Source of the DNA: Escherichia phage vB_EcoS_HZ_ZJUN2
Strand: one strand, 5' to 3'
Sequence record: PP216084
Length of the DNA stretch: 64,000 nt
Positions 1-64,000 of the stretch are shown piece by piece (positions within the stretch are counted from its first letter, which is position 1; each line of letters starts with the position of its first letter). The position numbers were made by a program, and so were the translations under genes. The notes under the pieces are model-generated. The model did not search any database and had not been told where the DNA came from. It worked only from the letters and a program-made list of their open reading frames with translations.

Positions 1-190
1 ATTATTCTCATTTAAGAAGTGGAATGATTCTCATTTAAGAAGTGGAATGCGAATGATAATTATTCTCATTTAAGAAGCGGAATGAGAACTATTCAAGAAG
101 TGGAATGAGAACTATTCAAGAAGCGAAATGATTCTCATCCTAGAAAGGGAATGCAAATGATAATGATTCTCATTTAAGAATGGAAGTGAG
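1..190. repeat. Degenerate tandem direct repeats, about 7 copies of a 23-30 bp unit (consensus ttctcatttaagaagtggaatga)
   Basis: Unit reiterated back to back across 1-190; contiguous, no unique spacers. Confidence 0.8.
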
Positions 191-315
191 AAACACTGTT
201 ATTTAAGTTATCCACAGACTTATTAACAGCACGATTTGACTTGACAGAATCCTAGCCATTTTGAGGCGTTATCCACCGACTTATCCACAGCTTATTCTAC
301 TGTATAAATATACAG
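184..315. repeat. Left arm of ~130 bp inverted repeat with three DnaA-box-like 9-mers and a 16 bp palindrome
   Basis: TTATCCACA at 208-216 and 281-289, TTATCCACC at 269-277; palindrome ctgtataaatatacag at 300-315; reverse complement aligns with 3648-3780. Confidence 0.75.
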
Positions 316-514
316 TATTCCTATGCAGTGAATAATTCTAATATAGGCTTAAAACGTCCTGAATCGCATTCTAGCGCGTTTTATTTTGGTGGGGATACTA
401 AAACAAGGGCAAAACTGGAGGAGGCTTAGAAATTAGTTAGCTCGCTAACGATCACACAAGGCGACACGTAACACCCTAATCATTAGCAGGCTAACCATCG
501 CGGGCGCGGTCAAA

Positions 515-538
515 TGAGAATCATTCTCATTTGAGAAT
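515..538. repeat. Interlocked short palindromes (tgagaat-c-attctca and attctca-ttt-gagaat)
   Basis: Direct reading; sequence related to the 1-190 repeat unit. Confidence 0.6.
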
Positions 539-682
539 TGGGGGCGCTCCCTGATAGTTGCGCCCGTGATTATTATAGTAGTGGGCAACCGTTACGCTTT
601 GCCCACTCCCGCCACTCATCTTGCTGTCTAGACTTGCGACGGCGTACTAAAAACCGCTTATACCAGTGATTAAACCATCGTT

Positions 683-886
683 TCATAGATCCCCCTCGGG
701 TAGTCGATGCGTGATCTTCTCCTCTTCCCCGTAGGAATCGACTAAATGCTGATAATAACCATCATGATCATAAATCACCTTATCATACTCACCACGCTCA
801 ACCGCTTGCCGGTTTTCCGGCGTATCGGGCACATAAAAAACGTCAACCATTGTACTGATTTTGGTTACAACAATTTTATTGCTCAT
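683..886 (-). CDS. Hypothetical protein, 67 aa
   Basis: ORF in track; acidic, no recognisable motif; last gene of minus-strand block. Confidence 0.5.
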   Translation of the reverse strand: MSNKIVVTKISTMVDVFYVPDTPENRQAVERGEYDKVIYDHDGYYQHLVDSYGEEEKITHRLPEGDL

Positions 887-996
887 AATAACGCCCTAGT
901 AAATATATTTTTGCCAATAGCGGCGAACGTTATCGCCACCAGCGGAATCATTAGCTGCCTTACTATTACCAACGAAAATATATAATCTCATTAGTA

Positions 997-1158
997 TTAT
1001 TTTCCCCGCATTAATTTATACATAACTAACATCCCACAAAACTGACCTAAAATAGTGCAGACAACAAGTGATAACACAATATTGCCTATGGTGTTATAAG
1101 TAACTACACCAACAATAAGGGATAATGCATACCCTAGCAGGGCAATATAAACAGCCAT
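997..1158 (-). CDS. Small hydrophobic membrane protein, 53 aa (below ORF-track cutoff)
   Basis: Hand translation MAVYIALLGYALSLIVGVVTYNTIGNIVLSLVVCTILGQFCGMLVMYKLMRGK; ATG 10 nt downstream of the stop of 1168-1509; AGGT upstream. Confidence 0.4.
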   Translation of the reverse strand: MAVYIALLGYALSLIVGVVTYNTIGNIVLSLVVCTILGQFCGMLVMYKLMRGK

Positions 1159-1167
1159 ATTATTTAC

Positions 1168-1509
1168 CTATTTTCGAAACGCTGTTTCAATACTATCAGC
1201 CGTGGATTGAATATACGCGCCTTTCATGATCAGGCGCTCGGTGCATATCTTGCGAAAAATATTAATAAAATCATCCTCATTTTCTGCAATTAATGCCTCA
1301 CCCATAACCTGAACGTCGCAAGATGCAAAGGTCAAAAATTGAAATGCTAGTTCACGGGCAACAACCGCATTAATCTTATAATGCGCCTTTCCCTCGTAAA
1401 TATTAACAACGCCCTTATAATCAGGCGAAAGCTGATTTAAGTAGTTTGCTAATAATCCCGGGCGGCAATTAGTAACAAAGCGATTGCCCTCGTAAATGAT
1501 CATTTGCAT
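1168..1509 (-). CDS. Hypothetical protein, 113 aa
   Basis: ORF in track; start ATG overlaps stop of upstream small ORF (ATGCAAATGA). Confidence 0.6.
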   Translation of the reverse strand: MQMIIYEGNRFVTNCRPGLLANYLNQLSPDYKGVVNIYEGKAHYKINAVVARELAFQFLTFASCDVQVMGEALIAENEDDFINIFRKICTERLIMKGAYIQSTADSIETAFRK

Positions 1510-1631
1510 AACCTCCCGATCAGATAGCCTGATAATAACATAAAGATCCCCAACGAAATGGGGTCATTCTTAAATAAGGTGGCGATAAAACCGCCAGCCA
1601 TTGCAAGGAGAACAACAAAAACGCTTTTCAT
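1500..1631 (-). CDS. Small two-helix membrane peptide, 43 aa (below ORF-track cutoff)
   Basis: Hand translation MKSVFVVLLAMAGGFIATLFKNDPISLGIFMLLSGYLIGRLCK; start ATG overlaps TGA stop of 1628-1840 (ATGA coupling). Confidence 0.4.
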   Translation of the reverse strand: MKSVFVVLLAMAGGFIATLFKNDPISLGIFMLLSGYLIGRLCK

Positions 1632-1840
1632 AGTACCCCACGAAACGCAGCGTAAAAGGTGGCAAAATGTTTAACTGTTTCAGCTATCACGTTGCCGCGC
1701 TTATCAAATTTTTTCTCAGTAACACGAAAGGCATTTTTATTACGTGCTACATATTCGATTTTACAGTCTGGACGCTCGAACGTGTTAACGTCCACCAGCT
1801 TAAAGCCTTTGGAACGAGCAAGGGAAACATTACGAATCAT
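1628..1840 (-). CDS. Hypothetical basic protein, 70 aa
   Basis: ORF in track; AAAGGAGAATAA RBS immediately upstream. Confidence 0.55.
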   Translation of the reverse strand: MIRNVSLARSKGFKLVDVNTFERPDCKIEYVARNKNAFRVTEKKFDKRGNVIAETVKHFATFYAAFRGVL

Positions 1841-1842
1841 TT

Positions 1843-1992
1843 TTATTCTCCTTTACTAGTCATGCAGCCCAGCAGATAAGAAAATGCAGCGATACCCGCG
1901 CCGATAATAACCGCGTGAACATCGAAAGCTATTGCAAACAAAGATAAAATAGCGCCCAAGATACCCGCCAGAATAGCTCGAAAAATAACCAT
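1843..1992 (-). CDS. Small membrane protein, 49 aa (below ORF-track cutoff)
   Basis: Hand translation MVIFRAILAGILGAILSLFAIAFDVHAVIIGAGIAAFSYLLGCMTSKGE; AGGAGA RBS upstream; its 3' end holds the RBS of the next gene. Confidence 0.4.
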   Translation of the reverse strand: MVIFRAILAGILGAILSLFAIAFDVHAVIIGAGIAAFSYLLGCMTSKGE

Positions 1993-2039
1993 TTTTATTC
2001 TCCTAGTTAGTGGGGGCGAAAGTAACGCCCCGTTATTAA

Positions 2040-2270
2040 TTACATTAAAACGATTTTGGCGGCTTGTTTTTTGGTGCAGTGTTCCGCTTTCAGGGTATCC
2101 AGCAAAAAGCCCGCCGTTTGCTGATCGATTTGATCATTATCATAAAGCGCCTGAATGGTGGTGTAAGTTTTAGCAATGCCGTATTCTTGCACCATTTCTT
2201 GAATGATCCAGCGATTTGATACCCAGCCTTTTCCAGTGAAAAGAGCGTCAGAAGAAGAAAAAGCAACCAT
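2040..2270 (-). CDS. Hypothetical protein, 76 aa
   Basis: ORF in track; followed on the minus strand by GC hairpin 2013-2031. Confidence 0.55.
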   Translation of the reverse strand: MVAFSSSDALFTGKGWVSNRWIIQEMVQEYGIAKTYTTIQALYDNDQIDQQTAGFLLDTLKAEHCTKKQAAKIVLM

Positions 2271-2331
2271 TATAAGCCTCCAAAATTTTTTGGGAAATTT
2301 TCAACCGTCCTCGAACGGTGTAAAGGCATTA

Positions 2332-2362
2332 TAACAAAAAGGCCGCCATAATCGGCGACCTT
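2332..2362 (-). terminator. Hairpin plus U-run, candidate intrinsic terminator after the 331 aa gene
   Basis: aaggccgcc-ataatc-ggcgacctt stem-loop at 2339-2362 with A-run 2334-2340 on the plus strand (U-run on minus). Confidence 0.45.
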
Positions 2363-2385
2363 TACAAAACTTTACATTAGACTAA

Positions 2386-3381
2386 TTATTGCTCGTTTTC
2401 GGTGTTAGTGGTAAAAGTAGAAATATCAATGCCCTTCACCATTTCATCGATCATTTCAGCAATGTTAAAACTTTGTACCATTTCTAGCATTGCCGCTTCC
2501 ATAGCTGCACCCGCTACCGCTTTCGCCTTCTGGTTACTCGGGGCGTACTGGTCAACCGCTACGCTCAGCAGGTTGGCAATGACTACTCGACCAATCGGCG
2601 TATCAATATAACCTTTAATCATGAACGGTGCTTTTTTAGCCGCTACTTTCGTGATTTGAGTCAATGCAATTTTACCCGCTTCCAGTTTTGCAGCATTTAC
2701 AACGGCGGACTTATTAGCGGCAACGATATTAGCGATCTTGGTCATAGTATTTTTTCCTTTGTTTTCAGTGATTTGAGTGTTAACGCTTTGAGTGTTAGAA
2801 TTTACAGTATGTTTTTCTATATTGTCAATAGGCTGATCCTCATCTTTCCAGAAAGAAAAGCCCGCTCTTTCGATATCCCCATCATATACGTATGGGTATA
2901 CTTCCGACGGTAACAAAAAATTGCCATCATCATCAAAGGCCATTACAGCCGCCAGACGATACCCGTCACCGATTGACCGATTCCAGCCAACGGATAAATA
3001 ACGCCAAAATGAATCAAGAAAATTTTCTACATCATAAAGATCCTTATCATAAGGCTCATAATTTTCTATTGAAAAAACTTCTAAGCCCGCCCCCGCATCA
3101 TAGGCTTTTACTGTGCTACCTTTTACAATTATAAAATCAGTATCCGGCCCCCTACTAGTAAGCAAGTGATTATCTCGATTATATAAGATAATCGTTGCCC
3201 CTTGCTTATATAAGGGTAGAAAGCTACGCATATCATAGGCGTCGAAATCATCAAAAAAATTCTGGTGAATATCTTCGACTTTGTTAACAAAGTGCTTAAT
3301 GCTGGTTGTTCTGCTACCGTCCAGCAGGTTGCGCAGCGCACCTTTTAAGACGGTTGCGTTATCTGGTTTATATAGCCTCAT
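2386..3381 (-). CDS. Hypothetical two-domain protein, 331 aa, pre-early-like region
   Basis: Long ORF with even codon usage; N-terminal acidic domain and C-terminal Ala/Lys-rich helical domain; no motif recognised. Confidence 0.7.
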   Translation of the reverse strand: MRLYKPDNATVLKGALRNLLDGSRTTSIKHFVNKVEDIHQNFFDDFDAYDMRSFLPLYKQGATIILYNRDNHLLTSRGPDTDFIIVKGSTVKAYDAGAGLEVFSIENYEPYDKDLYDVENFLDSFWRYLSVGWNRSIGDGYRLAAVMAFDDDGNFLLPSEVYPYVYDGDIERAGFSFWKDEDQPIDNIEKHTVNSNTQSVNTQITENKGKNTMTKIANIVAANKSAVVNAAKLEAGKIALTQITKVAAKKAPFMIKGYIDTPIGRVVIANLLSVAVDQYAPSNQKAKAVAGAAMEAAMLEMVQSFNIAEMIDEMVKGIDISTFTTNTENEQ

Positions 3382-3647
3382 TTGTTGGCCTCCCTCGTTA
3401 ATCGGTAGAAGAATGATAAAGGTAATTTTCTAGCATAGGCAAATATTATTTTACCTTTTTATTTTCCTTGCCTAACACCTAGTTTTATGCTAACCGCGCA
3501 GCGGTATAGTAAAGAGCAAAACACGGCGGAGCCACCAGGTCGACGCGTTGAGGCTTTACTTTAATATTACCTCACTGCGTTTAGCTCGTTAGAAAGCGTT
3601 TTAGGCGGCCTAAAATTGATTGCAGTCGTTAACACTGTCTTTCTACC

Positions 3648-3780
3648 CTGTATATTTATACAGTAGGATAACCTGTGGATAAGTCTGTGTAAAAGCCCTC
3701 ATATCGCCGCCTATCGTGTCAAATTATTTTGTGCTGTGGATAACGTTGTGGATAACTTAAATGATAGTGGTTCTCACTTA
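3648..3780. repeat. Right arm of the inverted repeat with three DnaA-box 9-mers (reverse orientation) and palindrome
   Basis: TGTGGATAA at 3674-3682, 3735-3743, 3747-3755; palindrome ctgtatatttatacag at 3648-3663; matches reverse complement of 184-315 with a central indel. Confidence 0.75.
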
Positions 3781-3950
3781 GGCCGATAGTTTCTTATAGT
3801 TATTATTTTTATAGTGATGATTTCTTATAGTTATTATTATAACGGTGATGATTTCTTATAGTTATTATTATATTGGTGATTATTTTTATAGTTATTATTT
3901 TTATAGTTATTATTTCTCATTAATTTATAATTATATTATATATCATGAAA
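3781..3950. repeat. AT-rich tandem repeat array (unit about 24 bp, gatgatttcttatagttattatt)
   Basis: At least 5 head-to-tail copies visible; the plus-strand ORF 3845-4048 is a translation artefact of this array. Confidence 0.75.
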
Positions 3951-4290
3951 TAGTTAGTTGGCTAATAAGATTTTCCGGGATTAATAGTCTGCTAATAATT
4001 CAGACCGTTACAATCCACCAGCATGATTATCATCCTAGCAATTATTAGTCTGCTATCTTTCTAATACACAACAACAAATAAAAGTCAAATATTTTATTTA
4101 ATAAATTAACGCAACGCCCCTCGATTTTTAAAAGTCAAGACCTTTTCCAACTATTTTTCAATTTTGCGTTTGTTAACGATTTGTTAAGTCGAAAATAGGC
4201 GGCCTAAAACGCGCCAGAACGCAATAAAGTTTTTAGCTATCCCATCATAAGGGATCACGCCGTTTATCGCTGCCACGAGCTTTTTAGATT

Positions 4291-4318
4291 TTGTCAAGTA
4301 GGGCAAGGCAAATATAAA
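4291..4318 (+). promoter_or_regulatory. Sigma70-like promoter candidate TTGTCA-16-TATAAA
   Basis: Hexamers at 4291-4296 and 4313-4318 in an AT-rich divergent control region. Confidence 0.35.
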
Positions 4319-4584
4319 TGAAAAATTTACTTGCCTATCTGCTATGTTTTGTGGTATTCGCGCGCCCGTTTCCTTTAAACTCGGGCAATCGCCGGACGTG
4401 TTGCCTTCTTTACATTTCTTTACAAAAATAAGGTTGCTCCTTTTTCGTTGTTTGTTATTATTTATCTCGTAGGGCGGCAATGACGAACTACACGGCGGGA
4501 AGTTTACCGCCGCGCTCTTTAAAAATTGGGTATATCTTAAAGCCTATCGGCGGTAAACTTATTACATTATAAGGAATCGACGAT

Positions 4585-4788
4585 ATGAAACAAACTTTAT
4601 TGATCACTGGTAAACCTATTAAGGCACTGGACAGCAGAACAAAAAATTTGTTGACAGTAGCGCAAAGATCGGTAAAATATCGATTTAAGCAGTACAAGAA
4701 AGGCCGCCAGCAAGGTTTGGAAATGATCTGGCGAAATATTATGATCGACCTGAAGGAAAATCATAAAAAACTGCAAAAAACAGCTTGA
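4585..4788 (+). CDS. Hypothetical small basic protein, 67 aa
   Basis: AAGGAA 8 nt upstream of ATG; Lys/Arg-rich; overlapped by antisense ORFs judged spurious. Confidence 0.35.
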   Translation: MKQTLLITGKPIKALDSRTKNLLTVAQRSVKYRFKQYKKGRQQGLEMIWRNIMIDLKENHKKLQKTA

Positions 4789-5017
4789 CACCATAGCCGA
4801 TAGGCTTTAAGATGTACCCAGTTCGATAAGAGCGATAACTTGATAAAATCTGACGGCCGGTACTTGCCATAATGTGCCCCGCCCCCTAACTGGGATATAG
4901 CGGCCCGCGTGGAGTTCCTTAAATTGATTTTATAATGGCGAGTGGATTTTTTCTTATTATCTGCTAGAAAGTAGCAGATAATGCGGAACAATCCACAAAT
5001 AACTTGGAGTTTATACC

Positions 5018-5269
5018 ATGAAAAACGTTATTAATGCGCCGAAAGTTGGTCAATCCGTTTTTATTCCTTTCGTTACTAAAACGGACGAATTAACCGGAAA
5101 AGCCGAACGTATTAAAGGCGCGGCGCTCATGCCGTTCGATACAATCGATGCGGTATACGCTGAAAATGAGCGCAGTAACAACGGAAAAACCGTTTTTAGC
5201 GTTCGCGTTAAATCTGGCGACGTTGTAAAGGTTGTTCAACGCAACGAAAAATGGGAAGCTGTATTATAA
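5018..5269 (+). CDS. Hypothetical pre-early protein, 83 aa
   Basis: Conserved initiation context cttGGAGtttatacc-ATG; followed by hairpin 5285-5310. Confidence 0.5.
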   Translation: MKNVINAPKVGQSVFIPFVTKTDELTGKAERIKGAALMPFDTIDAVYAENERSNNGKTVFSVRVKSGDVVKVVQRNEKWEAVL

Positions 5270-5284
5270 ATTAGTGTTAACTTT

Positions 5285-5310
5285 ATATGCCCCGAACTAC
5301 TGGGGCATAT
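5285..5310 (+). terminator. GC-rich palindromic hairpin after a pre-early cassette
   Basis: atatgcccc-gaactac-tggggcatat. Confidence 0.4.
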
Positions 5311-5370
5311 AACGATTAACATTATGTTAATCATTTAATCCCTTAAATTAAATTAATTGGAGTTTATATC

Positions 5371-5787
5371 ATGACTAACGTTAAAACCGAAAAAGCCGCA
5401 AAATTTTCTTGGAATGAAGAAAACACTCAGCAGGCTGTTACCATGTATCAGCAGTTAATCAACGAAAACGGGCTAGAATTCGCAAATAGCGACGGCTTGA
5501 AAGAGATCGCAAAGGCAGTAGGCGCGGCTTCTCCCGTATCCGTTCGGTCAAAATTGACCAGCGCGAAAGCCTATCAGAAAAGCGACAAGCCGCGCAAAGT
5601 TGGCGGCGGTAGTTCAATCCGCAAGGCTCATTATGTGCGAGTGATTGCAAAACATGCCATCGATTCCGGCATTATCAAGGACGCCGATGATCTGGCAAGC
5701 CTTGAAAGCGCGAAATTAGAAACGTTGGACGTCGTGGCGCAACTATTGGGCGTTGCCGATGAAGTAAAACAAGCCGCAGGCGAATAA
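5371..5787 (+). CDS. Putative DNA-binding protein, 138 aa (possible A2-like candidate)
   Basis: Conserved RBS context; carries the motif EIAKAVGAASPVSVRSKLTSAKAY also seen in 52881-53648 and 57438-57848; size fits a ~15 kDa pre-early protein. Confidence 0.5.
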   Translation: MTNVKTEKAAKFSWNEENTQQAVTMYQQLINENGLEFANSDGLKEIAKAVGAASPVSVRSKLTSAKAYQKSDKPRKVGGGSSIRKAHYVRVIAKHAIDSGIIKDADDLASLESAKLETLDVVAQLLGVADEVKQAAGE

Positions 5788-5794
5788 ATTTAAT

Positions 5795-5816
5795 TAGCGG
5801 GGAATACTCCCCGCTA
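5795..5816 (+). terminator. GC-rich palindromic hairpin after a pre-early cassette
   Basis: tagcgggg-aatact-ccccgcta. Confidence 0.4.
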
Positions 5817-5844
5817 TAATTTCCCTTTAATTGGAGTTATTAAA

Positions 5845-6042
5845 ATGATTTTCTTTCCTACTGAATCGCTCATTCTAGGCTTATTTATTATGGCGGCCTC
5901 GCTATTGTTCGCATATTTTCAAAATGACTTAGATTCATATTATTTTAAACGCAAATCTAAGTTAGCAAAGCGGTTAGGTCTGATTTGTTTTATTGCCGCC
6001 GTTGTTTGTGGTGTTAGTTCTAGCCTGATGCCTATTAGTTGA
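5845..6042 (+). CDS. Small membrane protein, 65 aa, two predicted TM helices
   Basis: Conserved RBS context ccctttaattGGAGtt; hydrophobic segments LILGLFIMAASLLFAY and LGLICFIAAVVCGV. Confidence 0.45.
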   Translation: MIFFPTESLILGLFIMAASLLFAYFQNDLDSYYFKRKSKLAKRLGLICFIAAVVCGVSSSLMPIS

Positions 6043-6054
6043 ATGTTGCAAATT

Positions 6055-6122
6055 ATAACGCCTATTATTCAAGGCGTTATATCTGGCAATATTTGCCAAT
6101 AACAAACGTTTTTTTTTTTTTT
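6055..6122 (+). terminator. Two hairpins followed by a T14 run
   Basis: ataacgcc...ggcgttat (6055-6080), tggcaatatttgccaa (6084-6099), T-run 6107-6122. Confidence 0.5.
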
Positions 6123-6147
6123 AATCCCTTTAATGGAGTTTATTATT

Positions 6148-7818
6148 ATGATTATTTCCGCAGAAAAACAAACCGTTATCCTGAAGCTGGCCGCTGACTT
6201 TAATTTTTATGGTAAACGTCTGCGCGCCACCCGGCTGGAAGTCTGCGACGATATATCAAAAGCGGTTTACGATACTGCAAAACACTCTACCGCGATTTGT
6301 GATTGGTTAGAAGCAAATAAACCAGCGAAACCGAAAACAGCGAAAGCGGTGAAAGCCATTAAAAACGACGAGCGCCCCGAAGCGGCTGGAATTATTTCTA
6401 GCACGGTGGAACAGTGGGAAGTAAAACAAGGTAAACGTTTTATTATTACATCGATTCAGAATAATACTTTCCCGCATAAAAACTTTTTAGCCTCGCTTGA
6501 GCAATATGCCCAATTTATTGGCGCTGATTTGCTTGTTTCTAAGTATATTTATAATAAAAACGGCTTTCAAAATGGTGAAGGCGCGGACGGTGTAAAATAT
6601 GATTCCGCGTTTGATAAATATATTTGCAGTAAAAACGTGTTTTTAAATAACCGCCGTTTTGCTTTCATGGCTGAAATTAATGTTTTGCCCACCGCAGATT
6701 ATCCGCTATCTGGATTCGCAGAAACTGCAACGGCGCTTAATCTGGAAGGTCTGGCAATTGGTCACGCTAAAATCACCGCCGAAAGCGTTCCAGCTTTAAA
6801 AGGTGAAGTGGTGCGCCGCATGTATTCCACCGGAACGGCAACGCTCAAAAACTACATTCAGCAGAAAGCAGGACAGAAAGCGGAGGCGCTGCATAATTTC
6901 GGGGCGCTGATTGTCGAGTTCGACGAAGACGGTGAGTTTTTTGTGCGCCAGCTTGAAACGATGGACGAAAGCGGCATGTTTTATGATCTGAATATCTGCG
7001 CCACTCCCGCCGGATGTTTTGAAACGTCGGGGCATGTTTTAGGTTTACAGTATGGCGACGTGCACGCTGAAAAATTAGATGAGGAGTGCGCCGCAGCGTC
7101 ATGGGGTCATGGTGATACTTATGGGCTAGTGGATATTCTTAAACCAAAATATCAATTCGTCCATGACGTTCACGATTTTACATCACGCAACCATCACAAC
7201 CGCGCTTCCGGTGTATTCCTAGCAAAACAATACGCCGCCGGACGTGATAAGGTTATGGATGATCTTATCGATACGGGGCGCGTACTGGAAGCAATGGAGC
7301 GCGATTTCTCGCAAACAATCATTGTTGAATCGAATCACGATCTGGCGTTATCTCGTTGGCTTGATGATCGAAATGCTAACATCAAAGACGACCCAGCAAA
7401 CGCCGAATTATATCACCGCCTGAATGCGGCTATCTATGCAGCTATCGCAAATCATGACGACACTTTCAACGTGCTAGATTATGCGCTGCGTAATGTTGCA
7501 GGCTGCGAGTTTAACGCCATTTTTTTAACGACTGATCAATCTTTTAAGATTGCAGGCATTGAGTGCGGTGTACACGGTCACAACGGCATTAACGGCAGCC
7601 GTGGAAACCCAAAACAATTTAAGAAATTGGGCAAATTAAACACCGGACACACCCACACCGCCAGCATTTACGGCGGCGTATACACGGCGGGCGTCGCTGG
7701 TTCCCTCGATATGGGCTACAACGTTGGCGCGTCAAGCTGGACGCAAACGCATTTAATTACATACGCAAACGGGCAACGCACTTTAATTGACTTTAAGAAC
7801 GGCAAATTTTTCGCATAA
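6148..7818 (+). CDS. A1: A1-like pre-early protein, 556 aa, calcineurin-like metallophosphatase (candidate DNase)
   Basis: Start moved to ATG at 6148 (the ATGGAG at 6133 is the RBS); motifs GDVHA, GHGD, ESNHD, GVHGHNG, TGHTHT; length equals recalled T5 A1. Confidence 0.6.
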   Translation: MIISAEKQTVILKLAADFNFYGKRLRATRLEVCDDISKAVYDTAKHSTAICDWLEANKPAKPKTAKAVKAIKNDERPEAAGIISSTVEQWEVKQGKRFIITSIQNNTFPHKNFLASLEQYAQFIGADLLVSKYIYNKNGFQNGEGADGVKYDSAFDKYICSKNVFLNNRRFAFMAEINVLPTADYPLSGFAETATALNLEGLAIGHAKITAESVPALKGEVVRRMYSTGTATLKNYIQQKAGQKAEALHNFGALIVEFDEDGEFFVRQLETMDESGMFYDLNICATPAGCFETSGHVLGLQYGDVHAEKLDEECAAASWGHGDTYGLVDILKPKYQFVHDVHDFTSRNHHNRASGVFLAKQYAAGRDKVMDDLIDTGRVLEAMERDFSQTIIVESNHDLALSRWLDDRNANIKDDPANAELYHRLNAAIYAAIANHDDTFNVLDYALRNVAGCEFNAIFLTTDQSFKIAGIECGVHGHNGINGSRGNPKQFKKLGKLNTGHTHTASIYGGVYTAGVAGSLDMGYNVGASSWTQTHLITYANGQRTLIDFKNGKFFA

Positions 7819-7828
7819 TTAAATTTAT

Positions 7829-7850
7829 AAGCGGGGTATATACCCCGCTT
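7829..7850 (+). terminator. Perfect 22 bp palindromic hairpin after A1-like gene
   Basis: aagcggggtata-taccccgctt. Confidence 0.45.
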
Positions 7851-7883
7851 ATGCCCCTTATTAAATTAATTGGAGTTATAAAC

Positions 7884-8276
7884 ATGAAAAAGCAAAATAT
7901 TCCATTCGATCGCGCTCAATCTTCCATTGTTCTGGTTTATTCAAATGGTGAGCGTTACCACGTCGAGGCCGGTCACGTTGTTGATGATTTAATCGAGTTT
8001 AATGAGGCGCTACAGATCACGACTTTCGCCTATACGCAAGGCCGCGCTAGTAGTCACATAAAGGCCGCAGGCGTTTATGTTGATACGGTGAAGCAGGAAA
8101 CGATTATCATCGACGCCGTAAAAGCTGGCCTAGCGTTTGCAGTTGTCGCACCTTGTCCCGCTTGCCTTGATGATCAGCTATCGAGTGCAAAGGTCTACAT
8201 TTGCGCGGGTATTCGTTCCCATGTATCCGGCGAAGATATTAGTTTTATCGCTGATGCGCTGGCTTATGGTCTTTGA
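7884..8276 (+). CDS. Hypothetical pre-early protein, 130 aa
   Basis: Start set to ATG at 7884 downstream of conserved ttaattGGAGtt; followed by hairpin 8290-8316. Confidence 0.5.
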   Translation: MKKQNIPFDRAQSSIVLVYSNGERYHVEAGHVVDDLIEFNEALQITTFAYTQGRASSHIKAAGVYVDTVKQETIIIDAVKAGLAFAVVAPCPACLDDQLSSAKVYICAGIRSHVSGEDISFIADALAYGL

Positions 8277-8289
8277 TAGTTGATTTATT

Positions 8290-8316
8290 ATTGCCCGCTG
8301 ATAAATAGCGGGCAAT
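8290..8316 (+). terminator. GC-rich hairpin after pre-early cassette
   Basis: attgcccgct-gataaat-agcgggcaat. Confidence 0.4.
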
Positions 8317-8356
8317 GCTGGATAAACTAAATCCCTTTAATGGAGAACGTAACAAA

Positions 8357-9091
8357 ATGAATCAAGTTAAAACGAATATTACCCGTAATTTTCCGCATGT
8401 TTCCCGCGTCATGATTTGGGATCTTGATGGCACTATCGTTAATTCATTCCATCGCGTAGCGCCTTGCTTTGATAGTGAGGGTAATCTAGATTTAAATAAG
8501 TATAAAAATGAGGCGTGCAAACATGATTTAATAATGCAAGATACACTCCTACCGCTTGTTACCTATATGCGCCAATGTATGAATGATGTTAATACGTTAA
8601 ACATTATTTGCACCGCTCGATTAATGAGCAAGTCGGACTATTATTATTTGCGCAAACAAGGATTGCGCGGGCGTGGGGATAGTAATATCCGTGTATTTTC
8701 CCGCGATACACTGCACAAATATTTTGAAGCTGATAAGGTTAGCGAAATATACCACAGCAAGGACGCAGTTTATAAAAGCTACTACTTTGAGTTATTTAAG
8801 CAGTTATATCCGAACGCTGATTTCACGATGATCGACGACCATAAAGGAGTATTGGCGGCGGCGGCATCATATGGATTTAAAACTCTGGACGCGCAAGCCG
8901 TTAATGATATTCTATCGATTGGGGTCACATTGATAGGTGAAACCTTTATCGACGAATCTCTTGAGGATGATAATGATTATCAGTTCCTAGCAGATCGCTT
9001 GCAATTATGTTGGGAAAGTATGACAGAAGAAGAACGCGCAGAATATAGTTGCAGCCCGCAACAATATATTGAGAAATTAAAAGTTGCGTAA
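8357..9091 (+). CDS. dmp: HAD-superfamily phosphatase, 244 aa, probable 5'-deoxyribonucleotidase (Dmp-like)
   Basis: Start set to ATG at 8357 after GGAGAACG RBS; HAD motif I DLDGT, motif II CTAR, C-terminal acidic DD; pre-early location. Confidence 0.5.
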   Translation: MNQVKTNITRNFPHVSRVMIWDLDGTIVNSFHRVAPCFDSEGNLDLNKYKNEACKHDLIMQDTLLPLVTYMRQCMNDVNTLNIICTARLMSKSDYYYLRKQGLRGRGDSNIRVFSRDTLHKYFEADKVSEIYHSKDAVYKSYYFELFKQLYPNADFTMIDDHKGVLAAAASYGFKTLDAQAVNDILSIGVTLIGETFIDESLEDDNDYQFLADRLQLCWESMTEEERAEYSCSPQQYIEKLKVA

Positions 9092-9108
9092 TAATTAAAG
9101 TTGAAATT

Positions 9109-9145
9109 GTTTCACCTTGCAATTAAAATGGTTGCAGGGTGAAAC
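9109..9145. terminator. 14 bp-arm inverted repeat hairpin between convergent transcription units
   Basis: gtttcaccttgcaa-ttaaaatgg-ttgcagggtgaaac (one mismatch). Confidence 0.45.
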
Positions 9146-9256
9146 AGTTAGCATGGTAATAGTAACGGGGGTGGCGGTTAGCAGACTAAGTATTCTCCCC
9201 CAACCCACTGCACCCACCCACGCGTACGTAATCCAAAGAATTTGGCAAAAGTCAAA

Positions 9257-9502
9257 TTAGTGCATAGAATGGTCATCAAACCTGTGTTCTGGTCTAAACT
9301 CACGGAATCTCTTCCGCGACGCCCGAGAACCATCATTCCACTCCAGCTCAAACTCCGCACGTTTCTCATCGAACTTCCGCTCCCTTTCCGCAATCTCCCG
9401 CGATACTTCCGCAATATATTTACGATGCCTGTCGATAGCCGCAGTCATTCCGAAAACTCCCGCGAGTATCCCGGTAATAAAAGCAATTACAATACTAAAC
9501 AT
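9257..9502 (-). CDS. Hypothetical membrane-anchored protein, 81 aa
   Basis: N-terminal TM helix then charged coiled segment; same strand as llp; overlapped by plus-strand ORF judged less likely. Confidence 0.4.
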   Translation of the reverse strand: MFSIVIAFITGILAGVFGMTAAIDRHRKYIAEVSREIAERERKFDEKRAEFELEWNDGSRASRKRFREFRPEHRFDDHSMH

Positions 9503-9605
9503 TATTTATATTCCCGCAACTTACGTTCAATACGAGCTAAGTGGTTATCCAAGACACATTGCCCTAGAATTACCACAACTAATAAAACAATAATTATTAC
9601 TCCCA

Positions 9606-9791
9606 TTAAATCCACCCCGCCATAGCTGCTAACCAAAAGCCTACGAAGACTAGGAATAATACAAAACCAAATCCATAAATATTAATCCACGCTTCATACA
9701 CTTCCCCGCGTCTGTTCTTTCTTTTGTTGCCGTTTGACATGTTTTTCATACTCCCGTAAATGTGGTATCTGGGATATTCTAGAAATTGCAC
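9606..9791 (-). CDS. Hypothetical small protein, 61 aa, C-terminal TM helix (uncertain)
   Basis: GTG start; overlaps alternative ORF 9694-9879 in another frame; cannot be resolved by eye. Confidence 0.25.
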   Translation of the reverse strand: MQFLEYPRYHIYGSMKNMSNGNKRKNRRGEVYEAWINIYGFGFVLFLVFVGFWLAAMAGWI

Positions 9792-9981
9792 GAACCATTA
9801 TAACTGTTCCTATGAGATCCATCATTTCATCAAACCCAGATTCTTCTAGAAGAAATGATGTTCCCATTACATCTTCCATAGTGTCTTGTATGACGTCCTG
9901 AATGATTTCATTAATCGCACTGTGAACTGCTTTGCCCTAGGAGTCATCTCAAGTGGCATTGGTTCCTGGAAGGGCTTCTCC

Positions 9982-10215
9982 TCAGAAAACTCCTTCACAT
10001 GTATTCCCCTCGGTAAAGTAGCTTACTGGAGCCCAGAAAGATCCATAGGCCATGATTGGTGCCACCAGGAACATATCCCCTTTTCTATCAAAAACATTAG
10101 CCTTATATTTCACATGATCTTGTACATAGTAGGCCTCACATTTAATATCTTTAGGCCCAAAAGTAGAGCAAGCCGAAAGAAGTACCACTGCCATAGCTAA
10201 AAATAATTTTTTCAT
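9982..10215 (-). CDS. llp: Lytic-conversion lipoprotein Llp-like, 77 aa precursor
   Basis: Signal peptide with lipobox LLSAC (Cys17), mature 61 aa; divergent from the receptor-binding gene as recalled for T5. Confidence 0.7.
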   Translation of the reverse strand: MKKLFLAMAVVLLSACSTFGPKDIKCEAYYVQDHVKYKANVFDRKGDMFLVAPIMAYGSFWAPVSYFTEGNTCEGVF

Positions 10216-10294
10216 TTACATTCTCCTCTGTTTAATTTATAATACTATTATACAGAATTATATCAATATAGGCAATTAAATTTTTGGAGAACTT

Positions 10295-12217
10295 ATGAGT
10301 TTTTTCGCTGGCAAGCTAAATAACAAATCTATACTCTCTCTACGTAGGGGTAGTGGCGGAGATACTAATCAACATATTAATCCTGACTCTCAGACCATAT
10401 TCCATTCAGATATGCCCCATGTAATTATAACGGAAACTCATTCCACGGGGTTAAGACTAGATCAAGGGGCTGGAGACTACTATTGGTCTGATATGCCTAG
10501 CAGAATCACCCAGTTACATAATAATGATCCTAATAGGGTTGTGCTGACGGAGATTGAGTTCTCAGATGGCTCTAGACATATGCTATCTGGCATGTCTATG
10601 GGGGTAGGGGCTAAAGCGTATGGAATTATAAATCCGCAGGTCATGTCTCAAGGTGGTTTAAAAACACAAATAACAGCTAGTGCTGATCTATCTCTTGATG
10701 TAGGCTATTTTAATAGTGGAACTAGTGGAACTATTCCCCAGAAGCTTAGAGACGGTACTGGATGTCAGCATATGTTTGGCGCCTTTAGTGGACGTAGAGG
10801 GTTTGCATCTAGTGCAATGTATTTAGGGGGTGCCGCTCTCTATAAATCTGCCTGGGACGGTTCAGGATATATTGTGCCTGCTGCAGGATCCATAACTATC
10901 CCTAGCGACTACGTTAGGCATCCCGGAGCTAGAAACTTTGGATTTAACGCCATATATGTTCGTGGTAGATCTTGTAATAGAGTTCTTTATGGTATGGAAG
11001 GGCCCAACTACACCACTGCTGGAGCTGTACATGGGGCGTCGAGTTCAGGGGCTCTTAACTTTATGTCTAATCCTAGCAATCCCTCGGCCCCTAAGTACTC
11101 TGTAGGTTTCGCACGTGCTGATCCCACTAACTATGCGTATTGGGAAAGTATGGGTGATCCGAATGATGCTGCTAATGGGCCCATAGGTATATATAGTGAG
11201 CACCTCGGTATTTATCCATCTAAAATTACCTGGTATGTTACTAACTTAGTGTATAATGGTTCAGGATATAGTATTGATAGTGGGCTATTTACTGGCAATG
11301 ATATTAAACTTAGTCCAAGAGAATTTATTATTAAAGGTATTAACGTTAATAATACATCGTGGAAGTTTATTAACTTTGTTGAGAAAAACTTTAATGTAGG
11401 GGGCAGAGCTGATTTTCGTGATGTTGGGTGTAACTTGAGTATGGGTTCCCCCTCTACTGGAGTTTCTGGAATAGCCACTTTTGGATTACCAACTGCGGAG
11501 AGTAATAACACTCCTAGTATTAAGGGGGGTAACGTTGGTGGTTTAAATACTAATGTAGTTAGTATTTATAACTTTTTACCTTCAGCATCTTGGTATGTTT
11601 CTAGTGATCCCCCAAAAATAGGCAGCAATTATGGGGATGTTTGGAGTGAGAATCTTTTACCTTTAAGGTTACTAGGAGGTAGCGGAAGTACTGTACTATC
11701 TGGTAACATAGTATTTCAGGGTAATGGTTACGTGCATGTTGGTACCGTGGGACTGGATCTTAATAGTAGTAGAAATGGTGCAATTGTATGTACTATGGAG
11801 TTCCTAGATGACACATGGTTGTCTGCCGGTGGTATTGGCTGCTTTAATCCTACGGAGATGCTATCTAAAGGTGCAGAATACGGAGATAGTAGGTTCAGAA
11901 TGGGTGGCAATACTATTGATAAAAAGCTACACCAAATATTATCTTTGCCTGCGGGGGAATACGTACCATTTTTTACTATTAAAGGTACTGTAGTAAACGC
12001 TTGTAAATTACAGGCTGCTGCGTACAACCCAACTCCGTACTGGGTATCTGGGTTGCCCGGATCCGTAGGTCAAACAGGTTACTATACTCTAACATATTAT
12101 ATGAGAAATGATGGAAATAATAATATCTCTATTTGGTTAGAATCCTCTATGAGCAATATAATTGGCATGAAAGCATGCTTACCAAATATTAAACTTATAA
12201 TTCAACGCCTTACCTAA
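10295..12217 (+). CDS. oad: Receptor-binding tail protein pb5-like, 640 aa
   Basis: Length equals recalled T5 pb5; Gly/Ser/Asn-rich beta-type composition; adjacent to llp. Confidence 0.65.
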
Positions 12218-12227
12218 AGGAGGAAAT

Positions 12228-12710
12228 ATGGCAAATGATGTATTAGTACCAGATCTTATGTCCCCTGAAGGGATGGATGTGATTGAAGCTTATTTACAGT
12301 GTGGCAGCGATGTGCCTTCTGCCGCACGTAGTCTTGGGATGTCCGAAATTGCTTTCCGAGATATTATGAATCGTAGTGAAGTTAAGAACTACTTAAATGA
12401 TATTTTTATGGAGAGTGGTTTCCGTAATAGGGATCGTTTATTTGGTGTTCTGGATGAAGTTATTAAGCGTAAGCTGGAGGAACTGGAAGAAACTGGCATG
12501 GGTTCTGACCAAGATATTATGGATATTCTCTGGAAAGCACATAAAATGAAAATGGAGGAAATGAAGATGATGGTAGAATTGGAGAAAGTGAAGGCAGCAG
12601 CCCGTACTCCAGCTAACCAGACCAACATTCAGAATAATATTATTGCTGGAGCCGGGGATCAAAACTACATGGACTTAATTACTTCTCTAGCTACTGGAGG
12701 TAAGAAGTAA
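12228..12710 (+). CDS. Putative terminase small subunit, 160 aa
   Basis: AAGGAGGAAAT RBS; HTH-like [17 protein letters not shown]; directly upstream of terminase large subunit. Confidence 0.5.
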
Positions 12711-14026
12711 TGGAAGTATCAAGACCCTACGTTAATACGGTAGATGTTATTGATTTCGGAATAGATAAACGTTTCTTTCGTCTACCCGTTTCAGGAATAC
12801 TAGCACAAGAAGGTATTACACCTAATGGTCCTCAAATAGCAATTATTAATGCTCTAGAAGACCCTAGACATCGTTTTGTAACGGCGTGTGTATCACGCCG
12901 TGTAGGTAAATCCTTCATCGCGTATACCCTTGGGTTCCTAAAATTGCTGGAACCTAACGTGAAGGTGTTGGTAGTTGCTCCTAACTACTCACTGGCCAAC
13001 ATCGGATGGTCTCAGATTCGTGGTCTTATTAAAAAGTACGGCCTACAAACCGAACGTGAGAACGCTAAAGATAAAGAAATTGAGTTAGCTAATGGTTCTC
13101 TGTTTAAACTAGCTTCCGCGGCGCAGGCTGACTCCGCCGTTGGACGTTCATATGATTTTATCATCTTTGACGAAGCGGCAATTTCCGATGTGGGTGGTGA
13201 TGCCTTCAGGGTTCAGTTGCGTCCTACCCTAGATAAACCTAATTCTAAGGCTCTATTTATCTCTACTCCTCGTGGTGGTAACTGGTTTAAAGAGTTTTAT
13301 GCCTATGGGTTTGATAATACGTTGCCTAACTGGGTATCTATTCATGGTACATATCGTGATAACCCACGTGCTGATCTAAATGACATCGAAGAAGCACGTC
13401 GTACAGTTAGTAAAAACTACTTCCGCCAAGAATACGAAGCTGACTTCTCTGTATTCGAAGGTCAGATATTTGATACCTTTAATGCTATTGATCATGTTAA
13501 AGACCTTAAAGGTATGCGTCACTTCTTTAAAGATGATGAAGCATTCGAAACATTGCTTGGCATTGACGTTGGTTATCGTGATCCTACAGCAGTTCTTACT
13601 ATTAAATATCATTATGATACGGATACTTACTATGTATTAGAAGAATACCAGCAGGCAGAGAAAACCACAGCTCAGCATGCTGCATATATTCAGCACTGTA
13701 TAGATCGTTATAACGTAGATCGTATCTTCGTTGACTCCGCGGCTGCCCAGTTCCGCCAGGACTTAGCTTATGAACATGAAATTGCATCAGCTCCAGCTAA
13801 AAAATCTGTCCTAGACGGTCTAGCATGCTTGCAAGCGTTATTCCAGCAGGGTAAGATTATTGTAGACGCTTCATGTTCCTCATTAATCCATGCATTGCAG
13901 AACTATAAATGGGATTTCCAAGAAGGTGAAGAAAAATTATCACGTGAAAAACCACGTCATGATGCTAACTCTCACCTTTGTGATGCTCTGCGCTATGGAA
14001 TTTACTCTATTTCCCGTGGTAAATAA
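12710..14026 (+). CDS. Terminase large subunit, 438 aa
   Basis: Walker A-like VSRRVGKS, Walker B DFIIFDEAA, C-terminal nuclease domain; precedes portal. Confidence 0.85.
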   Translation: MEVSRPYVNTVDVIDFGIDKRFFRLPVSGILAQEGITPNGPQIAIINALEDPRHRFVTACVSRRVGKSFIAYTLGFLKLLEPNVKVLVVAPNYSLANIGWSQIRGLIKKYGLQTERENAKDKEIELANGSLFKLASAAQADSAVGRSYDFIIFDEAAISDVGGDAFRVQLRPTLDKPNSKALFISTPRGGNWFKEFYAYGFDNTLPNWVSIHGTYRDNPRADLNDIEEARRTVSKNYFRQEYEADFSVFEGQIFDTFNAIDHVKDLKGMRHFFKDDEAFETLLGIDVGYRDPTAVLTIKYHYDTDTYYVLEEYQQAEKTTAQHAAYIQHCIDRYNVDRIFVDSAAAQFRQDLAYEHEIASAPAKKSVLDGLACLQALFQQGKIIVDASCSSLIHALQNYKWDFQEGEEKLSREKPRHDANSHLCDALRYGIYSISRGK

Positions 14027-14053
14027 ATAAGTATAGGATGGGATACTACTCAG

Positions 14054-14578
14054 TTGGTATCCCATTCCTACATTTTAAAATCCCCTTTACAAATTCGATA
14101 CGATTATGTATACTATATTCATACAGTTGAGGAGAACACTATGGCAAGCAATGTAAAATATAAACGCGATGCTATATCCCTTATGAGAGACGGAATAAAA
14201 AGTCAATATAAAAAAGACTCTCAATGTGCTATCTGCGGTTGTGCTGAAGAATTAGAGCTTCATCATTACCATACGGTGTCTCTACTAGTTAAAAAATTTG
14301 CTAAAGAACTCCAATTGGATTTCACTGACGAAGAAATAGTCCTTTCAAATAGGACGGCATTCTATGATCGATATAGGCATGAGCTAGTAGAAGACACTGT
14401 TACCCTTTGTGTACACCATCACCAATTATTACATAAGGTTTACACAAAAGAACCTCCTTTATTTTCTGCTAATAAGCAAAAAGTGTGGGTTCAAAAGCAG
14501 AAAGACAAATTACAGAATCCTCAAGAAAAGACACAAGTCAAGACTGAAACAAAATCAGGATTCGCAAGGTTCTTATAA
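14054..14578 (+). CDS. HNH homing endonuclease, 174 aa
   Basis: CAICGC...HHYH...CVHHH zinc/HNH motifs; free-standing between terminase and portal. Confidence 0.7.
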   Translation: MVSHSYILKSPLQIRYDYVYYIHTVEENTMASNVKYKRDAISLMRDGIKSQYKKDSQCAICGCAEELELHHYHTVSLLVKKFAKELQLDFTDEEIVLSNRTAFYDRYRHELVEDTVTLCVHHHQLLHKVYTKEPPLFSANKQKVWVQKQKDKLQNPQEKTQVKTETKSGFARFL

Positions 14579-15795
14579 TGGGTTTTAAAAGCTGGATTAC
14601 TGAAAAGCTAAATCCGGGTCAACGTATTATAAGAGACATGGAACCAGTTAGTCATCGCACTAACCGTAAGCCTTTTACCACTGGACAAGCCTACAGTAAA
14701 ATTGAGATTCTCAATAGAACTGCTAATATGGTTATAGATAGTGCGGCGGAGTGTTCTTATACTGTCGGAGATAAATATAATATTGTCACGTATGCCAATG
14801 GCATCAAGACAAAGACTCTAGACACTCTCTTAAATGTACGACCTAATCCATTCATGGATATAAGCACATTCCGTAGACTTGTAGTCACTGACCTACTTTT
14901 TGAAGGTTGTGCATACATCTATTGGGATGGCACAGCACTTTACCATGTCCCTGCTGCACTAATGCAAGTAGAGGCAGATGCCAATAAGTTTATCAAAAAA
15001 TTTATATTTAATAATCAGATAGACTATCGCGTAGATGAGATTATCTTTATAAAGGATAATAGTTACGTGTGTGGCACAAATTCTCAAATTTCTGGACAAT
15101 CTCGTGTTGCTACTGTTATTGATTCTCTTGAGAAACGTTCTAAGATGCTTAACTTTAAAGAGAAGTTTCTCGATAACGGAACCGTGATTGGTCTTATTCT
15201 TGAGACGGATGAAATCCTGAACAAGAAATTGCGTGAGCGTAAACAAGAAGAATTACAACTAGATTATAATCCTAGTACTGGTCAGTCCTCTGTCCTGATT
15301 CTAGATGGTGGTATGAAAGCTAAACCGTACTCCCAAATATCCTCTTTTAAAGATCTAGACTTTAAGGAAGACATTGAAGGATTTAATAAATCTATCTGTC
15401 TAGCCTTTGGTGTTCCGCAAGTGCTACTTGATGGTGGTAATAATGCGAACATTCGACCAAACATCGAACTGTTCTATTATATGACTATCATTCCTATGCT
15501 GAACAAGCTGACTAGTTCTCTTACTTTCTTTTTTGGTTATAAGATTACTCCTAATACTAAGGAAGTAGCTGCATTAACACCAGATAAAGAAGCTGAGGCT
15601 AAACATTTAACCTCATTGGTTAATAATGGTATTATGACTGGTAACGAAGCTCGTATAGAGCTGAACCTTGAACCTTTAGATGATGAGCAGATGAATAAGA
15701 TTCGCATTCCTGCTAACGTTGCTGGTTCTGCAACAGGTGTATCTGGTCAAGAAGGTGGCAGACCTCAAGGTTCCACCGAGGGAGATAAAGAATGA
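14578..15795 (+). CDS. Portal protein, 405 aa
   Basis: Position between terminase and head genes; size close to recalled T5 pb7. Confidence 0.8.
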   Translation: MGFKSWITEKLNPGQRIIRDMEPVSHRTNRKPFTTGQAYSKIEILNRTANMVIDSAAECSYTVGDKYNIVTYANGIKTKTLDTLLNVRPNPFMDISTFRRLVVTDLLFEGCAYIYWDGTALYHVPAALMQVEADANKFIKKFIFNNQIDYRVDEIIFIKDNSYVCGTNSQISGQSRVATVIDSLEKRSKMLNFKEKFLDNGTVIGLILETDEILNKKLRERKQEELQLDYNPSTGQSSVLILDGGMKAKPYSQISSFKDLDFKEDIEGFNKSICLAFGVPQVLLDGGNNANIRPNIELFYYMTIIPMLNKLTSSLTFFFGYKITPNTKEVAALTPDKEAEAKHLTSLVNNGIMTGNEARIELNLEPLDDEQMNKIRIPANVAGSATGVSGQEGGRPQGSTEGDKE

Positions 15796-16286
15796 TTGAT
15801 TATAATGGTCTAAAGACCATTTTTGGTGAAAAACTACCAGAATCTCATATCTTCTTTGCTACGGTTGCCGCGCATAAGTATGTTCCTAGCTATGCTTTTC
15901 TGCGTAGAGAACTAGGACTTTCATCTGCGCATACTAACCGTAAAGTATGGAAGAAATTTGTAGAGGCATATGGTAAAGCAGTTCCTCCTGCTCCGCCTGC
16001 TCCGCCCTTAACTCTTTCTAAAGATTTAGCTGCTAGCATGTCCGTTGAAGAGGGAGCAGCATTAACACTTTCTGTTACTGCAACCGGCGGCACTGGTCCT
16101 TATACTTACGCATGGACTAAAGATGGTTCTCCTATTCCTGGTGCTTCAGGAGCTACCTATACTAAGCCTGCAGCAGCTACAGAGGATTCTGGAGCCTATA
16201 AAGTAACTGTAACAGATAGTAAGCAAGTAAGCAAGGACTCTGCTACATGTGCTGTGACAGTTAATCCTACTGTTCCTGGAGGCTAA
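15792..16286 (+). CDS. Capsid decoration protein pb10-like, 164 aa, C-terminal Ig-like domain
   Basis: PAPPAPP linker then Ig-like region (TLSVTATGGTGPYTYAWTKDGSPI). Confidence 0.6.
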   Translation: MIDYNGLKTIFGEKLPESHIFFATVAAHKYVPSYAFLRRELGLSSAHTNRKVWKKFVEAYGKAVPPAPPAPPLTLSKDLAASMSVEEGAALTLSVTATGGTGPYTYAWTKDGSPIPGASGATYTKPAAATEDSGAYKVTVTDSKQVSKDSATCAVTVNPTVPGG

Positions 16287-16289
16287 TAA

Positions 16290-16922
16290 ATGACACAAGC
16301 TGCTATTGACTATAACAAGTTAAAATCAGCACCGGTTCATTTAGATGCTTATATTAAATCTATTGATAGCGAATCCAAAGAGGGTGTTGTAAAAATCCGT
16401 GGATTCGCTAATACAATTAGTAAAGATCGCGCTGGTGATGTAATCCCTGCTTCGGCATGGAAAACATCTAATGCACTTGCTAACTACATGAAAAACCCGA
16501 TTATTCTTTTCGGACATGACCATCGTCGTCCAATCGGCAAGTGTATTGATCTTAACCCTACTGAAATGGGTCTCGAAATCGAATGCGAGATCTATGAAAG
16601 TTCTGATCCGGCTATCTTTTCACTAATTAAAAACGGTGTACTGAAAACTTTTAGTATCGGATTCCGCTGCCTAGATGCAGAGTGGGATGAAGCTACTGAT
16701 ATATTTATTATTAAAGATTTAGAACTATACGAAGTTTCGGTAGTTTCTGTACCTTGTAATCAGGACTCAACATTCAACCTCGCTAAGAGTATGAATGGTC
16801 ATGATTATACTGAATGGCGTAAATCTTTTACTGCAATAAGTTCTAAAGCTGTCCCAGCTCAAGAACGTAATCTTTCTGAACTAGAAAAACTTGCGATAGC
16901 TTTAGGCTACGTTAAAGAATAA
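16290..16922 (+). CDS. Prohead protease, 210 aa
   Basis: Position between portal and major capsid; His-rich FGHDHRRPIGK segment; size fits recalled T5 pb11. Confidence 0.6.
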   Translation: MTQAAIDYNKLKSAPVHLDAYIKSIDSESKEGVVKIRGFANTISKDRAGDVIPASAWKTSNALANYMKNPIILFGHDHRRPIGKCIDLNPTEMGLEIECEIYESSDPAIFSLIKNGVLKTFSIGFRCLDAEWDEATDIFIIKDLELYEVSVVSVPCNQDSTFNLAKSMNGHDYTEWRKSFTAISSKAVPAQERNLSELEKLAIALGYVKE

Positions 16923-16939
16923 CGGAGAATTATTTAAAA

Positions 16940-18316
16940 ATGACTATTGATATTAATAAGCTGAAAGAAGAACTTGGTCTGGGTGATCTGGCTAAATCTC
17001 TGGAAGGTCTGACCGCTGCTCAGAAAGCTGCTGAAGCTGAACGTATGCGTAAAGAGCAGGAAGAAAAAGAACTGGCTCGTATGAATGATCTGGTTTCTAA
17101 AGCAGTTGGCGAAGATCGTCAGAAGCTAGAAGAAGCTCTGGAACTGGTTAAATCCCTGGATGAAAAATCTAAAAAGAGCGCAGAACTGTTTGCACAGACT
17201 GTAGAAAAACAGCAGGAAACTATTGTTGGTCTTCAGGATGAAATTAAATCTCTACTAGCAGCTCGTGAAGGTCGTTCCTTTGTCGGTGATAGCGTAGCTA
17301 AAGCACTGTATGGTACTCAAGAAAACTTTGAAGACGAAGTGGAGAAACTGGTTCTTCTGTCCTATGTGATGGAAAAAGGTGTATTTGATACCGAACATGG
17401 CCAGAGACACCTGAAAGCTGTAAACCAGTCCTCTTCAGTAGAAGTTTCTAGTGAAAGCTATGAAACTATTTTCTCCCAGCGTATTATTCGTGACCTGCAG
17501 AAAGAACTAGTAGTTGGTGCTCTGTTTGAAGAACTGCCAATGTCCAGCAAAATTCTTACTATGCTGGTTGAACCAGATGCTGGTAAAGCTACTTGGGTAG
17601 ATGCTAATACATATGGTACTGATGCTACTACTGGTAACGAAGTTAAAGGTGCTCTGACTGAAATTCAGTTCAAAACCTATAAACTGGCTGCTAAGTCCTT
17701 CATTACTGATGAAACTGAAGAAGATGCAATCTTCTCCCTGCTACCATTGCTGCGTAAGCGTCTGATTGAAGCACACGCTGTTTCTATCGAAGAAGCGTTT
17801 ATGACTGGTGACGGTACTGGTAAGCCTAAGGGTCTGCTGAAACTGGCTGAAGGCGATAGTGCTAAAGTTATTACTGAAGCTAAAGCTGATGGTTCTGTTC
17901 TAGTAACTGCTAAAACTATCTCTAAACTGCGTCGTAAACTGGGCCGTCATGGTCTGAAACTGAGCAAACTGGTACTTATCGTATCTATGGATGCTTACTA
18001 CGATCTGCTGGAAGATGAAGAATGGCAGGATGTTGCCCAGGTTGGTAATGATGCTGTTAAACTGCAAGGTCAGGTTGGTCGTATTTACGGTCTGCCGGTT
18101 GTAGTTTCTGAGTTCTTCCCGGCTAAAGCTACCTCCGCAGAGTTCGCAGTTATTGTTTATAAAGATAACTTCGTAATGCCGCGTCAGCGTGCTGTTACTG
18201 TTGAACGTGAGCGCCAAGCTGGTAAACAGCGTGATGCGTACTACGTTACTCAGCGTGTTAACCTGCAACGTTACTTTAATAATGGCGTTGTATCTGGTGC
18301 TTACGCTGCATCTTAA
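16940..18316 (+). CDS. Major capsid protein precursor, 458 aa, with N-terminal coiled-coil scaffold domain
   Basis: N-terminal ~160 aa charged coiled-coil then HK97-like body; high-expression codon usage; strong terminator downstream. Confidence 0.8.
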   Translation: MTIDINKLKEELGLGDLAKSLEGLTAAQKAAEAERMRKEQEEKELARMNDLVSKAVGEDRQKLEEALELVKSLDEKSKKSAELFAQTVEKQQETIVGLQDEIKSLLAAREGRSFVGDSVAKALYGTQENFEDEVEKLVLLSYVMEKGVFDTEHGQRHLKAVNQSSSVEVSSESYETIFSQRIIRDLQKELVVGALFEELPMSSKILTMLVEPDAGKATWVDANTYGTDATTGNEVKGALTEIQFKTYKLAAKSFITDETEEDAIFSLLPLLRKRLIEAHAVSIEEAFMTGDGTGKPKGLLKLAEGDSAKVITEAKADGSVLVTAKTISKLRRKLGRHGLKLSKLVLIVSMDAYYDLLEDEEWQDVAQVGNDAVKLQGQVGRIYGLPVVVSEFFPAKATSAEFAVIVYKDNFVMPRQRAVTVERERQAGKQRDAYYVTQRVNLQRYFNNGVVSGAYAAS

Positions 18317-18335
18317 TACAGGCTTTTCAGCCGAT

Positions 18336-18362
18336 AAGGAGAGCTTCGGCTCTCCTTTTTAT
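18336..18362 (+). terminator. Intrinsic terminator with UUCG tetraloop after major capsid gene
   Basis: aaggagagc-ttcg-gctctcctt followed by TTTTTATT. Confidence 0.7.
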
Positions 18363-18374
18363 TGGGAAAAATAA

Positions 18375-18887
18375 ATGCAAATCATCACAGCCGAAGATTA
18401 TAGATTATACGGTAGTTTAAAACGACCTGAATTAGAGTCTGGTGTAGAAATGATGATTACTGCTGCCAATGCGCTGATTACGAGCCTTCTAGGCATGGAT
18501 GATGCTGATGCGGTAGACCAGTTAATCAATACAAAACCTACACGTAGGAAATATTTTCTGAGCTCACCCTCTGCTACCTCCGTAACTAAAGTGACGATTA
18601 ACGATAATGAGATTGACCCAGAGCAGTATAAGCTATACTCTGACGGTATTATCCTTCTCAAATTTAACCCTCCAGAAGGTTATATGGATGTAGCATATAC
18701 ACAAGGTGGATTTAACCCAGTGCCTGAAGATCTCAAACTTGCAGCGTGTATGCTAGTAGATCATTGGCATAAACAAGATTATCGCCAAGCTAAAACAATT
18801 GGTGGTGAAACAGTAACCTTCAATAGCACTAAGTCTGGTATTCCAGAGCATATTCGTACTATTATTGAAGTATATAGGAGAGTATAA
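18375..18887 (+). CDS. Head completion / connector protein (p144-like), 170 aa
   Basis: First gene after capsid terminator; synteny with recalled T5 order. Confidence 0.45.
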   Translation: MQIITAEDYRLYGSLKRPELESGVEMMITAANALITSLLGMDDADAVDQLINTKPTRRKYFLSSPSATSVTKVTINDNEIDPEQYKLYSDGIILLKFNPPEGYMDVAYTQGGFNPVPEDLKLAACMLVDHWHKQDYRQAKTIGGETVTFNSTKSGIPEHIRTIIEVYRRV

Positions 18888-19654
18888 TGTCTCTTTCCGA
18901 TCTAGCTAAACAAATTATTAAAGAGCAGCTAGATACTGCAGGACGATCTGAAAATAATAAGAATACTGTTGTGTACTCTGTTGAGACAGGGTTAAAAGAT
19001 CCTACCAGAGATGGTACTATTGCTCAAGTATCCTTTAAGTTTTCAAAACCCGTATCACAAGATCTTCTTGATGTTAGAACAGCCTCTATACTAAAAGCTG
19101 TATCCTCTAGTTTAGATCTTTCGGGAGATTTAGGTGCTCTAGAAAATCTTATACAGGCAACCGCAGGTAAAAAATCTGCTGTAGGTAAAAAACGTTCTAC
19201 AGGCAGAGTAGAGGTAAACTTTGGGGATCCTAGAGACATAGAGGATGGATACTCAGGTGCAATAACAGGTGCTTCCGGACGTTTCGTGTCTAATAGCAAT
19301 ATGAAGGTTATACTAGAGATAGTTGCTAAAGAGTACTTAATAAAGGATATGAAAAAGACAGGAGCACCACTAAAATTTAGAACAGGTCGCTTTGCAAACT
19401 CTTTAAAAATTAAAGATGTTATGCTCCGTGATTCTGAGGCTAGTAAAGGCTCCCCTGAATTGAACGTAACATATAATTATATGACTCGTCCATATTCTGT
19501 GTTCAACCCTGCAGTATCTACCTACAGGAGACTATCTCTACGACCTTATCCTGGTGCTAGAAACCCCCAAAAACTTATTGGTGAGGCTATAGCAAAAGCT
19601 GCAAGAGACCTGATTCACTCTAGATATAAAATCAAGGTTAATCAAGGAACATAA
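18887..19654 (+). CDS. Neck / tail-terminator-like protein (p143-like), 255 aa
   Basis: Synteny only. Confidence 0.4.
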   Translation: MSLSDLAKQIIKEQLDTAGRSENNKNTVVYSVETGLKDPTRDGTIAQVSFKFSKPVSQDLLDVRTASILKAVSSSLDLSGDLGALENLIQATAGKKSAVGKKRSTGRVEVNFGDPRDIEDGYSGAITGASGRFVSNSNMKVILEIVAKEYLIKDMKKTGAPLKFRTGRFANSLKIKDVMLRDSEASKGSPELNVTYNYMTRPYSVFNPAVSTYRRLSLRPYPGARNPQKLIGEAIAKAARDLIHSRYKIKVNQGT

Positions 19655-19657
19655 TAA

Positions 19658-20143
19658 ATGGATCATAGAACAAGTATTGCACAAGCTCTGGTTGACCGTA
19701 TATCTAAACAGTTGGATGGCTCTCAACCTGACGAATATTTTAATAACCTATATGGAAACGTTTCTCGTCAAACTTATAAATTTGAGGAAATACGAGAGTT
19801 TCCCTATGTGGCAGTTCATATTGGAACTGAAACTGGGCAGTATCTTCCTTCGGGCCAACAGTGGATGTTTTTAGAACTTCCAATCCTGGTGTACGATAAA
19901 GAGAAAACAGACATTCAAGAGCAACTTGAAAAACTCGTAGCGGATATAAAAACCGTTATTGACACAGGTGGAAATTTAGAATATACTGTTAGTAAACCTA
20001 ATGGATCGACCTTCCCATGTGAGGCAACTGATATGATCATTACATCAGTTAGTACAGATGAGGGTCTACTGGCCCCGTATGGTTTAGCAGAAATAAATGT
20101 AACAGTGAGGTATCAGCCTCCACGTAGGTCACTTCGCAGATAA
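19658..20143 (+). CDS. Tail completion protein (p142-like), 161 aa
   Basis: Synteny; immediately upstream of tail tube gene. Confidence 0.45.
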   Translation: MDHRTSIAQALVDRISKQLDGSQPDEYFNNLYGNVSRQTYKFEEIREFPYVAVHIGTETGQYLPSGQQWMFLELPILVYDKEKTDIQEQLEKLVADIKTVIDTGGNLEYTVSKPNGSTFPCEATDMIITSVSTDEGLLAPYGLAEINVTVRYQPPRRSLRR

Positions 20144-20169
20144 GTTACAGATTAGGAGAAAATAATTAA

Positions 20170-21567
20170 ATGTCTTTACAACTATTACGTAATACTCGAA
20201 TCTTCGTGTCTACGGTTAAGACCGGTCACAATAAGACCAACACGCAAGAGATTCTAGTTCAGGATGATATTTCTTGGGGTCAGGACAGTAACTCAACAGA
20301 TATTACTGTTAATGAAGCTGGTCCGCGTCCAACTCGTGGTTCTAAACGTTTTAACGACTCTTTAAACGCAGCTGAGTGGAGTTTCTCTACTTATATCCTG
20401 CCATATAAAGATAAAACTACTAATAAACAGATTGTTCCTGACTATATGTTATGGCACGCTCTTTCTAGTGGTAAAGCTCTTAACCTAGAAGGTGATACAG
20501 GGGCACATAATAACGAAACCAATTTTATGGTTAACTTTAAAGATAATGCGTACCACGAGCTGGCAATGCTGCATATCTACATCCTGACTGACAAAGCATG
20601 GAGTTATATCGATTCCTGTCAGATTAATCAGGCAGAAGTTAACGTTGATATTGAGGATATTGGTCGTGTAACTTGGTCTGGTAATGGTAATCAGCTTATT
20701 CCTCTGGATGCGCAACCATTTGATCCAGATGAGGTAGGTATTGATGATGAAACTTATATGACTATTCAGAGTTCTTATATCAAGAACAAATTGACTATCC
20801 TGAAAATTAAGGATATGGATTCTGGCAAAGCATACGATATTCCTATTACTGGTGGTACTTTCACTATTAATAACAACATCACGTACCTAACCCCGAATAT
20901 TATGTCTCGTGTTAATATTCCAATTGGTTCCTTTACTGGTGCTTTTGAATTAACTGGTTCATTAACTGCTTATCTGAATGATAAATCTCTTGGTTCTATG
21001 GAGCTGTACAAAGACCTTATCAAAACTCTGAAGGTAGTTAACCGCTTCGAAATTGCTCTAGTACTTGGTGGTGAATACGATGAAGAACGTCCTGCGGCTA
21101 TTCTGGTAGCTAAACAAGCACACGTTAACATTCCTACTATTGAAACTGATGATGTACTTGGTACTTCAGTAGAGTTTAAAGCTATTCCATCTGATCTGGA
21201 TGCTGGTGATGAAGGTTACTTGGGCTTTTCTAGTAAATATACCAAAACAACTATTAATAACTTGATTGTTAATGGTGATGGTGCTACTGATGCTGTAACT
21301 GCAATTACTGTTAAATCTGCTGGTCAGGCTACTTCTGTTCGGACTGGACAAACTCTTCTGATGAGCGTTGAAGTTACTCCTTCTTCCGCAAAGAATAAGG
21401 AAGTTACTTGGGCTATCACTGCCGGTGATGCAGCTACAATTGATCCAGAATCTGGCCTATTAACTGCGGACACCACTAAAACTGGTGAAGTAACTGTAGA
21501 AGCTACTGCTAAAGATGGTTCTGGAGTTAAAGGTACTAAACAGATTACTGTAACAGCAGGTGGCTAA
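20170..21567 (+). CDS. Major tail tube protein pb6-like, 465 aa, C-terminal Ig-like (Big_2-type) domain
   Basis: C-terminal segment VTAITVKSAGQATSVRTGQTLLMSVEVTPSSAKNKEVTWAI typical of Big_2; size fits T5 pb6. Confidence 0.7.
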   Translation: MSLQLLRNTRIFVSTVKTGHNKTNTQEILVQDDISWGQDSNSTDITVNEAGPRPTRGSKRFNDSLNAAEWSFSTYILPYKDKTTNKQIVPDYMLWHALSSGKALNLEGDTGAHNNETNFMVNFKDNAYHELAMLHIYILTDKAWSYIDSCQINQAEVNVDIEDIGRVTWSGNGNQLIPLDAQPFDPDEVGIDDETYMTIQSSYIKNKLTILKIKDMDSGKAYDIPITGGTFTINNNITYLTPNIMSRVNIPIGSFTGAFELTGSLTAYLNDKSLGSMELYKDLIKTLKVVNRFEIALVLGGEYDEERPAAILVAKQAHVNIPTIETDDVLGTSVEFKAIPSDLDAGDEGYLGFSSKYTKTTINNLIVNGDGATDAVTAITVKSAGQATSVRTGQTLLMSVEVTPSSAKNKEVTWAITAGDAATIDPESGLLTADTTKTGEVTVEATAKDGSGVKGTKQITVTAGG

Positions 21568-21571
21568 TTAA

Positions 21572-22471
21572 ATGTACTACTCTCTAATGAGAGAGTCAAA
21601 AGTTATAGTTGAGTATGATGGTAGGGCATTTCATTTTGATGCCCTATCAAACTATGATATACAGACTTCCTACGAGGAATTCAAGACTCTTCGTAGGACT
21701 GTTCATCGTAGAACTAACTATGCAGACTCTATTATAAATGCTCAAACTCCCTCTTCTATCTCTCTAGCAGTAAATTTTAGTAATACTCTTACTGAAGCTA
21801 ACTTCTTTGAATGGTTAGGTTTTGATAGAAAAGGTAATACTTTCTTACTCCCACTATATAGTAGTAATATTGAACCTATTATGTTCAATATCTATATAGT
21901 AAATAAAGATAATAACTGTGTATATTTTGAAAACTGTTATGTATCTACGGTAGATTTTTCTTTAGATAAGAACATACCAATTCTTAATGTTGGTATTGAA
22001 TCAGGAAAATTTTCCGAAGTATCTACATATAGAGAAGCAGCTTCTATTATACAGGGTGAAGTAATGTCTTACAGCCCAGTAATAGCTTCTACTAATGGCA
22101 GCATCTTACCCGGTCTTATTTCTGCCTCTTTATCCTTCCAACAGCAGTGCTCCTGGAGAGAGGATAAGAGTGTTTTTGATATAAATAAAATTTATAATAA
22201 TAAAAGAGCCTATGTAACTGAAATGAATGCTTCGGCAACCATTTCTCTATACTACTTAAAACGTTTTGCAGGAGATATGGTTTATAATGTAGAACCGGAG
22301 ATAGATGTACCTTTAACGATAAGAAATAATAATATTTCTATAGATTTTCCTTCAGCACGTATTACAAAACGCCTAGAGTTCTCAGATGTGTATAGAGTTG
22401 AGTGGGATATTATACCTACTGCTTCTTCAGACCCAGTGAGAATAGATTTCTTTGGAGAAATTAAAAAATGA
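21572..22471 (+). CDS. Hypothetical tail-associated protein (p140-like), 299 aa
   Basis: Synteny between tail tube and chaperone genes. Confidence 0.4.
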   Translation: MYYSLMRESKVIVEYDGRAFHFDALSNYDIQTSYEEFKTLRRTVHRRTNYADSIINAQTPSSISLAVNFSNTLTEANFFEWLGFDRKGNTFLLPLYSSNIEPIMFNIYIVNKDNNCVYFENCYVSTVDFSLDKNIPILNVGIESGKFSEVSTYREAASIIQGEVMSYSPVIASTNGSILPGLISASLSFQQQCSWREDKSVFDINKIYNNKRAYVTEMNASATISLYYLKRFAGDMVYNVEPEIDVPLTIRNNNISIDFPSARITKRLEFSDVYRVEWDIIPTASSDPVRIDFFGEIKK

Positions 22472-22872
22472 TTAATTTAAAAGATATTACTCTTGATACT
22501 CGTACTATTACTCTTTCCTACCCAGGTATGCCGAACTTTAAACTAGAACTTAACTATATGTCTCGTGCTACCTCTAAACGTGTTATTTCCTCTGCTAAAC
22601 GCGATGAATGGGTTAACGGTACTTTGGTTCAGGTACAGGATGATGATAAGTTTATTGAAGCTTTCGTCGATGCTGCGATTAAAGGTTGGACTGGTTTGAC
22701 TGTAGGTGACGTTGAAAAACTGATGCTGATTGAAGCAGATGCTGATCCTGAGACTGAAGTTCCTTTTAGCCGCGATAATGCTGTAATGCTCATGCAGAAC
22801 TCTGCTGCGTTTGATTCTTGGATCAACCAGACAGTGTTCCACTTAGACACTTTTCGTAGCCCAAAAGCGTAA
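22468..22872 (+). CDS. Tail assembly chaperone (G-like), 134 aa
   Basis: Acidic small protein immediately upstream of tape measure region; ends in A-rich stretch CCCAAAAGCGTAA. Confidence 0.5.
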   Translation: MINLKDITLDTRTITLSYPGMPNFKLELNYMSRATSKRVISSAKRDEWVNGTLVQVQDDDKFIEAFVDAAIKGWTGLTVGDVEKLMLIEADADPETEVPFSRDNAVMLMQNSAAFDSWINQTVFHLDTFRSPKA

Positions 22873-22933
22873 AGAACTCCTAGATGCTGTTGCTGATTTT
22901 GCAGATAAATGTATTAAAAGCTCAGCATCTAAA

Positions 22934-23302
22934 ATGACCAAACAACAATATTTAATACTTTGTGAGTCAATGGGTATAGAACCTGATCCTAAGGCTATGC
23001 CTGTTGAACTCGAAGATTTTCCACCTATTGTATCTATTAGTATGAATATTTATAACAGTCTAATTGATTGTTTCATACCAGGTGACTTTCCTATTTTTAT
23101 AGGTAAAGATAAAGCTGCTCTAGGTGTTTTATTTGATATTTATGGGATTACTGATCCTATAGAAAAAGAATTTGTTCTACACATTATCAATATATTTGAT
23201 GCTAAAGCTGTAGATGCTGCACGTAAACGTGCTGAGAAGCATAAACCGCAAAACGGGAGAATTCCTAACGTTAAGCCACATGCTAAATCTCGAGCACGGT
23301 AA
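22934..23302 (+). CDS. Tail assembly chaperone extension (T-like), 122 aa; may be expressed as a +1 frameshift fusion
   Basis: ORF is in the +1 frame relative to 22468-22872 and is open from 22847, overlapping the upstream gene by 23 nt. Confidence 0.4.
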   Translation: MTKQQYLILCESMGIEPDPKAMPVELEDFPPIVSISMNIYNSLIDCFIPGDFPIFIGKDKAALGVLFDIYGITDPIEKEFVLHIINIFDAKAVDAARKRAEKHKPQNGRIPNVKPHAKSRAR

Positions 23303-23337
23303 AAGTTTCCTCCAATGGGCGTTCCACGATGAGGCTT

Positions 23338-23369
23338 GGCTCTGGGTGATTTGCCCAGAGCCTTTTTTA
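23338..23369 (+). terminator. Intrinsic terminator before tape measure gene
   Basis: ggctctggg-tgatttg-cccagagcc then TTTTTT; followed by the conserved TTTATTGGGAAAATAAA element. Confidence 0.65.
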
Positions 23370-23384
23370 TTGGGAAAATAAAAC

Positions 23385-26300
23385 ATGACTGATAAGCTAA
23401 TACGAGAATTACTAATAGACGTTAAACAGAAGGGGGCAACTCGTACTGCAAAGTCTATTGAAAACGTATCTGATGCGTTGGAAAACGCTGCTGCTGCTTC
23501 CGAACTGACAAATGAGCAGTTAGGTAAAATGCCCAAAACCCTTTACTCCATTGAGAGGGCAGCGGATAGAGCAGCGAAAAGTCTTACTAAAATGCAGGCA
23601 AGCAGAGGTATGCTTAGTGTTACTAAATCTATAAATGATATAGGAGCTAAGTTAGATGATCTCGCTATTACAATGATTGAAGTAGCAGATAAGTTAGAAG
23701 TCGGATTTGATGGGGTTTCTAGATCTGTTAAAACAATGGGTAATGATGTTGCAGCTGCAACAGAAAAAGTCCAGGATAGATTATATGATACTAATAGAGC
23801 GTTAGGTGGCACAGCTAGAGGTTTTAACGACACTGCTGGTGCCGCAACTAGGGCTTCTAGAGCTATAGGTAATACTTCTGGTTCAGCTCGTGGCGCTACT
23901 CGTGATTTTGCAGCAATGGCTAAAGTAGGTGGTAGTTTACCTATACTATACGCAGCTTTTGCTTCCAACATCTTCGTTTTGCAATCTGCATTCGAACAAC
24001 TTAAACTAGGTGATCAGCTAAATCGTCTAGAAAAATTTGGTGTTATAGTAGGTACTCAGACAGGTACTCCTGTTCAGTCCCTTGCTAGATCACTACAAGA
24101 GGCAGCTGGCTATGCAATCTCTTTTGAAGAAGCTATGAGGCAAGCATCCTCAGCGTCCGCTTATGGATTTGATGCTGAACAACTTAATAAATTTGGTTTA
24201 GTAGCTCGTCGTGCTGCTGCTGTTCTTGGCGTTGATATGACTGATGCACTTAATCGTGTAATTAAGGGTGTATCTAAACAAGAAATCGAACTTCTGGATG
24301 AGCTTGGTGTTACTATTCGTCTTAACGATGCTTATGCTGATTACGTTAAACAGCTAAATGCTGCAAACACAGGTATAACGTATAATATTAATAGCCTTAC
24401 TACCTTCCAGAAACAGCAAGCGTATGCTAATGCTGTTATAGCAGAATCTACTAAACGTTTTGGTTACTTAGATGAAGTTTTACGTGCTACTCCGTGGGAA
24501 CAGTTTGCTGCTAACGCAGATGCTGCACTAAGAACAATACAACAAGCTGCTGCTAAGTACTTAGGTCCAGTAATTGATGCTATCAACACAGTATTTTATA
24601 CTTCTCAAGCTTCTGTATCTGCTGAAGCAGCTAGAGCTCAAGAAAAAACTAATAGACAGATAGATCCTACCAATGTTGGTGCTGTTGCTCTAAGTTTGGC
24701 CGCTTCTGAAGAAGGTTATAATAAAGCTCTAGATATGTATAAGGAATCTCTTGATAAGCGTAATAAGCTAAAATCTGAGTTTGATAAACGAATGGAACAA
24801 GCAGATTTCTATACAAAATTAGCTATACGTCAAGTTGGTGAAGGTATTCCTGTTGGTCTTGCAGCAGCAGGTGCTTCGGAAGCTAATAAACAATTTGTAG
24901 CAGAAACTGCAGCTATGGGTCTACAAGTAGCTAGACTTGGTAAGGAAGTAGAGGATTCTACAGAGAACCTCAATGCTTGGAAATCAGCGTATCAAGCTGC
25001 TGGGGCTGCTGCTGCAAAGGCTAGTCCAGAGTTTCAGAAGCAAATTAATCTACAGAGAGATACTACTGATCCTGGTGCTGTATACGATTTTAATTCTACT
25101 GTATTAAAAGGTCTAACTGAGCAACAGAAAGCGTACAATCAGACCAAGAAAACTGCTAGTGACTTAGCTAATGATATACAGAACGTTGCTCAGAATACAG
25201 ATACCGCTGCTAAAACTAGTGCTGCTTTAGCAGATGCTATAAAAAACATAGAATCTCTATCTCTAGGTACTGGTAAGAGTGCTGATGAGTACGTTAAAAA
25301 TCTCAATCTAGGCTACAATACTCTGTCTGAAATGAAAACTGCGTCTCAGGCCTTATCTGAATATGTTAAACTAACTGGTAATGAAACTAAAAATCAGCTA
25401 GCAGTTCAACAGAAGATAGCTGATGTATACAACCAAACTAAGGATAAAGAAAAGGCACAGGAAGCAGGTAGACGTTTAGAGCTCCAACAGTTAGAAGAGC
25501 AAGAAGCTGCTTTACGCCGTGTTCTTCAAACAAACCAGGGGAATAAGGCTGTTGAGAAAGAAATTGAAAAAATCCAGCTGGAGAAACTTAAACTTACCAA
25601 TCAGGGTATGGAAGCCCAGAAGAAGGTCAAGGATTACACAGATAAAATTCTTGGTGTAGACCGTGAGATAGCTCTTCTGAATGACCGTACTATGACTAGC
25701 ACTCAGTATAGATTAGCACAGTTAAGGTTAGAACTAACCATAGAGGAAGAAAAATACGAGTGGTACTTAAAACAAGCGGATAAACAAAAAGAGGCAGAAC
25801 AGTCTAGACGTGCTCAAGCACAGATAAGTAGAGAGTTATGGGAAGCAGAGAAACAAGCTACTGCTACTCATGTATCCGCCCTTATGGATGCCTTAGAGGT
25901 TAGCCAAACGCAGAGAAATGTCACTGGTCAGTCACAGATTCTCACTGAAAGGTTATCTATTCTGCAGCAGCAGCTGGAACTGTCTAAAGGTAATACTGAA
26001 GAAGAAATTAAATATCGTAATGAGATTTATAAAACTTCAGCAGCCTTAGAGCAGCTTAGAAAACAGAGAGATAGCCAGATGCAGCAACAGGTAGGGTCTT
26101 CTGTAGGTGCTGTATATACTCCTACAACTGGACTATCTGGAGAAGATAAAGATTTTGCTGATATGGGAAATAGAATGGCTTCTTATGATCAGGCAATTTC
26201 TAAACTATCTGAGCTAAACTCTGAAGCAACCGCTGTAGCTCAAAGCATGGGTAACCTAACCAATGCTATGATTCAATTCTCTCAGGGATCTTTAGATACT

Positions 26301-27065
26301 ACATCTATGATTGCTTCCGGTATGCAGACTGTGGCCTCTATGATTCAATATAGTACTAGTCAACAGGTTAGTGCAATTGATCAGGCTATTGCAGCAGAGC
26401 AGAAACGAGATGGTAAATCTGAAGCATCTAAAGCTAAACTGAAAAAGTTAGAAGCTGAAAAGCTGAAGATTCAACAAGACGCAGCTAAGAAGCAGATTAT
26501 CATCCAAACTGCAGTAGCTGTAATGCAGGCGGCAACAGCTGTTCCATACCCGTTCTCTATTCCTCTGATGGTAGCGGCAGGTTTAGCAGGTGCTCTGGCC
26601 CTCGCCCAAGCATCCTCTGCATCGAGTATGTCGAGTATTGCTGATTCGGGAGCTGATACAACTAGTTACTTAACCTTAGGAGAGCGTCAAAAGAATATAG
26701 ATGTGTCCATGTCTGCTAATGCAGGTGAACTATCTTATATTCGTGGCGATCAAGGTATAGGTAGTGCCAACTCTTTCGTTCCTCGTGCTGAGGGTGGTAA
26801 TATGTACCCAGGGGTTAGTTACCAAATGGGTGAACATGGTACAGAAGTAGTTACCCCTATGGTTCCTATGAAAGCTACACCTAATGATGAGCTAAAAACC
26901 TCATCTAACTCAACTTCAGGAAGACCTATCATCCTGAATATTAGTGCTATGGATGCTGCAAGTTTTAGAGAGTTTGCTTCTAGTAATAGTGGTGCTCTAA
27001 GAGACGCAGTAGAATTAGCTCTGAATGAGAACGGTGCTAGTCTGAAAACATTAGGAAATTATTAA
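23385..27065 (+). CDS. Tape measure protein pb2-like, 1226 aa
   Basis: Very long Ala/Gln/Lys-rich coiled-coil ORF with hydrophobic C-terminal segment; position between chaperones and distal tail protein. Confidence 0.85.
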   Translation: MTDKLIRELLIDVKQKGATRTAKSIENVSDALENAAAASELTNEQLGKMPKTLYSIERAADRAAKSLTKMQASRGMLSVTKSINDIGAKLDDLAITMIEVADKLEVGFDGVSRSVKTMGNDVAAATEKVQDRLYDTNRALGGTARGFNDTAGAATRASRAIGNTSGSARGATRDFAAMAKVGGSLPILYAAFASNIFVLQSAFEQLKLGDQLNRLEKFGVIVGTQTGTPVQSLARSLQEAAGYAISFEEAMRQASSASAYGFDAEQLNKFGLVARRAAAVLGVDMTDALNRVIKGVSKQEIELLDELGVTIRLNDAYADYVKQLNAANTGITYNINSLTTFQKQQAYANAVIAESTKRFGYLDEVLRATPWEQFAANADAALRTIQQAAAKYLGPVIDAINTVFYTSQASVSAEAARAQEKTNRQIDPTNVGAVALSLAASEEGYNKALDMYKESLDKRNKLKSEFDKRMEQADFYTKLAIRQVGEGIPVGLAAAGASEANKQFVAETAAMGLQVARLGKEVEDSTENLNAWKSAYQAAGAAAAKASPEFQKQINLQRDTTDPGAVYDFNSTVLKGLTEQQKAYNQTKKTASDLANDIQNVAQNTDTAAKTSAALADAIKNIESLSLGTGKSADEYVKNLNLGYNTLSEMKTASQALSEYVKLTGNETKNQLAVQQKIADVYNQTKDKEKAQEAGRRLELQQLEEQEAALRRVLQTNQGNKAVEKEIEKIQLEKLKLTNQGMEAQKKVKDYTDKILGVDREIALLNDRTMTSTQYRLAQLRLELTIEEEKYEWYLKQADKQKEAEQSRRAQAQISRELWEAEKQATATHVSALMDALEVSQTQRNVTGQSQILTERLSILQQQLELSKGNTEEEIKYRNEIYKTSAALEQLRKQRDSQMQQQVGSSVGAVYTPTTGLSGEDKDFADMGNRMASYDQAISKLSELNSEATAVAQSMGNLTNAMIQFSQGSLDTTSMIASGMQTVASMIQYSTSQQVSAIDQAIAAEQKRDGKSEASKAKLKKLEAEKLKIQQDAAKKQIIIQTAVAVMQAATAVPYPFSIPLMVAAGLAGALALAQASSASSMSSIADSGADTTSYLTLGERQKNIDVSMSANAGELSYIRGDQGIGSANSFVPRAEGGNMYPGVSYQMGEHGTEVVTPMVPMKATPNDELKTSSNSTSGRPIILNISAMDAASFREFASSNSGALRDAVELALNENGASLKTLGNY

Positions 27066-27070
27066 AACTG

Positions 27071-27099
27071 GAGGAGGACTTTGAGTCCTCCTTTTCTTT
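27071..27099 (+). terminator. Intrinsic terminator after tape measure gene
   Basis: ggaggac-tttga-gtcctcc then TTTTCTTT. Confidence 0.6.
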
Positions 27100-27118
27100 A
27101 TGGAAAAATAAAAATTTC

Positions 27119-27147
27119 TTGATAAAATTTTCTAATACTATTATAAT
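27119..27147 (+). promoter_or_regulatory. Sigma70-like promoter candidate TTGATA-17-TATAAT
   Basis: Hexamers at 27119-27124 and 27142-27147; upstream of pb9-like gene with AGAGGAGAAAT RBS. Confidence 0.4.
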
Positions 27148-27174
27148 ATTGTTATTAAAGAGGAGAAATTAACT

Positions 27175-27789
27175 ATGAGATTACCAGACCCATACACGAA
27201 TCCAGAACTTTCAGGATTAGGATTCGAAAGTGTTAACCTGATTGATAATGACCCAGTAATTCGTGATGAGTTACCAAATGGTAAAGTTAACGAAGTTAAG
27301 GTATCCGCTCAATACTGGGGTATAAATATTTCTTATCCAGAATTATTTCCAGATGAATATAGTGTTCTAGATGCTTTTATTCTAGAATACAAAAGGACTG
27401 GTGGTTATATAGATGTTATATTACCTCAATACGAAGCTTTTAGAGTTAGAGGTAATACTAGCCTAGTAAATATACCTGCTGGACAGAAGGGTTCTAATAT
27501 AACTATGGATACAAAAGGACTTCTCACAGGTATTCCAAAACCGGGGGATCTATTTAAGCTATCTAACCATCCAAAAGTATATAAAATAACATCATTCAAT
27601 AAATCAGGCAATACGTGGTCTATAAACTTATACCCTGATTTATTTATAACTACTACTGGGGCTGAGAAACCAGTGTTTAACGGAATACTATTTAGAACAA
27701 AACTCATGAATGGTGATGCTTTCGGATCTACATTAAATAATAACGGAACATATTCCGGCATCTCATTAAATTTACGGGAAAGTTTATGA
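27175..27789 (+). CDS. Distal tail protein pb9-like, 204 aa
   Basis: Position directly after tape measure; length equals recalled T5 pb9. Confidence 0.6.
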   Translation: MRLPDPYTNPELSGLGFESVNLIDNDPVIRDELPNGKVNEVKVSAQYWGINISYPELFPDEYSVLDAFILEYKRTGGYIDVILPQYEAFRVRGNTSLVNIPAGQKGSNITMDTKGLLTGIPKPGDLFKLSNHPKVYKITSFNKSGNTWSINLYPDLFITTTGAEKPVFNGILFRTKLMNGDAFGSTLNNNGTYSGISLNLRESL

Positions 27790-30635
27790 AGAAAATACTA
27801 GATAGTGCTAGAAACTACTTAAAAAATAATAGCAGAATAAAAACTGCTAGTCTAATTTCCCTAGAATTACCTGGCTCTACTGGTACTAGTACTGCTTTTA
27901 TTTATTTAACTGATTATTTTAGAGATGTACTATATAATGGTATTTTGTACCAGGCTGGTAAGGTTAAGTCCATTAGCACACATAAACAAAATAGAGATTT
28001 ATCTATTGGCAGTCTATCTTTTACTATTACAGGTACAGCGCAGGATGAAGTACTGAAACTAGTGCAGAATGGTGTGTCCTTTTTAGATAGACTAGTATCA
28101 ATCCACCAAGCAATTATTACAGAGGATGGTTCTATTTTACCTGTAGACCCAGACACAAATGGCCCATTATTATATTTTAGAGGGAGAATTACCGGCGGGG
28201 GTATTAAGGACAACATTAGTACTTCTGGGGTTGGAACCTCTACAATTACTTGGAATTGTTCTAACCAATTCTATGATTTTGATAGGGTTAATGGTAGATT
28301 TACTGATGATGCTTCTCATAGGGGGCTTGAGGTTGTAGCAGGACAATTAGTTCCATCTAACGGGGCTAAAAGACTTGAGTACCAAGAAGATTATGGGTTC
28401 TTTCATGCCAATAAAAGCATCTCTATTCTAGCAAAGTATCAGGTACAGGAAGAAAGATACAAGCTAAAGTCTAAGAAAAAACTATTTGGTTTATCTAGAA
28501 GCTATAGTCTTAAAAAGTATTATGAGACTGTTACTAAAGAAATAGATATAGATTTTAACCTTGCTGCTAAGTATATACCAGTAGTTTATGGTGTACAGAA
28601 AATACCGGGAATACCTATTTTTGCGGATACGGAACTACACAATCCTAATATAGTTTACGTAGTATATGCTTTTGCTGAAGGAGAGATAGACGGTTTTCTT
28701 GACTTTTCCTTCGGGGATAACCCTATGATTTGTATGGACTCTAATGATAGCTCTGCTAGAACCTGTTTCGGTGTTAAAAAAGTAGCAGGAGACACCATGC
28801 AAAGAATAGCATCAGGAGTATCTTCTAGTAGTCCTTCTGTGCATGGTCAGGAATATAAGTATAATGATGGTAATGGTGATATAAGGATTTGGACTTACCA
28901 TGGAAAAGCTGATCAAACTGCTTCTGAAGTATTAGTAGACATAGCGAAAGAACGTGGGTTCTACCTTCAAAATATGAACGGTAATGGGCCCGAGTACTGG
29001 GATACTAGGTATAAGCTACTAGATACTGCATACGCGGTAGTACGCTTTACTATTAATGAAAATAGAACTGAGATCCCAGAAGTTAGTGCTGAGATTCAGG
29101 GTAAGAAGATAAAAATCTATCATTCTGATGGTAGAGTAACTGCTAATAGCACTAGTTTAAATGGTATTTGGCAAACACTTGATTACTTAACTTCAGATAG
29201 ATACGGTGCTAACATTACTATTGATCAGTTTCCTCTTCAACAATTGATACAGGAAGCTGCTATCCTAGATATTATAGATGAATCTTACCAAGTATCCTGG
29301 CAGCCATACTGGAGATACGTTGGGTGGACTGATCCATTAGCAGAAAATAGACAAATAGTACAAATGAATACTATTCTAGATACATCTGAATCAGTATTTA
29401 AAAACGTGCAAGGTTTACTAGAATCCTACGGTGGGGCTATTAACAACTTATCTGGCCAGTATAGGATTACTGTAGAAAAATACTCTAATACTCCATTAGA
29501 GATTAATTTTCTGGATACTTATGGTGATTTAGAGCTATCAGATACTACTGGTAGAAATAAATTCAACTCAGTTCAAGCATCTATCGTAGATCCTGCTCTT
29601 AGCTGGAAAACTAACTCTATTACCTTTTACAACTCTAAATATAAAGAGCAAGATAAAAATTTAGACAAAAAATTACAATTATCTTTTGCAAATATAACTA
29701 ACTACTATACTGCTAGAAGTTTTGCAGACAGAGAGCTTAAAAAATCTAGATATTCTAGAACCCTCTCATTTTCTTTACCATACCAATTCATTGGTATTGA
29801 GCCTAATGATGCTATTGCATTTACATACGACCGTTATGGATGGGATAAGAAATACTTTTTAGTAGATGAAGTAGAAAACTCTAGAGAAGGAAAGATAAAC
29901 GTCACCCTACAGGAATATGGAGAAGATGTATTTATCAACTCTGATCAAGTAGATAATAGCGGTAATGATATACCAGATATTAGTAACAACGTTCTTCCTC
30001 CTAGAGATTTTAAATATACTCCTACACCCGGTGGTTTAGTTGGTTCTATAGGAAAAAATGGTGAGTTATCTTGGCTTCCAAGCTTAACTAATAACGTAGT
30101 TTATTACTCTATCGTGCATTCCGGTCATGCTGAGCCTTATATTGTGCAGCAACTAGAAACAAATCCCAATGAACGCATGATCCAAGAGATAATTGGAGAA
30201 CCTGCAGGTTTAGCAATATTTGAAATAAGGGCTGTGGATATAAACGGTAGAAGAAGTTCTCCAGTAACATTATCTATAGAACTTAACTCTGCTAAAAACC
30301 TAAGCGTAGTGTCTAATTTTAGAGTAACTAATACGGCCTCTGGGGATGTAACTGAGTTTGTCGGCCCAGATGTAAAACTAGCTTGGGATAGGATACCGGA
30401 AGAAGATATAATAGAAAGTATATTCTATACTCTGGAGATCTATGATTCTCAGAATAGAATGCTAAGAAGTGTACGCATTGAAAATCAGTATACTTATGAC
30501 TATTTATTAATGTATAATAAGGCAGATTTTGCTCTTCATAACAGTGGTGCTCTAGGGATCAATAGAAAACTATATTTTCGTATTAGAGCAGAAGGAGATG
30601 ATGGAGAACAGTCTGTGGAGTGGGCATCCATTTAA
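27786..30635 (+). CDS. Baseplate hub / tail tip protein pb3-like, 949 aa
   Basis: Position after distal tail protein; length equals recalled T5 pb3. Confidence 0.65.
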   Translation: MKKILDSARNYLKNNSRIKTASLISLELPGSTGTSTAFIYLTDYFRDVLYNGILYQAGKVKSISTHKQNRDLSIGSLSFTITGTAQDEVLKLVQNGVSFLDRLVSIHQAIITEDGSILPVDPDTNGPLLYFRGRITGGGIKDNISTSGVGTSTITWNCSNQFYDFDRVNGRFTDDASHRGLEVVAGQLVPSNGAKRLEYQEDYGFFHANKSISILAKYQVQEERYKLKSKKKLFGLSRSYSLKKYYETVTKEIDIDFNLAAKYIPVVYGVQKIPGIPIFADTELHNPNIVYVVYAFAEGEIDGFLDFSFGDNPMICMDSNDSSARTCFGVKKVAGDTMQRIASGVSSSSPSVHGQEYKYNDGNGDIRIWTYHGKADQTASEVLVDIAKERGFYLQNMNGNGPEYWDTRYKLLDTAYAVVRFTINENRTEIPEVSAEIQGKKIKIYHSDGRVTANSTSLNGIWQTLDYLTSDRYGANITIDQFPLQQLIQEAAILDIIDESYQVSWQPYWRYVGWTDPLAENRQIVQMNTILDTSESVFKNVQGLLESYGGAINNLSGQYRITVEKYSNTPLEINFLDTYGDLELSDTTGRNKFNSVQASIVDPALSWKTNSITFYNSKYKEQDKNLDKKLQLSFANITNYYTARSFADRELKKSRYSRTLSFSLPYQFIGIEPNDAIAFTYDRYGWDKKYFLVDEVENSREGKINVTLQEYGEDVFINSDQVDNSGNDIPDISNNVLPPRDFKYTPTPGGLVGSIGKNGELSWLPSLTNNVVYYSIVHSGHAEPYIVQQLETNPNERMIQEIIGEPAGLAIFEIRAVDINGRRSSPVTLSIELNSAKNLSVVSNFRVTNTASGDVTEFVGPDVKLAWDRIPEEDIIESIFYTLEIYDSQNRMLRSVRIENQYTYDYLLMYNKADFALHNSGALGINRKLYFRIRAEGDDGEQSVEWASI

Positions 30636-32692
30636 TGATTTCGAATAATGCACCAGCCAAAATGGTCTTAAATAGTATAATGACTGGATATACAATGGCG
30701 TATGTCCAGCACTCTATATATACTGACTATGACGTTATTGGTAGATCTTTTTGGTTAAAGACTGGAGAAAGTATAGATAGACGTGATTATACTGGTATAG
30801 ATACTTTCTTCGTAATGATTAATAATCTAACCCCTTCAACCTATTATGAGATTCAAGGGGCTTTTTATGATTCTATTATAGATTCTGAGCTACTAGAGGC
30901 TAAAATTGGTATCATTCTATCTAATGATACCAATTTTAAGACAAAAGAGAAGCCAACAATTGTTGCAGCAAGATCTGAGTCAGAACCTGTGGATGTTGGG
31001 GTAGGCGCACCGATAGTTGTTGTTGAAACAACTGGTGAAGCAAGCTACTGTACTATTGAGTTAAAAAGTACAGCTTCTGAAGACAGTCCTTGGACTAAGT
31101 ATTACATTGGGGCTTTAGGTTCTACTATTAAATTTGGCGGAGTTCCTATCGGAGATTATAAGATCAGAATATCTGGTCAAGTAACTATGCCTGATGGTGT
31201 TACAGTTGATTCTTCTGGGTATTATGAATTCCCTAATATTTTAACAGTAGCTTATAATTTTGTTCCTCCTACCGCACCGATTAATATTATTTTTAAAGCT
31301 GCACGAATTGCTGATGGTAAAGAACGCTATGATGTTAGAATTGAGTGGGATTGGGAACGCGGTGGTGGTGCTAATGTTCGTGAGTTCTTGGTTACATATA
31401 TAAATTCTGAAGAATACGCTAAGACTGGCTGGGCTAAAGCTCAAAAGATAAACGTTGGTGCTGCCAGAGCTGCAACAATTATATCATTCCCATGGAAAGT
31501 TGAGCATACTTTTAAGGTATCATCAATTGCCTGGGGACCAAATAAGCAGGATATAACAGAATCAGCTCCGGTAACATTTATATTGAATGAAGATACTCCT
31601 CTAGACAACAGCTTTGTCAATGAGACTGGTATTGATGTTAACTACGCCTTTATTAAGGGTAGCATGAAAGATGGAGAAATCTGGAGACAGACATTCTTAA
31701 TCGATGCAGCTACTGGTGCTATTAACATTGGTCTGCTAGATGAAGAGGGAAAAGCACCTATTTCTTTTGATCCTATAAACCGTGTTGTTAACGTTGATGG
31801 TAAAGTAATTACTAGAGATATTAATGCTGCGAACTTTATCATGACTAACTTATCTGGTAAGGATAATCCAGCAATTTACACTCAAGGTAAATCTTGGGGA
31901 GATAATAACTCCGGTATTTGGATGGGTATGGATAATACCTCTGCCAAAGCTAAGTTAGACATTGGTAATGCCACACAGTGGATTCGTTATGATGGTGATG
32001 TGCTACGTATTTCTAGTGGAGTAGTTATTGGAACTCCTAATGGCGACGTAGATATTGGTACTGGGATGCAGGGTAAACAAACAGTATTTGTTTATAAGTT
32101 AGCAACATCTCTACCCGCTAAACCACTAGAACAAGATTACCCACCTCCTGGTTGGTCTAAAACCCCACCTAACCGCACAGATATGACTCAAAATATTTAT
32201 GCGACTACAGGTACACTTGACCCAGTAACTAATAAGCTACTTACGGGTACTAGCTGGTCTGACGTAGTTCAATGGAGTGGTACTGAAGGTACTATAGGTG
32301 CAGATGGGCAAAGAGGTCCTGGCATGTATTCTTTAGGTATTCCAGGTCTTGGAGGCTGGGATGATGGACAAGCTAACGCCTTCTTCCAGAATAACTTTGG
32401 TAGTCCACCAGTTAGATATGATGTATTGACTGAGTTTAATAGTAATGCTCCGCAATCTGCATTTACTCGTCAATGGAATGGTTCCAGTTGGATTAACCCT
32501 GCAATGGTTCTTCATGGCAACATGATTGTTAATGGAACTGTGACTGCTGATAAGATTGTGGCAGGAAATGCCTTCTTATCACAAATCGGTGTTAATATAA
32601 TCTATGATAGAAATGCCGCGTTATCAGGGAACCCTGAAGCATACTACAAGATGAAGATAGACCTAAATAGTGGGTATATCCATATAAGGTAA
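30620..32692 (+). CDS. Central straight fibre protein pb4-like, 690 aa
   Basis: Synteny; repeated beta-rich segments consistent with fibronectin-like tandem domains. Confidence 0.55.
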
Positions 32693-32697
32693 TTATA

Positions 32698-33120
32698 ATG
32701 AGTACAGAAAACCGAGTTATTGATATTATTATTGATGAAAAAGTACCTTATGGTCTTATCATGCAATTTATGGATGTTGATGATAGTGTATATCCCCCAA
32801 CAGAAGTTCCTGTTAACTTAACCGGATATTCACTCCGAGGAACTATTAAGTCTAGCTTAGACGAGAACGCCGAAGTTCTAGCTAACTTTAAAACTCGTGT
32901 TATTGATGCTGCTCAAGGTGCTGCTGCAATTAGTCTTTCCGTTGCAGACGTTACTAATATTGGTGAAAAAGCATCTAAAGAACGTGATAAGTATAACCCA
33001 AGACAACGTTTTGCTGGTTATTATGATATCCTAATGACTCGTGATGTAATTGGCTCTGAAGTCAGTTCTTTCCGTATTATGGAAGGTAAAGTATACATCA
33101 GCGATGGAGTAACTCAATAA
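32698..33120 (+). CDS. Collar protein p132-like, 140 aa
   Basis: Synteny (immediately upstream of fibre genes); stop overlaps fibre start. Confidence 0.5.
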
Positions 33121-36100
33121 TGGCACTTAAAACTAAAATTATTGTACAGCAGATCCTGAACATAGATGACACTACAACTACTGCTAGTAAGTATCCTAAA
33201 TATACAGTAGTTTTAGGTAATTCTACTAGTTCTATTACTGCTGGTGAATTAACTGCTGCTGTAGAGGCCGCTGCAGGATCCGCTGCTGCTGCTAAAAATT
33301 CTGAAATAGCAGCTAAAGACTCTGAAAATAAAGCTAAAGATTCAGAAATTCAGGCAGGTATTCATGCTGATGCTTCTGAGGCTTCAGCAACCCAGTCTGC
33401 TGCTTCTGCTGCTGAATCTGAAAAACAAGCTAACTTATCTCAAAGTAGTGCTGAAAACTCTGCTGCTTCTGCCTTAGAATCTAAAAATTTTAGAGACGCT
33501 GCCGCACTTGCTGCTCAAAATGCAGAGCAGAGTAAGATTTTAGCAGATCAAGCTCAAAGAGCGGCAGAAGCTGCCCAGACAGCGGCTGAAACAGCTAGGA
33601 CTGGCGCTGAAACAGCAAAAGCTGGAGCAGATGCTGCTGCTACAACTGCTGGAGAACACGCTGCTGCTGCGAAACAATCAGAATTAAATGCTAAAACTTC
33701 TGAGACTAATGCTGCTAGCTCTGCTACAGAAGCGGGTGACAAAGCTATTGATGCTACTACTGAAGCAGATCGTGCTAAAGCTGAAGCAGATCGTGCAACT
33801 CAGATTGTTGATAGTAAACTTGATAAGGTAGATATTTCTGGCTTCATCAAAGTTTATAAGACTAAAGCAGAAGCCGATGCTGATGTTGGAAGTCGTGTAC
33901 TAGGGGAGAAGATCCTAGTATGGAACCAAACTGATTCAAAGTACGGATGGTATAAAGTAGCTGGAACTGCTGAAGCTCCTGTTTTAGAGCTAGTAGAGAC
34001 AGAGCAAAAGCTAGTTTCTATTAACAACGTTCGTGCAGATGACGCAGGTAACGTACAGATTACTCTTCCTGGTGGTAACCCCTCTCTATGGCTGGGTGAA
34101 GTTACTTGGTTCCCTTATGATAAGGATTCAGGTGTTGGCTACCCTGGTGTTCTTCCTGCTGATGGTCGTGAAGTTCTTCGAGTAGACTATCCAGATACTT
34201 GGGAAGCTATTGAGGCTGGCTTAATCCCTTCTGTTACCGAAGAACAATGGCAAGCAGGTGCAACTCTCTACTTCTCCACTGGTAATGGTACTACTACTTT
34301 CCGTCTACCTGATATGATGCAGGGGCAGGCTTTCCGTGCACCTACTAAGGGGGAAGAAGATGGTGGTGCTATCAAGGAACAAATCCCTTATATCACTACT
34401 GTGAATGGAATTAGTCCTGCTGACGATACTGGAGCTATTAAGCTCCCTTACGTGGCGATGGTTAATGGAACTATTATACCAGATGAGAATGGAAACCTAG
34501 CACTAGGTAACGTTGTTACTAAGAATGTTTGGAATGGCACTAATGGAGAAGTTCTGCTTCGCGGTGCTTTTGGTTTAGGTGGTGTTGGTATTACATTAAA
34601 TGAACCAGATCTAGTATCCTTCTTTAAAGCTATGAGGGCCTTTGGTTCTGGGTATTATCGCAACGATACTGGAGTTGAAGGCTTGCCCGCGTATTCTGCA
34701 GGTTTCTACTCTAGAACAGCAGATACTAACTCATTTATCTGTTCTGGGTATGGTAGTGCCGTAGTATTTGCAGCTGCAATCAATGATGCTATTTTAGATA
34801 GTGAAAACCCTATTGTTCATACTAATATTCTTTATGGTACTGTTAATAAGCCGGATCTAAATGGTGATACTAATGGAGTTCTTAGTGTTGGTAAAGGTGG
34901 TACTGGAGCTACCACAGTTAGTGCTGCTAAGAAAGCTTTAGAAGTTGGTGGAGTTTTCTGTAATGATAGCCCAGCTGATGCTGCTTTCAACTCTCTCCAG
35001 AGCCCTGCTGGTATTCATGAGTTTAGACTAACTAATGAGGGGTTATGGGGTGTATGGAAGAAGGAGGAAGAAACGGTAGCTGCGTTGCCTATAGGCTCTG
35101 GAGGTACGGGAGCTACTGATAAAGTTGCTGCACGTGATAACTTTGGATTGGGGTATCATAATACTCCTAGATTTACTGGGGTAGATCTATCTAACCCCGA
35201 AAGTATACCCTATAGTGGTATCCTTAACCTAAACAGGCTAAAGGAATCTGATCAAAATGTTATTACTCAGGGTAGAATCTATCATGAGATGCAATCAGGC
35301 TTGGCTAAAATTACCCTTCATATTAACAATACTTTAAATAGTGCAAACCGTTATATACAGTTTGTAGAAAATGGTGATTTAACTGGGCTACAGAATGTAC
35401 ATGCAGTTAACTACCTTGCAAGTGGTTATGTTACAGCCCAGGGATGGATCAAAGGCGGGGAAAAAATCTATATACAGCAAACAGGTGGTGGCAACAGGGA
35501 AATTAGTATGGCTGTACCTACTCCTAATAATGACCCTGGTGCTGGTTCTTGGGTTAACTTACTACAGGGTAACTGGTATAACGGTTACTGGCAAGTAGGT
35601 GGTATCCGTGGTAGTGGACAAGATTTAACCTGTCTTCGCATTGGTGTTAATAACGCTGGTACTGATTGGAAGGAATTCAATTTCTACAACACCTATGGTG
35701 GCCATATAACTGCTCCAAAAGGTTTTCGTGGTCAGTGTACTCAAGGATATTGGGGCTTAGAGTGGGATTACATGGGCGCTCCATTTCATGCAGAGTCTGT
35801 AACAAATAATGATGGTGGTTGGTCTCCTATAGTATCGGGAGGTTCTTTATCCGCTGGTGGATATCATTTAAGAATAGGCCTTGGCTGTATCTCTAATGGT
35901 AACACTGCATGGCCTGACGCTGCTCTTAAGTTAAATGGGGATGGCCAGTTCCACCGTTCATTCAACTTTAGAACAAACGGTAGCGTGTATACTTGGGGTA
36001 ATGATCCTTGGGGAGGTAACTATGACTTTGCTATGAACCCTTCTTCAGATAGAGATATCAAAAGAGATATTAATTATGATGATGGGTTAGCCTCCTATGA

Positions 36101-36470
36101 GAATATAAAGCAATTTAAACCTACCACATTTATCTATAAACTAGATAAGTATAATCGTGTACGCCGTGGTGTTATTGCTCAAGATCTTTATAAAATTGAC
36201 CCTGAGTACGTAAAACTGGTTCCTGGTTCCCCTATCATAGAAACTCCAGAACATCATTGCTGTGACGAAAAAACTGAGAACGTAGAAAGTAAGATCATTG
36301 ACTATGAGGATGATACTTTAGCTCTGGATATTAACCCAATTGCTATTGATACAGCTTTAGCAGTTCGTTACTTATCTCTAAAGTTCGAAGAGTCCCAGGA
36401 AGAACTGAAGTCCGTTAAGGCAGAACTGGCAGAGTTAAAAGCTCTAGTAGCCACTCTGGTAAATAAGTAA
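33120..36470 (+). CDS. L-shaped tail fibre protein (LtfA-like), 1116 aa, with C-terminal intramolecular chaperone domain
   Basis: N-terminal Ala/Ser/Glu coiled-coil; repeated GGTGAT motifs; C-terminal SDRDIKRDI...RRGVIAQDL segment typical of self-cleaving chaperone. Confidence 0.75.
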   Translation: MALKTKIIVQQILNIDDTTTTASKYPKYTVVLGNSTSSITAGELTAAVEAAAGSAAAAKNSEIAAKDSENKAKDSEIQAGIHADASEASATQSAASAAESEKQANLSQSSAENSAASALESKNFRDAAALAAQNAEQSKILADQAQRAAEAAQTAAETARTGAETAKAGADAAATTAGEHAAAAKQSELNAKTSETNAASSATEAGDKAIDATTEADRAKAEADRATQIVDSKLDKVDISGFIKVYKTKAEADADVGSRVLGEKILVWNQTDSKYGWYKVAGTAEAPVLELVETEQKLVSINNVRADDAGNVQITLPGGNPSLWLGEVTWFPYDKDSGVGYPGVLPADGREVLRVDYPDTWEAIEAGLIPSVTEEQWQAGATLYFSTGNGTTTFRLPDMMQGQAFRAPTKGEEDGGAIKEQIPYITTVNGISPADDTGAIKLPYVAMVNGTIIPDENGNLALGNVVTKNVWNGTNGEVLLRGAFGLGGVGITLNEPDLVSFFKAMRAFGSGYYRNDTGVEGLPAYSAGFYSRTADTNSFICSGYGSAVVFAAAINDAILDSENPIVHTNILYGTVNKPDLNGDTNGVLSVGKGGTGATTVSAAKKALEVGGVFCNDSPADAAFNSLQSPAGIHEFRLTNEGLWGVWKKEEETVAALPIGSGGTGATDKVAARDNFGLGYHNTPRFTGVDLSNPESIPYSGILNLNRLKESDQNVITQGRIYHEMQSGLAKITLHINNTLNSANRYIQFVENGDLTGLQNVHAVNYLASGYVTAQGWIKGGEKIYIQQTGGGNREISMAVPTPNNDPGAGSWVNLLQGNWYNGYWQVGGIRGSGQDLTCLRIGVNNAGTDWKEFNFYNTYGGHITAPKGFRGQCTQGYWGLEWDYMGAPFHAESVTNNDGGWSPIVSGGSLSAGGYHLRIGLGCISNGNTAWPDAALKLNGDGQFHRSFNFRTNGSVYTWGNDPWGGNYDFAMNPSSDRDIKRDINYDDGLASYENIKQFKPTTFIYKLDKYNRVRRGVIAQDLYKIDPEYVKLVPGSPIIETPEHHCCDEKTENVESKIIDYEDDTLALDINPIAIDTALAVRYLSLKFEESQEELKSVKAELAELKALVATLVNK

Positions 36471-36513
36471 GAGTATAGGGGAGTAATTCTCCCCTATTTA
36501 CTAAGGAAATACT

Positions 36514-38757
36514 ATGTCACGTAATTTAATGCCTAAATCTGGCGCAATGGCGCCTTACGTAGTAGTTAACAGAGACGCTGCAGTTGCAGGAGTATTCTCT
36601 GTTGATGGAGAGGCTGGTGCTGTTGTACTAACCTCCAAGTATCTTCAAATATCTAACTATACTATAGATAAAGAAGAATTAAATACTCGTTTAACTGGTA
36701 TTGATAGTTCCATTCAGAACAATGTAGAGGCTATTGGCAATATTAATACTGCAATTGGTAGTATTAATAGTACTCTCAATACTAAAGCTGCTAAAGGTGC
36801 TAATAATGATATTACAGAATTAAATGCGCTTACTAAGGCTATTACTATAGCTCAGGGTGGGACAGGTGCTAGCACTGCGGAAAATGCTAGAGTTAACTTA
36901 GAGCTTAATAGGTTTAAGCAGTTCCCCGGTGAAACTCTAGTATATAGTCCTTCTGCGACAAACTATCTTACTGTTGGTGAAGGTACTACATGGGGAGTTT
37001 ATAGCACAGCTTCTGGTACATTTATACCTTTACCTATTCAATCTGGTGGGACAGGTGCTAGTACTCCTGCGGAGGCCTTAACTAAGCTGCTAGATGGTAA
37101 ACCTCTAGCATTAGCCGCCGATGGTCAAGCACCTTATGATGCTGTTACTGTTCGTCAGCTAGCTAATATCTCAGGAGGAGGTGGTGCTAGCATGAGTGGA
37201 GTTATGAATAATCGTATCGGTGCTGTTGAATGGTTCAATGGTAACCGTACTAAACTGCCAGCCGGCTATATACCAGCAGATGGTCAGTTAGTTAGCCGTA
37301 CTGATGCTAAAACAGCAGATCTATGGTCTGCGGTATCTAGTGGTCTATTTTACTCTGTTTCCGACGCTTTATGGATTAATAGTGGGGATCCTGTTAGACC
37401 CTGCGCTTGGAGAGCTTCCTACTCTACTGGTGATGGTTCTACTACTTTCCGAGTTCCAGATCTTAACGGTACTCAGTTAAATAGTATTAAGCATTTATTT
37501 TTATCTGGTAGTTCAGGTGCTACTAATGAACCTTCGGCTAATCAGGTGTGGAATCAGGTTGCCCCTAATATTACTGGTAATTTCTACACTCATGGTAGTA
37601 ACGCAGATGCTGCAGATGCCATGGGGGCTTTTTATTTAAATGCTCAAGATACAGGTAGTTCATTTAATATAGGAGGTACAGATAAGGGAGACCACTTAGG
37701 ATTTTCGGCCTCTAGAAGTAGCAAGACATACGGTCGTGGTGTGGCTTACCAACCAGACCCTGGTGGTACCAGCCCTATTGGTGATCTATACCCTAACCAT
37801 GCAGCCGGTATTTGGATTATCCGTGCTAACGGTTCTTTTAACGCTGCTAGTACAGACTTTTCTTCTATTAATGCTGATGCCTCGGCTCCTGCAGTTAGTA
37901 CAACTGTATTAGGTGGTAAACTAACCTCTCAATACAGAGTGGGTGCAACAGATGCGTATAGGATGCGTATGTATGCTCAAGGTGCCTATGCGCGAAACTT
38001 AGTGGGTGTTATAGCTGTAGAAAACCAATTAGCAAGTGAGATAGATGTGGCCCACTTTAATTTCGGGTTAGATGGTGCAATTAGGTTGGGAAAAGCTATA
38101 GGAGGTTCTTCAACTTCTTTAGCTTATGGGTACACTCCTTTTAGAGCACAAGATTGGTGGAATACTTCCCCCTATGGAGCTTTTGTCCCTATTGTTGGTG
38201 GAGGTACAGGAGGGCCTGGAGGCGCTTGGAGAAGCTATACGGCTCTAGGTACACTTACTATGGGTAGTGATATTAACACTCACCCAAATGCAATGCTTAC
38301 ACAATGCTGGGATTACAATCTTAGTACTGGGGAATCCCCTAGTGGTAACACTGTTAGAAATACTATCTTTAATGGTACTAGTTATGATATTACTTTTGGT
38401 GATAATGCAGGTACTGTTAACTATATATTTAGTAAGTCTCCAATTTCAGATCGTAATAAGAAAAAGGATATTGAATCCTTAAGCACTTCCATTGCTCTGG
38501 AGAATATTAAGCAGATGGAGTATATCTCATTTAAGTACATATATGATAAAGGGAATCAGGTACGTAGAGGTTTTATCGCGCAACAACTAGAGGAGATTGA
38601 TAGTCAATATGTAAGAAAATACGAATCTTCCGACGGTTCTACTTCTCTGGCCCTAGATGAGAATGTGCTTCTATTAGATGCTTTGGCGGCAATTCAAAAT
38701 CTAAGTAATCAGATAGAGGAGCTAAAACTTCAGATAGCTGAGTTAAAGGCTAAGTAA
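36514..38757 (+). CDS. Second tail fibre protein (LtfB-like), 747 aa, with C-terminal intramolecular chaperone domain
   Basis: GGTGAST motifs at two sites; C-terminal SDRNKKKDI...RRGFIAQQL segment paralogous to the preceding fibre. Confidence 0.7.
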   Translation: MSRNLMPKSGAMAPYVVVNRDAAVAGVFSVDGEAGAVVLTSKYLQISNYTIDKEELNTRLTGIDSSIQNNVEAIGNINTAIGSINSTLNTKAAKGANNDITELNALTKAITIAQGGTGASTAENARVNLELNRFKQFPGETLVYSPSATNYLTVGEGTTWGVYSTASGTFIPLPIQSGGTGASTPAEALTKLLDGKPLALAADGQAPYDAVTVRQLANISGGGGASMSGVMNNRIGAVEWFNGNRTKLPAGYIPADGQLVSRTDAKTADLWSAVSSGLFYSVSDALWINSGDPVRPCAWRASYSTGDGSTTFRVPDLNGTQLNSIKHLFLSGSSGATNEPSANQVWNQVAPNITGNFYTHGSNADAADAMGAFYLNAQDTGSSFNIGGTDKGDHLGFSASRSSKTYGRGVAYQPDPGGTSPIGDLYPNHAAGIWIIRANGSFNAASTDFSSINADASAPAVSTTVLGGKLTSQYRVGATDAYRMRMYAQGAYARNLVGVIAVENQLASEIDVAHFNFGLDGAIRLGKAIGGSSTSLAYGYTPFRAQDWWNTSPYGAFVPIVGGGTGGPGGAWRSYTALGTLTMGSDINTHPNAMLTQCWDYNLSTGESPSGNTVRNTIFNGTSYDITFGDNAGTVNYIFSKSPISDRNKKKDIESLSTSIALENIKQMEYISFKYIYDKGNQVRRGFIAQQLEEIDSQYVRKYESSDGSTSLALDENVLLLDALAAIQNLSNQIEELKLQIAELKAK

Positions 38758-38764
38758 AAGAAAA

Positions 38765-38793
38765 CCCCAGTGGATTGTCCACTGGGGTTTTTT
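38765..38793. terminator. Bidirectional intrinsic terminator between convergent late and early units
   Basis: ccccagtgg-attgt-ccactgggg flanked by AAAA upstream and TTTTTT downstream. Confidence 0.7.
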
Positions 38794-38794
38794 A

Positions 38795-39067
38795 TTAATC
38801 TTTACTTCCTTTGATAATACCTAAGTTATACACGGCTAACATGGCTTTGAGAGTTGGATCTTGAGACTCATTACATAGGTTCAAGAATCCTTCTTCATCC
38901 CAATGTTCCACATTACCAAACATATCGACTTTAAGTACAATTTTGTTAAGATCAGGCTGAGCAACAGCCACATGATAGAAATTAGTAGGTTCAACTAAGT
39001 CTAAGCCTACCCCATTAGGGTCAACAAAATTATTTACTTCCTGAACTTCCAAATCCACCTTCTCCAC
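38795..39067 (-). CDS. Hypothetical acidic protein, 90 aa
   Basis: ORF in track; overlaps dUTPase start by 38 nt. Confidence 0.45.
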   Translation of the reverse strand: MEKVDLEVQEVNNFVDPNGVGLDLVEPTNFYHVAVAQPDLNKIVLKVDMFGNVEHWDEEGFLNLCNESQDPTLKAMLAVYNLGIIKGSKD

Positions 39068-39476
39068 GATCAGTCTCCTCTAGTTCGTCAACGATTTCAA
39101 AATTATGAGTTGAGTAGTGTGGCACTACTACTAGCTGACAAAGTCTTTCAAAATTCTCCAGAGTTTGAATTTCAGAACCATAGTTATAAAGGTTCATCTT
39201 AATAGTTCCACGATAGTCTGAGTCGATCACTCCTGCGGTATTTGCAATCATCAAATGACGTTTACCTAAAGAACTACGAGGAACTACCAAACCGAACCAA
39301 CCTCGCGGAATTTCCACCGCGACACCGGTGTCAATCATCAAGGATTTGCCTGGTGCAATAGCACGTAAATCTGCAGCAGGATTAGTACCAAAGAATGCTC
39401 GCAGGTCCATACCTGCGGCATCTTTGGAACCAATCTTAGGCATACAATCTGGATGAGTTAATTTAATTTTAATCAT
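39030..39476 (-). CDS. dut: dUTPase, 148 aa
   Basis: Motifs AAGMDLRA, PRSSLG, GVIDSDYRG typical of trimeric dUTPases. Confidence 0.8.
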   Translation of the reverse strand: MIKIKLTHPDCMPKIGSKDAAGMDLRAFFGTNPAADLRAIAPGKSLMIDTGVAVEIPRGWFGLVVPRSSLGKRHLMIANTAGVIDSDYRGTIKMNLYNYGSEIQTLENFERLCQLVVVPHYSTHNFEIVDELEETDRGEGGFGSSGSK

Positions 39477-40348
39477 TGTTCTGCAATCTCCAAAATATCT
39501 TTTGTAAACTTATCTAATACATCTTGACCTACAGCAGCAATAGCATCCACACAGTAGGTAGGTAAATCAACCAGAATTAGGTTTCGATAAAGCAATTCTT
39601 CCGAAGCATTTAAATTCTGTATATATTTCTGTTTTCCAGGCAATGGAAGCTGATCAATAATATCCAGAACGTTACCAAATTCACGAATAATATTATACCC
39701 GCGTTTTGCCCCAATACCTTCAACACCTCGGATATTATCCCCTAAATCACCCATAATTGCTTTCAAAGAGATAAACTGCTCTACATCGTCAACACTATGA
39801 TGCTCATACATATCACGAAGATGATATTCACGGCGTGTTGTGAAAGAGAAGCGAGAAACTTTATCTGTTAATAAAGTATCCCAGTCACCGTCTGTAGAAA
39901 TCAACCAAATGTGGTCATATAGATGCCCGATTAGCTTAACAATATAGGCTGCCATGTCATCTGCCTCTACACCACGAATAGTGAATGTTGGGAATGTAGT
40001 TTCACATAGTTCGAAAGCATCTTTCAAATACTCGAAGAACTGCTCATCTAACGCTTTCTCCTCTTCCGTACGCTGAGAGTATTTCTCATCTCGATTCCCT
40101 TTATACTCGGGGAGATGCTCCAGGCGGAATGCAGACTTCCCTTTATCTCCTAAAACTATTGTAGTTCTAGCAGAATAAGATTTTGCAAGAGACTGAATAG
40201 TGGAAACATAACTTGAGGCAAATGGTTTTTTACTATTGTTATGCTTGAAGCGAAAGCCTAAGTTAGTTCCATCGACAATCATTAGATTACGACGGGAAGC
40301 CATTTCAGCTTCCTCTTCTTCAATAAATTTTCCCCAGGATTTACTCAT
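39473..40348 (-). CDS. D15: Flap endonuclease / 5'-3' exonuclease (D15-like), 291 aa
   Basis: N-terminal MIVDGTNLGFRF PIN-like nuclease motif, helix-hairpin-helix region; length equals recalled T5 D15. Confidence 0.8.
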   Translation of the reverse strand: MSKSWGKFIEEEEAEMASRRNLMIVDGTNLGFRFKHNNSKKPFASSYVSTIQSLAKSYSARTTIVLGDKGKSAFRLEHLPEYKGNRDEKYSQRTEEEKALDEQFFEYLKDAFELCETTFPTFTIRGVEADDMAAYIVKLIGHLYDHIWLISTDGDWDTLLTDKVSRFSFTTRREYHLRDMYEHHSVDDVEQFISLKAIMGDLGDNIRGVEGIGAKRGYNIIREFGNVLDIIDQLPLPGKQKYIQNLNASEELLYRNLILVDLPTYCVDAIAAVGQDVLDKFTKDILEIAEQ

Positions 40349-40830
40349 TATTTAATTAAGTCCTCAACAGATGCATGATGTAGCCACGGCTCAAATAAAC
40401 CAATTACGATTTCCATGTCTTTCTTATTTAACACCATATGGGTACGACTCATTAAGTTGTCAACCATCGGGTCTGAGCTATCCAAAGCTATTAACCACTG
40501 TCCTCTGTCTTTTTTGAATATTAATGCAGGTTTGGAGTTCATCTGCTCACCTTCACGTGAGCACTGCTGCCACCATTTCTCTAGGGTGGATTCGCCAACA
40601 TTAAATAAATTACTTGATATATTATCATCTTTATACCACTTAACTTCGAAGCAGTATTTACTAATGTGTCCGCTTTGTGGTGGAAGGTAGATGTCACCTT
40701 TCAGTCCGTGGCTCTGGCCAAAAGCACCAGAGCCAGGAACACGTTCCCACTCAAGACCTGTACGTTCACGTAAAATATCTCTTACCTGATATTCACCACG
40801 TTTACCCTTCTCTCTACTATCTACAGCCAT
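40348..40830 (-). CDS. D14-like protein, 160 aa, possible resolvase-like nuclease
   Basis: KGKRGEYQVRDILRE...VPGSGAFG resembles Hjc-type resolvase N-terminus; weak. Confidence 0.4.
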   Translation of the reverse strand: MAVDSREKGKRGEYQVRDILRERTGLEWERVPGSGAFGQSHGLKGDIYLPPQSGHISKYCFEVKWYKDDNISSNLFNVGESTLEKWWQQCSREGEQMNSKPALIFKKDRGQWLIALDSSDPMVDNLMSRTHMVLNKKDMEIVIGLFEPWLHHASVEDLIK

Positions 40831-41339
40831 TATTCCTCTGGGAAATTTAATACTGCGAAATCACCGAAGTATTCTTTTGCTTTAATATCATATGCTTTGG
40901 CGGCCTCCTCTAGAGTATTAAAAGATCCTAAGTTCTCTCTAATACCAGTATTAGGGTTCTTAATTCTAGCCCTGGGTTTACCATCTCTACCGTTGGGGAA
41001 ATCTAAACCTTTATACTTAGTAGTCTTAGATCTAGAAGCTCTATTTTGGGCTTGCTGGGACTTAGAAGCATTACGTAAGTTATCTGGAGTATCATTTTGT
41101 CTATTTCTATCTTTATGATCCACTGAGTCTGCCCAGGTACCGTTTGTCATAAAGTAAATTAAATCGTATACTCTATATTCCGTCCCCTTAATACTTGTTC
41201 TATAATATCCATCTTTCGATAGGGATCCAACTCGAGACCCTCTTTTAGCTGATCCTACCGATTTTCTATAGAATAGAGTACCATCCCTAATTTCATACCT
41301 ATCCTGTAGGAACTCTATAGTTATATCTTGCTTTTTCAT
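40830..41339 (-). CDS. HNH homing endonuclease with AP2 DNA-binding domain, 169 aa
   Basis: HNH_3-like DHKDRNRQNDTPDNL and AP2-like YKGLDF...NTLEEAAKAYDIKAKEYFG. Confidence 0.65.
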   Translation of the reverse strand: MKKQDITIEFLQDRYEIRDGTLFYRKSVGSAKRGSRVGSLSKDGYYRTSIKGTEYRVYDLIYFMTNGTWADSVDHKDRNRQNDTPDNLRNASKSQQAQNRASRSKTTKYKGLDFPNGRDGKPRARIKNPNTGIRENLGSFNTLEEAAKAYDIKAKEYFGDFAVLNFPEE

Positions 41340-43174
41340 TCTAAGTAGGAGAATCCTTCTGCATCTTTTTTGACAGTAATCTTATGAGCCAGTGGGTGAG
41401 AATGCCCATGAGAAACAATGATAGAATTTAGACTTTCTTCCTCATTTAATAGTTCAACAAGGGTGTCAAGTCCTTTAGTATCAATAAAGCTAATTACTTC
41501 ATCGAGGAATAGAAGATTAATATTAACTTTACTAATAGATGTTAGTAGCATTCGAATAGCTAACAGTGTTGCTAGGTTGATTCTACTTTGCTGACCAGTA
41601 GAGCAGTTCTCCATACTGGTACGATTTCCATCATTGAAGATTACTACTTGTAATTTTGTTTCATCAAGTTCAAATCCAAGTGCGAACTTACCCCCAGTCA
41701 TAATGGAAAGGTATTTATTAATTAGTTCTTCAAATACTTTCACACTATGCTCTAGCTTATATCCTACCAGATTTTTCAATGCGGCGATTAGAATATCGAG
41801 ATCAGCAACAGCCTCTGATACCTCATCCAGTTTGGAAGTAATCTCAGACATTTCTGCCTCAGCTTTCTCAATCTGTTCTAGTTTCGCCCTATATTTTGCA
41901 TTGGCTAACTCGACATTTGCATTATGCTCTTTGGCAATTGCAACCTTAGAACGGCCATCAGCGATTTCCTGTTCTAATTGTCGGATTTGCACCTGTAGGT
42001 TTTGCACATTGAGTTCTTCAAAAGAAGCATCACTCATTGAATTTTTGAACTCGTCTCTAGCTACCACTGCTTTATCCAAAGCATCCTTTGCTCTAGTATA
42101 CGCAACGTACTCAAGTTGTTCTTTCTTCAACTGTTCTAACTTAGCTTCAAGAGATTGCTTCTCTTTGAACAGAGGATCATATTCTGTTCTAGCCATATTC
42201 ATTGCTTTTTGAGCAGCAGTTGTATCCAGATGAGTACCACAAGTAGGACATTCAGTATTTGCAGCCTCTTGCTTGAACTTCTGATAACGTTTCTTAACTT
42301 CGCTCGCACGTGAGGTCACAATCGTTAGGTCACGCGTAACACTCGAGATCTCTTCATTTTGGTCGGTGGGCGCAGGCAAATTTTTGAAAGGCTCGAAAGA
42401 TTGTTCGGCAACTTGTACAGCTTTGTCCAAATTACGCAATTTAGTAATATTAGCCTCTTGAGACTTGGCTAATGCCGCCTTAATTTTCGATTCAGTAAGT
42501 TCTTGTGCTAATGGCTCTTCATCAAACTCCGGTACTTCTACAGGTTCCTGCAAAGTTCCCAGATTATTCTTTCCATTAAGGATTTTCGTAATTACAGCCA
42601 TTTGGCCCTGCAAATTATTTAAGGTATTTGCTATTTCTTTACGGTCAGCCTTAATAGTTTCTGACATTTCTTTATACTGTTCTTGATTGAACAAGTTAAC
42701 AAGAAAAGCCTTACGTGTTGCATCTGTTGCTTTTAGAAAGTCTAGATTGGAACCCACTGATTGATAAATCAGTTTGGTGAATGTTTGGAAGTCACCACCC
42801 ATAATCTCTTCAATCATCTTGTATGTTTGAGTTGCCGTGTGGCCACTAATATCTTCTCCATTCTTAATAAGAGTTACTTTAGCAGTTGATTTAACTACTT
42901 TATGCAATTCATACTCATCTTCATCTTTTGAGAAGTAAGCGTGCATATCATACTCTTTTTTCGGAGAAGACCAGGAGAACAGAGCGTCCTTCTTAATACC
43001 GCGTGAGTTCTTATTATAAAATAGTTCTTCAATAACAGTGGCGATGGTGGATTTTCCTAATCCATTGCCACCAATTAGCTGAGTAACTGGATTCTTATCG
43101 AAATGAATTACGATGTCCTTACCGTAAGACATAACGTTACTAAATTTTAGTGTCTTAATTGTAATCTTTGACAT
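41336..43174 (-). CDS. D13: SbcC/Rad50-like recombination ATPase (D13-like); ORF track extends to 43255 but ATG at 43174 is the likely start
   Basis: N-terminus MSKITIKTLKFSNVMSY, Walker A GGNGLGKST, long coiled-coil with CPTC zinc hook, D-loop LLFLDEV. Confidence 0.75.
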   Translation of the reverse strand: MSKITIKTLKFSNVMSYGKDIVIHFDKNPVTQLIGGNGLGKSTIATVIEELFYNKNSRGIKKDALFSWSSPKKEYDMHAYFSKDEDEYELHKVVKSTAKVTLIKNGEDISGHTATQTYKMIEEIMGGDFQTFTKLIYQSVGSNLDFLKATDATRKAFLVNLFNQEQYKEMSETIKADRKEIANTLNNLQGQMAVITKILNGKNNLGTLQEPVEVPEFDEEPLAQELTESKIKAALAKSQEANITKLRNLDKAVQVAEQSFEPFKNLPAPTDQNEEISSVTRDLTIVTSRASEVKKRYQKFKQEAANTECPTCGTHLDTTAAQKAMNMARTEYDPLFKEKQSLEAKLEQLKKEQLEYVAYTRAKDALDKAVVARDEFKNSMSDASFEELNVQNLQVQIRQLEQEIADGRSKVAIAKEHNANVELANAKYRAKLEQIEKAEAEMSEITSKLDEVSEAVADLDILIAALKNLVGYKLEHSVKVFEELINKYLSIMTGGKFALGFELDETKLQVVIFNDGNRTSMENCSTGQQSRINLATLLAIRMLLTSISKVNINLLFLDEVISFIDTKGLDTLVELLNEEESLNSIIVSHGHSHPLAHKITVKKDAEGFSYLE

Positions 43175-44132
43175 ATTTCGCAGCTCTAGCCAAGATTCTA
43201 TCAATGTCGCCTTGAGATAGCTTCTCGACTTCACGGAAGTAAAGTTCAAGTTCACCTAACATATCAAGATCAACAAGATTTAACTTAGCGTCTTTAGTAA
43301 CTCGATGGTTAATCTTCTTATCTAATAAATCAGAGTCTTTGATAGACTTTAGTTGAACAACGTCGCCAGTAACTTCATAGACTACACGATCATAATCACT
43401 AGGTTCCATCTCTTCACCAGCTCCGATTGTTTTACGAATCAGTTGTGGTAAATCCCCTAGTTCAATCCATTCTACTTTTAATGTGTCGGTATCAACGATA
43501 AAGCAACCATTTGTACCTTTTGTGCGTTCTCTATGGAACGTTGTAGTTAATGGAGAACCTGGGTAGAGAAGTCTAGTAGATCCGATAGTCTGGCTATTAG
43601 TATAAGAATGTAAATCGCCAGCAATTACAGTATCATAACAGTTGTACTTAGTTAGATCAATTTCTGGTTTTACATGTGGAGGGATTTCACCACGAACATG
43701 CGTGAAACATAGTTTTGATTCAGCAGGTTTCCATTTGGATTTATGGATCTCATCATACGGAACAATATCAAATTCAGGGGAACGATATGGTTTGGTAATT
43801 ACTTCCCACTTACCACTCGTTACCTTATTAATAACCCCCGCGTAATGATACAGACACGAAATGGTTTTAGTTATTAATTCATGATTACCTGTAAATACCA
43901 TTCCTATATGATCTAGTCTAGACATAAATTTTTCTAGAAGTTCTACTTCTTCCGACGACGGGTCGGAATGATCAAATAAATCACCGCCAATAATATGCAA
44001 ATCACAGTTATGATTATGGAATATATCATTTAACCGTTCTCCTAGCATCAGGAAGCGACGCTTCTGCCATTCTTTGGGTATCTTATCTTGGCCCAGCTTA
44101 ATATGATGATCAGCACTAAATAATATTCTCAT
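43155..44132 (-). CDS. D12: SbcD/Mre11-like nuclease (D12-like), 325 aa
   Basis: Phosphoesterase motifs SADHH, GGDLFDH, GNHE. Confidence 0.8.
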   Translation of the reverse strand: MRILFSADHHIKLGQDKIPKEWQKRRFLMLGERLNDIFHNHNCDLHIIGGDLFDHSDPSSEEVELLEKFMSRLDHIGMVFTGNHELITKTISCLYHYAGVINKVTSGKWEVITKPYRSPEFDIVPYDEIHKSKWKPAESKLCFTHVRGEIPPHVKPEIDLTKYNCYDTVIAGDLHSYTNSQTIGSTRLLYPGSPLTTTFHRERTKGTNGCFIVDTDTLKVEWIELGDLPQLIRKTIGAGEEMEPSDYDRVVYEVTGDVVQLKSIKDSDLLDKKINHRVTKDAKLNLVDLDMLGELELYFREVEKLSQGDIDRILARAAKYVKDYN

Positions 44133-44135
44133 AAG

Positions 44136-44162
44136 TTAAAAAGAAAGGGGCCGAAGCCCCTC
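44136..44162 (-). terminator. Hairpin with UUCG loop plus U-run (attenuator/terminator candidate)
   Basis: aggggc-cgaa-gcccct at 44145-44160 with A-run 44138-44144 on plus strand. Confidence 0.45.
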
Positions 44163-44168
44163 TATTCA

Positions 44169-44942
44169 TTAGTCATCCAGATCGCTTGCAGCTTCTTGGT
44201 CAATACCTTTCTGGGAACCAGCATTGCTGTTACCAGATTTGGCATCATCATCTTTATTCTCACGACCTTCCATGAAGGCTTGAATTGCTTCTTTCTGCTC
44301 TTCATAGGTAGGAACCGGATAGGTTTGTTCCAGAGAAGGAACTTTCTCGAACTTAATGATGTCGCCATCTTCGTCACACATAGCTTCACCAATCAGATCT
44401 ACATCCGCAGCATATTGCTTAGATTCTGCACTGTTAGGATCTTGCAGCTTAATCTGGAACTGCATAGCAGCAATCTGCTGTACATCATACTCAGTATCGA
44501 AACCTTTGCCTTTTTTCTCGATAGAAATATCAATATCAAACGGAGTTGCCAGGTTCAACTGCTTCATGATAGACTGGATGCCTTTCAGAATAGTAGCCTT
44601 GACTTCCATTACTTTCAGTTTGTTATCAGAACGGTCAATAACAAAGGCGATATAGTTTTTCTTCGGTTTCAGCGGAACACGATTACCATCTTTATCCAGC
44701 TCTTTCTCGAAGAAGCCCATCTCATGAACCGGATCAGCTTTACCACGAACAAAGCTCTCTTTGTCACGGTTAAAACGGAGACATTCGAAAGGAGCTACGT
44801 TACCCTCTTTATTAGTCAGCCAATAGACATAACGTGGAAGAACACCAGAAACGATACGAACACGAGTGATGCCGTTGTTGAACTTCAGGAATTCGATTTT
44901 ATCGTTAGAACCGCCAGTAGTTTCGCCCCAAGACTTAGCCAT
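44169..44942 (-). CDS. D11-like protein, 257 aa, with acidic C-terminal tail
   Basis: C-terminus DDDAKSGNSNAGSQKGIDQEAASDLDD; function not recognised. Confidence 0.5.
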   Translation of the reverse strand: MAKSWGETTGGSNDKIEFLKFNNGITRVRIVSGVLPRYVYWLTNKEGNVAPFECLRFNRDKESFVRGKADPVHEMGFFEKELDKDGNRVPLKPKKNYIAFVIDRSDNKLKVMEVKATILKGIQSIMKQLNLATPFDIDISIEKKGKGFDTEYDVQQIAAMQFQIKLQDPNSAESKQYAADVDLIGEAMCDEDGDIIKFEKVPSLEQTYPVPTYEEQKEAIQAFMEGRENKDDDAKSGNSNAGSQKGIDQEAASDLDD

Positions 44943-45219
44943 ATTTTATTTCCTCTTTAAAGATTAATTTCGATTTGTTAATTGCGATTAGTGGGTTAGT
45001 GTCGATTACTAAACGTGGTATCCATACTGGAACATATTGCATGTCCAAGCTAGGATCGTTTGTAAACTTGTATTCGGCATAATTTCGTAGACTTAAAATT
45101 CCTAGATATTCTGCCAGTTGTCTATTAGACAATTTATTTGGATTATCAACTATTGTTGATTCATTCAAAATGAATGAGGAACCGACCAATAATTGGTGAG
45201 CATCAGGCTCTGTAAGCAT
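44935..45219 (-). CDS. Hypothetical protein, 94 aa
   Basis: ORF in track; downstream of tandem early promoters. Confidence 0.4.
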   Translation of the reverse strand: MLTEPDAHQLLVGSSFILNESTIVDNPNKLSNRQLAEYLGILSLRNYAEYKFTNDPSLDMQYVPVWIPRLVIDTNPLIAINKSKLIFKEEIKYG

Positions 45220-45326
45220 TCTTTTGAATAGCTTAATAATTAGGTCGGAATTTCCTCTAGCTAGTAAGTATAGCTTTTCATAATCGAAGAATTTAATTTT
45301 TGTTTTCTCCTCGAATTTATGTATAT

Positions 45327-45356
45327 ATTATACTAGATTTCGAGAGAATTTAGCAA
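45327..45356 (-). promoter_or_regulatory. T5-type early promoter (TTGCTA-18-TATAAT on minus strand)
   Basis: Reverse complement gives TTGCTA...TATAAT then conserved leader ATAAATTCGAGGAG. Confidence 0.5.
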
Positions 45357-45427
45357 CTAAAATTTTTATTTTTCTGCTTCGGACTTTCTTATCAATCCGA
45401 AACTTTCTCTCTCAAATTTATGTATAT

Positions 45428-45457
45428 ATTATACATCATTTATGAGCTGTTGCCAAA
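45428..45457 (-). promoter_or_regulatory. T5-type early promoter (TTGGCA-17-TATAAT), overlaps 3' end of helicase gene
   Basis: Reverse complement; followed by leader ATAAATTTGAGAGAG. Confidence 0.45.
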
Positions 45458-46792
45458 TGCAATTTTAGCTAATTGAACTGCTTTCTCCGGAGTCATAGTA
45501 ATAGTTTTCCACCCGTTGTTACGATATACTGCCATACGTCCAGAAGCCTGTCTTAGTCCAGTGCCACCTTTCATAATTAGATCTACAACAATAGGGTCTA
45601 GTTTACCCTCGACAATACGTTGAACACGTCCTGCAAGCTGTTCAATGAGAGATTCATTATTAATGAGACTTCCCATTATTAAACAAGATAACTCATTAAG
45701 AGAAATACCTTCAGAGAAGATACTTTGAGCTGCTGCAAGTACACAAGGTCCACCTTTTGCTATATCTTCCTGAATTTTTAATCGGTCATCTAAGTGGGTT
45801 GCCCCTATAATTTCATATGTTGTAACACCACGCTGTGCAAGAGCTTCTAGTACTGTTTGGATTAACTCTGTTCTGTCACTTACAATGAGTACTTTATGCC
45901 CCATATTCACATATAAATGTGCTAGATTTATAATAGTCTCTCGATATTCAGGATGGTTGTACACATCATTAGCACGTAATGCCCAGGGTACGTTTTGGTT
46001 TCCTGATAACTCAACAGGTACGGAGTACCTATGGATTGTAGGTGCAACAGTATTATTAACCGGTGGGCTAAAGATCTTATATCCAAAGAAATCTTTGAAC
46101 ATAACTTGTAGACCATCTTTACGTTTTAATGTTCCAGATAGTCCAATCTTATAGCGAGCACATGATATTTCTAGGAAGTTAGTGAAAGTTGTGGCCACAC
46201 AATGGTGAACTTCATCAACTATAACAGTACCGAATACTTTAGACAGATTATTCGCATGTTTATTCACTGTTTGAATATTACTGACCACAATTGGTGGATC
46301 AATATTGTATTTCCCAGAACCTATGATACCCGGTTCAAACCCAAACCATTTACGAACTTCTGCCGCCCACATTTCACGAATAGATGTGTTGGTACAAATT
46401 ACCAAAGTTTTCTGGCCAAATTTATACGCAAGTGCAAGGGCTAGGATAGTTTTACCAAATCCAGGCTTACCATTAATAATACAGGTATCATCGCATTCTT
46501 CGTATATTGGAAGCTGATCTTCTTCACGCAGCTTGAACTTAGGTTTTGGTATATCTACCGGAGCTAATGTGCGTTTATCAACTAATTCATATTTTACTCC
46601 TTTAACATCTAGTAAATCCAGACGCGTGATAGGAATCCACTTAATCTCTTTAGCAACAACACCACTATTCTTATACATAATAGGGTATTTACTAGTCATT
46701 GTCTCTATGTGATAAGTGGTTTGCTTACTACAATAATCCCAAAGTTCATCATCGGGCTTGAAATATGCTTTATTAGATATAACAACCTTCAT
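45440..46792 (-). CDS. D10: SF2 DNA helicase (D10-like), 450 aa
   Basis: Walker A GKPGFGKT, DExH box VIVDEVHH, helicase C-terminal motifs. Confidence 0.8.
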   Translation of the reverse strand: MKVVISNKAYFKPDDELWDYCSKQTTYHIETMTSKYPIMYKNSGVVAKEIKWIPITRLDLLDVKGVKYELVDKRTLAPVDIPKPKFKLREEDQLPIYEECDDTCIINGKPGFGKTILALALAYKFGQKTLVICTNTSIREMWAAEVRKWFGFEPGIIGSGKYNIDPPIVVSNIQTVNKHANNLSKVFGTVIVDEVHHCVATTFTNFLEISCARYKIGLSGTLKRKDGLQVMFKDFFGYKIFSPPVNNTVAPTIHRYSVPVELSGNQNVPWALRANDVYNHPEYRETIINLAHLYVNMGHKVLIVSDRTELIQTVLEALAQRGVTTYEIIGATHLDDRLKIQEDIAKGGPCVLAAAQSIFSEGISLNELSCLIMGSLINNESLIEQLAGRVQRIVEGKLDPIVVDLIMKGGTGLRQASGRMAVYRNNGWKTITMTPEKAVQLAKIAFGNSS

Positions 46793-47286
46793 AATTTTAT
46801 TCTAAGTCTAGGAATTTCAGGCTCCTCTTGATGGACTTGATAAATAACAGGGCTATTATTTACCAGAATATAGCTTATATAAGCTGGAACATAGGATAAT
46901 ACAAATGGATATGGAACTTTAGCTACATAGCATTGGTATTTTCCGTTATAAATTCTAGCTGAATGCAAAACTTTAGAGGTGACAACATCATAGAACGTAG
47001 TTTTCTTCCAGTTAATAAGATTTCCATCAGAATCTATAAATTGGCTACGCTTTGACCCAACTAATTGAGACAACATTGATATTCTACCCCTAATAGGATA
47101 GAGCTTGTATGGTAATTCTTTCCGTTTCTCAAATAGAATAAGTCTACGTTGAGAAAAAGTGCCAGGCAACTTCCTGTTATCTAGCACATATTTATTATAC
47201 CTTGTTGTAATTACGGAATAATCACCTTCTTGCTCAATTGATACAAACGCCCGTAAAGCATATACGGGCAATTTGAAATCAAGCAC
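46789..47286 (-). CDS. Hypothetical protein, 165 aa
   Basis: ORF overlapping both neighbours by 4-8 nt; function not recognised. Confidence 0.45.
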   Translation of the reverse strand: MLDFKLPVYALRAFVSIEQEGDYSVITTRYNKYVLDNRKLPGTFSQRRLILFEKRKELPYKLYPIRGRISMLSQLVGSKRSQFIDSDGNLINWKKTTFYDVVTSKVLHSARIYNGKYQCYVAKVPYPFVLSYVPAYISYILVNNSPVIYQVHQEEPEIPRLRIKL

Positions 47287-49846
47287 CGAGAATCCTTCTC
47301 ACGTTATCCAAATCTTTACATACAGCAATAAACTTATCATCCTTGTATTTGCTATGATCTGGATGCTCTTTATCCATTGCAGCTAGTTTCTTATACTCGA
47401 ACTCTGCATCAAGTAATACACCCTTGACATAACGAGTATATTCATCATCATCAATACAAGCGATTGATGGATGCTGCTTCTTCATCTTACCACAAGAGTA
47501 GTCACGAGAACCTCCAGCTTCAGAATCAGAATCAATACCAATCGGACAACCAGGAATACTGATACCACGATCTTTCTGAATATTACGAATCAGGATTTCA
47601 TTGTATTGATCGATCAAATCCTCACGAACAATAGCAACTACGGAGTCATGAACCAGCATAACAATCTTCATCTCTTGTTCTAGACCAAGAGAAATGATCT
47701 CATTATCTGCATCTACAGCACCTAAAAGGAGACTATCAGAAGAAGCAGACTGAATGATTGCGTTAAATCCAGAACGGATTTCTTCACCCTGAACACCACG
47801 GTCTTCGGAGTGGATATTATGCAGACGACGTTTACGACCAAAGTGACTATAGATAAATCCATGATTCTTGATCTGATCGTGGCACTTATCAATCCAACGC
47901 TTAAGCTGTGGGAACTGACCGAAGTAAGTTTCAATGTACTCTTTAGCATCTGCAACAGTACATTCTACAAACGGTTCGCCTGTCTTAGCAGCTTGTTCCA
48001 AAAGAGCCTCATTAACAGAATGAGCTACTTTAGCCGGGCCAGAACCATACAAAATACCAAAGGTGATTGCTTTAGCTGCTTGACGCAGGGCTGGGAATAA
48101 CTTTTTAACATCACGAGGTTCGCATTGGAGCTTAAATACCATGTGTGCGATGTTAGAGTGGAAGTCAGGGTATTTATCTGGTTCATTTCTCATGTTGATA
48201 AATACTTGTTGCATATTTCTATCACCAGATAGAACAGCAGCATAATAAACTTCCGCAGTTGTTAAGTCCCATGCAATTACACGATACCCAGGAGGAGCTA
48301 CTACACAACCCTTGATAATAGATTCATCACGAGGTAACTGTTGCAGGTTCAGTTTACCAGAAGAACTCAGGCGACCAGAAGTAGTCATATGCTCATGGAA
48401 GCCAGTACGAATGCAACCATCAGCATCAATGCTCAGAAGAATCTTCTCAACGTAAGTAGAGATCAGCTTAGTCAGCTTACGAATCTCTAGTAGGGTCTTA
48501 GCAATTGGATGTTGCGTAGACAATTCGTTCAGAGCTTCTGCATCTGTAGAGTCTGCTCCAGTATCAGTCAATTTACCTGTTGGAGTTAAGCCAACATAAT
48601 CAAACAGAAGAACACGGAGTTGTTTAACAGAGTTTGGGTTAAACGCTTCGTTCTGATCTTTCTCTAGCTGAACGACTTCTGGATAAGTATACAGCTTTTC
48701 ACGAGCTTTATTCAGATTATGAGTTAACTGGTACTGTGCTTCTTTCAAGCGATCAATAGAAATTGGTACACCACGATCCTCAACACGCTGGAGAAATACA
48801 CAACCAGGCATTAGAACATCGTAATATAGACTGCAAAGTTTTTCATTCTTCTCAATTTTTGGTAAGAAGAAATTGTGCAAACGTAGGGTGGCATCAGTAT
48901 CTTTCGCAGCGTAAGGCCACATAATATCAAACGGAATTAAATCATAGGTGAAATCTTCTTTCTTGATTTTATGTGCTTTGCAGTAATCCTCCTTGAACTT
49001 ATCTAGTTCAAAGTCATAGTCACCCATATCGGTATACTTCATTGCTAGAGATTTCAAGCCATGAGTACCACGACGCTCATCTAGAGCATAATGCTGCAAC
49101 ATTGTATCATGGAGCCTGCGTTCTTTATGTGCTTTATCAAAAGCAAGTCCCAGATGGTACTTATAAAAGTGCATATCAAACTTCAAGTTGTGAAAAACAA
49201 TAGTGTGGTTTTCACTATCCAGAATTTTCTGGAGATAATATACTGCAACCTCTGTGAGACAATCAGAATCGATATACACACCCTGATACTCTTGGTGAGA
49301 CATAGAAACACCAAGCAGATAACCATCTCGACAGTATAGTGCTGAGGTTTCGGAGTCGAATGCGACAGGTCCGATAACCATATTATACACCATCTTGATA
49401 TATTCTTCCGCCTCGTCAGGGTCAGTAATAGGACGGTAATCACCAGCTTTTGCAATCTTCTCACGACCATTGATAATATCGTGGATATTTTCTACTGTTG
49501 CATCGAAAACTGGTTTCATTTCAGGCTTAAAGTGTAACTGGGCTGGGCTGATACTCGCAATCCAGTTAGCATATCCATTATACTCTACACGTTTACCAGT
49601 ATAGTCACCAATGCCTTTCTTACCTGCGAAATACAGGAAAGGTTCAGCACCTACTAGTATAACAAAATCGTAATCATTCGGATCAAATGGGTTTTCTGGT
49701 GTTCCAATAGTAATGTGCTTTTTAAGCAAACGACCGGATAACCTCTCGTTACACATATGGAATACATCAACTTCCTCGCCGTATAGCTGGAAATGTTTAT
49801 CGTAACGAGTGTTATTTAGAGCTTTATCAACTACTGCGATTTTCAA
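47279..49846 (-). CDS. DNA polymerase, family A, 855 aa, with 3'-5' exonuclease domain
   Basis: Pol A motif B RQAAKAITFGILYG, motif C LVHDSV; exo motif FHNLKFDMHF; apparent TTG start after AAGAGGAGA RBS. Confidence 0.9.
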   Translation of the reverse strand: MKIAVVDKALNNTRYDKHFQLYGEEVDVFHMCNERLSGRLLKKHITIGTPENPFDPNDYDFVILVGAEPFLYFAGKKGIGDYTGKRVEYNGYANWIASISPAQLHFKPEMKPVFDATVENIHDIINGREKIAKAGDYRPITDPDEAEEYIKMVYNMVIGPVAFDSETSALYCRDGYLLGVSMSHQEYQGVYIDSDCLTEVAVYYLQKILDSENHTIVFHNLKFDMHFYKYHLGLAFDKAHKERRLHDTMLQHYALDERRGTHGLKSLAMKYTDMGDYDFELDKFKEDYCKAHKIKKEDFTYDLIPFDIMWPYAAKDTDATLRLHNFFLPKIEKNEKLCSLYYDVLMPGCVFLQRVEDRGVPISIDRLKEAQYQLTHNLNKAREKLYTYPEVVQLEKDQNEAFNPNSVKQLRVLLFDYVGLTPTGKLTDTGADSTDAEALNELSTQHPIAKTLLEIRKLTKLISTYVEKILLSIDADGCIRTGFHEHMTTSGRLSSSGKLNLQQLPRDESIIKGCVVAPPGYRVIAWDLTTAEVYYAAVLSGDRNMQQVFINMRNEPDKYPDFHSNIAHMVFKLQCEPRDVKKLFPALRQAAKAITFGILYGSGPAKVAHSVNEALLEQAAKTGEPFVECTVADAKEYIETYFGQFPQLKRWIDKCHDQIKNHGFIYSHFGRKRRLHNIHSEDRGVQGEEIRSGFNAIIQSASSDSLLLGAVDADNEIISLGLEQEMKIVMLVHDSVVAIVREDLIDQYNEILIRNIQKDRGISIPGCPIGIDSDSEAGGSRDYSCGKMKKQHPSIACIDDDEYTRYVKGVLLDAEFEYKKLAAMDKEHPDHSKYKDDKFIAVCKDLDNVRRILGA

Positions 49847-49907
49847 ATTTAATCTCCTCTTGGTAAGTAAGTATAACTTCAGTGTTTCTTCTCTAACTTA
49901 CCAATAT

Positions 49908-49937
49908 ATTATACCAAATCTTTAAGCGATTCAGCAA
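49908..49937 (-). promoter_or_regulatory. T5-type early promoter (TTGCTG-18-TATAAT) overlapping primase stop codon
   Basis: Reverse complement; drives DNA polymerase gene. Confidence 0.5.
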
Positions 49938-50799
49938 CTAAAATTTCAATACGTTTTGCTAACATATCAATTTCATCTTTGTTTAAATCACCAGGATCTT
50001 TGCCTTCGGGCAGAAGAAAGTTAGCAACTACAGGTGTTAAACGCGTTTTTGTACGAATTAGCTTGGCCAACGCTTGTGCAGCTTTATTACCCGAAGCATC
50101 ATTATCTAGTAAGATAACAACAACTTTTACACCAGCAATAATATAAGGACTGAACTTATCTGCAATGTTATCTGAAGTGAACTGATGTGTACCAAAGCAG
50201 CAAGAAGCATAGTCTATACCGTTATCCTCTAGGTTCAGCATATCAAAGATACCTTCAACTAGAATAAGAACTGGAGTATTATATCGTACAGGGAAAATCG
50301 GTGGTGAAACTTGTTTTGGTTTTACTAAGTATTTAGGAGGGGCAGAACTGTTTATAGAACGACCCAAAAATAGGATATTGCGTCCAACAGCATCTGTGAT
50401 TGGGAATACAATTCTGCCTTCCCAGTCTGCTTGATGTTGGAAAGCAAAATATTTCTTCAAGGTCTTAGAACTTATACCTCGGAAATCACCTTCGAAAAGG
50501 TAAGCAGATTCAGGAATTGCAAGATTCGTTGATCCATTCCTAATCTCTGAAATCTTTTTACGTACCTGTGATAGTCTTGGAGACTGTCGGTACTGAGTCT
50601 CATTAAAATAATGGTAAATGCTCGGTATACCTTTACCGAAGCCACAACTCAAGCAGTGCATAATACCTGTTTCAGGATCAATACGCAAACTTGGGTGTTT
50701 ATCGTCATGATCTGGATTGAGACAACATATAAGAATATCACCACCTGTATCTTTATACTCAATGCCTTTCAGATCAAGTAGTTCTGTTATTCTACTCAT
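49909..50799 (-). CDS. DNA primase, 296 aa (zinc-binding N-terminus plus TOPRIM)
   Basis: CCLNPDHDDKH...HCLSCG zinc motif; TOPRIM EGIFD and LLDNDASG. Confidence 0.75.
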   Translation of the reverse strand: MSRITELLDLKGIEYKDTGGDILICCLNPDHDDKHPSLRIDPETGIMHCLSCGFGKGIPSIYHYFNETQYRQSPRLSQVRKKISEIRNGSTNLAIPESAYLFEGDFRGISSKTLKKYFAFQHQADWEGRIVFPITDAVGRNILFLGRSINSSAPPKYLVKPKQVSPPIFPVRYNTPVLILVEGIFDMLNLEDNGIDYASCCFGTHQFTSDNIADKFSPYIIAGVKVVVILLDNDASGNKAAQALAKLIRTKTRLTPVVANFLLPEGKDPGDLNKDEIDMLAKRIEILVAESLKDLV

Positions 50800-51329
50800 G
50801 AGTTTAGCTCCTCTAGTGCAGGATAATTAGATATATCAAAAATCTCTATAACAGCACGTTCTCCATGTAGATTAGTTCTCAGTATATTTGCTGAGTTTAC
50901 AGCTAATTCTAACTCTTCATACTTAAATCTGCCACCATTTTTAAGGTTGCCATTAGAGTCTCTTACCTGTACCCTCCATTTTTGTTTTTCAATATCCCAA
51001 GCAACTCCTAAGTACCCAGATTTACTACATGCTGTTTTATTTCTACTATTTTCCTGGGCTGTAGCATCTCTTAGATTACACCACCTATTATCAAAGGGTA
51101 TTCTGTTTACATGGTCTACTTTTTCAGGCAGTGTATTCTCCATAAATAGAAAAGCCATACGATGAGCTTTGTAATCCTTTCCATCTATGCCAATAATTAT
51201 ATAGTCATTAGAGTCTTTTCTAGTTACTATACTCCCAGCTTTCTGATTGCCTCTAGATACTTTTCTAGTAAACTCCCCAGTTTCTGGGGAGTAATCAAAT
51301 AACTCTTTTAGCCTTTCCTGTGTTATCAT
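50796..51329 (-). CDS. HNH homing endonuclease with AP2 domain, 177 aa
   Basis: HNH_3-like DHVNRIPFDNRWCNL and AP2-like YLGVAWDIEKQKWRVQV; inserted between helicase and primase. Confidence 0.65.
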   Translation of the reverse strand: MITQERLKELFDYSPETGEFTRKVSRGNQKAGSIVTRKDSNDYIIIGIDGKDYKAHRMAFLFMENTLPEKVDHVNRIPFDNRWCNLRDATAQENSRNKTACSKSGYLGVAWDIEKQKWRVQVRDSNGNLKNGGRFKYEELELAVNSANILRTNLHGERAVIEIFDISNYPALEELNS

Positions 51330-52849
51330 ATATCGCTGGCCTGTTCACCTGTTGAATTTTCAGCTTTGTCTTTCTTAGCACGTTTAGGTTGAGCCGGCTT
51401 ATCCTTCTCAATAGGGATAACGAACTCAGCTTCCATTTGAGATATATCTTCCATTGCTAGGTTGGTAGTGTTATCCATTCGCAGAGTTTCCCAGTTCATT
51501 TTAGGCATAAACTTCACGCTATCAGAAGAACGAGTCTTAACGAAGTCAAACATAATAGCACCTTGACCATTATCAGCTTTTGCAGCATTAAGATTAGCAG
51601 CCATGTCTGCGGAATCAAGAATCCCCTTTGACATACGTGTTCTACCATCTTGATCGATCTGGTAAGGAGCTACACCAGCCACGTTATGTTTCTGGCAGAT
51701 AGATTTGAAAGACGAGCTAACAACCATCTGTTCTTTCCAGTCATACATATCAATGGTTTTAGAGTCTGGAAGTCGGGTTTGGTTAATATAGTCCAGTAAG
51801 GCTACTGTAACTTTATCTCCATATCTAGCAACTAATTTATTTAGTTCTACGTCAACTGTTGTAATAGACAGCTCAGGGTCATAAACAATAATCATAGGAG
51901 TATGTAGTTCATACCCTTCTATTAGCTTACTCTCCATATCGTAGAAATCACTCATCTTAGCCATTGTGTATTGTTTAACGAAGTTATCAAAAAGCTCTTC
52001 ACCACCATTAAACATTCTAGCTCTAGTTCTGGCTAATCTCAACAGAGCTGCACCTTCTAGAGTATTATTACGCATTGCTAGTGCTGATACACCTGCTAAC
52101 ATGGCTAGATTACGTCTAAATACTTCATGTTCTTTCATCTCAATTGAGAAGTATGGAGCAATATCTCCATTCAAATATTGCTGAACCTGTATGTTTGAAC
52201 AGATAATGGATTTACCAGTACCACGCCAACCACCAAGCAGTAACGTTTCTGTGCGAGCTAAACCAATTTGAGCGTCGAACTCATTACAAATACCAAGAGC
52301 GATTAAGTTCAGTTTGGTATCTTCTTCTCTCTGGAAAATACGCATGTTATCTGCGTTGAATACTTTTCCAGTATTCGTTACTTTCTCTTCTAATTTTAAG
52401 TGAAGGGAGGCAACTCGGTTGAGAATTTCTCCCTGATCCAGCATTGTTAAATCTTGAAGCACGTCTGTTTCTAGAAGCTTCAGGAATAGATCCTGCGTAT
52501 ATTCGGCTTCTAGGACTTCAAGTGCCTGTTCCATGCTCACTTCTGGAATTTGAGTGTTAGCTAAGACGACTAGAGCTTGAGAAAGGCGGGCGTTCCTATT
52601 AGCTTCAAGCATAAGTGCGTCAATGGACGGCATTGTGTTATATTTTTTATAATAATTCTGGACGGCTTGGTAAATTGAGGAGAAAGCGTCATTAAAATGA
52701 TCTTTATGCAGTTTTGAGAATGTTTCCAATGCTATTTGCTTCTGTTCTGAAGCAAGAAGCATCTTCAACACTACAGCTTGCACGTTAAACAAGGTCATTC
52801 TCCTTTGCACGCTTTCGTGCCTTCTAAATGCAAAAAGGGGAAGGAGCAT
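51326..52849 (-). CDS. Replicative DNA helicase, DnaB-like, 507 aa
   Basis: RecA-like core with Walker A GGWRGTGKS; true start possibly at internal Met18. Confidence 0.75.
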   Translation of the reverse strand: MLLPLFAFRRHESVQRRMTLFNVQAVVLKMLLASEQKQIALETFSKLHKDHFNDAFSSIYQAVQNYYKKYNTMPSIDALMLEANRNARLSQALVVLANTQIPEVSMEQALEVLEAEYTQDLFLKLLETDVLQDLTMLDQGEILNRVASLHLKLEEKVTNTGKVFNADNMRIFQREEDTKLNLIALGICNEFDAQIGLARTETLLLGGWRGTGKSIICSNIQVQQYLNGDIAPYFSIEMKEHEVFRRNLAMLAGVSALAMRNNTLEGAALLRLARTRARMFNGGEELFDNFVKQYTMAKMSDFYDMESKLIEGYELHTPMIIVYDPELSITTVDVELNKLVARYGDKVTVALLDYINQTRLPDSKTIDMYDWKEQMVVSSSFKSICQKHNVAGVAPYQIDQDGRTRMSKGILDSADMAANLNAAKADNGQGAIMFDFVKTRSSDSVKFMPKMNWETLRMDNTTNLAMEDISQMEAEFVIPIEKDKPAQPKRAKKDKAENSTGEQASDI

Positions 52850-52861
52850 AGCCCCCTCCCC
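52832..52861 (-). terminator. Imperfect GC hairpin plus U5 run, terminator candidate
   Basis: gggga-agg...cc-tcccc stem at 52837-52861 with A5 at 52832-52836 on plus strand. Confidence 0.4.
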
Positions 52862-52880
52862 TTAGGTTTAATTTACCAGA

Positions 52881-53648
52881 TTATTCAGCAGCCGCAGCTT
52901 TTGCATCCAGTTTAGCACGCTTAGCGGCACCATCATAGTCCTTAGCAACCAGACCACGACGAGACAGCATAGATTTAACACCACGCTCAGACTTACCAGT
53001 TTTCTCAGCGATCTCAGCAACAGTCATGTTAACCAGATCCAGACCTTCTAACAGATCTTCACGAGTTTTAGCACTTGAAGTTTCCTGTACCGGCATAGCA
53101 GCGATACGACCTTCACGAAGCAGGCTCAGAGCTTTACCACGGATCTGCTTAATATTGCGACCGAAGTGAGCAGCGATAGCTTCAATAGTAGCACCAGCAA
53201 CAACCTGATTAACAAAATCAGTTTCTTCATCCGGAGTGAAGGAACGAACAGCGGCAGCTTTTTCGGTTGGTTTAACAGAAGCGGTCATTTCCAGACTCAG
53301 GATCTTACCCTGTACCTGTTTAGCACCGAACTGACCACCAGCTACAGCAGCAGCGATTTCAGCATAGGTATACTGACCAGCATGAGCGTTCAGGAAATCA
53401 ACCAGCTCAGCTTCCTGCTCAGGAGTCCACGGGGATTTCTGTACTTCGTTAGCTTTCTGTACTTCAAAACCTTCTTTACGCAGTTTAGAGCCAACAGAGC
53501 GAGCAGTAACATCTTTGCCAGTTTCAGCAGCTAGTTCAGCAGCAATAGCAGCTACTTGTTCTTGAGAGATTACAGCAACACCCAGAGCAGTGGCTTTTGC
53601 TTTCAGAGACTCGGTTACACCTTCTACGTTCCAGTTCAGTTTAGACAT
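52881..53648 (-). CDS. Repeated-motif DNA-binding protein, 255 aa (possible D5-like)
   Basis: Four tandem copies of a ~30 aa unit of form EIAxxxGxxxxxxRxKL; size fits a ~29 kDa dsDNA-binding protein. Confidence 0.45.
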   Translation of the reverse strand: MSKLNWNVEGVTESLKAKATALGVAVISQEQVAAIAAELAAETGKDVTARSVGSKLRKEGFEVQKANEVQKSPWTPEQEAELVDFLNAHAGQYTYAEIAAAVAGGQFGAKQVQGKILSLEMTASVKPTEKAAAVRSFTPDEETDFVNQVVAGATIEAIAAHFGRNIKQIRGKALSLLREGRIAAMPVQETSSAKTREDLLEGLDLVNMTVAEIAEKTGKSERGVKSMLSRRGLVAKDYDGAAKRAKLDAKAAAAE

Positions 53649-54423
53649 TATTATTTTTCTCCAATAGTTCTTTAATCGACAGGATTTCTATCCCATTCGT
53701 TTCGGCTTTCTTATAAGATGAGGAAGAACGTTTTGATTCATCCTCACAGATTAGGTATTTGACGTCTTTGGTAACGGATTTCTTAACCGTATACCCTAGA
53801 CCTTCTAAATAGTTTGTTGCATCCGTTCTATTTGCAAAATCTTGCAAAGATCCGGTAATACATACCGCGATTCCATTTGGCTTGGCAACTAATTCATCCG
53901 TAGTGATAATATTAGCTTTAGTGCCCTTAATACCAGTTGAGAATTTCCACGGTAGTTCGATAACATCCTTGCCTTGTGGGGAATTTAGCCAGGCTTTGTA
54001 ATTTTCTCCAGCCTTGCCGTCAGCCTTCACATCATGGAAGCTAGTGCAATTTTGGGATAATTTCTTTGCTGCAACCTCTCCAATTAGAGGGATTCCTAAA
54101 GAACCGAGAACTGAACCAAAGTCAATGTCTCCGCGAACTTTAGTATTTAATTCGCTAATTAACTTAGCGGCAACCTTGCTACCCACGGCTCTAACCAAAT
54201 CTTCTTCGGTTAGGTAAAATAGTTCTGAAATCTTCGTCAGCTCCAGCTTCTCAATAGTTTTTGGGCCAAAGCCCTTTAACTTCATTTTTGAACAGAAGTT
54301 CTCAATTAACTTGCTTGATTGCGCTGGACAGTTGGACTTATTACGACAGAATAATTGTCCGTTGACAAGATCTAGCTTAGAACCACAAGAGGGACATTGT
54401 GTTGGAATTTCGATTTTCATCAA
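53641..54423 (-). CDS. ligB: NAD-dependent DNA ligase, C-terminal half (Zn finger, HhH, BRCT), 260 aa
   Basis: CPSCGS...CRNKSNC zinc finger, HhH GFGPKTIEKL, BRCT-like CITGSL...YLICED. Confidence 0.75.
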   Translation of the reverse strand: MMKIEIPTQCPSCGSKLDLVNGQLFCRNKSNCPAQSSKLIENFCSKMKLKGFGPKTIEKLELTKISELFYLTEEDLVRAVGSKVAAKLISELNTKVRGDIDFGSVLGSLGIPLIGEVAAKKLSQNCTSFHDVKADGKAGENYKAWLNSPQGKDVIELPWKFSTGIKGTKANIITTDELVAKPNGIAVCITGSLQDFANRTDATNYLEGLGYTVKKSVTKDVKYLICEDESKRSSSSYKKAETNGIEILSIKELLEKNNNV

Positions 54424-54450
54424 ATTTCTTCCTTATCAATTTATATAAAT

Positions 54451-54479
54451 ATTATAGCAAGTATTTAAGCATTTAGCAA
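54451..54479 (-). promoter_or_regulatory. T5-type early promoter (TTGCTA-17-TATAAT) in the ligase spacer
   Basis: Reverse complement; followed by leader ATTTATATAAATTGATAAGGAAG. Confidence 0.5.
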
Positions 54480-54622
54480 CTACAATTTTAATTAACTTTG
54501 CTTACCCTCGCCATAACTTTCTATCCCTCAACTGAATGATAATAGTATATACCTAAGCGGCGAAAATGTCAATAACCACTTTATAATTCCGATATGGTAG
54601 ATGGGTAGCAAAGGGTTATGTA

Positions 54623-55597
54623 TTAATCGTATACTCGCTCTACTATGCACGGGATTACACCACCAGCACGAATCACTCGAATCTGGCAACCGATCTCTAG
54701 ATCGAGAGAGTTAATATAATCAACGTTATTAAGAGTTGCTTTAACAATTGTAGCATCATCAATAATTACCGGTTCGAAATAACCAACTGGAGTTACTTTA
54801 CCAGAAGCCCCTACCTGCCATTCAACTTTAGTAAGAGTTGTAATCTCGCCTTCTTCATCCTCTTTAATGGCGAAGGCTCCACGAGGGAATTTATTAGTCC
54901 AGCCTTCACGGAAGAATTTGTTGTTGTCATTAATACGAACAACTTTACCGTCCGTCGGAATCCATTTAAAGAAGGAACGCACATTAACAACTGTTAAGAA
55001 GTTCTCATTCTCTAGCCAAAGCATATCTTTTAAGTATGCTTCTGTAATACCTACAGATTCAGCAGAACATTGGATACCATAAGCAACAAAGATTAAACCG
55101 CCTTCTCCAATGCGTTGTACGAAAGCATCACTATCTTTGAGGTTAATAGCACCAGAGGCAAAGTTACGTTTATTTTCTACTTCTTTTGTAATTAGAACTT
55201 CACCAGTGATTTGAGTAGGTACTTTTTGGGAAATCTTTTTAGGAATATTCAGCAATCTTACGTTGCTTGTGACATCATTCCCCAGAATACCATTACCACG
55301 AGTTAATGCTTGAACAAATTCACCGTTAATATATAATAGAGAAATTGCACAACCATCTAACTTATCAGTTTCTACCTGACCTAAAGGATTAAATGGTGGT
55401 TTATCCCCACGATTATAATAAACTTTCTGTAAAGAATACATACGGTACAGATGTGGAATATCTCCCTTAGGCCCGATCTCTTCTTCTAGTGGGAAGCGTT
55501 TTACCAGGCAATCATACTCCTCATCAGAGATTAAAGACATGCCTTGATAATATGCTTCTTGACAACGCTTAATAAAGCCTCTTACATTATTCATCAT
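54623..55597 (-). CDS. ligA: NAD-dependent DNA ligase, N-terminal adenylation and OB half, 324 aa
   Basis: Adenylation motif KLDG (TDKLDGCAIS), NAD-ligase domain order; separate ORF from the C-terminal half. Confidence 0.8.
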   Translation of the reverse strand: MMNNVRGFIKRCQEAYYQGMSLISDEEYDCLVKRFPLEEEIGPKGDIPHLYRMYSLQKVYYNRGDKPPFNPLGQVETDKLDGCAISLLYINGEFVQALTRGNGILGNDVTSNVRLLNIPKKISQKVPTQITGEVLITKEVENKRNFASGAINLKDSDAFVQRIGEGGLIFVAYGIQCSAESVGITEAYLKDMLWLENENFLTVVNVRSFFKWIPTDGKVVRINDNNKFFREGWTNKFPRGAFAIKEDEEGEITTLTKVEWQVGASGKVTPVGYFEPVIIDDATIVKATLNNVDYINSLDLEIGCQIRVIRAGGVIPCIVERVYD

Positions 55598-55787
55598 CGG
55601 CGATTTCCATCTTGAGTTCTTTATTATATTGTGTAACCATGTCCATCAAATCAGCAGATTCTTTCAGAAACGCATCTTTGTACACCTTTTGATTTACTGT
55701 GCCTATGCTATCTTGATAATTAATACGTGCTGTGGAAAGTAGATTAAGTTTTGCTTGAATCTTGGGAAGTGTTACTGTCATTGCCAT
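55587..55787 (-). CDS. Hypothetical protein, 66 aa
   Basis: ORF in track, start overlapping ligase gene. Confidence 0.4.
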   Translation of the reverse strand: MAMTVTLPKIQAKLNLLSTARINYQDSIGTVNQKVYKDAFLKESADLMDMVTQYNKELKMEIADDE

Positions 55788-56060
55788 TCACCGTACCTCA
55801 TATGCTTTAGGCTGTCTAGTGGATCCGTGCCATGTATAATTTTTGCAAAGATGCAAATATGTAGTTTTTACTAGCCTATCCGATAATGGAGAGTATATTT
55901 CAGCTATTAATACTTCTTTTTCGTAATAAAGTGAAATCAGTTTATACCCAGTTCTAGTTTTAGTATACTTTTCCCCATTAATCTTTTCCTCCCACATGAG
56001 TATGAGAGGCTGTCCGATATATGGAAAAGGTTTAAGTGTACTTATATTTATCTTTTTCAC
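55788..56060 (-). CDS. Hypothetical protein, 90 aa
   Basis: GTG start; downstream of promoter 56091-56119. Confidence 0.45.
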   Translation of the reverse strand: MKKINISTLKPFPYIGQPLILMWEEKINGEKYTKTRTGYKLISLYYEKEVLIAEIYSPLSDRLVKTTYLHLCKNYTWHGSTRQPKAYEVR

Positions 56061-56090
56061 TTTGCAACCCTCTCATTAATTTATATAAAT

Positions 56091-56119
56091 ATTATATAAC
56101 AAAACTGAGTTGAAAGCAA
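56091..56119 (-). promoter_or_regulatory. T5-type early promoter (TTGCTT-17-TATAAT)
   Basis: Reverse complement; conserved leader ATTTATATAAATTAATGAGAGGG. Confidence 0.5.
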
Positions 56120-56125
56120 ATACAT

Positions 56126-56437
56126 TTATTCTTTTTCCGCCAGGCGTTTAGCTTCTTTTTCTACTTCTAATAAAACCTCACTATTAGATAATATTTTAGT
56201 AAATGCCTTAAATAAATGAGATGTTGTTTCTAGAGTGTATGGCATACTGAATCCACTTTTTGTTGGAAACCATTCACCTTCTATATCTTGGAGCCAGTAC
56301 CTAATTCCTAAGTATAGATTCCCCCTAAACTCAGATACAGTTAGCCTAACCTGTTGGCCATCTTCTCTCTCCCAGATAACTATGGACTGATCATCTACAT
56401 GTCCAACATAATCCTGATTTACATTATCTCCTGACAT
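56126..56437 (-). CDS. PC4/Sub1-like ssDNA-binding protein, 103 aa
   Basis: VSEFRGNLYLGIRYW...GEWFPTKSGFSM resembles the PC4 core VxxFRGKxYxDIREYW...PGKKGISL. Confidence 0.55.
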   Translation of the reverse strand: MSGDNVNQDYVGHVDDQSIVIWEREDGQQVRLTVSEFRGNLYLGIRYWLQDIEGEWFPTKSGFSMPYTLETTSHLFKAFTKILSNSEVLLEVEKEAKRLAEKE

Positions 56438-57084
56438 TTTATTGCTCCCTGACTTAGGAGATATTCCTCTGCCTCCTCTGGTTGAATACTGAAAAACTCA
56501 GTAGAACCGTCAAATATTGACTCTGTAAATATCTGCATACTAGAAAAGAATTGATGGGCTTTATTTTCTAGGGTATATGCAGAGCCTTCATAAGAGTATA
56601 CCCCATATATACTCAGATCCACCAAATTAGAATCTTTTTTAATCTCTTGAAGTCTTCTATCTGGGTTTTTAGATGTTCCTATTTTTGTTCCTAGCTGCGG
56701 GCTATAAAATAGATACAAATAGCTTGTAGCCGCACAGATAGGGCAAGATCTTCTAGCATTTTTAATCTTATCCACGCTGCTAACCCATCTATGTCCTTCT
56801 ACACACTCGAACTCTGCTTGACTACGGGAATTAATATAGGGAGATATAAGTTTTATACCCCTACTGGCTAGCTGTTGGTTTATTTGCTCTACAGTAAGCT
56901 TAGCTTTATTACTACAATGTGGGCAACCACTACCCTTTCTTATATTATTTAGGTAAGCTTTCCATTGGTGGCCCTTTAAGCATTTAAACATGGCTGGTGT
57001 TCTTATGTTAACCCATTCACTTACTATACTAAAGCCTCGTGACTCTAATTCTTTATTTATTTGTTTTGCTGTTAACTTTTTCAC
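56419..57084 (-). CDS. Zinc-ribbon repeat protein with C-terminal GIY-YIG-like (T5orf172-type) domain, 221 aa
   Basis: Two repeats of CxxGHxW...CPxC; C-terminal SYLYLFYSPQLGTKIGTSKNPDRRLQE resembles GIY-YIG core. Confidence 0.45.
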   Translation of the reverse strand: MKKLTAKQINKELESRGFSIVSEWVNIRTPAMFKCLKGHQWKAYLNNIRKGSGCPHCSNKAKLTVEQINQQLASRGIKLISPYINSRSQAEFECVEGHRWVSSVDKIKNARRSCPICAATSYLYLFYSPQLGTKIGTSKNPDRRLQEIKKDSNLVDLSIYGVYSYEGSAYTLENKAHQFFSSMQIFTESIFDGSTEFFSIQPEEAEEYLLSQGAIKCQEIM

Positions 57085-57131
57085 TATACTTTATATACAA
57101 CAAAGGAGAGCCGAAGCTCTCCTTTTCTTTA

Positions 57132-57422
57132 CTATTTTTTACCTACTGGCGTAGCTCTATCAAGTTCACTAGACAATGAAGTGATACGTTTTACCTTATT
57201 TACCGGGATGAATCGGAAGCTATCATTAGTACGGCTAAATACTAGAATCTCGTCGTCTTTTGGTTGGCGAATACGCTCCTGGGCGAATCGTTTACTGAGA
57301 TACTTATCAGAAAAGTCCATAGTACCTTGAAGATACGTAGTACCTTTTTGACGTAATTTCTCATAATGAAGGTAGAACTCGTTATGAGCTTCACATGCGG
57401 AGATGATTTCTTGTTTATTCAT
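57132..57422 (-). CDS. Hypothetical protein, 96 aa
   Basis: ORF in track; hairpin 57103-57126 downstream. Confidence 0.45.
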   Translation of the reverse strand: MNKQEIISACEAHNEFYLHYEKLRQKGTTYLQGTMDFSDKYLSKRFAQERIRQPKDDEILVFSRTNDSFRFIPVNKVKRITSLSSELDRATPVGKK

Positions 57423-57437
57423 GCAAAAATCCCCTTA

Positions 57438-57848
57438 TTACTTAGTGATAGCTCGGATTGCTTCTGCCAGATGAGCAGCCGCTTTACCGGTCAGTTTGTC
57501 GATAATTGCATCATCCAGAAAATCTGGTGCTAGGCCAGCATCAGAGAATGCTGAACGCAGGTCGGCATGAGCTTGGGCTTTGGAAGTACGAGAACCGCCA
57601 GAAGCTTTTTCTCCAGTAGATGCGCTAGATTTAGAAGCAGAGCCAGCAGCTTTCTTGATATACAAACCTGCTTTAGTCAGCTTCATACGAAAACCGTTCG
57701 GAGTTACACCATTTTCCTGGGCAATTTCGCTAACAATTTCCATGCTAACACCCGGACGTTCATCCTCTGGGAATTGCTCCATACGAGCAACGTATTCGGA
57801 AGACATTTTTTCGAACAGTTCATCAGTCCACTGAGTTGGAGTAGTCAT
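57438..57848 (-). CDS. Repeated-motif DNA-binding-like protein, 136 aa
   Basis: Contains EIVSEIAQENGVTPNGFRMKLTKAGL unit shared with 52881-53648 and 5371-5787; AAGGAAAT RBS. Confidence 0.5.
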   Translation of the reverse strand: MTTPTQWTDELFEKMSSEYVARMEQFPEDERPGVSMEIVSEIAQENGVTPNGFRMKLTKAGLYIKKAAGSASKSSASTGEKASGGSRTSKAQAHADLRSAFSDAGLAPDFLDDAIIDKLTGKAAAHLAEAIRAITK

Positions 57849-57904
57849 ATTTTATATTTCCTTAATTAAGAATTAAACAGAATAGTTCTTTCAAACTATG
57901 AGAA

Positions 57905-57933
57905 TATTATATCAAGAATTATAGGATTAAGCA
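57905..57933 (-). promoter_or_regulatory. T5-type early promoter (TTGCTT-17-TATAAT)
   Basis: Reverse complement; drives 57438-57848. Confidence 0.5.
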
Positions 57934-57951
57934 ACTGAAATTTTTCTGTAG

Positions 57952-58227
57952 TTACTCCACCAGGCCAACAGCGAGCATATCATCAATGCTGGCAATCTCC
58001 CAATCGTCGGCAATAGCTTCGCATACTGTTAACGTAACAACCTCACTATAGGGATAATTACCAGCTACCCAGGTATGCTGGGTAACTACATCCAAATCAG
58101 TATCCAAAGTTAATAATACTAAACCGTTATTATCGTTATTCCAACTTTTACGATATAAGGTTTTTGTTTCACCATCTTTCAGTAAATCTGTTAGTTTACT
58201 CACGGCGTTTTCCTTTTTCTTTATCAA
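57952..58227 (-). CDS. Hypothetical protein, 91 aa
   Basis: ORF in track; overlaps upstream gene end. Confidence 0.45.
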   Translation of the reverse strand: MIKKKENAVSKLTDLLKDGETKTLYRKSWNNDNNGLVLLTLDTDLDVVTQHTWVAGNYPYSEVVTLTVCEAIADDWEIASIDDMLAVGLVE

Positions 58228-58900
58228 GTTTCAGGGCAGCCTTAACAGCTTCGTTAATCAACGTAATAATTTCTTCACGAGTCCATTTATATCCCAGAGA
58301 CTTTACGTCAACCCCTAACTTTTCCAGATGTTTAACAGAAGCCAGCTCGTAATTCATATAATGGACGTTCTGTTGTTTGCCCTCTGATAGAAGCCATACA
58401 CGGTAGCAACCAACAGGATTATCCATTGCTTTTTTGATTTCACCGATACACTGGTATCCAGGAACCCAAACAAGCTCACCAACTGCAAATTCTTCTGCTA
58501 CAGCATCATCAGGAATAATTGGAGGATTCAATGGATCTACAATATCGTTCAAACGAAGTAGAGCACCGTATCGTTCCAGAACAGATTTAACCATTGCTAC
58601 AGAGCGATAATTACGATCGGCAATTTCTTCAAAAGAATCACCAGACAAATACTGCTCAATAACGTTAGCTAACTCAATGCCTTCAATGAGAGTGCCGCGT
58701 TTCTTTTTCTTCATTTCGGCAACTTGAATCTGGCGGTCTTGCCATTCTTCAATCATCCTTTCCATAGTTGGGTTGGACGATACGCCGAGCATTTCACATG
58801 CTGCTTTCTTAGTACCACCGTTCTCCAGATGCTCTATAACCTTTTTAAAGACTTCATCTGGGATTTCATGGATATGTTTCTTTCTACGAGAAACAGCCAT
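58196..58900 (-). CDS. Putative HTH DNA-binding regulator, 234 aa
   Basis: N-terminal HTH-like GTKKAACEMLGVSSNPTMERMIEE; first gene behind the PN25-like promoter. Confidence 0.5.
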   Translation of the reverse strand: MAVSRRKKHIHEIPDEVFKKVIEHLENGGTKKAACEMLGVSSNPTMERMIEEWQDRQIQVAEMKKKKRGTLIEGIELANVIEQYLSGDSFEEIADRNYRSVAMVKSVLERYGALLRLNDIVDPLNPPIIPDDAVAEEFAVGELVWVPGYQCIGEIKKAMDNPVGCYRVWLLSEGKQQNVHYMNYELASVKHLEKLGVDVKSLGYKWTREEIITLINEAVKAALKLDKEKGKRRE

Positions 58901-58931
58901 ATTTAAACTCCTCTCTCAAATTTATGAATCT

Positions 58932-58960
58932 ATTATACAGAAATTTTTTGCACTATGCAA
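58932..58960 (-). promoter_or_regulatory. Strong T5 early promoter, near-identical to PN25 core and leader
   Basis: Reverse complement reads AAATTTATTTGCAT...TTTCTGTATAATAGATTCATAAATTTGAGAGAGGAGTTT, matching my recollection of PN25. Confidence 0.7.
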
Positions 58961-58968
58961 ATAAATTT

Positions 58969-59211
58969 TTACGATTCCTTGAGCAAAGAAGCAAGTTCAG
59001 CATAGACTTTATCTAACTCAAAGCCGATGCGAAGAGACACGTTTGTTTTCCGTTGTTTAAGTAACCACTCGGATATGTTAGGGATGCCAGCTAGTCTAGC
59101 AGGAACCACCCTACATAGCTTTTCCGAAGTATCATAAACAGGAACTTTACGTTCTTTTACTGGAAACTTCCTTGTTTCCCATTTTTTATTATTCACTGTC
59201 ATTTCTAGCAC
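58969..59211 (-). CDS. Hypothetical basic protein, 80 aa
   Basis: ORF in track; overlaps the end of the 928 aa gene. Confidence 0.4.
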   Translation of the reverse strand: MLEMTVNNKKWETRKFPVKERKVPVYDTSEKLCRVVPARLAGIPNISEWLLKQRKTNVSLRIGFELDKVYAELASLLKES

Positions 59212-61975
59212 CTAGCTCTGACATTGCTTCTTCTGCCATAGCCTTCTCTTCCTCTGTCATGAATTTGAAAGGAATTGGCATACACTCGATTTTACAATAG
59301 GTTCTGTACCAGTCTACGATATTCTCCGTGTTCATATCTTTACCAATACCCATCATACCAAGATACATTCTAGCATATTTTGGGTTAGCACTCTGGCCTG
59401 TTTTAAGGAAGAAATCCTTTTTCTTACCTTTTAGAGCTTCTATGAATGGTTTAATGGTTACATTTGAACACTTCTTAATGTCTTCCCAGAACATCTCGTG
59501 CATCTTATGAAAGAATGCAGCTCGATCATTTGGTTTATCTTTGATATATTGTTCAACATGCTCAACTGTTACATCTTTAATAGACTCAAGATGATAATAG
59601 CGAACAATAAGTAGTTTAGCTTCATACGCATCAGCATGACGTGGAGCACAATAATCCGGAGTTGAATGTAGAATAGCTTTGATTCGCTCTTCCGTATACT
59701 CTTTTCCTGCACCTTCGATAGTTCCCCAGCTTTCACTGAAAATATCAATAGTTGCACCCTGATCAAGCAAGTAATAGCGTAGAGTACTAGTATAGTTTCT
59801 AGATTCCAGCTCCCTGCGACGTGCATATAGTTGCTGTGCTAACTCCAGCCAACCCTCATCAATGTTATATTGCTCAGAACCTGCGGAGAATCCACTCGTA
59901 GATTTATCAATAAAATAATAAATGTTCTGAGCGCCACGGTCGCGCCTGATTGCTTGGAAACGCATGTTTGGCGCTTGGTTTGAGGTTCTAGTGATAACGA
60001 ATACGTTATCAAAATAGTTGAAGTCAACACCACTAGTTACGGATGGACTACATAATAAGCAATCAATTTGTTGGTCAATTAGCTCATTAGTTGTGTAATC
60101 CAGGATACGTCGAATATCTACATCAGACGTAGAGTTTGAATGGATTTCCTTAACTAACGCACCCGTATTACGACGCAATGCCATGCCCTTCTCATTCAGT
60201 TCATCAGGGCCACAATCAGATACCAGAATAGATTTCTCCCCCATCTCTAGAGAAGTCTGAAGTGCAACCCAAATACTGGATTCGTCAGGGAATTCATAAG
60301 CATGAGCTTTTGATAGCATCTTACGGTGATGATTATAAAATGCTACTGGTTTATCAAAATCAATTAGAGAACCATATGCTTCAATAGTTTCGGCACTAAT
60401 ATCACCATCTGATAGAATCACAGTTTTAGCTGTCATGAGGATGTCACGTAGAACTTGAATACATTCGCGACGTTGTTTAACAACTGGGGCGAATAATAGA
60501 TCATTCATTACAGCGTCACATTCATCAATAAAGATGGTGTCTATTTGACCAATAAAACTTTTGAACTTATGCAAAGAGTGAATAGTTGTGGACATACGAT
60601 CAATAGCCCCACGTTTAAAGTTGAGCATATCTACAGACTTATCATATTGTCCTGCGCTAAATTTCTTAGCGTTTGAAGATACCAGCGCTCTAGTATTTGT
60701 AACTGCTAAAAAGTTGCCAGGAAGAACACCTGCGTCCAGCCATTTAGTTACTGCCGTAGTTTTACCAGTACCAAGACTTGCCTTAACAAAGGTTATGTGG
60801 CCTTTTGGAGGCACAATGTTAATCTTCAGGTATGGAACTTCTGGTGGAGAATCCACTTCTAATTTCTTGAGTGGAACACCCTTCAGATTTAATGGAATCT
60901 CACGTTTAGAATTATTAACAAACGCTTTGAGAGCCTGCTTACGACCGTTATTAAAGTAATCTTGAATATTACGACTGTTATCTTTAGTTGCAATATATTC
61001 AGATAAAGCGGGTTTAATCTCACGTTCTAGCCATGCGAAATCAACACCATCCTCTAATGCTCTATGGTATAGTTTAGGGATAATACGCAAGTACACCCCA
61101 TCCTCAGCTTCTTCCAATTCGCTGATAGTTTCTTCTACTTTATCAGACGCGATCTTTTTGCCTTTAATTTGGTCAAGTAAGGAATAGAATTCCTCTTTGA
61201 ACTCCCCTCTAGTTGTTTCATAGTCAACCAGATTATTAGGCAAATTTACCTTCGAACCTTTAACATACACCAGACGTGGCTTACTCTCCGCTTTAAACGG
61301 ATCAACAATACCATCACTAAATAAAGGATCGGCAAAATAATGGAGCTGGACAGATGAATAATAAGCTAAGTCGGCAATGTCAAAACCGAATTTTTGCTTA
61401 CTACTATCATTGATAGACGTAAATAAGAACTTTAACTGACCTTGAGTTACCTTGACGTTAGATTCTAGCATTAAGTGCATTCGGATACCTGGTTTTAGGC
61501 CAGCCGAAGACGATGCATGAGCAATAAATCCTGCATCAAGAGGAAACATGTCCTCACTAATACTATTCAACATCTTAATAATGTGGCGGGCCATACCTAC
61601 AAGATTAAACTTGTCGTATCCACCGGTATCTAGGATACCATCCACGTCCATAGCAATAATATTGCTATGGTTGGATACATTAAAGTTACCTTTCTTACGC
61701 CGCACGTTATTTTTAGGTGCAAGACATCGACCTCGTACCGCAACGATATGAGGGTCTGACGTTAAACGTCTCATAAGAGGTAACATTTCGGCAAGGCTTT
61801 GCGGGTCATGCTCTTCTATTACATCAAATTTGAATGGCATAGAGGCTGGTTTACCTTCTGGATGCTCTTTCGAGAATCGCTTGGCAAAGGTATAATCTTC
61901 CGCTTTGATTTCTCGCCAAATACCTGTTGCTAAATCGCGAGAAAATCCGGCGTGACCTTGAAGAATAGAAAACAC
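59189..61975 (-). CDS. Large replication protein, 928 aa; origin-binding-protein-like helicase with distinct N-terminal domain
   Basis: Walker A SLGTGKTT, Walker B IFIDECDA, helicase-C-like segment; N-terminal ~350 aa unassigned. Confidence 0.6.
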   Translation of the reverse strand: MFSILQGHAGFSRDLATGIWREIKAEDYTFAKRFSKEHPEGKPASMPFKFDVIEEHDPQSLAEMLPLMRRLTSDPHIVAVRGRCLAPKNNVRRKKGNFNVSNHSNIIAMDVDGILDTGGYDKFNLVGMARHIIKMLNSISEDMFPLDAGFIAHASSSAGLKPGIRMHLMLESNVKVTQGQLKFLFTSINDSSKQKFGFDIADLAYYSSVQLHYFADPLFSDGIVDPFKAESKPRLVYVKGSKVNLPNNLVDYETTRGEFKEEFYSLLDQIKGKKIASDKVEETISELEEAEDGVYLRIIPKLYHRALEDGVDFAWLEREIKPALSEYIATKDNSRNIQDYFNNGRKQALKAFVNNSKREIPLNLKGVPLKKLEVDSPPEVPYLKINIVPPKGHITFVKASLGTGKTTAVTKWLDAGVLPGNFLAVTNTRALVSSNAKKFSAGQYDKSVDMLNFKRGAIDRMSTTIHSLHKFKSFIGQIDTIFIDECDAVMNDLLFAPVVKQRRECIQVLRDILMTAKTVILSDGDISAETIEAYGSLIDFDKPVAFYNHHRKMLSKAHAYEFPDESSIWVALQTSLEMGEKSILVSDCGPDELNEKGMALRRNTGALVKEIHSNSTSDVDIRRILDYTTNELIDQQIDCLLCSPSVTSGVDFNYFDNVFVITRTSNQAPNMRFQAIRRDRGAQNIYYFIDKSTSGFSAGSEQYNIDEGWLELAQQLYARRRELESRNYTSTLRYYLLDQGATIDIFSESWGTIEGAGKEYTEERIKAILHSTPDYCAPRHADAYEAKLLIVRYYHLESIKDVTVEHVEQYIKDKPNDRAAFFHKMHEMFWEDIKKCSNVTIKPFIEALKGKKKDFFLKTGQSANPKYARMYLGMMGIGKDMNTENIVDWYRTYCKIECMPIPFKFMTEEEKAMAEEAMSELGARNDSE

Positions 61976-62483
61976 AACAATACTCCTGTGTTGGTTAATC
62001 GAAAATCTTTTCTTTAGGACTATTCAGAAAGAATAGAACAACTATTACTACTATTTACGTAAACATCAATTATCATCAAGCAATATGAATAAGTTATCAT
62101 ATCTCAGTGCTGTGCTCTCTTCGCTCATATACAGAATAGAACCTAGGTCATTGGCCGCTAAGCCGATTCTATTTGTCCTCACTATCCTATTGGTAGGTGA
62201 CTACTGTACGTGCCGCCATTCGCTGCTCTTTTCGTTCGCACCCCCATATAAAGCTCTGCCTATATAACGAGCTAAATATGCACGGTTTGGATTTACCTTT
62301 CCGAATTCAGGGTACACAGATCACTTAATTGAAGATTAACTAATGCAATATAAACACTAGTAATAGTTAAAACAACCCTTAATGGGGCAGCCTAACTGTT
62401 CCGTATCGCGGATTGTAAACAAGAAAAATTAGCAAAATCAATTTTTACTAATGTCTCTCAATTCAATATAAATATTATATCAA

Positions 62484-62512
62484 GATTTTGGGCATCATGC
62501 AAGTAAATTTTT
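62484..62512 (-). promoter_or_regulatory. T5-type early promoter (TTGCAT-17-TATAAT) with AT-rich UP region
   Basis: Reverse complement; fires into a ~500 nt region without a long ORF before the 928 aa gene. Confidence 0.55.
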
Positions 62513-62593
62513 CCCAAAGGTGCTATCAGTGTCTTTGAGCATAGAGAAAACCGAGCCAAAATGACTCGGTAATCAGAGTTCAGCTAATAAAAA

Positions 62594-62986
62594 TCATTTG
62601 TCATTTAGGCCTGGAACATAGATCCCAACACGGTTTAATTGTTCTTTAGCTTCTTTGAGAATATCTGGAGTGTATTCCCAAATATCATCTTCCACCTGTA
62701 AAAGATGGGGCGAACAACCGTCATCCGGCACACGACATATGGCCAAACCACGTGGATGGAATATAGAGAAGTTTAGGGCAACAATCAAGCCCATAGCAGA
62801 CAATTCATTCCAATCCAATTCCCATTCCCCGGCGTATCCAGACAGGAAAACACCAACACAGGGATCATCTGTTTGCTGCTCAGGAAAAGTGAAGGAGGCT
62901 TGTCTTACCCCCAACCAACGTTGTAGCAGCTTTTCCGCACGCTTCACCAAACTAGGGTCAATCTGACGCCAAAATACTTGTTCCAT
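62594..62986 (-). CDS. Hypothetical protein, 130 aa, paralog of 62996-63424
   Basis: Shared motifs PC[VI]G, W[EK]ELD, MGL[IV], ALN, PGL[NT]. Confidence 0.55.
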   Translation of the reverse strand: MEQVFWRQIDPSLVKRAEKLLQRWLGVRQASFTFPEQQTDDPCVGVFLSGYAGEWELDWNELSAMGLIVALNFSIFHPRGLAICRVPDDGCSPHLLQVEDDIWEYTPDILKEAKEQLNRVGIYVPGLNDK

Positions 62987-62995
62987 TCTGCCTCC

Positions 62996-63424
62996 TTAAG
63001 CAGTTAAACCTGGGATCATATACCCGAAACGTCGAAGTTTCTGAATCCCCTCATTTACTTCTTCCGGTGAGTAAGACCAACCATAACGTTCATTAACTTG
63101 AAAACCAGGAGATTCACTAGTTTTATAGTTAACAACGAGGCGATGCTTAGCAGGCATAAACAGCTTATAGTTTAACGCAAAAACTAAGCCCATTTCATCT
63201 AACTCTTTCCAGCCGACAATCTCTTCAAGACCATCCTCTACCTGAACAATTAAACCAATACAGGGAGCCTCATCAATATCATCTTTAAAGGCAAAGGAGA
63301 TTTCGTTATTCTCACACCATATTTTCAAAGAGTTAATAGCCTCATTATACAGGCTAGCCGGGAGAGTACGCCAAAAGTTAACCAAAATTGGGTTAGCTTC
63401 TTTAGAGAATACATTATTGAACAT
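62996..63424 (-). CDS. Hypothetical protein, 142 aa, paralog of 62594-62986
   Basis: Same motif set and spacing as the neighbour; tandem arrangement with 9 nt gap. Confidence 0.55.
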   Translation of the reverse strand: MFNNVFSKEANPILVNFWRTLPASLYNEAINSLKIWCENNEISFAFKDDIDEAPCIGLIVQVEDGLEEIVGWKELDEMGLVFALNYKLFMPAKHRLVVNYKTSESPGFQVNERYGWSYSPEEVNEGIQKLRRFGYMIPGLTA

Positions 63425-63426
63425 AT

Positions 63427-63933
63427 TTACACCTTAAATTGCTGTAAGGATTTACACATTTCAAGATCTGGGCTAAATTCTAGCATATAGCTAACAGCTT
63501 TTAAATCTTGAAGATTTATCCCAGTCCTACCGTTGACTATAACCGTTGGATACTGATACATCATAGCACCCGCATCATCAAGCACACACCAATGTTTGAG
63601 CTTATGCTTTTCAACGAAGCGAAGAACAGAATTACCCCTAGATAATCCACCCCCAGTAAAATCCGTTGTACCAAGAAAACGATCGATAAGACCTAATCCG
63701 GTCATAATCCGAACGTTCTCCATCTCATTTCTAACAGAGAACCAAGATGATACTCCAACAATCATTATCGGAGAAAGACGAATAAAGTCCTGAAAAGCCT
63801 TGAGAAGCGGTTTGAAAACCCAGTCACTTCCAAAGAAAATCTTTTCATCATCAGGTGCATGATGGTGGGAGATGCTCGAATTGAGCACTCCATCAATGTC
63901 CAGAAAAATAATTGGAGTATTACTTATTTCCAT
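63427..63933 (-). CDS. HAD-like hydrolase (putative phosphatase), 168 aa
   Basis: N-terminal IIFLDIDGVLNS (HAD motif I) and later VLDDAG. Confidence 0.5.
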   Translation of the reverse strand: MEISNTPIIFLDIDGVLNSSISHHHAPDDEKIFFGSDWVFKPLLKAFQDFIRLSPIMIVGVSSWFSVRNEMENVRIMTGLGLIDRFLGTTDFTGGGLSRGNSVLRFVEKHKLKHWCVLDDAGAMMYQYPTVIVNGRTGINLQDLKAVSYMLEFSPDLEMCKSLQQFKV

Positions 63934-64000
63934 TTTTGTTCCTTTCTAAGAACGTATCATACTCAACCGTATCAACATATATAACACCATAGTCATCGGA

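What the first reader, a model, noticed from the sequence alone, without database searches (positions are those of the whole stretch)
4993..9150. Modular pre-early cassettes: conserved initiation region plus GC palindrome after every ORF
Six consecutive plus-strand genes (5018, 5371, 5845, 6148, 7884, 8357) are each preceded by a near-identical (T)TAAT(T)GGAGTT element and each followed by a GC-rich palindromic hairpin (5285-5310, 5795-5816, 6055-6099, 7829-7850, 8290-8316, 9109-9145). The uniform structure suggests cassette-like gene exchange or coordinated translational and attenuation control of host-takeover genes.
Basis: seen in the sequence. Interest (0 to 1): 0.55.

Follow-up and report, generated by a model that had tools for sequence, protein, structure and literature searches.

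The report
Stem-loop plus leader modules, T5 pre-early operon
In this T5-like phage, every gene of the first operon expressed after infection is separated from the next by a conserved RNA stem-loop and an unusually conserved ribosome-binding leader. The layout is real, shared across the phage family and only partly documented, and it most likely acts on the mRNA rather than stopping transcription.

Summary
The window is a T5-like phage. Bases 4585-9212 are the dmp/A1/A2 pre-early operon, driven by two consensus promoters (4651, 4785).

- **Layout.** All six genes have a T(T)GGAG Shine-Dalgarno (SD) site 8-11 nt before ATG. Five have TAAT(T)GGAG and an upstream (A/T)TCCCTT(T)A tract (0/65 and 1/65 of other window genes). 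Every spacer holds a stem-loop (z -3.9 to -7.4).
- **Conservation.** Relatives keep the structures, not the sequences: compensatory pairs, loops flipped to their reverse complement, and unrelated hairpins swapped in at the same slot.
- **RNA level.** Stem mismatches are G·U on the sense strand (24) and never A·C (0) in the core stems, so selection acts on the sense RNA.
- **Not terminators or promoters.** The hairpins lack the U-tract of this genome's canonical terminators. Spacers carry no convincing promoter. Published Bas33 RNA-seq abundance is non-monotonic along the operon.
- **Leader.** The CCC...GGAG leader persists in Pectobacterium, Klebsiella and Proteus relatives (A1 42-74% identical).
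- **Cassette turnover.** The A1/002 slot is polymorphic, and one deletion joins two leader repeats.

Best reading: intercistronic RNA stabiliser/processing/insulator hairpins plus a specialised translation leader, a promoter-less analogue of T4 PeSL cassettes and T7 early RNase III sites. Three hairpins are already annotated in T5 record AY587007.

The parts
4651..4678 (+). Promoter TTGACA-16-TAAAAT inside hdi; by position the equivalent of T5 P_H22 / T5P2
   Evidence: 11/12 match. Position compared with the T5 records.
4785..4813 (+). Promoter TTGACA-17-TAAGAT; by position the equivalent of T5 P_D/E20 / T5P1. It starts the roughly 200-nt 5' UTR of the operon.
4956..4982 (+). 5' UTR stem-loop ATTATCTGCTA-GAAAG-TAGCAGATAAT immediately upstream of the 007 leader
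   Evidence: dG -20.2, z -6.5.
4990..5017 (+). Leader of 007: AATCCACAAATAACTTGGAGTTTATACC. The degenerate member; T5 has ATCCCCCTTAATAAACTGGAGTT here.
5018..5269 (+). Gene 007 (DUF7177)
5272..5324 (+). Hairpin H1. Core TTATATGCCCC-GAACTACT-GGGGCATATAA at 5283-5312; the single-sequence MFE extends it with a lower stem.
   Evidence: z -7.4; 100% paired in 19 distinct relatives, and one pair shows AU/CG/GC/UA. The lower stem is not in the consensus structure.
5314..5332 (.). Palindrome GATTAACAT-T-ATGTTAATC: 7 of its 8 tested pairs never vary in 19 distinct Tequintavirus sequences, and it is unique in the window
5338..5370 (+). Leader of A2: ATCCCTTAAATTAAATTAATTGGAGTTTATATC (long-spacer type)
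5371..5787 (+). Gene A2 (DNA-binding protein, needed for second-step transfer)
5795..5816 (+). Hairpin H2 TAGCGGGGA-ATAC-TCCCCGCTA; this is 'palindrome B' of T5 record AY587007
   Evidence: z -3.9; C-G to U-A compensatory change; an unrelated hairpin allele in about half of the relatives.
5820..5844 (+). Leader of 005: TTTCCCTTTAATTGGAGTTATTAAA
5845..6042 (+). Gene 005 (small membrane protein)
6043..6098 (+). Hairpin H3: interrupted helix of about 20 bp (upper stem 6054-6081). It overlaps an alternative small hairpin TGGCAA-TATT-TGCCA at 6084-6098.
   Evidence: z -4.2. (consensus of 20 pairs, 3 covarying).
6123..6147 (+). Leader of A1: AATCCCTTTAATGGAGTTTATTATT
6148..7818 (+). Gene A1
7827..7852 (+). 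Hairpin H4 ATAAGCGGGGT-ATAT-ACCCCGCTTAT in the polymorphic A1/002 slot
   Evidence: z -4.4.
7853..7883 (+). Leader of 002: GCCCCTTATTAAATTAATTGGAGTTATAAAC
7884..8276 (+). Gene 002
8277..8329 (+). Hairpin H5: interrupted helix of about 19 bp (core 8290-8316). The core is 'palindrome A' of AY587007.
   Evidence: z -6.4. GC/AU covariation; the outer stem is held by sense-strand G·U pairs..
8330..8356 (+). Leader of dmp: AATCCCTTTAATGGAGAACGTAACAAA
8357..9091 (+). Gene dmp (5'-deoxyribonucleotidase)
9108..9146 (.). Hairpin H6 (15 bp; the MFE extends it to about 20 bp), between the dmp stop and the terminal-repeat end (about 9212). Annotated as a 'putative rho-independent terminator' in AY587007. 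It faces convergent minus-strand genes at 9257-10215.
   Evidence: z -6.8; C-G to U·G to U-A series; a second unrelated allele.

Best explanation
The region is the leftward pre-early operon of a T5-like phage. It is transcribed as one polycistronic mRNA from two strong sigma-70 promoters. Each spacer contains two elements that act on the RNA.

1. **A stable stem-loop placed 3-13 nt after the stop codon.** Only the structure is under selection. It most likely marks and protects mRNA segments: as a barrier to 3'-to-5' exonucleases, and for the roughly 20-bp interrupted helices (H3, H5, H6 and possibly H1) perhaps as an endonucleolytic processing site. It would also lock up flanking sequence so that the next ribosome-binding region stays unstructured.

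2. **An A/U-rich leader, (A/T)TCCCTT(T)A...TAAT(T)GGAG(TT), 8-11 nt before ATG.** This would give every cistron independent, uniformly strong initiation without translational coupling.

The hairpins are not efficient terminators, and the spacers are not promoters. Because the modules repeat short identical A/T-rich stretches, they are also sites where genes and hairpins are gained, lost or swapped.

**Shown here:** the structures, their RNA-level sense-strand selection, the absence of terminator and promoter signatures, family-wide conservation, and indels at module boundaries.

**Inferred:** the stabilising, processing and insulating roles, and the role of the CCC tract.
For: **Identity and promoters.**. 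A 2026 preprint treats dmp, A1 and A2 as one likely operon with two characterised promoters.

**Hairpins are more stable than chance.**

**Structure, not sequence, is conserved.**
- H1 is 100% paired in 19 distinct sequences, with four pair types at one position.
- H3 and H5 consensus helices of 19-20 bp show covariation.
- C-G to U·G to U-A series occur in H6, H5 and H2.
- Unrelated hairpins occupy the same slot.
- Loops are reverse-complemented between relatives (H1 GAACTACT vs AGTAGTTC; H5 GATAAAT vs ATTTATC).

**Selection acts on the sense RNA.**
- Among 98 distinct hairpin variants, core-stem transition mismatches are 24 G·U and 0 A·C on the sense strand.
- The mutational control at 4-fold sites is only 70 C/T vs 41 A/G.
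- The H5 outer stem contains invariant U·G pairs.

**Not terminators.**
- No + strand terminator call at any of the six hairpins.
- Canonical terminators elsewhere in the window have T-runs.
- Bas33 RNA-seq abundance runs 007 12199, A2 5207, 005 1171, A1 4925, 003 1143, 002 4425, dmp 2218.

**Not promoters.** Only two weak consensus matches overlap the spacers.

**Leader.**
- It is operon-specific in the window.
- Parts of it are invariant in Tequintaviruses, whereas 4-fold sites have pi about 0.3 and only 17-33% of them are invariant in five of the six genes (56% in 007).
- It is present in My1, Klebsiella and Proteus phages.
Against: - No transcript-end, half-life or translation data exist for these sites, so the function is inferred.
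- H2 and H4 stems (9-11 bp) are too short for classical RNase III substrates, so a single mechanism may not cover all six.
- Gene 005 is followed by a good hairpin yet has low abundance in Bas33, which does not fit simple 3' protection.
- A few A·C mismatches do occur in the outer, weaker stems (H3 3 cells, H5 1 cell).
- The second pre-early operon (573-3381, minus strand) lacks the modules. The design is therefore operon-specific, not class-wide.
- The role of the CCC tract is unexplained. Its possible pairing with GGAG is only 3-4 bp.
Confidence: 0.55

Rival explanations
1. The hairpins are leaky intrinsic terminators (attenuators). They would set a descending expression gradient along the operon, as the stem-loops of T4 PeSL cassettes do.
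For: - GC-rich stems sit directly after each stop codon.
- H6 is annotated as a putative rho-independent terminator in AY587007.
- H2 is followed by the moderately U-rich UAAUUUCCCUUU.
- In Bas33 the first gene is the most abundant and dmp is among the lower ones.
- PeSL stem-loops were shown to attenuate.
Against: - None of the six hairpins passes the hairpin-plus-T-run scan on the + strand. Bona fide terminators in the same window have T5-T6 runs.
- Abundance in Bas33 rises again after hairpins (005 1171 to A1 4925; 003 1143 to 002 4425), which termination cannot produce.
- Essential A1 lies behind three hairpins and has no promoter of its own.
Confidence: 0.15
2. The extended helices are RNase III processing sites. 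They would cut the polycistronic pre-early RNA into monocistronic mRNAs that end in a protective hairpin, as in the T7 early region. This overlaps with the best explanation as one possible sub-mechanism.
For: - H3, H5 and H6, and H1 in the single-sequence fold, form interrupted helices of about 19-22 bp with small internal loops.
- They lie between the cistrons of a host-polymerase early operon.
- Non-monotonic segment abundance in Bas33 fits processing followed by differential decay.
Against: - H2 and H4 have only 9-11 bp.
- The RNAalifold consensus does not support the lower stem of H1.
- I found no literature on RNase III processing of T5 RNA.
- No Rfam match.
Confidence: 0.2
3. The palindromes act on DNA, not RNA. 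They would be cruciforms or protein-binding sites on the first-step-transfer DNA, for example for A2, for nicking or for recombination. The leader motif would then be a DNA site.
For: - Perfect palindromes occur in a DNA segment with known cis-acting repeats.
- Loop inversions show that the DNA palindromes are recombinationally active.
- A2 is a DNA-binding protein.
- The GATTAACATTATGTTAATC palindrome is conserved in sequence without covariation.
Against: - The sense-strand G·U vs A·C asymmetry (24:0 in core stems) and the G·U-rich outer stems would be mismatches in DNA or in antisense RNA.
- The sequences are replaced by unrelated hairpins, so no sequence-specific protein site is conserved.
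- The leader motif always sits at SD distance from a start codon.
Confidence: 0.05
4. There is nothing special: a generic Shine-Dalgarno site in AT-rich spacers, plus chance or merely inherited palindromes.
For: - GGAG is a common SD core.
- Spacers are 31% GC, so A/T-rich flanks are expected.
- Close relatives share the sequences by descent.
Against: - 0/65 other genes of the same genome have TAAT(T)GGAG, and 1/65 has CCCTT.
- The leader persists in phages whose A1 is only 42-74% identical.
- Hairpin z-scores, covariation and hairpin replacement.
Confidence: 0.03

Closest known systems
PeSL (promoter-early stem-loop) cassettes of T4-type phages (Arbiol et al. 2010, PMC2839356; Comeau et al. 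2014, PMC4122927)
   Same: - The whole intergenic spacer is a conserved module: a G/C stem-loop plus SD plus ATG.
- The module is repeated before consecutive small early genes.
- Recombination between modules explains gene gain and loss. Here the L012/L010 deletion is joined at the TTTATTAAAT repeat.
   Different: - PeSLs contain a strong sigma-70 promoter with an AT-rich UP region, and each gene is its own transcription unit. Here the spacers have no convincing promoter, and the genes form one operon.
- PeSL stem-loops were shown to terminate. These lack U-tracts.
- Mini-circles were not tested here.
RNase III processing sites of the T7 early region (R0.3-R1.3; from my own knowledge)
   Same: - Host-polymerase early operon behind very strong promoters.
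- A structured element in every intercistronic spacer.
- Interrupted helices of about 20 bp (H3, H5, H6).
- Products would end in a protective 3' hairpin.
   Different: - Cleavage is untested.
- Two of the six elements are simple 9-11 bp hairpins.
- No sequence similarity.
Intercistronic stabiliser hairpins (REP elements in malEFG; the puf operon; CUUCGG hairpins of T4; from my own knowledge)
   Same: - GC-rich stem-loops without a U-tract lie between cistrons.
- They are thought to block 3' exonucleases and set differential segment stability.
- Loop and sequence are free to vary.
   Different: - They are not members of the REP sequence family.
- Loops are not UUCG.
- Here every cistron has one, and each is coupled to a conserved leader.
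Palindromes A and B and the 'putative rho-independent terminator' in T5 record AY587007 (Wang et al. 2005)
   Same: By position these are the same elements as H5, H2 and H6.
   Different: - Only three of the six are annotated, as bare sequence features.
- The leader motif, the one-per-spacer rule, the RNA-level evidence and the family-wide conservation are not in the records I could read.
- The Wang 2005 text and the Davison 2015 review were not available to me.
T7 gene 10 'epsilon' translational enhancer UUAACUUUA (Olins and Rangwala 1989; from my own knowledge)
   Same: A pyrimidine/A-U element a few nucleotides upstream of a phage SD. It shares the hexamer CUUUAA with CCCUUUAAU.
   Different: The proposed 16S pairing of epsilon does not transfer to the T5 motif, by my manual comparison with the 16S sequence recalled from memory. 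This is a lead only.

Membership tests
Intrinsic (rho-independent) terminator | GC-rich hairpin immediately followed by a U-tract on the transcribed strand | tested here: not met
   none of the six hairpins is called on the + strand. H2 and H4 are called only on the - strand, with weak tails; canonical terminators elsewhere in the window carry T5-T6 runs.
Intrinsic (rho-independent) terminator | Transcripts end at the site | not testable with these tools
   Indirect only. Bas33 RNA-seq abundance is non-monotonic along the operon.
PeSL cassette | Sigma-70-like early promoter (-35, -10, AT-rich UP) inside each intergenic module | tested here: not met
   only two weak + strand matches overlap a spacer, 6039-6068 (9/12) and 9101-9129 (10/12). 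My manual check of the TATAAT at 5815 found no -35 element.
PeSL cassette | Stable G/C stem-loop plus SD plus ATG filling the spacer, repeated before consecutive genes | tested here: met
PeSL cassette | Recombination between modules shuffles the flanked ORFs (mini-circles, indels at module boundaries) | tested here: inconclusive
   One deletion junction lies at a shared leader repeat, and the A1/002 slot is polymorphic. Mini-circles are not testable here.
T7-type RNase III processing site | About two helical turns of dsRNA, often with an internal loop, between cistrons | tested here: inconclusive
   Met by H3, H5 and H6. H1 meets it only in the single-sequence MFE (vs 70). Not met by H2 and H4 (9-11 bp).
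T7-type RNase III processing site | Cleavage by RNase III | not testable with these tools
   No data found.
Intercistronic mRNA stabiliser hairpin | Structure selected at the RNA level on the sense transcript, with free sequence and loop and no U-tract | tested here: met
   covariation; G·U 24 vs A·C 0 in core stems; loop flips, hairpin replacement.
Intercistronic mRNA stabiliser hairpin | The upstream segment is stabilised against 3' exonucleases | not testable with these tools
   The only hint is non-monotonic abundance in Bas33. The hairpin-less 003 segment is low, but 005, which has a hairpin, is low too.
Known Rfam RNA family | Match to a curated covariance model | tested here: not met
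   only one chance-level miRNA hit (E = 0.23, 26 bits against a gathering score of 100).

The most novel reading that the evidence does not exclude
The (A/T)TCCCUU(U)A...GGAG leader would be a dedicated RNA operator or enhancer. It would be recognised either by a conserved phage pre-early protein that co-evolves with it, or by a special ribosome-recruitment route. This would give operon-wide post-transcriptional control of A1/A2/dmp expression, functionally comparable to T4 RegA/RegB acting on early ribosome-binding sites.

The co-evolution idea rests on the SD flanks being uniform within a lineage but different between lineages: TTGGAGTT in T5-likes and CTGGAGAA in Klebsiella phages.

The stem-loop plus leader modules would at the same time be a promoter-less counterpart of PeSLs, driving gene turnover in the first-step-transfer DNA.
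Probability: 0.15. Interest if true: 0.65.

Novelty: new variant of a known kind. Interest (0 to 1): 0.45.

Why it matters
T5 is a classic model phage. Its pre-early operon (A1, A2, dmp) carries out host takeover and second-step DNA transfer from a single 10-kb DNA end. How expression of these genes is balanced and then shut off is still unknown.

A family-wide design that acts on the RNA, with one stem-loop and one conserved leader per cistron, gives concrete sites that can be mutated to test:
- mRNA processing and stability;
- translation control;
- gene turnover in this operon.

It also explains why these genes are spaced out while the rest of the genome is tightly packed. The leader may be useful as a portable strong translation-initiation element.

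Tried and rejected
- **Internal promoters (PeSL-type).** The scan and my manual inspection of the spacers found none convincing.
- **Canonical terminators.** Rejected because the hairpins lack U-tracts.
- **Rfam families.** None matched.
- **DNA-level palindrome function.** Disfavoured by the G·U asymmetry.
- **A class-wide pre-early signal.** The other pre-early operon (573-3381, minus strand) lacks the motif, apart from one TTTCCCAAAAAATTTTGGAGG leader.
- **Pairing of CCCUUUAAU with 16S rRNA, as proposed for T7 epsilon.** I found no complementary site, but the 16S sequence was recalled from memory and was not checked with a tool.
- **CCC as an anti-SD.** RNAalifold predicts only a 4-bp UCCC/GGaGA helix with no covariation. 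That is too weak to conclude anything.
- **Literature.**
  - The Davison 2015 review (PMC4743489) is not held.
  - The Wang 2005 text is not held.
  - Searches for T5 transcript-end mapping found nothing.
- **Tool note.** Two Python calls failed because several loci are stored in one file. This was resolved.


Full report
**What the region is.** The window is a T5-like phage (Tequintavirus), about 91% identical at the DNA level to phages HK6 and SP01 over 4993-9150.

In reverse orientation relative to the T5 reference, bases 4585-9212 are the leftward pre-early operon of the terminal repeat:
- hdi: 4585-4788
- 007: 5018-5269
- A2: 5371-5787
- 005: 5845-6042
- A1: 6148-7818
- 002: 7884-8276
- dmp: 8357-9091

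The terminal-repeat end lies about 120 nt after dmp. Two near-consensus sigma-70 promoters (TTGACA-16-TAAAAT at 4651; TTGACA-17-TAAGAT at 4785) sit where T5 records annotate P_H22/T5P2 and P_D/E20/T5P1. A 2026 preprint describes dmp, A1 and A2 as likely one operon, with these as the experimentally characterised promoters.

**Check of the observation.** All six starts are preceded by T(T)GGAG 8-11 nt before ATG.
- Five of six have TAAT(T)GGAG and five of six have GGAGTT.
Five of six leaders carry (A/T)TCCCTT(T)A 6-16 nt before GGAG; 007 has ATCCACA in the window but ATCCCCCTTAA in T5.
- Against 65 other genes called in the same window, TAAT(T)GGAG is 5/6 vs 0/65, and CCCTT is 5/6 vs 1/65 (Fisher p = 5e-7 and 3e-6).
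- Each spacer, and the 5' UTR, holds a strong stem-loop at the stated coordinates: dG -16.7 to -28.1 kcal/mol, z -3.9 to -7.4, and 0 of 200 shuffles as stable.
- The rest of the genome is organised differently. Genes overlap or are under 30 nt apart, and strong hairpins occur only at operon ends, where they are followed by T-runs.

**Evidence from relatives.** I compared T5, 40 IMG/VR loci of Tequintavirus-like and Klebsiella T5-like phages, and annotated records of Pectobacterium phage My1, a Klebsiella phage, Proteus phage 1 and two Vibrio phages.

A hairpin is kept in nearly every spacer of the Tequintavirus-like loci, but its sequence is free.
- H1 is 100% paired in 19 distinct sequences. 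One position shows AU, CG, GC and UA.
- H2, H5 and H6 show C-G to U·G to U-A series.
- H3 and H5 have consensus interrupted helices of 19-20 bp with covariation.
- At the A2/005, 002/dmp and post-dmp slots, unrelated hairpins replace each other.
- Loops are exact reverse complements in different phages (H1 GAACTACT vs AGTAGTTC; H5 GATAAAT vs ATTTATC). Perfect palindromes therefore flip, and the loop carries no strand-specific information.

**RNA or DNA?** I scored internal mismatches in 98 distinct hairpin variants.
- Transition mismatches are 24 G·U and 0 A·C on the sense strand. By my inspection these are at least 12 independent events.
- At 4-fold degenerate sites of the flanking genes, C/T and A/G polymorphisms are 70 and 41. 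Mutation bias therefore cannot explain the asymmetry: about 0.63^12 = 0.004 even for 12 events.
- The outer stem of H5 is held by invariant or alternating U·G pairs.
- A few A·C cells do occur in the weak outer stems (H3 three, H5 one).

Selection therefore acts on the structure of the sense transcript. It does not act on a DNA cruciform or on an antisense RNA.

**What the hairpins are not.**
- None of the six is followed by a U-tract on the + strand. The scan calls H2 and H4 only on the minus strand, with poor tails.
- The spacers contain no convincing promoter. T5 RefSeq annotates none there.
- No Rfam family matches.
- In a published RNA-seq table for the Tequintavirus Bas33 at 20 min, I read the unlabelled abundance column as CLC 'max group mean'. 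The values are: hdi 1232, 007 12199, A2 5207, 005 1171, A1 4925, 003 1143, 002 4425, dmp 2218 (PMC13250531 supplement).

Abundance that rises again downstream cannot come from serial termination without internal promoters. It is what processing plus differential segment stability would give. The 003 segment has no hairpin after it and is low, which fits. The 005 segment has a hairpin and is also low, which does not fit. I treat these data as suggestive only.

**The leader.**
- In Tequintaviruses, stretches such as ATCCCTTAAATTAA (A2) and most of ATCCCTTTAATGGAG (A1, dmp) are invariant or nearly so. By contrast, 4-fold sites in five of the six flanking genes have pairwise diversity of about 0.3 and only 17-33% invariant sites (007: 0.16 and 56%).
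- The same design is found in distant relatives:
  - My1: TTCCCAATTAATTTGGAG, ATCCCTTAATTGGAG.
  - Klebsiella phages: ATCCCATTAACTGGAGAA, AACCCCTAAATAAATAAGCTGGAGAA.
  - Proteus phage 1, whose A1 is only 42% identical: TTTTCCCTTTAATTAGGAGTT.
  - Vibrio phage JSF12 has a looser AACCC...GAGG version.
  - The second Vibrio phage (D332) shows hairpins in three of its spacers but no clear CCC leader.
- Spacing classes are kept at orthologous genes: A2 long, A1 and dmp short. This argues for vertical inheritance under selection.
- The SD flanks are uniform within a lineage and differ between lineages: TTGGAGTT in T5-likes and CTGGAGAA in Klebsiella phages. That fits either a lineage-specific optimum or partner, or homogenisation between modules.
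- The function of the CCC tract is unresolved. It can form only a 3-4 bp helix with GGAG.

**Cassette behaviour.** The A1/002 slot has at least four states:
- hairpin only (the window);
- a T5.003-type ORF of 85-96 aa with its own hairpin and SD;
- a 169-aa HNH endonuclease ORF;
- a remnant in L012 and L010, in which the 003 hairpin is fused to the 002 leader exactly at the TTTATTAAAT repeat present in both leaders.

The remnant is a footprint of recombination between modules. All four combinations of the two A2/005 hairpin alleles and the two post-dmp alleles exist, so the operon recombines freely. This resembles PeSL-mediated shuffling in T4-type phages (PMC2839356), but these modules lack the defining promoter.

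**Prior knowledge.** T5 record AY587007 already annotates 'palindrome A' (H5), 'palindrome B' (H2) and a 'putative rho-independent terminator' (H6). I found no description of:
- the one-per-spacer rule;
- the leader;
- the RNA-level evidence;
- the family-wide conservation.

Two key papers (Wang 2005 and Davison 2015) were not readable here.

The best-supported mechanism is post-transcriptional. Intercistronic RNA stem-loops define and protect mRNA segments and insulate an unstructured, specialised translation leader. A side effect is that the modules are recombination-prone.
- Attenuation is unlikely.
- RNase III processing remains possible for the four long helices.
- A dedicated trans-acting factor for the leader is the most novel reading that the evidence does not exclude.

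I rate it a new variant of known kinds (PeSL cassettes, T7 early processing sites, stabiliser hairpins), of moderate interest.

Noticed in passing
window 5314-5332 (with 5272-5281): Palindrome GATTAACAT-T-ATGTTAATC upstream of A2. Seven of its eight tested pairs never vary in 19 distinct Tequintavirus sequences, it shows no covariation, and it is unique in the window. Its 5' half can pair instead with the upstream TAGTGTTAAC to extend hairpin H1. It could be a protein operator or an RNA switch.
   Followed up: partly
window 5294-5301 and 8300-8306, against loci L014, L012 and others: Hairpin loops are exact reverse complements between relatives (GAACTACT vs AGTAGTTC; GATAAAT vs ATTTATC). Whole palindromes therefore invert (flip) during evolution.
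   Followed up: partly
L007 7460-8050 (also L019, L027, L039): A 169-aa HNH endonuclease ORF (Pfam HNH_3) is inserted between A1 and 002. Its SD (TAATTGGAGGATT) is locked in a perfect 13-bp hairpin with AATCCTCCAATTA, which resembles the AATCCC leader motif. This suggests translational repression of the homing endonuclease.
   Followed up: partly
window 6109-6122: A homopolymer run of 14 T between hairpin H3 and the A1 leader. Relatives mostly have 5-6 T here, and some lack the run. It is either a length polymorphism or an assembly artefact.
   Followed up: no
window 9150-9215: The stretch between hairpin H6 and the terminal-repeat end (GGGGGTGGCGGTTAGCAGACTAAGTATTCTCCCCCAACCC) comes in two unrelated conserved alleles among relatives (the other is GGGCGGTAATGAGACTCATTCTCATCTGGGGGG). 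Both are G-run...C-run or G-run...G-run structures near the genome terminus, so they may be related to end formation.
   Followed up: no
window 4500-4830: The divergent promoter region carries long inverted repeats: aagtttaccgccg/cggcggtaaactt, and gggtatatcttaaagcctatcggc/gccgataggctttaagatgtaccc. These correspond to inverted repeat A/A' in AY587007.
   Followed up: no
window 27154-27177 (+) and about 58901-58935 (-): The leader ATTAAAGAGGAGAAATTAACTATG looks identical to the 'RBSII' site of pQE/pDS expression vectors. TAATAGATTCATAAATTTGAGAGAGGAGTTTAAATATG looks like the transcribed region of promoter P_N25. Both identifications are from memory and were not checked.
   Followed up: no
L006 (Vibrio phage JSF12) 3350-5660: The spacers of the homologous operon carry repeated palindromes (TTTACACTGTAAATCA; GTGTTTCACATGAAACAC) in addition to hairpins. 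These may be operator sites that are absent from the enterobacterial phages.
   Followed up: no
L039-L042, L004, L044-L046: 007/A2 spacer: In some lineages the 007/A2 spacer is 230-340 nt instead of about 100 nt. It contains extra palindromes (TATATATTCTAGCTAGAATATATA) of unknown role.
   Followed up: no

What the first reader, a model, noticed from the sequence alone, without database searches (positions are those of the whole stretch)
5371..5787. Family of proteins built from a repeated ~30 aa DNA-binding-like unit spread across pre-early and early regions
The unit of form [ED]IAxxxGxxxxxxRxKLxxxG occurs once or twice in the 138 aa pre-early protein (5371-5787), once or twice in the 136 aa early protein (57438-57848) and four times in tandem in the 255 aa protein (52881-53648). 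This suggests a phage-specific nucleic-acid-binding module reused in regulators such as A2 or D5-type proteins; I cannot assign it to a named fold.
Basis: seen in the sequence. Interest (0 to 1): 0.5.

Follow-up and report, generated by a model that had tools for sequence, protein, structure and literature searches.

The report
GcrA-type DNA-binding unit in T5 A2/D3/D5
Three already-known DNA-binding proteins of a T5-like phage (A2, D3 and D5) are built from the same small three-helix DNA-binding unit, once in A2 and D3 and four times in D5, and that unit is a phage version of the GcrA/Myb-type helix-turn-helix domain, not a new fold.

Summary
The window is a T5-like phage (Demerecviridae). 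The three ORFs are the classical genes A2 (5371-5787), D3 (57438-57848, minus strand) and D5 (52881-53648, minus strand). Profile-profile comparisons, leave-one-family-out HMMs and column-shuffle controls all show that they share a unit.

The unit is a 45-60 aa three-helix domain. It occurs once in A2, once in D3 and four times in tandem in D5, where the fourth copy lacks a clear helix 1. No second copy is supported in A2 or D3.

AlphaFold models of D5 (pLDDT 94) and A2 (pLDDT 85) both have the Caulobacter GcrA DNA-binding domain (5yiu) as best PDB match, followed by Myb-like domains. Each of the six units matches a profile of foreign GcrA-type repeats (E 8e-6 to 7e-15).

So the module is not phage-specific and can be assigned to a named fold. 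The proteins lack GcrA's sigma-binding domain, so they are not GcrA orthologues.

The proteins and their DNA binding are textbook T5 biology, and PHROGs already groups A2 with D3. I found no paper describing the link to D5, the GcrA-type assignment or D5 as a four-unit array. Interest is modest.

The parts
5371..5787 (+). A2 gene (138 aa), a pre-early DNA-binding protein lying directly upstream of A1 (6133-7818).
   Evidence: phrog_1725 E 4e-51. Homologues are named A2 protein and carry precomputed PF26822 = Phage_T5_A2. Phage records annotate A2/A1 under the match.
5401..5577 (+). A2 N-terminal GcrA-type three-helix unit (aa 11-69).
5572..5640 (+). A2 conserved basic, glycine-rich linker (aa 68-90, YQKSDKPRKVGGGSSIRKAHYVR). 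It is the most conserved stretch of A2. Its role is inferred: a DNA-contacting arm or the A1-binding segment.
   Evidence: Invariant residues Y68 K76 G78 G79 R84 K85 H87 in 40 homologues. pLDDT dips to about 60 in the 71-80 block. D3 keeps GGxRTSKAxAH at the collinear position.
5608..5775 (+). A2 C-terminal helical domain (aa 80-135). It is not a detectable second copy of the unit. It is presumed to mediate dimerisation and/or A1 binding.
   Evidence: Helices 80-98, 105-113, 116-126 and 129-135. No significant match to the unit profiles.
57438..57848 (-). D3 gene (136 aa), an early protein with the same two-part layout as A2.
   Evidence: phrog_1725 over the full length, E 5e-50. Homologues are named D3 protein or DNA binding protein. 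T5.113 is D3 in NC_005859. hhalign A2 vs D3 gives E 5.9e-7 over A2 1-107 / D3 1-112.
57651..57839 (-). D3 N-terminal GcrA-type unit (aa 4-66).
   Evidence: hhalign vs GcrA-type repeats E 1.2e-7, probability 94; vs D5 unit 1 E 1e-4 and unit 4 E 3e-4. An HMM of foreign GcrA-type repeats ranks D3 second of 530 ORF segments, E 3.5e-3.
52881..53648 (-). D5 gene (255 aa), an early double-stranded-DNA-binding protein made of four tandem units plus a C-terminal helix.
   Evidence: phrog_323 'transcriptional regulator, D5-like' E 1.5e-71. T5.118 is D5 in NC_005859, annotated as a DNA-binding protein required for replication and late transcription. AF2 pLDDT 94.4.
53460..53642 (-). D5 unit 1 (aa 3-63); helices 11-22, 29-43 and 49-58.
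   Evidence: hhalign vs GcrA-type repeats E 1.2e-11. Invariant R50 K55 L56 R57 lie on helix 3.
53280..53438 (-). D5 unit 2 (aa 71-123); helices 76-88, 95-101 and 109-118.
   Evidence: Unit 2 vs unit 3 E 2.5e-9. vs GcrA-type repeats E 2.1e-7. Invariant Q113 G114 K115 L117 lie on helix 3. A profile of units 2 and 3 hits c-Myb in the PDB, E 7e-5.
53100..53249 (-). D5 unit 3 (aa 134-183); helices 139-150, 155-162 and 166-178.
   Evidence: vs GcrA-type repeats E 6.7e-15, probability 98.4. Invariant G171 K172 L174 lie on helix 3.
52938..53072 (-). D5 unit 4 (aa 193-237). Only the HTH helices 210-217 and 221-231 are modelled as helices, and the helix 1 position is extended.
   Evidence: Pfam Sigma70_r4_2 E 1.1e-6, 28.7 bits against a cut-off of 25.7, at aa 204-230. 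vs GcrA-type repeats E 9.7e-10. BLASTP vs the D3 unit E 0.003.
58565..58675 (-). Possible further copy of the unit in D2 (ORF 58196-58900, 234 aa; aa 76-112, ...SFEEIADRNYRSVAMVKSVLERYG). Support is marginal.
   Evidence: Single-sequence hhalign vs GcrA-type repeats E 3.5e-4 (probability 37) and vs D5 unit 4 E 2.4e-4. Ranked third of 530 by the foreign GcrA-type HMM, E 0.033. Pfam HTH_28 E 1.6e-4, below threshold.

Best explanation
A2, D3 and D5 of this T5-like phage are paralogous DNA-binding proteins assembled from one ancestral domain. That domain is a GcrA/Myb-type three-helix bundle whose helix 2-turn-helix 3 inserts into the DNA major groove, with helix 3 as the recognition helix.

D5 is four such units in tandem on short linkers, followed by a C-terminal helix. 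One 255 aa chain could therefore occupy several successive major-groove sites. That fits its known behaviour as an abundant duplex-DNA-binding protein needed for replication control, early shut-off and late transcription.

A2 (pre-early) and D3 (early) each have one N-terminal unit, a conserved basic Gly-rich linker and a helical C-terminal domain. The A2 dimer would present two HTH units to duplex DNA. The C-terminal part would mediate dimerisation and/or binding to A1 during second-step DNA transfer.

Shown here: the homology of the units, their fold, their copy number, and the clustering of invariant residues on helix 3.

Inferred: the mode of DNA contact (by analogy with the GcrA-DBD/DNA structures), the roles of the linker and C-terminal domain, and any sequence specificity.
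For: Identity of the genes.

Homology of the units:
- hhalign E-values from 1.7e-9 to 5e-4 for the pairs that link the units, with column-shuffle and reversal controls on eight of them.
- Leave-one-family-out HMMs.

Fold:
- D5 model pLDDT 94.4, with three complete three-helix units and a fourth HTH.
- A2 model pLDDT 84.8, with an N-terminal three-helix unit.

Sequence link to GcrA and Myb:
- The unit profile searched against 1.84 billion representatives reaches tandem arrays that pass the Pfam GcrA threshold (P0310 E 1e-52, P0316 E 4e-55, which also has the GcrA C-terminal domain) or the Myb threshold (P0339).
- Each of the six window units matches a profile of 16 such GcrA-type repeats, E 7.7e-6 to 6.7e-15.
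- An HMM of those foreign repeats ranks D5 first (E 4.7e-13) and D3 second (E 3.5e-3) of 530 window ORF segments. The best of 2650 shuffled segments scores E 1.6.

Functional surface: 13 of the 18 invariant D5 residues lie on the four third helices.

Mechanism of the template: the HTH (alpha2-alpha3) of the GcrA DBD binds the major groove as a monomer (PMC5887438).

[quoted passage not shown] D5 is annotated as a DNA-binding protein required for replication and late transcription (NC_005859).
Against: - The Pfam GcrA model itself does not hit any of the three proteins at E up to 10, and Myb_DNA-binding is below threshold (17.6 bits against 24.4).
- The GcrA-type repeats used as the comparison profile were found with the T5 unit profile. 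They are therefore the GcrA-like sequences closest to T5, not a random sample.
- D3 to D5 links are weaker (E 1e-4; HMM E 0.07).
- Homology of the C-terminal halves of A2 and D3 is not significant on its own (E 0.11).
- pTM values of 0.56 and 0.48 mean the relative arrangement of the units is not predicted.
- No D3 model was made.
- No DNA-binding experiment or specificity data were available here.
Confidence: 0.85

Rival explanations
1. The resemblance is only the generic helix-turn-helix signature. A2, D3 and D5 would be independent HTH proteins with no specific common ancestry, and the 'family' would be an artefact of a loose motif.
For: Pairwise BLASTP is weak: A2/D3 E 0.07, A2/D5 E 13, D3/D5 E 0.003. 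D5 draws sub-threshold hits from many HTH Pfam families. D2, another HTH protein, also scores marginally.
Against: Profile-profile E-values reach 1.7e-9, with alignments that cover helix 1 and the conserved N-terminal Trp, not just the HTH. None of the 24 column shuffles run for each of eight pairs reaches the observed score. Cross-family HMMs pick out exactly these proteins among 530 ORF segments, and nothing else in the window (apart from D2, treated as a marginal candidate) scores below about E 0.2. A2 and D5 unit 1 also share an unusual long insert between helix 1 and helix 2.
Confidence: 0.07
2. The units are best classed as Myb/SANT repeats, with D5 as a phage analogue of Myb R1R2R3, and not as GcrA-type domains.
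For: A profile of D5 units 2 and 3 hits c-Myb (E 7.4e-5), Trichomonas MYB21 (1.2e-4), B-Myb and SNAPC4 in the PDB by sequence, while GcrA does not appear. Myb_DNA-binding and Myb_DNA-bind_6 are the Pfam families matched most often by single units. Some D5 homologues carry precomputed PF00249 or PF13921. The W-T-x-E-E start of helix 1 is Myb-like. An 8-repeat Myb protein is among the profile hits.
Against: The top structural hit of both models is GcrA, not Myb. All six units match GcrA-type repeats far better than the one Myb repeat tested, although that Myb profile was a single sequence and so a weak comparator. The second and third Myb tryptophans are absent. The C-terminal K-x-x-[RK]-x-G-[LFY] tail of helix 3 is shared with GcrA-type repeats.
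Confidence: 0.2
3. D5 acts mainly as a sigma-70 region 4 mimic or RNA-polymerase-directed factor that competes for the beta-flap or for -35 elements. It would switch transcription by binding polymerase, not by coating DNA.
For: Unit 4 passes the Pfam Sigma70_r4_2 gathering score (28.7 against 25.7 bits). GcrA's DBD itself closely resembles sigma region 4 (PMC5887438). D5 is required for late transcription. How T5 switches from early to late promoters is unknown (PMC7472727).
Against: The match covers only positions 23-49 of the 54-position model, that is the HTH alone. No sigma region 2 or 3 is present. D5 is annotated as a DNA-binding protein and, from my own knowledge of the older T5 literature, was purified as a duplex-DNA-binding protein. 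Klimuk et al. describe RNAP-associated T5 proteins, and a search of that paper found no mention of D5.
Confidence: 0.08

Closest known systems
GcrA DNA-binding domain (Caulobacter crescentus GcrA residues about 1-45; PDB 5yiu/5yiv/5yiw; N-terminal part of Pfam PF07750)
   Different: A2, D3 and D5 lack GcrA's C-terminal sigma-70-interacting domain and its Cys/His motif. The Pfam GcrA model does not hit them. A2, D3 and D5 unit 1 have long inserts between helix 1 and helix 2. Recognition of methylated GANTC is untested. The host context differs: an enterobacterial lytic phage here, an alphaproteobacterial cell-cycle regulator there.
Myb/SANT repeats (c-Myb R1R2R3, PF00249/PF13921; Timeless DNA-binding repeats, LUX/GARP)
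   Different: Only the first of the three signature tryptophans is kept. Pfam scores are below the gathering threshold. Myb proteins are eukaryotic sequence-specific factors, whereas D5 is described as a general duplex-DNA binder.
Sigma-70 region 4 (PF08281/PF04545)
   Same: HTH geometry. D5 unit 4 is above the Pfam Sigma70_r4_2 threshold. The GcrA DBD is itself reported as closest to sigma region 4.
   Different: Only the HTH part of the model is matched. There are no other sigma regions and no evidence of core-polymerase binding.
Existing database families for these genes: PHROG 1725 (A2 plus D3, 'DNA binding protein'), PHROG 323 ('transcriptional regulator, D5-like'), Pfam PF26822 Phage_T5_A2
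   Same: The three ORFs are full-length members. PHROG 1725 already groups A2 with D3. PF26822 gives faint cross-hits on a few D3 and D5 homologues.
   Different: None of these entries, as far as the tools show, states the fold, links A2/D3 to D5, or describes D5 as a four-unit array.

Membership tests
GcrA-type DNA-binding domain (fold-level membership) | Compact three-helix bundle with an alpha2-alpha3 HTH that superimposes on the GcrA DBD. | tested here: met
GcrA-type DNA-binding domain (fold-level membership) | Significant sequence-profile similarity to bona fide GcrA-type DBD units. | tested here: met
   hhalign of each unit against 16 repeats from proteins that pass the Pfam GcrA threshold: u1 1.2e-11, u2 2.1e-7, u3 6.7e-15, u4 9.7e-10, A2 7.7e-6, D3 1.2e-7. 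Caveat: those repeats were found with the T5 unit profile.
GcrA family proper (Pfam PF07750, cell-cycle regulator) | Match to the Pfam GcrA model at its gathering score. | tested here: not met
   GcrA is not listed for A2, D3 or D5 even at E up to 10, nor for single units at E up to 1.
GcrA family proper (Pfam PF07750, cell-cycle regulator) | C-terminal sigma-70 region 2 interacting domain. | tested here: not met
   The C-terminal parts of A2 and D3 are short helical domains without the Cys/His-rich motif seen in P0316. D5 ends in a single helix.
GcrA family proper (Pfam PF07750, cell-cycle regulator) | Preferential binding of N6-methyladenine GANTC-type sites. | not testable with these tools
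   Needs binding assays. The G-K pair of GcrA helix 3 (G38 lines a methyl pocket) has apparent counterparts in the invariant G114-K115 and G171-K172 of D5 units 2 and 3. That correspondence rests on my own manual alignment and is a lead only.
Myb/SANT (PF00249) | Pfam model match at the gathering score, and three regularly spaced Trp/aromatic residues. | tested here: not met
   Best whole-protein score is 17.6 bits against a cut-off of 24.4. Only the first Trp is conserved (W6 and W74 in D5, F137 in unit 3, W14 in A2, W6 in D3). Profile hits to c-Myb (E 7e-5) show relatedness at superfamily level.
Sigma-70 region 4 (PF08281) | Model match at the gathering score, within a sigma factor architecture (regions 2 to 4). 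| tested here: inconclusive
   Unit 4 scores 28.7 bits against 25.7, but covers only model positions 23-49 of 54. No regions 2 or 3 are present beyond a sub-threshold Sigma70_r3 hit on the same stretch. D5 is therefore not a sigma factor.
T5 A2 family (Pfam PF26822 Phage_T5_A2; PHROG 1725) | Full-length profile match, and position upstream of A1 in the pre-early region. | tested here: met
   phrog_1725 E 4e-51. All listed homologues of the 138 aa ORF, down to 51% identity, carry PF26822. A1 lies downstream at 6133-7818. PF26822 is absent from the local Pfam copy, so it was not scored directly.
T5 D5 family (PHROG 323) | Full-length profile match, and synteny between ligB and the DnaB-like helicase D6. 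| tested here: met
   phrog_323 E 1.5e-71 over aa 1-253. The ORF lies between the ligase fragment (53641-54423) and the 507 aa DnaB-like ORF (51326-52849), the same gene order as T5.117-T5.119.

The most novel reading that the evidence does not exclude
The GcrA resemblance may be functional as well as structural. On this reading D5 (four GcrA-type units), and perhaps A2 and D3, read a DNA state or motif on the T5 genome. Candidates are Dam-methylated or hemimethylated sites, the nicks, or the repeats around the injection stop signal. The proteins would use that reading to time second-step transfer and the early-to-late transcription switch with unmodified sigma-70 polymerase. A2, D3 and D5 would then act as a temporal relay of paralogous DNA readers.
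Probability: 0.1. Interest if true: 0.65.

Novelty: new member of a known kind. Interest (0 to 1): 0.3.

Why it matters
How A2 helps A1 bring in the remaining 92% of the T5 genome is still unknown, and so is how T5 switches from early to late genes using host sigma-70 polymerase.

This analysis gives concrete, mutable DNA-binding surfaces: helix 3 of each unit. It also gives domain boundaries for constructs and a hypothesis of functional relatedness among the three proteins.

D5 also becomes a compact bacterial-virus example of a tandem tri-helical repeat DNA binder. Relatives with a different unit number exist, for example a five-unit form.

The gain is incremental. The proteins and their DNA binding were already known.

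Tried and rejected
- Pairwise BLASTP between the three proteins was too weak to decide.
- The local Pfam and NCBIfam copies gave nothing for A2 or D3. PF26822, which appears in precomputed annotations, is missing from the local Pfam. Its name (Phage_T5_A2) was recovered.
- phmmer of D5 against PDB sequences gave only E 0.56 or worse to Myb proteins.
- A Foldseek search of the A2 model against BFVD found only A2 homologues, including those of Vibrio phages. It did not retrieve D3 or D5, probably because global superposition is defeated by the flexible linkers.
- P0272, a 1259 aa protein with 23 'repeats' in the representative search, is a low-complexity translated repeat and was discarded.
- Literature searches for PF26822, T5.113/T5.118, D3/D5 protein, and GcrA with phage found no paper describing this domain relationship.

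Full report
**What the window is and what the ORFs are.** Megablast of 4900-8000 finds about 500 T5-like phage records, the best about 92% identical, with A1 and A2 annotated under the match.

- The 138 aa ORF at 5371-5787 (+) is A2. It matches phrog_1725 at E 4e-51. Its homologues are named A2 protein and carry precomputed PF26822, whose name Phage_T5_A2 was seen.
- The 136 aa ORF at 57438-57848 (-) is D3. It matches the same PHROG over its full length at E 5e-50, its homologues are named D3 protein, and T5.113 is D3 in NC_005859.
- The 255 aa ORF at 52881-53648 (-) is D5. It matches phrog_323 'D5-like transcriptional regulator' at E 1.5e-71. T5.118 is D5, annotated as a DNA-binding protein required for DNA replication and late transcription.

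**Is the shared unit real?** Pairwise BLASTP is weak, so I aligned 71 A2, 51 D3 and 119 D5 sequences (the window protein plus its homologues) and compared profiles.

- A2 vs D3: E 5.9e-7, collinear over about 100 residues.
- A2 residues 10-62 vs D5 residues 2-56: E 9.5e-8, or 1.7e-9 against the excised unit 1.
- Within D5: unit 2 vs unit 3 E 2.5e-9; u1-u2 8e-5; u1-u3 2e-4; u3-u4 1e-4.
- D3 vs u1 1e-4 and vs u4 3e-4.

For eight pairs, none of 24 column-shuffled versions nor the reversed alignment reached the observed score. Shuffled scores were about 10 +/- 2-3, observed scores 24-52, z = 4 to 25.

HMMs built while leaving a family out were searched against all 530 six-frame ORF segments of 40 aa or more in the window. 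They behave as homology predicts. The D5-only unit HMM finds A2 at E 6.8e-5 (1.8e-6 with units 1-3) and D3 next at E 0.07. The A2+D3 HMM finds D5 at E 2.9e-4.

The unit HMM finds exactly one copy in A2, one in D3 and four in D5. It finds no second copy in A2 or D3 (domain E 57 or worse).

**Structure.**

- The D5 model is confident (pLDDT 94.4). It shows helices 11-22/29-43/49-58, 76-88/95-101/109-118 and 139-150/155-162/166-178, then 210-217/221-231, and finally 240-254. That is three complete three-helix units, a fourth with only the HTH helices, and a terminal helix. The pTM of 0.56 means the relative arrangement of the units is not defined.
- The A2 model (pLDDT 84.8) has an N-terminal three-helix unit (16-33, 41-50, 55-64), a low-confidence linker, and a four-helix C-terminal domain.

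**Sequence-level placement.**

- A profile of D5 units 2 and 3 hits c-Myb (E 7.4e-5), MYB21, B-Myb and SNAPC4 among PDB sequences. Single units give sub-threshold Myb and HTH_23 Pfam hits.
- A profile of 41 unit sequences, searched against 1.84 billion representative proteins, gave 2337 hits at E 1e-3 or better. D5-like four-unit proteins dominate. Five-unit variants also occur, for example P0246 with unit 2 duplicated.
- More distant hits are tandem arrays that pass the Pfam GcrA threshold: P0310 (E 1e-52), P0316 (E 4e-55, ending in a GcrA-type C-terminal domain) and P0325. One is an eight-repeat Myb protein, P0339.
- I cut 16 GcrA-type repeats from P0310, P0316 and P0325. Each window unit matches their profile: u1 1.2e-11, u2 2.1e-7, u3 6.7e-15, u4 9.7e-10, A2 7.7e-6, D3 1.2e-7.
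- An HMM of these foreign repeats alone ranks D5 first (E 4.7e-13), D3 second (3.5e-3), D2 third (0.033) and A2 fourth (0.072) of the 530 window ORF segments. The best of 2650 shuffled segments scores E 1.6.

Caveat: these repeats were reached through the T5 profile, so they are the GcrA-like sequences nearest to T5. The Pfam GcrA model itself does not hit the window proteins.

**Mechanism.** The GcrA DBD is a three-helix bundle whose alpha2-alpha3 HTH binds the major groove as a monomer, and it resembles sigma region 4 (PMC5887438). That resemblance explains the above-threshold Sigma70_r4_2 hit on D5 unit 4.

In D5, 13 of 18 invariant residues sit on the four third helices: R50 K55 L56 R57; Q113 G114 K115 L117; G171 K172 L174; G223 L228 R231. 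That is what a recognition helix predicts.

I therefore read D5 as a string of four major-groove readers that lets one chain cover an extended stretch of duplex DNA. This is consistent with its annotation. From my own knowledge of the older T5 literature, not checked here, it also fits D5's cooperative binding to double-stranded DNA.

A2 is a dimeric double-stranded-DNA binder that associates with A1 and is essential for second-step transfer. The unit accounts for the DNA binding.

The role of the very conserved basic linker YQKxDKPRKVGGGSSxRKAHYVR, and of the C-terminal domain, in dimerisation or A1 binding is inference. D3 shares the layout and a GGxRTSKAxAH motif at the collinear position. 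The C-terminal halves alone are not significantly similar (E 0.11).

**Comparison and novelty.** The units are fold-level members of the GcrA/Myb tri-helical HTH group, closest to the GcrA DBD. The proteins are not GcrA orthologues: they have no sigma-interacting domain and no Pfam GcrA hit.

PHROGs already merges A2 and D3, and PF26822 gives faint cross-hits on some D3 and D5 homologues. I found no paper describing the A2/D3/D5 relationship, the GcrA-type assignment or the four-unit architecture of D5.

This is a new member of a known kind. It is useful for T5 biology but not surprising in kind.

**Limits.** No multimer or DNA-complex prediction was possible. The choice between GcrA-type and Myb-type rests on modest differences in score. 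D2 as a fourth carrier (aa 76-112; E 2-4e-4 from a single sequence) is unresolved.

Noticed in passing
window 58196-58900 (-), aa 76-112 = 58565-58675: D2 (234 aa) is called 'helicase' in the T5 record, but here it shows only HTH signatures (HTH_28, HTH_23). One stretch (SFEEIADRNYRSVAMVKSVLERYG) weakly matches the same GcrA-type unit: E 3.5e-4 vs GcrA-type repeats and 2.4e-4 vs D5 unit 4. It may be a fourth carrier of the module.
   Followed up: partly
window 56419-57084 (-): A 221 aa ORF with two treble-clef zinc-finger/CapR-homology stretches plus a T5orf172/MUG113 domain. It sits between the homologues of T5.114 and T5.115, where T5 itself has no gene. It looks like a mobile, homing-endonuclease-like insertion.
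   Followed up: partly
window 57952-58227 (-): A 91 aa ORF, in the position of T5.112 ('transcriptional regulator' in T5), has a sub-threshold Tad2-like (Thoeris anti-defence 2, PF11195) hit: E 1e-3, 20.1 bits against a cut-off of 25.
   Followed up: no
window 56126-56437 (-): A 103 aa ORF (T5.115 homologue) carries a PC4-type single-stranded-DNA-binding domain, E 3.7e-9. The T5 record calls it only 'transcriptional regulator'.
   Followed up: no
window 5572-5640 (+), A2 aa 68-90: The basic Gly-rich linker YQKSDKPRKVGGGSSIRKAHYVR is the most conserved part of A2 across 40 homologues, yet it is modelled with low confidence. D3 keeps GGxRTSKAxAH at the same place. It is a candidate DNA arm or A1-binding segment.
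   Followed up: partly
window 5018-5269 (+): The 83 aa ORF directly upstream of A2 is a full-length DUF7177 member, E 7.5e-42. Its function is unknown.
   Followed up: no
window 53641-54423 (-) and 54623-55597 (-): The NAD-dependent DNA ligase is split into two ORFs, as in T5 ligA/ligB. The D5 start codon overlaps the end of the ligB-like ORF by 8 bases.
   Followed up: no
P0246 and other hits (outside the window): D5 relatives vary in unit number. There are five-unit forms (in P0246, read, unit 2 is duplicated), shorter hits with 2-3 matched stretches that may be fragments, and unrelated long arrays of 7-9 GcrA/Myb-type units.
   Followed up: partly

What the first reader, a model, noticed from the sequence alone, without database searches (positions are those of the whole stretch)
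8357..9091. Two unrelated HAD-type phosphatases (8357-9091 and 63427-63933) in pre-early and early regions
Both carry HAD motif I (DLDGT and DIDGVL) but differ in size and cap region. One is likely the Dmp 5'-deoxyribonucleotidase; the second may dephosphorylate a different nucleotide pool or be involved in nucleic-acid end repair.
Basis: partly seen in the sequence, partly recalled or inferred. Interest (0 to 1): 0.35.

Follow-up and report, generated by a model that had tools for sequence, protein, structure and literature searches.

The report
Two known phage HAD phosphatases
This T5-like phage window does encode two very distantly related HAD-fold phosphatases: the well-studied Dmp enzyme, which destroys host deoxynucleotides, and a small untested phosphatase already described in the literature as the neighbour of a phage sirtuin, so the finding is correct but ordinary.

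Summary
Confirmed, and ordinary. The window is a T5-like (Demerecviridae) genome segment.

ORF 8357-9091(+) is 98% identical over all 244 aa to T5 Dmp (T5.001), the pre-early deoxynucleoside-5'-monophosphatase. ORF 63427-63933(-) is 98% identical to T5.105 and is a full-length member of Pfam HAD_SAK_2 (E 8e-20).

Both keep all four HAD motifs, invariant across their families:
- Dmp: D22/D24/T26, T86, K140, D160-D161.
- ORF2: D12/D14, S62-S63, R99, D119-D120.

Both give HAD-fold models. Dmp carries a ~50-residue helical insert after motif I and a ~65-residue acidic C-terminal tail. ORF2 is a minimal, capless HAD that most resembles MDP-1, KdsC and PNKP. They share nothing detectable beyond motif I and are the only two such ORFs in the window.

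Dmp's function is known from T5 genetics and biochemistry. ORF2 has no experimental function. It lies in an early operon with a sirtuin (just beyond the window edge) and two DUF7415 paralogues. That sirtuin plus "Swiss-army-knife-like" HAD neighbourhood was published in 2022 with a predicted NAD-dependent RNA-repair role.

New here:
- Relatives of ORF2 sit directly beside NAD+ reconstitution genes (NARP1, NARP2) in other phages.
- RefSeq and PHROG mislabel ORF2 orthologues as "Sir2".

The parts
8357..9091 (+). dmp: deoxynucleoside-5'-monophosphatase, 244 aa, a HAD phosphatase. Motif I D22-L-D24-G-T26 (nt 8420-8434), motif II T86 (8612-8614), motif III K140 (8774-8776), motif IV D160-D161 (8834-8839). 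Acidic helical C-terminal tail from about residue 180 to 244.
   Evidence: 98% identical to T5.001. The motifs are invariant in 37 homologues. The model has pLDDT 84.2 and its top PDB matches are all HAD enzymes, including nucleotidases and T4 PNKP. phrog_415 E 2e-56. All homologues carry the precomputed Pfam PF26880.
8283..8323 (+). Strong RNA hairpin in the gap between the T5.002 homologue and dmp. It overlaps the upstream in-frame ATG at 8315 and argues for the 8357 start.
   Evidence: MFE -20.7 kcal/mol, z -5.35, 0 of 200 shuffles fold as well. It has no T-run and was not called as a terminator.
6133..7818 (+). A1 homologue, the pre-early DNA transfer and host-DNA-degradation protein. Context for dmp.
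   Evidence: phrog_1745 E 1e-243. Same order as T5.004-T5.001.
7851..8276 (+). T5.002 homologue, a pre-early gene of unknown function immediately upstream of dmp.
   Evidence: phrog_4576 E 5e-80. T5 gene order.
63427..63933 (-). T5.105 orthologue: stand-alone capless HAD phosphatase of Pfam HAD_SAK_2, 168 aa. Motif I D12-I-D14-G-V16 (nt 63886-63900), motif II S62-S63 (63745-63750), motif III R99 (63637-63639), motif IV D119-D120 (63574-63579).
   Evidence: Pfam PF18143 E 7.7e-20. 98% identical to T5.105. Motifs invariant in 41 diverse homologues. Model pLDDT 94.5, pTM 0.91. Best PDB matches are MDP-1, AQ2171/KdsC-type and other HADs.
63920..64000 (-). 3' end of the upstream small ORF (T5.104 homologue). 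It runs off the window edge and its stop overlaps the ORF2 start by 14 nt, so ORF2 lies inside an operon that continues beyond the window to the sirtuin gene.
   Evidence: Read directly from the sequence. The same arrangement is seen in T5 and HdH2.
62996..63424 (-). DUF7415 protein (T5.106 homologue), starting 2 nt after the ORF2 stop.
   Evidence: Pfam PF24187 E 2.6e-35, phrog_2502.
62594..62986 (-). Second DUF7415 paralogue (T5.107 homologue), the last gene of the operon.
   Evidence: Pfam PF24187 E 1.3e-31. Paralogy with the first copy at E 1e-16 to 1e-18.
62550..62570 (-). Intrinsic-terminator-like hairpin that closes the Sir2-HAD-DUF7415 operon.
   Evidence: 9-bp stem with 5 GC pairs followed by a T-run. 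A terminator is annotated at the equivalent place in T5 and HdH2.

Best explanation
The window encodes two HAD-superfamily phosphatases that use the same chemistry. An Asp nucleophile at the first position of DxD forms an aspartyl-phosphate. The second Asp acts as general acid/base. The motif IV acidic pair holds Mg2+. The two enzymes belong to separate programmes of a T5-like phage.

(1) Dmp (8357-9091).
- Identity with the T5 pre-early deoxynucleoside-5'-monophosphatase is shown.
- From the T5 literature: after A1-dependent degradation of host DNA, Dmp converts the released dNMPs to deoxynucleosides, which leave the cell. The phage then makes its own dNTPs with its own NrdAB/NrdD, Thy and Frd enzymes.
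- Inferred: its helical insert after motif I closes over a small nucleotide substrate.

(2) ORF2 (63427-63933), the T5.105 orthologue.
- Shown by conservation and fold: it is an active, stand-alone, capless HAD_SAK_2 phosphatase.
- Shown in T5 and HdH2: it is co-transcribed early with a sirtuin (T5.102, just outside the window), small ORFs and two DUF7415 proteins.
- Inferred, probability about 0.4: it removes a ribose-linked phosphomonoester in the sirtuin-centred, NAD+-consuming pathway predicted by Iyer et al. 2022. The substrate would be either a 2'/3'-phosphate RNA end or the ADP-ribose-phosphate by-product of sirtuin-mediated phosphate removal. Which of these steps it performs cannot be decided here.
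For: Dmp:
- 238/244 identity to T5.001, with T5 synteny to A1 and T5.002 inside the terminal repeat.
- D22, D24, T26, T86, K140, D160 and D161 are invariant.
- In the model the motifs lie at the C-terminal ends of strands 17-21, 80-85 and 155-160, and in helix 136-150, as expected for a HAD.
- Foldseek top hits are all HAD enzymes. They include XMP phosphatase, AphA, e(P4), human cytosolic deoxyribonucleotidase and T4 PNKP.
- Function and phenotypes of dmp come from T5 work. A dmp deletion delays infection, ectopic expression is toxic, and Clover-defence escape mutations map to dmp.

ORF2:
- Pfam HAD_SAK_2, 72 bits.
- F10, D12, D14, G15, V16, S62, R99, D119, D120 and G138 are invariant across 41 sequences with mean column identity 24%.
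- High-confidence model. The nearest solved folds are the capless HADs MDP-1 and KdsC-type, with mammalian PNKP further down the list.
- The start overlaps the upstream ORF, a 2-nt gap separates it from the downstream gene, and a terminator follows the second DUF7415 gene.
- Sir2-HAD linkage is kept in divergent T5-like contigs (38-40% identity) even though the gene order differs.
- The sirtuin plus SAK-like HAD neighbourhood, typified by the Tequintavirus SP15, and its predicted role are published.
Against: - No experiment addresses ORF2 or any HAD_SAK_2 protein in the literature searched.
- No RNA ligase, cluster-type metallophosphoesterase or NARP gene was detected in the window with the queries used. 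An RNA-repair pathway would therefore be incomplete unless host enzymes take part.
- Across 32 lineages of phage HAD_SAK_2 loci the neighbours vary: metallophosphoesterase in 7, NARP in 5, RNA ligase in 4, and Sir2 only in T5-likes. The family may not have a single substrate.
- Synteny within one phage family is weak evidence of functional coupling.
- For Dmp, the local Pfam copy gives only a sub-threshold HAD_2 hit at E 0.12. The HAD assignment rests on motifs plus a predicted structure, with modest TM-scores of 0.37-0.46.
Confidence: 0.72

Rival explanations
1. ORF2 is a small-molecule phosphatase for phosphorylated NAD+ fragments, independent of RNA repair. For example, it would convert ADP-ribose-1''-phosphate to ADP-ribose. 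That would make it a HAD-fold analogue of the Macro-domain Adpp, which lets phage NAD+ reconstitution overcome RES-type NAD+ phosphorolysis. It would help the phage keep NAD+ for its NAD-dependent ligase and sirtuin.
For: - In Serratia phage ChuuTotoro (L004), a 38%-identical HAD_SAK_2 gene overlaps by 4 nt the start of a PRPS-like gene. That gene is followed by a 595-aa protein matching the Namat crystal structures 9W5X/9W5W at E 1e-115, against 1e-48 for cellular NAMPT. This is a NARP1 operon.
- The same layout occurs in L006.
- In Vibrio phage nt-1 the HAD lies directly upstream of the NMNAT-Nudix gene.
- NARP2 genes lie 2-4 kb away in L036 and L056.
- NARP genes occur near the HAD in 5 of 32 lineages. 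About 0.1-0.8 would be expected from 5.4% phage prevalence, or from a generous 25%.
- A phosphatase added to NARP1 is a proven strategy.
Against: - The published NARP1-associated phosphatase is a Macro domain. Neither that paper nor its tables mention a HAD.
- The window carries no NARP genes by the queries used.
- Auxiliary metabolic genes cluster in phage early regions anyway, which inflates apparent enrichment.
- L004 and L006 belong to the same phage group.
Confidence: 0.2
2. ORF2 is a second nucleotide-pool phosphatase acting on a mononucleotide class that Dmp does not take, such as ribonucleotides, 3'-nucleotides or modified dNMPs.
For: - It lies in the early nucleotide-metabolism region, downstream of nrdD, phoH and nrdAB.
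- Many HADs are nucleotidases.
- A P-loop dNK-like kinase lies directly downstream of a relative in L072.
Against: - The capless architecture lacks the cap that gives most HAD nucleotidases their specificity.
- No sequence or fold match favours known nucleotidases. The top hits are MDP-1 and KdsC-type.
- The conserved partners are the sirtuin and NAD genes, not nucleotide-synthesis genes.
Confidence: 0.13
3. ORF2 is a protein phosphatase. It would be an MDP-1 or CTD-phosphatase-like capless HAD that dephosphorylates a host or phage protein.
For: - The best solved-structure match is MDP-1 (1u7p, E 3.6e-3, TM about 0.53).
- One relative carries an overlapping NIF (PF03031) hit.
- BFVD lists a CTD-like phosphatase among the matches.
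Against: - The matches are weak and reflect the shared minimal HAD core.
- No kinase or substrate partner is conserved nearby.
- The family was defined from nucleic-acid-repair contexts.
Confidence: 0.08
4. The database labels are right: ORF2 is a Sir2 NAD-dependent deacetylase, and ORF1 is a polynucleotide kinase.
For: - RefSeq names T5.105 and its orthologues 'Sir2 (NAD-dependent deacetylase)'.
- phrog_18062 carries that name.
- phrog_415 and one GenBank record call Dmp orthologues 'polynucleotide kinase'.
Against: - ORF2 has no SIR2 Pfam hit. It has a full-length HAD_SAK_2 hit and a HAD-fold model. The real SIR2-domain gene is T5.102, a separate gene nearby.
- Dmp has no P-loop kinase domain. 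It is a single HAD domain plus a tail.
Confidence: 0.01

Closest known systems
Bacteriophage T5 Dmp (T5.001, deoxynucleoside-5'-monophosphatase)
   Same: 98% identical over all 244 residues. Same position next to the T5.002 and A1 homologues in the terminal-repeat (pre-early) region. All catalytic residues are identical.
   Different: Six substitutions, none in a motif. The T5.003 homologue between A1 and T5.002 is missing in this phage.
T5.105 / Pfam PF18143 HAD_SAK_2, and the sirtuin plus 'Swiss-army-knife-like' HAD neighbourhood of Tequintavirus SP15 (Iyer et al. 2022)
   Same: 98% identical to T5.105. Full-length HAD_SAK_2 match. Same operon layout, with two DUF7415 genes and a terminator downstream.
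   Different: It is a stand-alone domain, not part of a multidomain 'Swiss Army Knife' repair protein. The sirtuin gene lies beyond the window edge.
T4 polynucleotide kinase/3'-phosphatase (PNKP), phosphatase domain
   Same: HAD chemistry in a small domain. Dmp's model matches 2ia5 and 5uj0 (20% and 17% identity, probability 1.0). Distant members of the Dmp core family give weak HAD_PNKP Pfam hits and phrog_505/4889 hits.
   Different: Neither window protein has a kinase domain. Dmp's documented substrates are free 5'-dNMPs, not 3'-phosphate ends. The window Dmp itself does not reach any Pfam threshold for HAD_PNKP.
Cellular 5'(3')-deoxyribonucleotidases (human cdN/mdN) and class B/C acid phosphatases (AphA, e(P4))
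   Same: HAD nucleotidases with the same reaction as Dmp. They appear among Dmp's fold matches (2i7d, 1z88, 3ocx).
   Different: No sequence-level relationship: PDB sequence searches find nothing significant. They are functional analogues within the superfamily, not orthologues.
Adpp, the Macro-domain ADPR-1''-phosphate phosphatase of extended NARP1 operons
   Same: Relatives of ORF2 occupy an equivalent place, directly attached to a NARP1 operon. Both are small phosphatases.
   Different: A completely different fold, Macro versus HAD. No activity data exist for the HAD. The window phage has no NARP1 by the queries used.
MDP-1 (magnesium-dependent phosphatase 1) and KdsC-type capless HADs
   Same: They are the best solved-structure matches to ORF2. 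Both are minimal C0 architectures of about 160 residues.
   Different: 13-18% identity and E around 4e-3 or weaker. Unrelated biology.

Membership tests
HAD superfamily (both ORFs) | Motif I DxDx[T/V] at the end of strand 1, supplying the Asp nucleophile and the Asp+2 general acid | tested here: met
   Dmp has D22-L-D24-G-T26 after strand 17-21. ORF2 has D12-I-D14-G-V16 after strand 8-11. Both are invariant in family alignments.
HAD superfamily (both ORFs) | Motif II (S/T), motif III (K/R) and motif IV (DD or similar) in canonical order and structural positions | tested here: met
   Dmp has T86, K140 and D160-D161. ORF2 has S62-S63, R99 and D119-D120. All are invariant and lie after strands 2 and 4, or in the helix before strand 4.
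HAD superfamily (both ORFs) | Rossmannoid alpha/beta fold recognisable against solved HAD structures | tested here: met
   All 50 listed Foldseek matches for Dmp are HAD enzymes, with probability 0.96-1.0. The top 12 for ORF2 are HAD enzymes, with probability 0.66-0.99. TM-scores are modest (0.35-0.55).
HAD superfamily (both ORFs) | Mg2+-dependent phosphoryl transfer through an aspartyl-phosphate intermediate | not testable with these tools
   Needs enzymology, for example BeF3 trapping and a D-to-N mutant.
T5 Dmp family (precomputed Pfam PF26880) | Full-length orthology to T5.001 and its location in the pre-early terminal-repeat block | tested here: met
   98% identity with no gaps. Neighbours are the A1 and T5.002 homologues. 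All 42 homologue clusters carry PF26880.
T5 Dmp family (precomputed Pfam PF26880) | 5'-dNMP-specific phosphatase activity | not testable with these tools
   Taken from T5 literature cited (Mozer & Warner 1977). The primary paper is not held.
Pfam HAD_SAK_2 (PF18143), for ORF2 | Score above the gathering threshold with full domain coverage | tested here: met
   72.1 bits against 27.5. Residues 8-143 align to profile positions 1-138 of 139.
'Swiss Army Knife' multidomain RNA-repair proteins, for ORF2 | HAD domain fused to, or operonic with, other RNA-repair domains such as ligase, kinase or 2H | tested here: not met
   ORF2 is a single domain of 168 aa. Of the 120 best listed relatives (at least 7984 found), all carry PF18143 and one adds an overlapping NIF hit; nearly all are 150-200 aa. 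No RNA ligase, kinase or metallophosphoesterase was detected in the window by the queries used.
Sirtuin-centred NAD-dependent RNA-repair neighbourhood (Iyer et al. 2022, type 3), for ORF2 | A SIR2-domain gene in the same conserved neighbourhood as the HAD | tested here: inconclusive
   This is met in T5, HdH2 and divergent T5-like contigs. In this window the sirtuin position lies beyond base 64000, so only the 3' end of the intervening small ORF is visible.
Sir2 / sirtuin (the database label of ORF2) | SIR2 domain (PF02146) | tested here: not met
   No SIR2 hit at E<=1. Only HAD_SAK_2 was found. The fold is HAD.
Polynucleotide kinase/phosphatase (the PHROG 415 label of Dmp) | P-loop 5'-kinase domain joined to the HAD 3'-phosphatase domain | tested here: not met
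   Dmp is one HAD domain plus a helical tail and has no P-loop. Only sub-threshold HAD_PNKP hits occur, and only in distant relatives.
Adpp (NARP1-associated ADPR-1''-P phosphatase), for ORF2 | Macro domain inside a NARP1 operon | tested here: not met
   ORF2 has a HAD fold, not a Macro domain. No Adps or Namat is present in the window.

The most novel reading that the evidence does not exclude
The T5.105-type stand-alone HAD_SAK_2 proteins would be a widespread, unrecognised class of phage phosphatases acting on phosphorylated ADP-ribose or NAD+ fragments, such as ADPR-1''-phosphate. They would be a HAD-fold counterpart of the Macro-domain Adpp. They would work with phage sirtuins in T5-like phages and with NARP1/NARP2 NAD+-reconstitution operons in other phages to counter NAD+-targeting bacterial immunity.
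Probability: 0.2. Interest if true: 0.6.

Novelty: already known. Interest (0 to 1): 0.15.

Why it matters
Dmp is a textbook part of T5 host takeover. Recent work ties it to virulence, to toxicity and to escape from the dNTP-sensing Clover defence. Recognising it here adds only another orthologue.

The second enzyme is more useful as a pointer:
- It belongs to a very large family (at least ~8000 clusters) of small phage and bacterial HAD phosphatases that have no biochemical data.
- It is mislabelled 'Sir2' in RefSeq and PHROGs, so automated annotation spreads the error.
- It recurs next to NAD+-handling genes: a sirtuin, NARP1 and NARP2.

If its substrate proved to be an ADP-ribose phosphate or an RNA 2'/3'-phosphate end, that would fill in a step of phage NAD+-linked counter-defence or RNA repair. 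As it stands, the finding confirms existing annotation and a published prediction.

Tried and rejected
- Sequence searches of both proteins and both family profiles against PDB sequences gave nothing significant beyond motif I. Only predicted structures plus Foldseek placed them.
- NCBIfam and PADLOC gave no useful hits.
- DUF7415 as a conserved partner of the HAD is not supported. It was found next to the HAD only in close T5 relatives and 4 kb away in Vibrio phage nt-1. It was absent from divergent T5-like loci and from the other loci.
- A single conserved neighbourhood for the whole HAD_SAK_2 family was rejected, because the contexts are heterogeneous.
- The 'Sir2' and 'polynucleotide kinase' labels were rejected as annotation errors.
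- The ATG at 8315 as the dmp start was rejected. It lies inside the hairpin, and T5 and all homologues start at the equivalent of 8357.
- The original Dmp enzymology paper and the Burroughs & Aravind 2016 RNA-repair paper are not held. No paper mentions HAD_SAK_2 or PF18143 by name.
- The supplements of the aRES/NARP1-AP preprint do not list ChuuTotoro, nt-1 or any HAD.
Full report
**Source of the window.** Megablast of both regions hits hundreds of T5-like phages (Demerecviridae) of Escherichia and Salmonella. Gene order matches T5 (NC_005859) read as the reverse complement from its right end. The A1 homologue is at 6133-7818, the T5.002 homologue at 7851-8276 and dmp at 8357-9091, all belonging to the terminal-repeat (pre-early) block. 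The second ORF corresponds to T5.105 in the early region.

**Observation.** Both ORFs are real and lie at the stated coordinates.
- ORF1 (8357-9091, +, 244 aa) is 238/244 identical to T5 Dmp. The start at 8357 has a GGAG 11 nt upstream. The earlier in-frame ATG at 8315 sits inside a very stable hairpin (-20.7 kcal/mol, z -5.35).
- ORF2 (63427-63933, -, 168 aa) is 164/168 identical to T5.105.
- A six-frame motif scan finds no third HAD motif-I ORF in the 64 kb.

**Are they HAD phosphatases?** For ORF2 the answer is direct. Pfam HAD_SAK_2 (PF18143) scores E 7.7e-20, 72 bits against a 27.5-bit cut-off, and covers the whole profile.

For Dmp the local Pfam copy gives only a sub-threshold HAD_2 hit on motif I (E 0.12). 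PHROGs places it in phrog_415, and every homologue carries the newer Pfam PF26880. I therefore used conservation and structure.
- In 37 Dmp homologues, D22, D24, T26, T86, K140, D160 and D161 are invariant.
- In 41 HAD_SAK_2 proteins drawn from many phage groups (mean column identity 24%), F10, D12, D14, G15, V16, S62, R99, D119, D120 and G138 are invariant.
- AlphaFold2 models are confident: Dmp has mean pLDDT 84.2, above 90 through residues ~20-180; ORF2 has 94.5 and pTM 0.91. Each motif sits where a HAD fold requires it.
- Foldseek against the PDB returns only HAD enzymes at the top for both proteins.

**How the two differ.**
- BLASTP between them is not significant (E 0.47). Profile-profile comparison aligns only 33 columns around motif I (E 0.06).
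- Dmp has a ~50-residue, mostly helical insert between motifs I and II, at the C1 cap position. It also has a ~65-residue acidic helical C-terminal tail of low confidence.
- An exhaustive HMM search shows that the ~175-residue Dmp core has 412 representative relatives. Most are 150-200 aa and lack the tail.
- Sampled distant relatives all fall in phrog_415. Several give weak Pfam HAD_PNKP or NIF hits. T4 PNKP appears among Dmp's fold matches, next to the nucleotidases AphA, e(P4), XMP phosphatase and human cdN.
- So by remote homology Dmp, not ORF2, is the one nearest the polynucleotide 3'-phosphatase clade. It has no kinase domain, so the 'polynucleotide kinase' label on phrog_415 and on one GenBank record is wrong for it.
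- ORF2 has only a short helix and a beta-hairpin between motifs I and II, so it is a capless (C0-type) HAD. Its best solved matches are MDP-1, AQ2171/KdsC-type enzymes and, further down, mammalian PNKP.
- In the viral structure library it matches many uncharacterised phage and giant-virus proteins.

**What Dmp does.** This is established for T5, not newly inferred.
- Dmp is the pre-early dNMP phosphatase. It turns the nucleotides released by A1-dependent host DNA degradation into nucleosides, while the phage makes its own dNTPs.
- dmp is dispensable, but deleting it lengthens the eclipse and latent periods and lowers virulence.
- Ectopic expression is toxic and gives a phenotype resembling thymine starvation.
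- Escape mutations from the Clover defence map to dmp, including an S201 stop that removes the C-terminal tail.

**What ORF2 does.** No experiment was found.

Context in the window:
- The stop of an upstream small ORF overlaps the ORF2 start by 14 nt.
- A DUF7415 gene starts 2 nt after the ORF2 stop, and a second DUF7415 paralogue follows.
- A terminator-like hairpin at 62550-62570 closes the unit.

Context in T5 and HdH2: the same unit begins after nrdD and contains a true SIR2-domain gene (T5.102) two small genes upstream of the HAD. That gene lies just beyond this window's edge.

In divergent T5-like contigs, where the HAD is only 38-40% identical, the SIR2 gene is still within one or two genes of it. 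The order is reversed and DUF7415 is absent.

This neighbourhood is already published. [quoted passage not shown] They propose that the sirtuin acts like KptA/Tpt1 to remove RNA 2'-phosphates using NAD+. In their proposal, the HAD either prepares the RNA end or processes the ADP-ribose phosphate by-product.

**Wider survey of the family.**
- A pattern scan of viral contigs plus contig look-ups gave 54 loci in all. The lineage count used the 51 in which the HAD was recovered, which fall into 32 lineages at 50% HAD identity.
- The family is very large: at least 7984 clusters at E<=1e-5. The 120 best listed are nearly all stand-alone proteins of 150-200 residues.
- Neighbours within about 6 kb vary:

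| Neighbour | Lineages |
|---|---|
| Small metallophosphoesterase | 7 |
| NARP (NAD+ reconstitution) genes | 5 |
| RNA ligase (Rnl1 or Rnl2 type) | 4 |
| Sirtuin | T5-likes only |

- An HD-domain protein occurs near the HAD in 6 loci, and a P-loop kinase lies directly downstream of it in 1 locus.
- In Serratia phage ChuuTotoro the HAD gene overlaps by 4 nt a PRPS-like gene. That gene is followed by a protein matching the Namat crystal structures at E 1e-115, against 1e-48 for cellular NAMPT. This is a NARP1 operon.
- A related contig has the same layout.
- In Vibrio phage nt-1 the HAD lies directly upstream of the NMNAT-Nudix gene of NARP2.
- Two further loci carry Nampt plus Nudix/NMNAT 2-4 kb away.
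- NARP1 and NARP2 together occur in 5.4% of phages. A rough Poisson estimate gives P about 4e-7. Assuming that 25% of large phages carry them gives P about 1e-3.
- These figures ignore the general clustering of auxiliary genes, so I treat the association as suggestive only.
- It is notable because a phosphatase added to NARP1, the Macro-domain Adpp that converts ADPR-1''-phosphate to ADPR, was recently shown to defeat RES-type NAD+ phosphorolysis. That study mentions no HAD.

**Verdict on mechanism.**
- Shown: both proteins have intact HAD catalytic machinery and fold. ORF1 is Dmp. ORF2 is a stand-alone HAD_SAK_2 protein inside the sirtuin operon.
- Inferred: ORF2 removes a ribose-linked phosphomonoester in an NAD+-linked pathway.
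- My estimates: about 0.4 for a role within the sirtuin-centred RNA-end or ADPr-phosphate clean-up pathway; about 0.2 for a role as an NAD-fragment phosphatase independent of RNA repair; about 0.13 for a nucleotide-pool phosphatase; about 0.08 for a protein phosphatase.
- No RNA ligase, cluster-type metallophosphoesterase or NARP gene was found in the window with the queries used. This weakens a self-contained RNA-repair pathway in this phage.

**Novelty and score.** Both genes are 98% identical to annotated T5 genes. One function is textbook. The other's family and neighbourhood are already described computationally. The finding is correct and well read by the first stage, but it is ordinary. 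The useful by-products are an annotation correction ('Sir2' for T5.105 orthologues, 'polynucleotide kinase' for Dmp orthologues) and the lead that HAD_SAK_2 genes attach to NARP operons.

Noticed in passing
window 63427-63933 (-); NC_005859 57588-58094; L002 4928-5434: T5.105 orthologues are named 'Sir2 (NAD-dependent deacetylase)' in RefSeq records, and phrog_18062 carries the same name. The protein has only a HAD_SAK_2 domain. The true SIR2-domain gene is T5.102, a separate gene nearby. The mislabel is spread by automated annotation.
   Followed up: yes
window 8357-9091 (+): Dmp orthologues are annotated inconsistently across phage records: dNMP monophosphatase, hypothetical protein, or polynucleotide kinase. 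phrog_415 is named 'polynucleotide kinase', although members sampled here are single HAD domains with no kinase.
   Followed up: partly
window 8894-9091 (+), Dmp residues ~180-244: The T5-type Dmp carries a conserved, acidic, helical C-terminal tail with low pLDDT. Most of the 412 relatives of the catalytic core lack it. A published Clover-defence escape mutant (Bas28 Dmp S201stop) truncates exactly this tail, which suggests a regulatory or interaction role.
   Followed up: partly
window 8283-8323 (+): A very stable hairpin (-20.7 kcal/mol, z -5.35) lies in the gap between the T5.002 homologue and dmp. It has no T-run, so it is not a canonical terminator. It could be an RNA-processing or stability element.
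   Followed up: partly
window 7819-7852: The T5.003 homologue is absent. Only 32 nt separate A1 from the T5.002 homologue, and that gap holds an 11-bp-stem GC-rich palindrome (7827-7852).
   Followed up: no
window 62594-63424 (-): Two tandem DUF7415 paralogues follow the HAD gene. A DUF7415 protein also lies 4 kb from the HAD_SAK_2 gene in the unrelated Vibrio phage nt-1 (L071 10657-11187). It is absent from divergent T5-like loci. Its function is unknown.
   Followed up: partly
L004 5001-8217; L006 5001-8519; L071 6001-7608; L036 4032-9010; L056 2073-8453: HAD_SAK_2 genes lie directly upstream of, or within 4 kb of, NAD+ reconstitution genes in other phages: the NARP1 pair Adps+Namat and the NARP2 pair Nampt+NMNAT-Nudix. 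L036 carries two tandem HAD_SAK_2 genes. This association was not mentioned in the NARP papers read.
   Followed up: partly
BFVD entry A0A8S5VCN3 (rank 48): A 648-aa 'nicotinamide phosphoribosyltransferase' from an uncultured siphovirus weakly matches the ORF2 HAD model (E 0.13). It is about 150 residues longer than typical Nampt and could be a HAD-Nampt fusion.
   Followed up: no
L072 6001-7004: In one metagenomic T4-like contig the HAD_SAK_2 gene overlaps the start of a P-loop dNK/AAA_18-type kinase gene. This is a split arrangement reminiscent of polynucleotide kinase-phosphatase.
   Followed up: no
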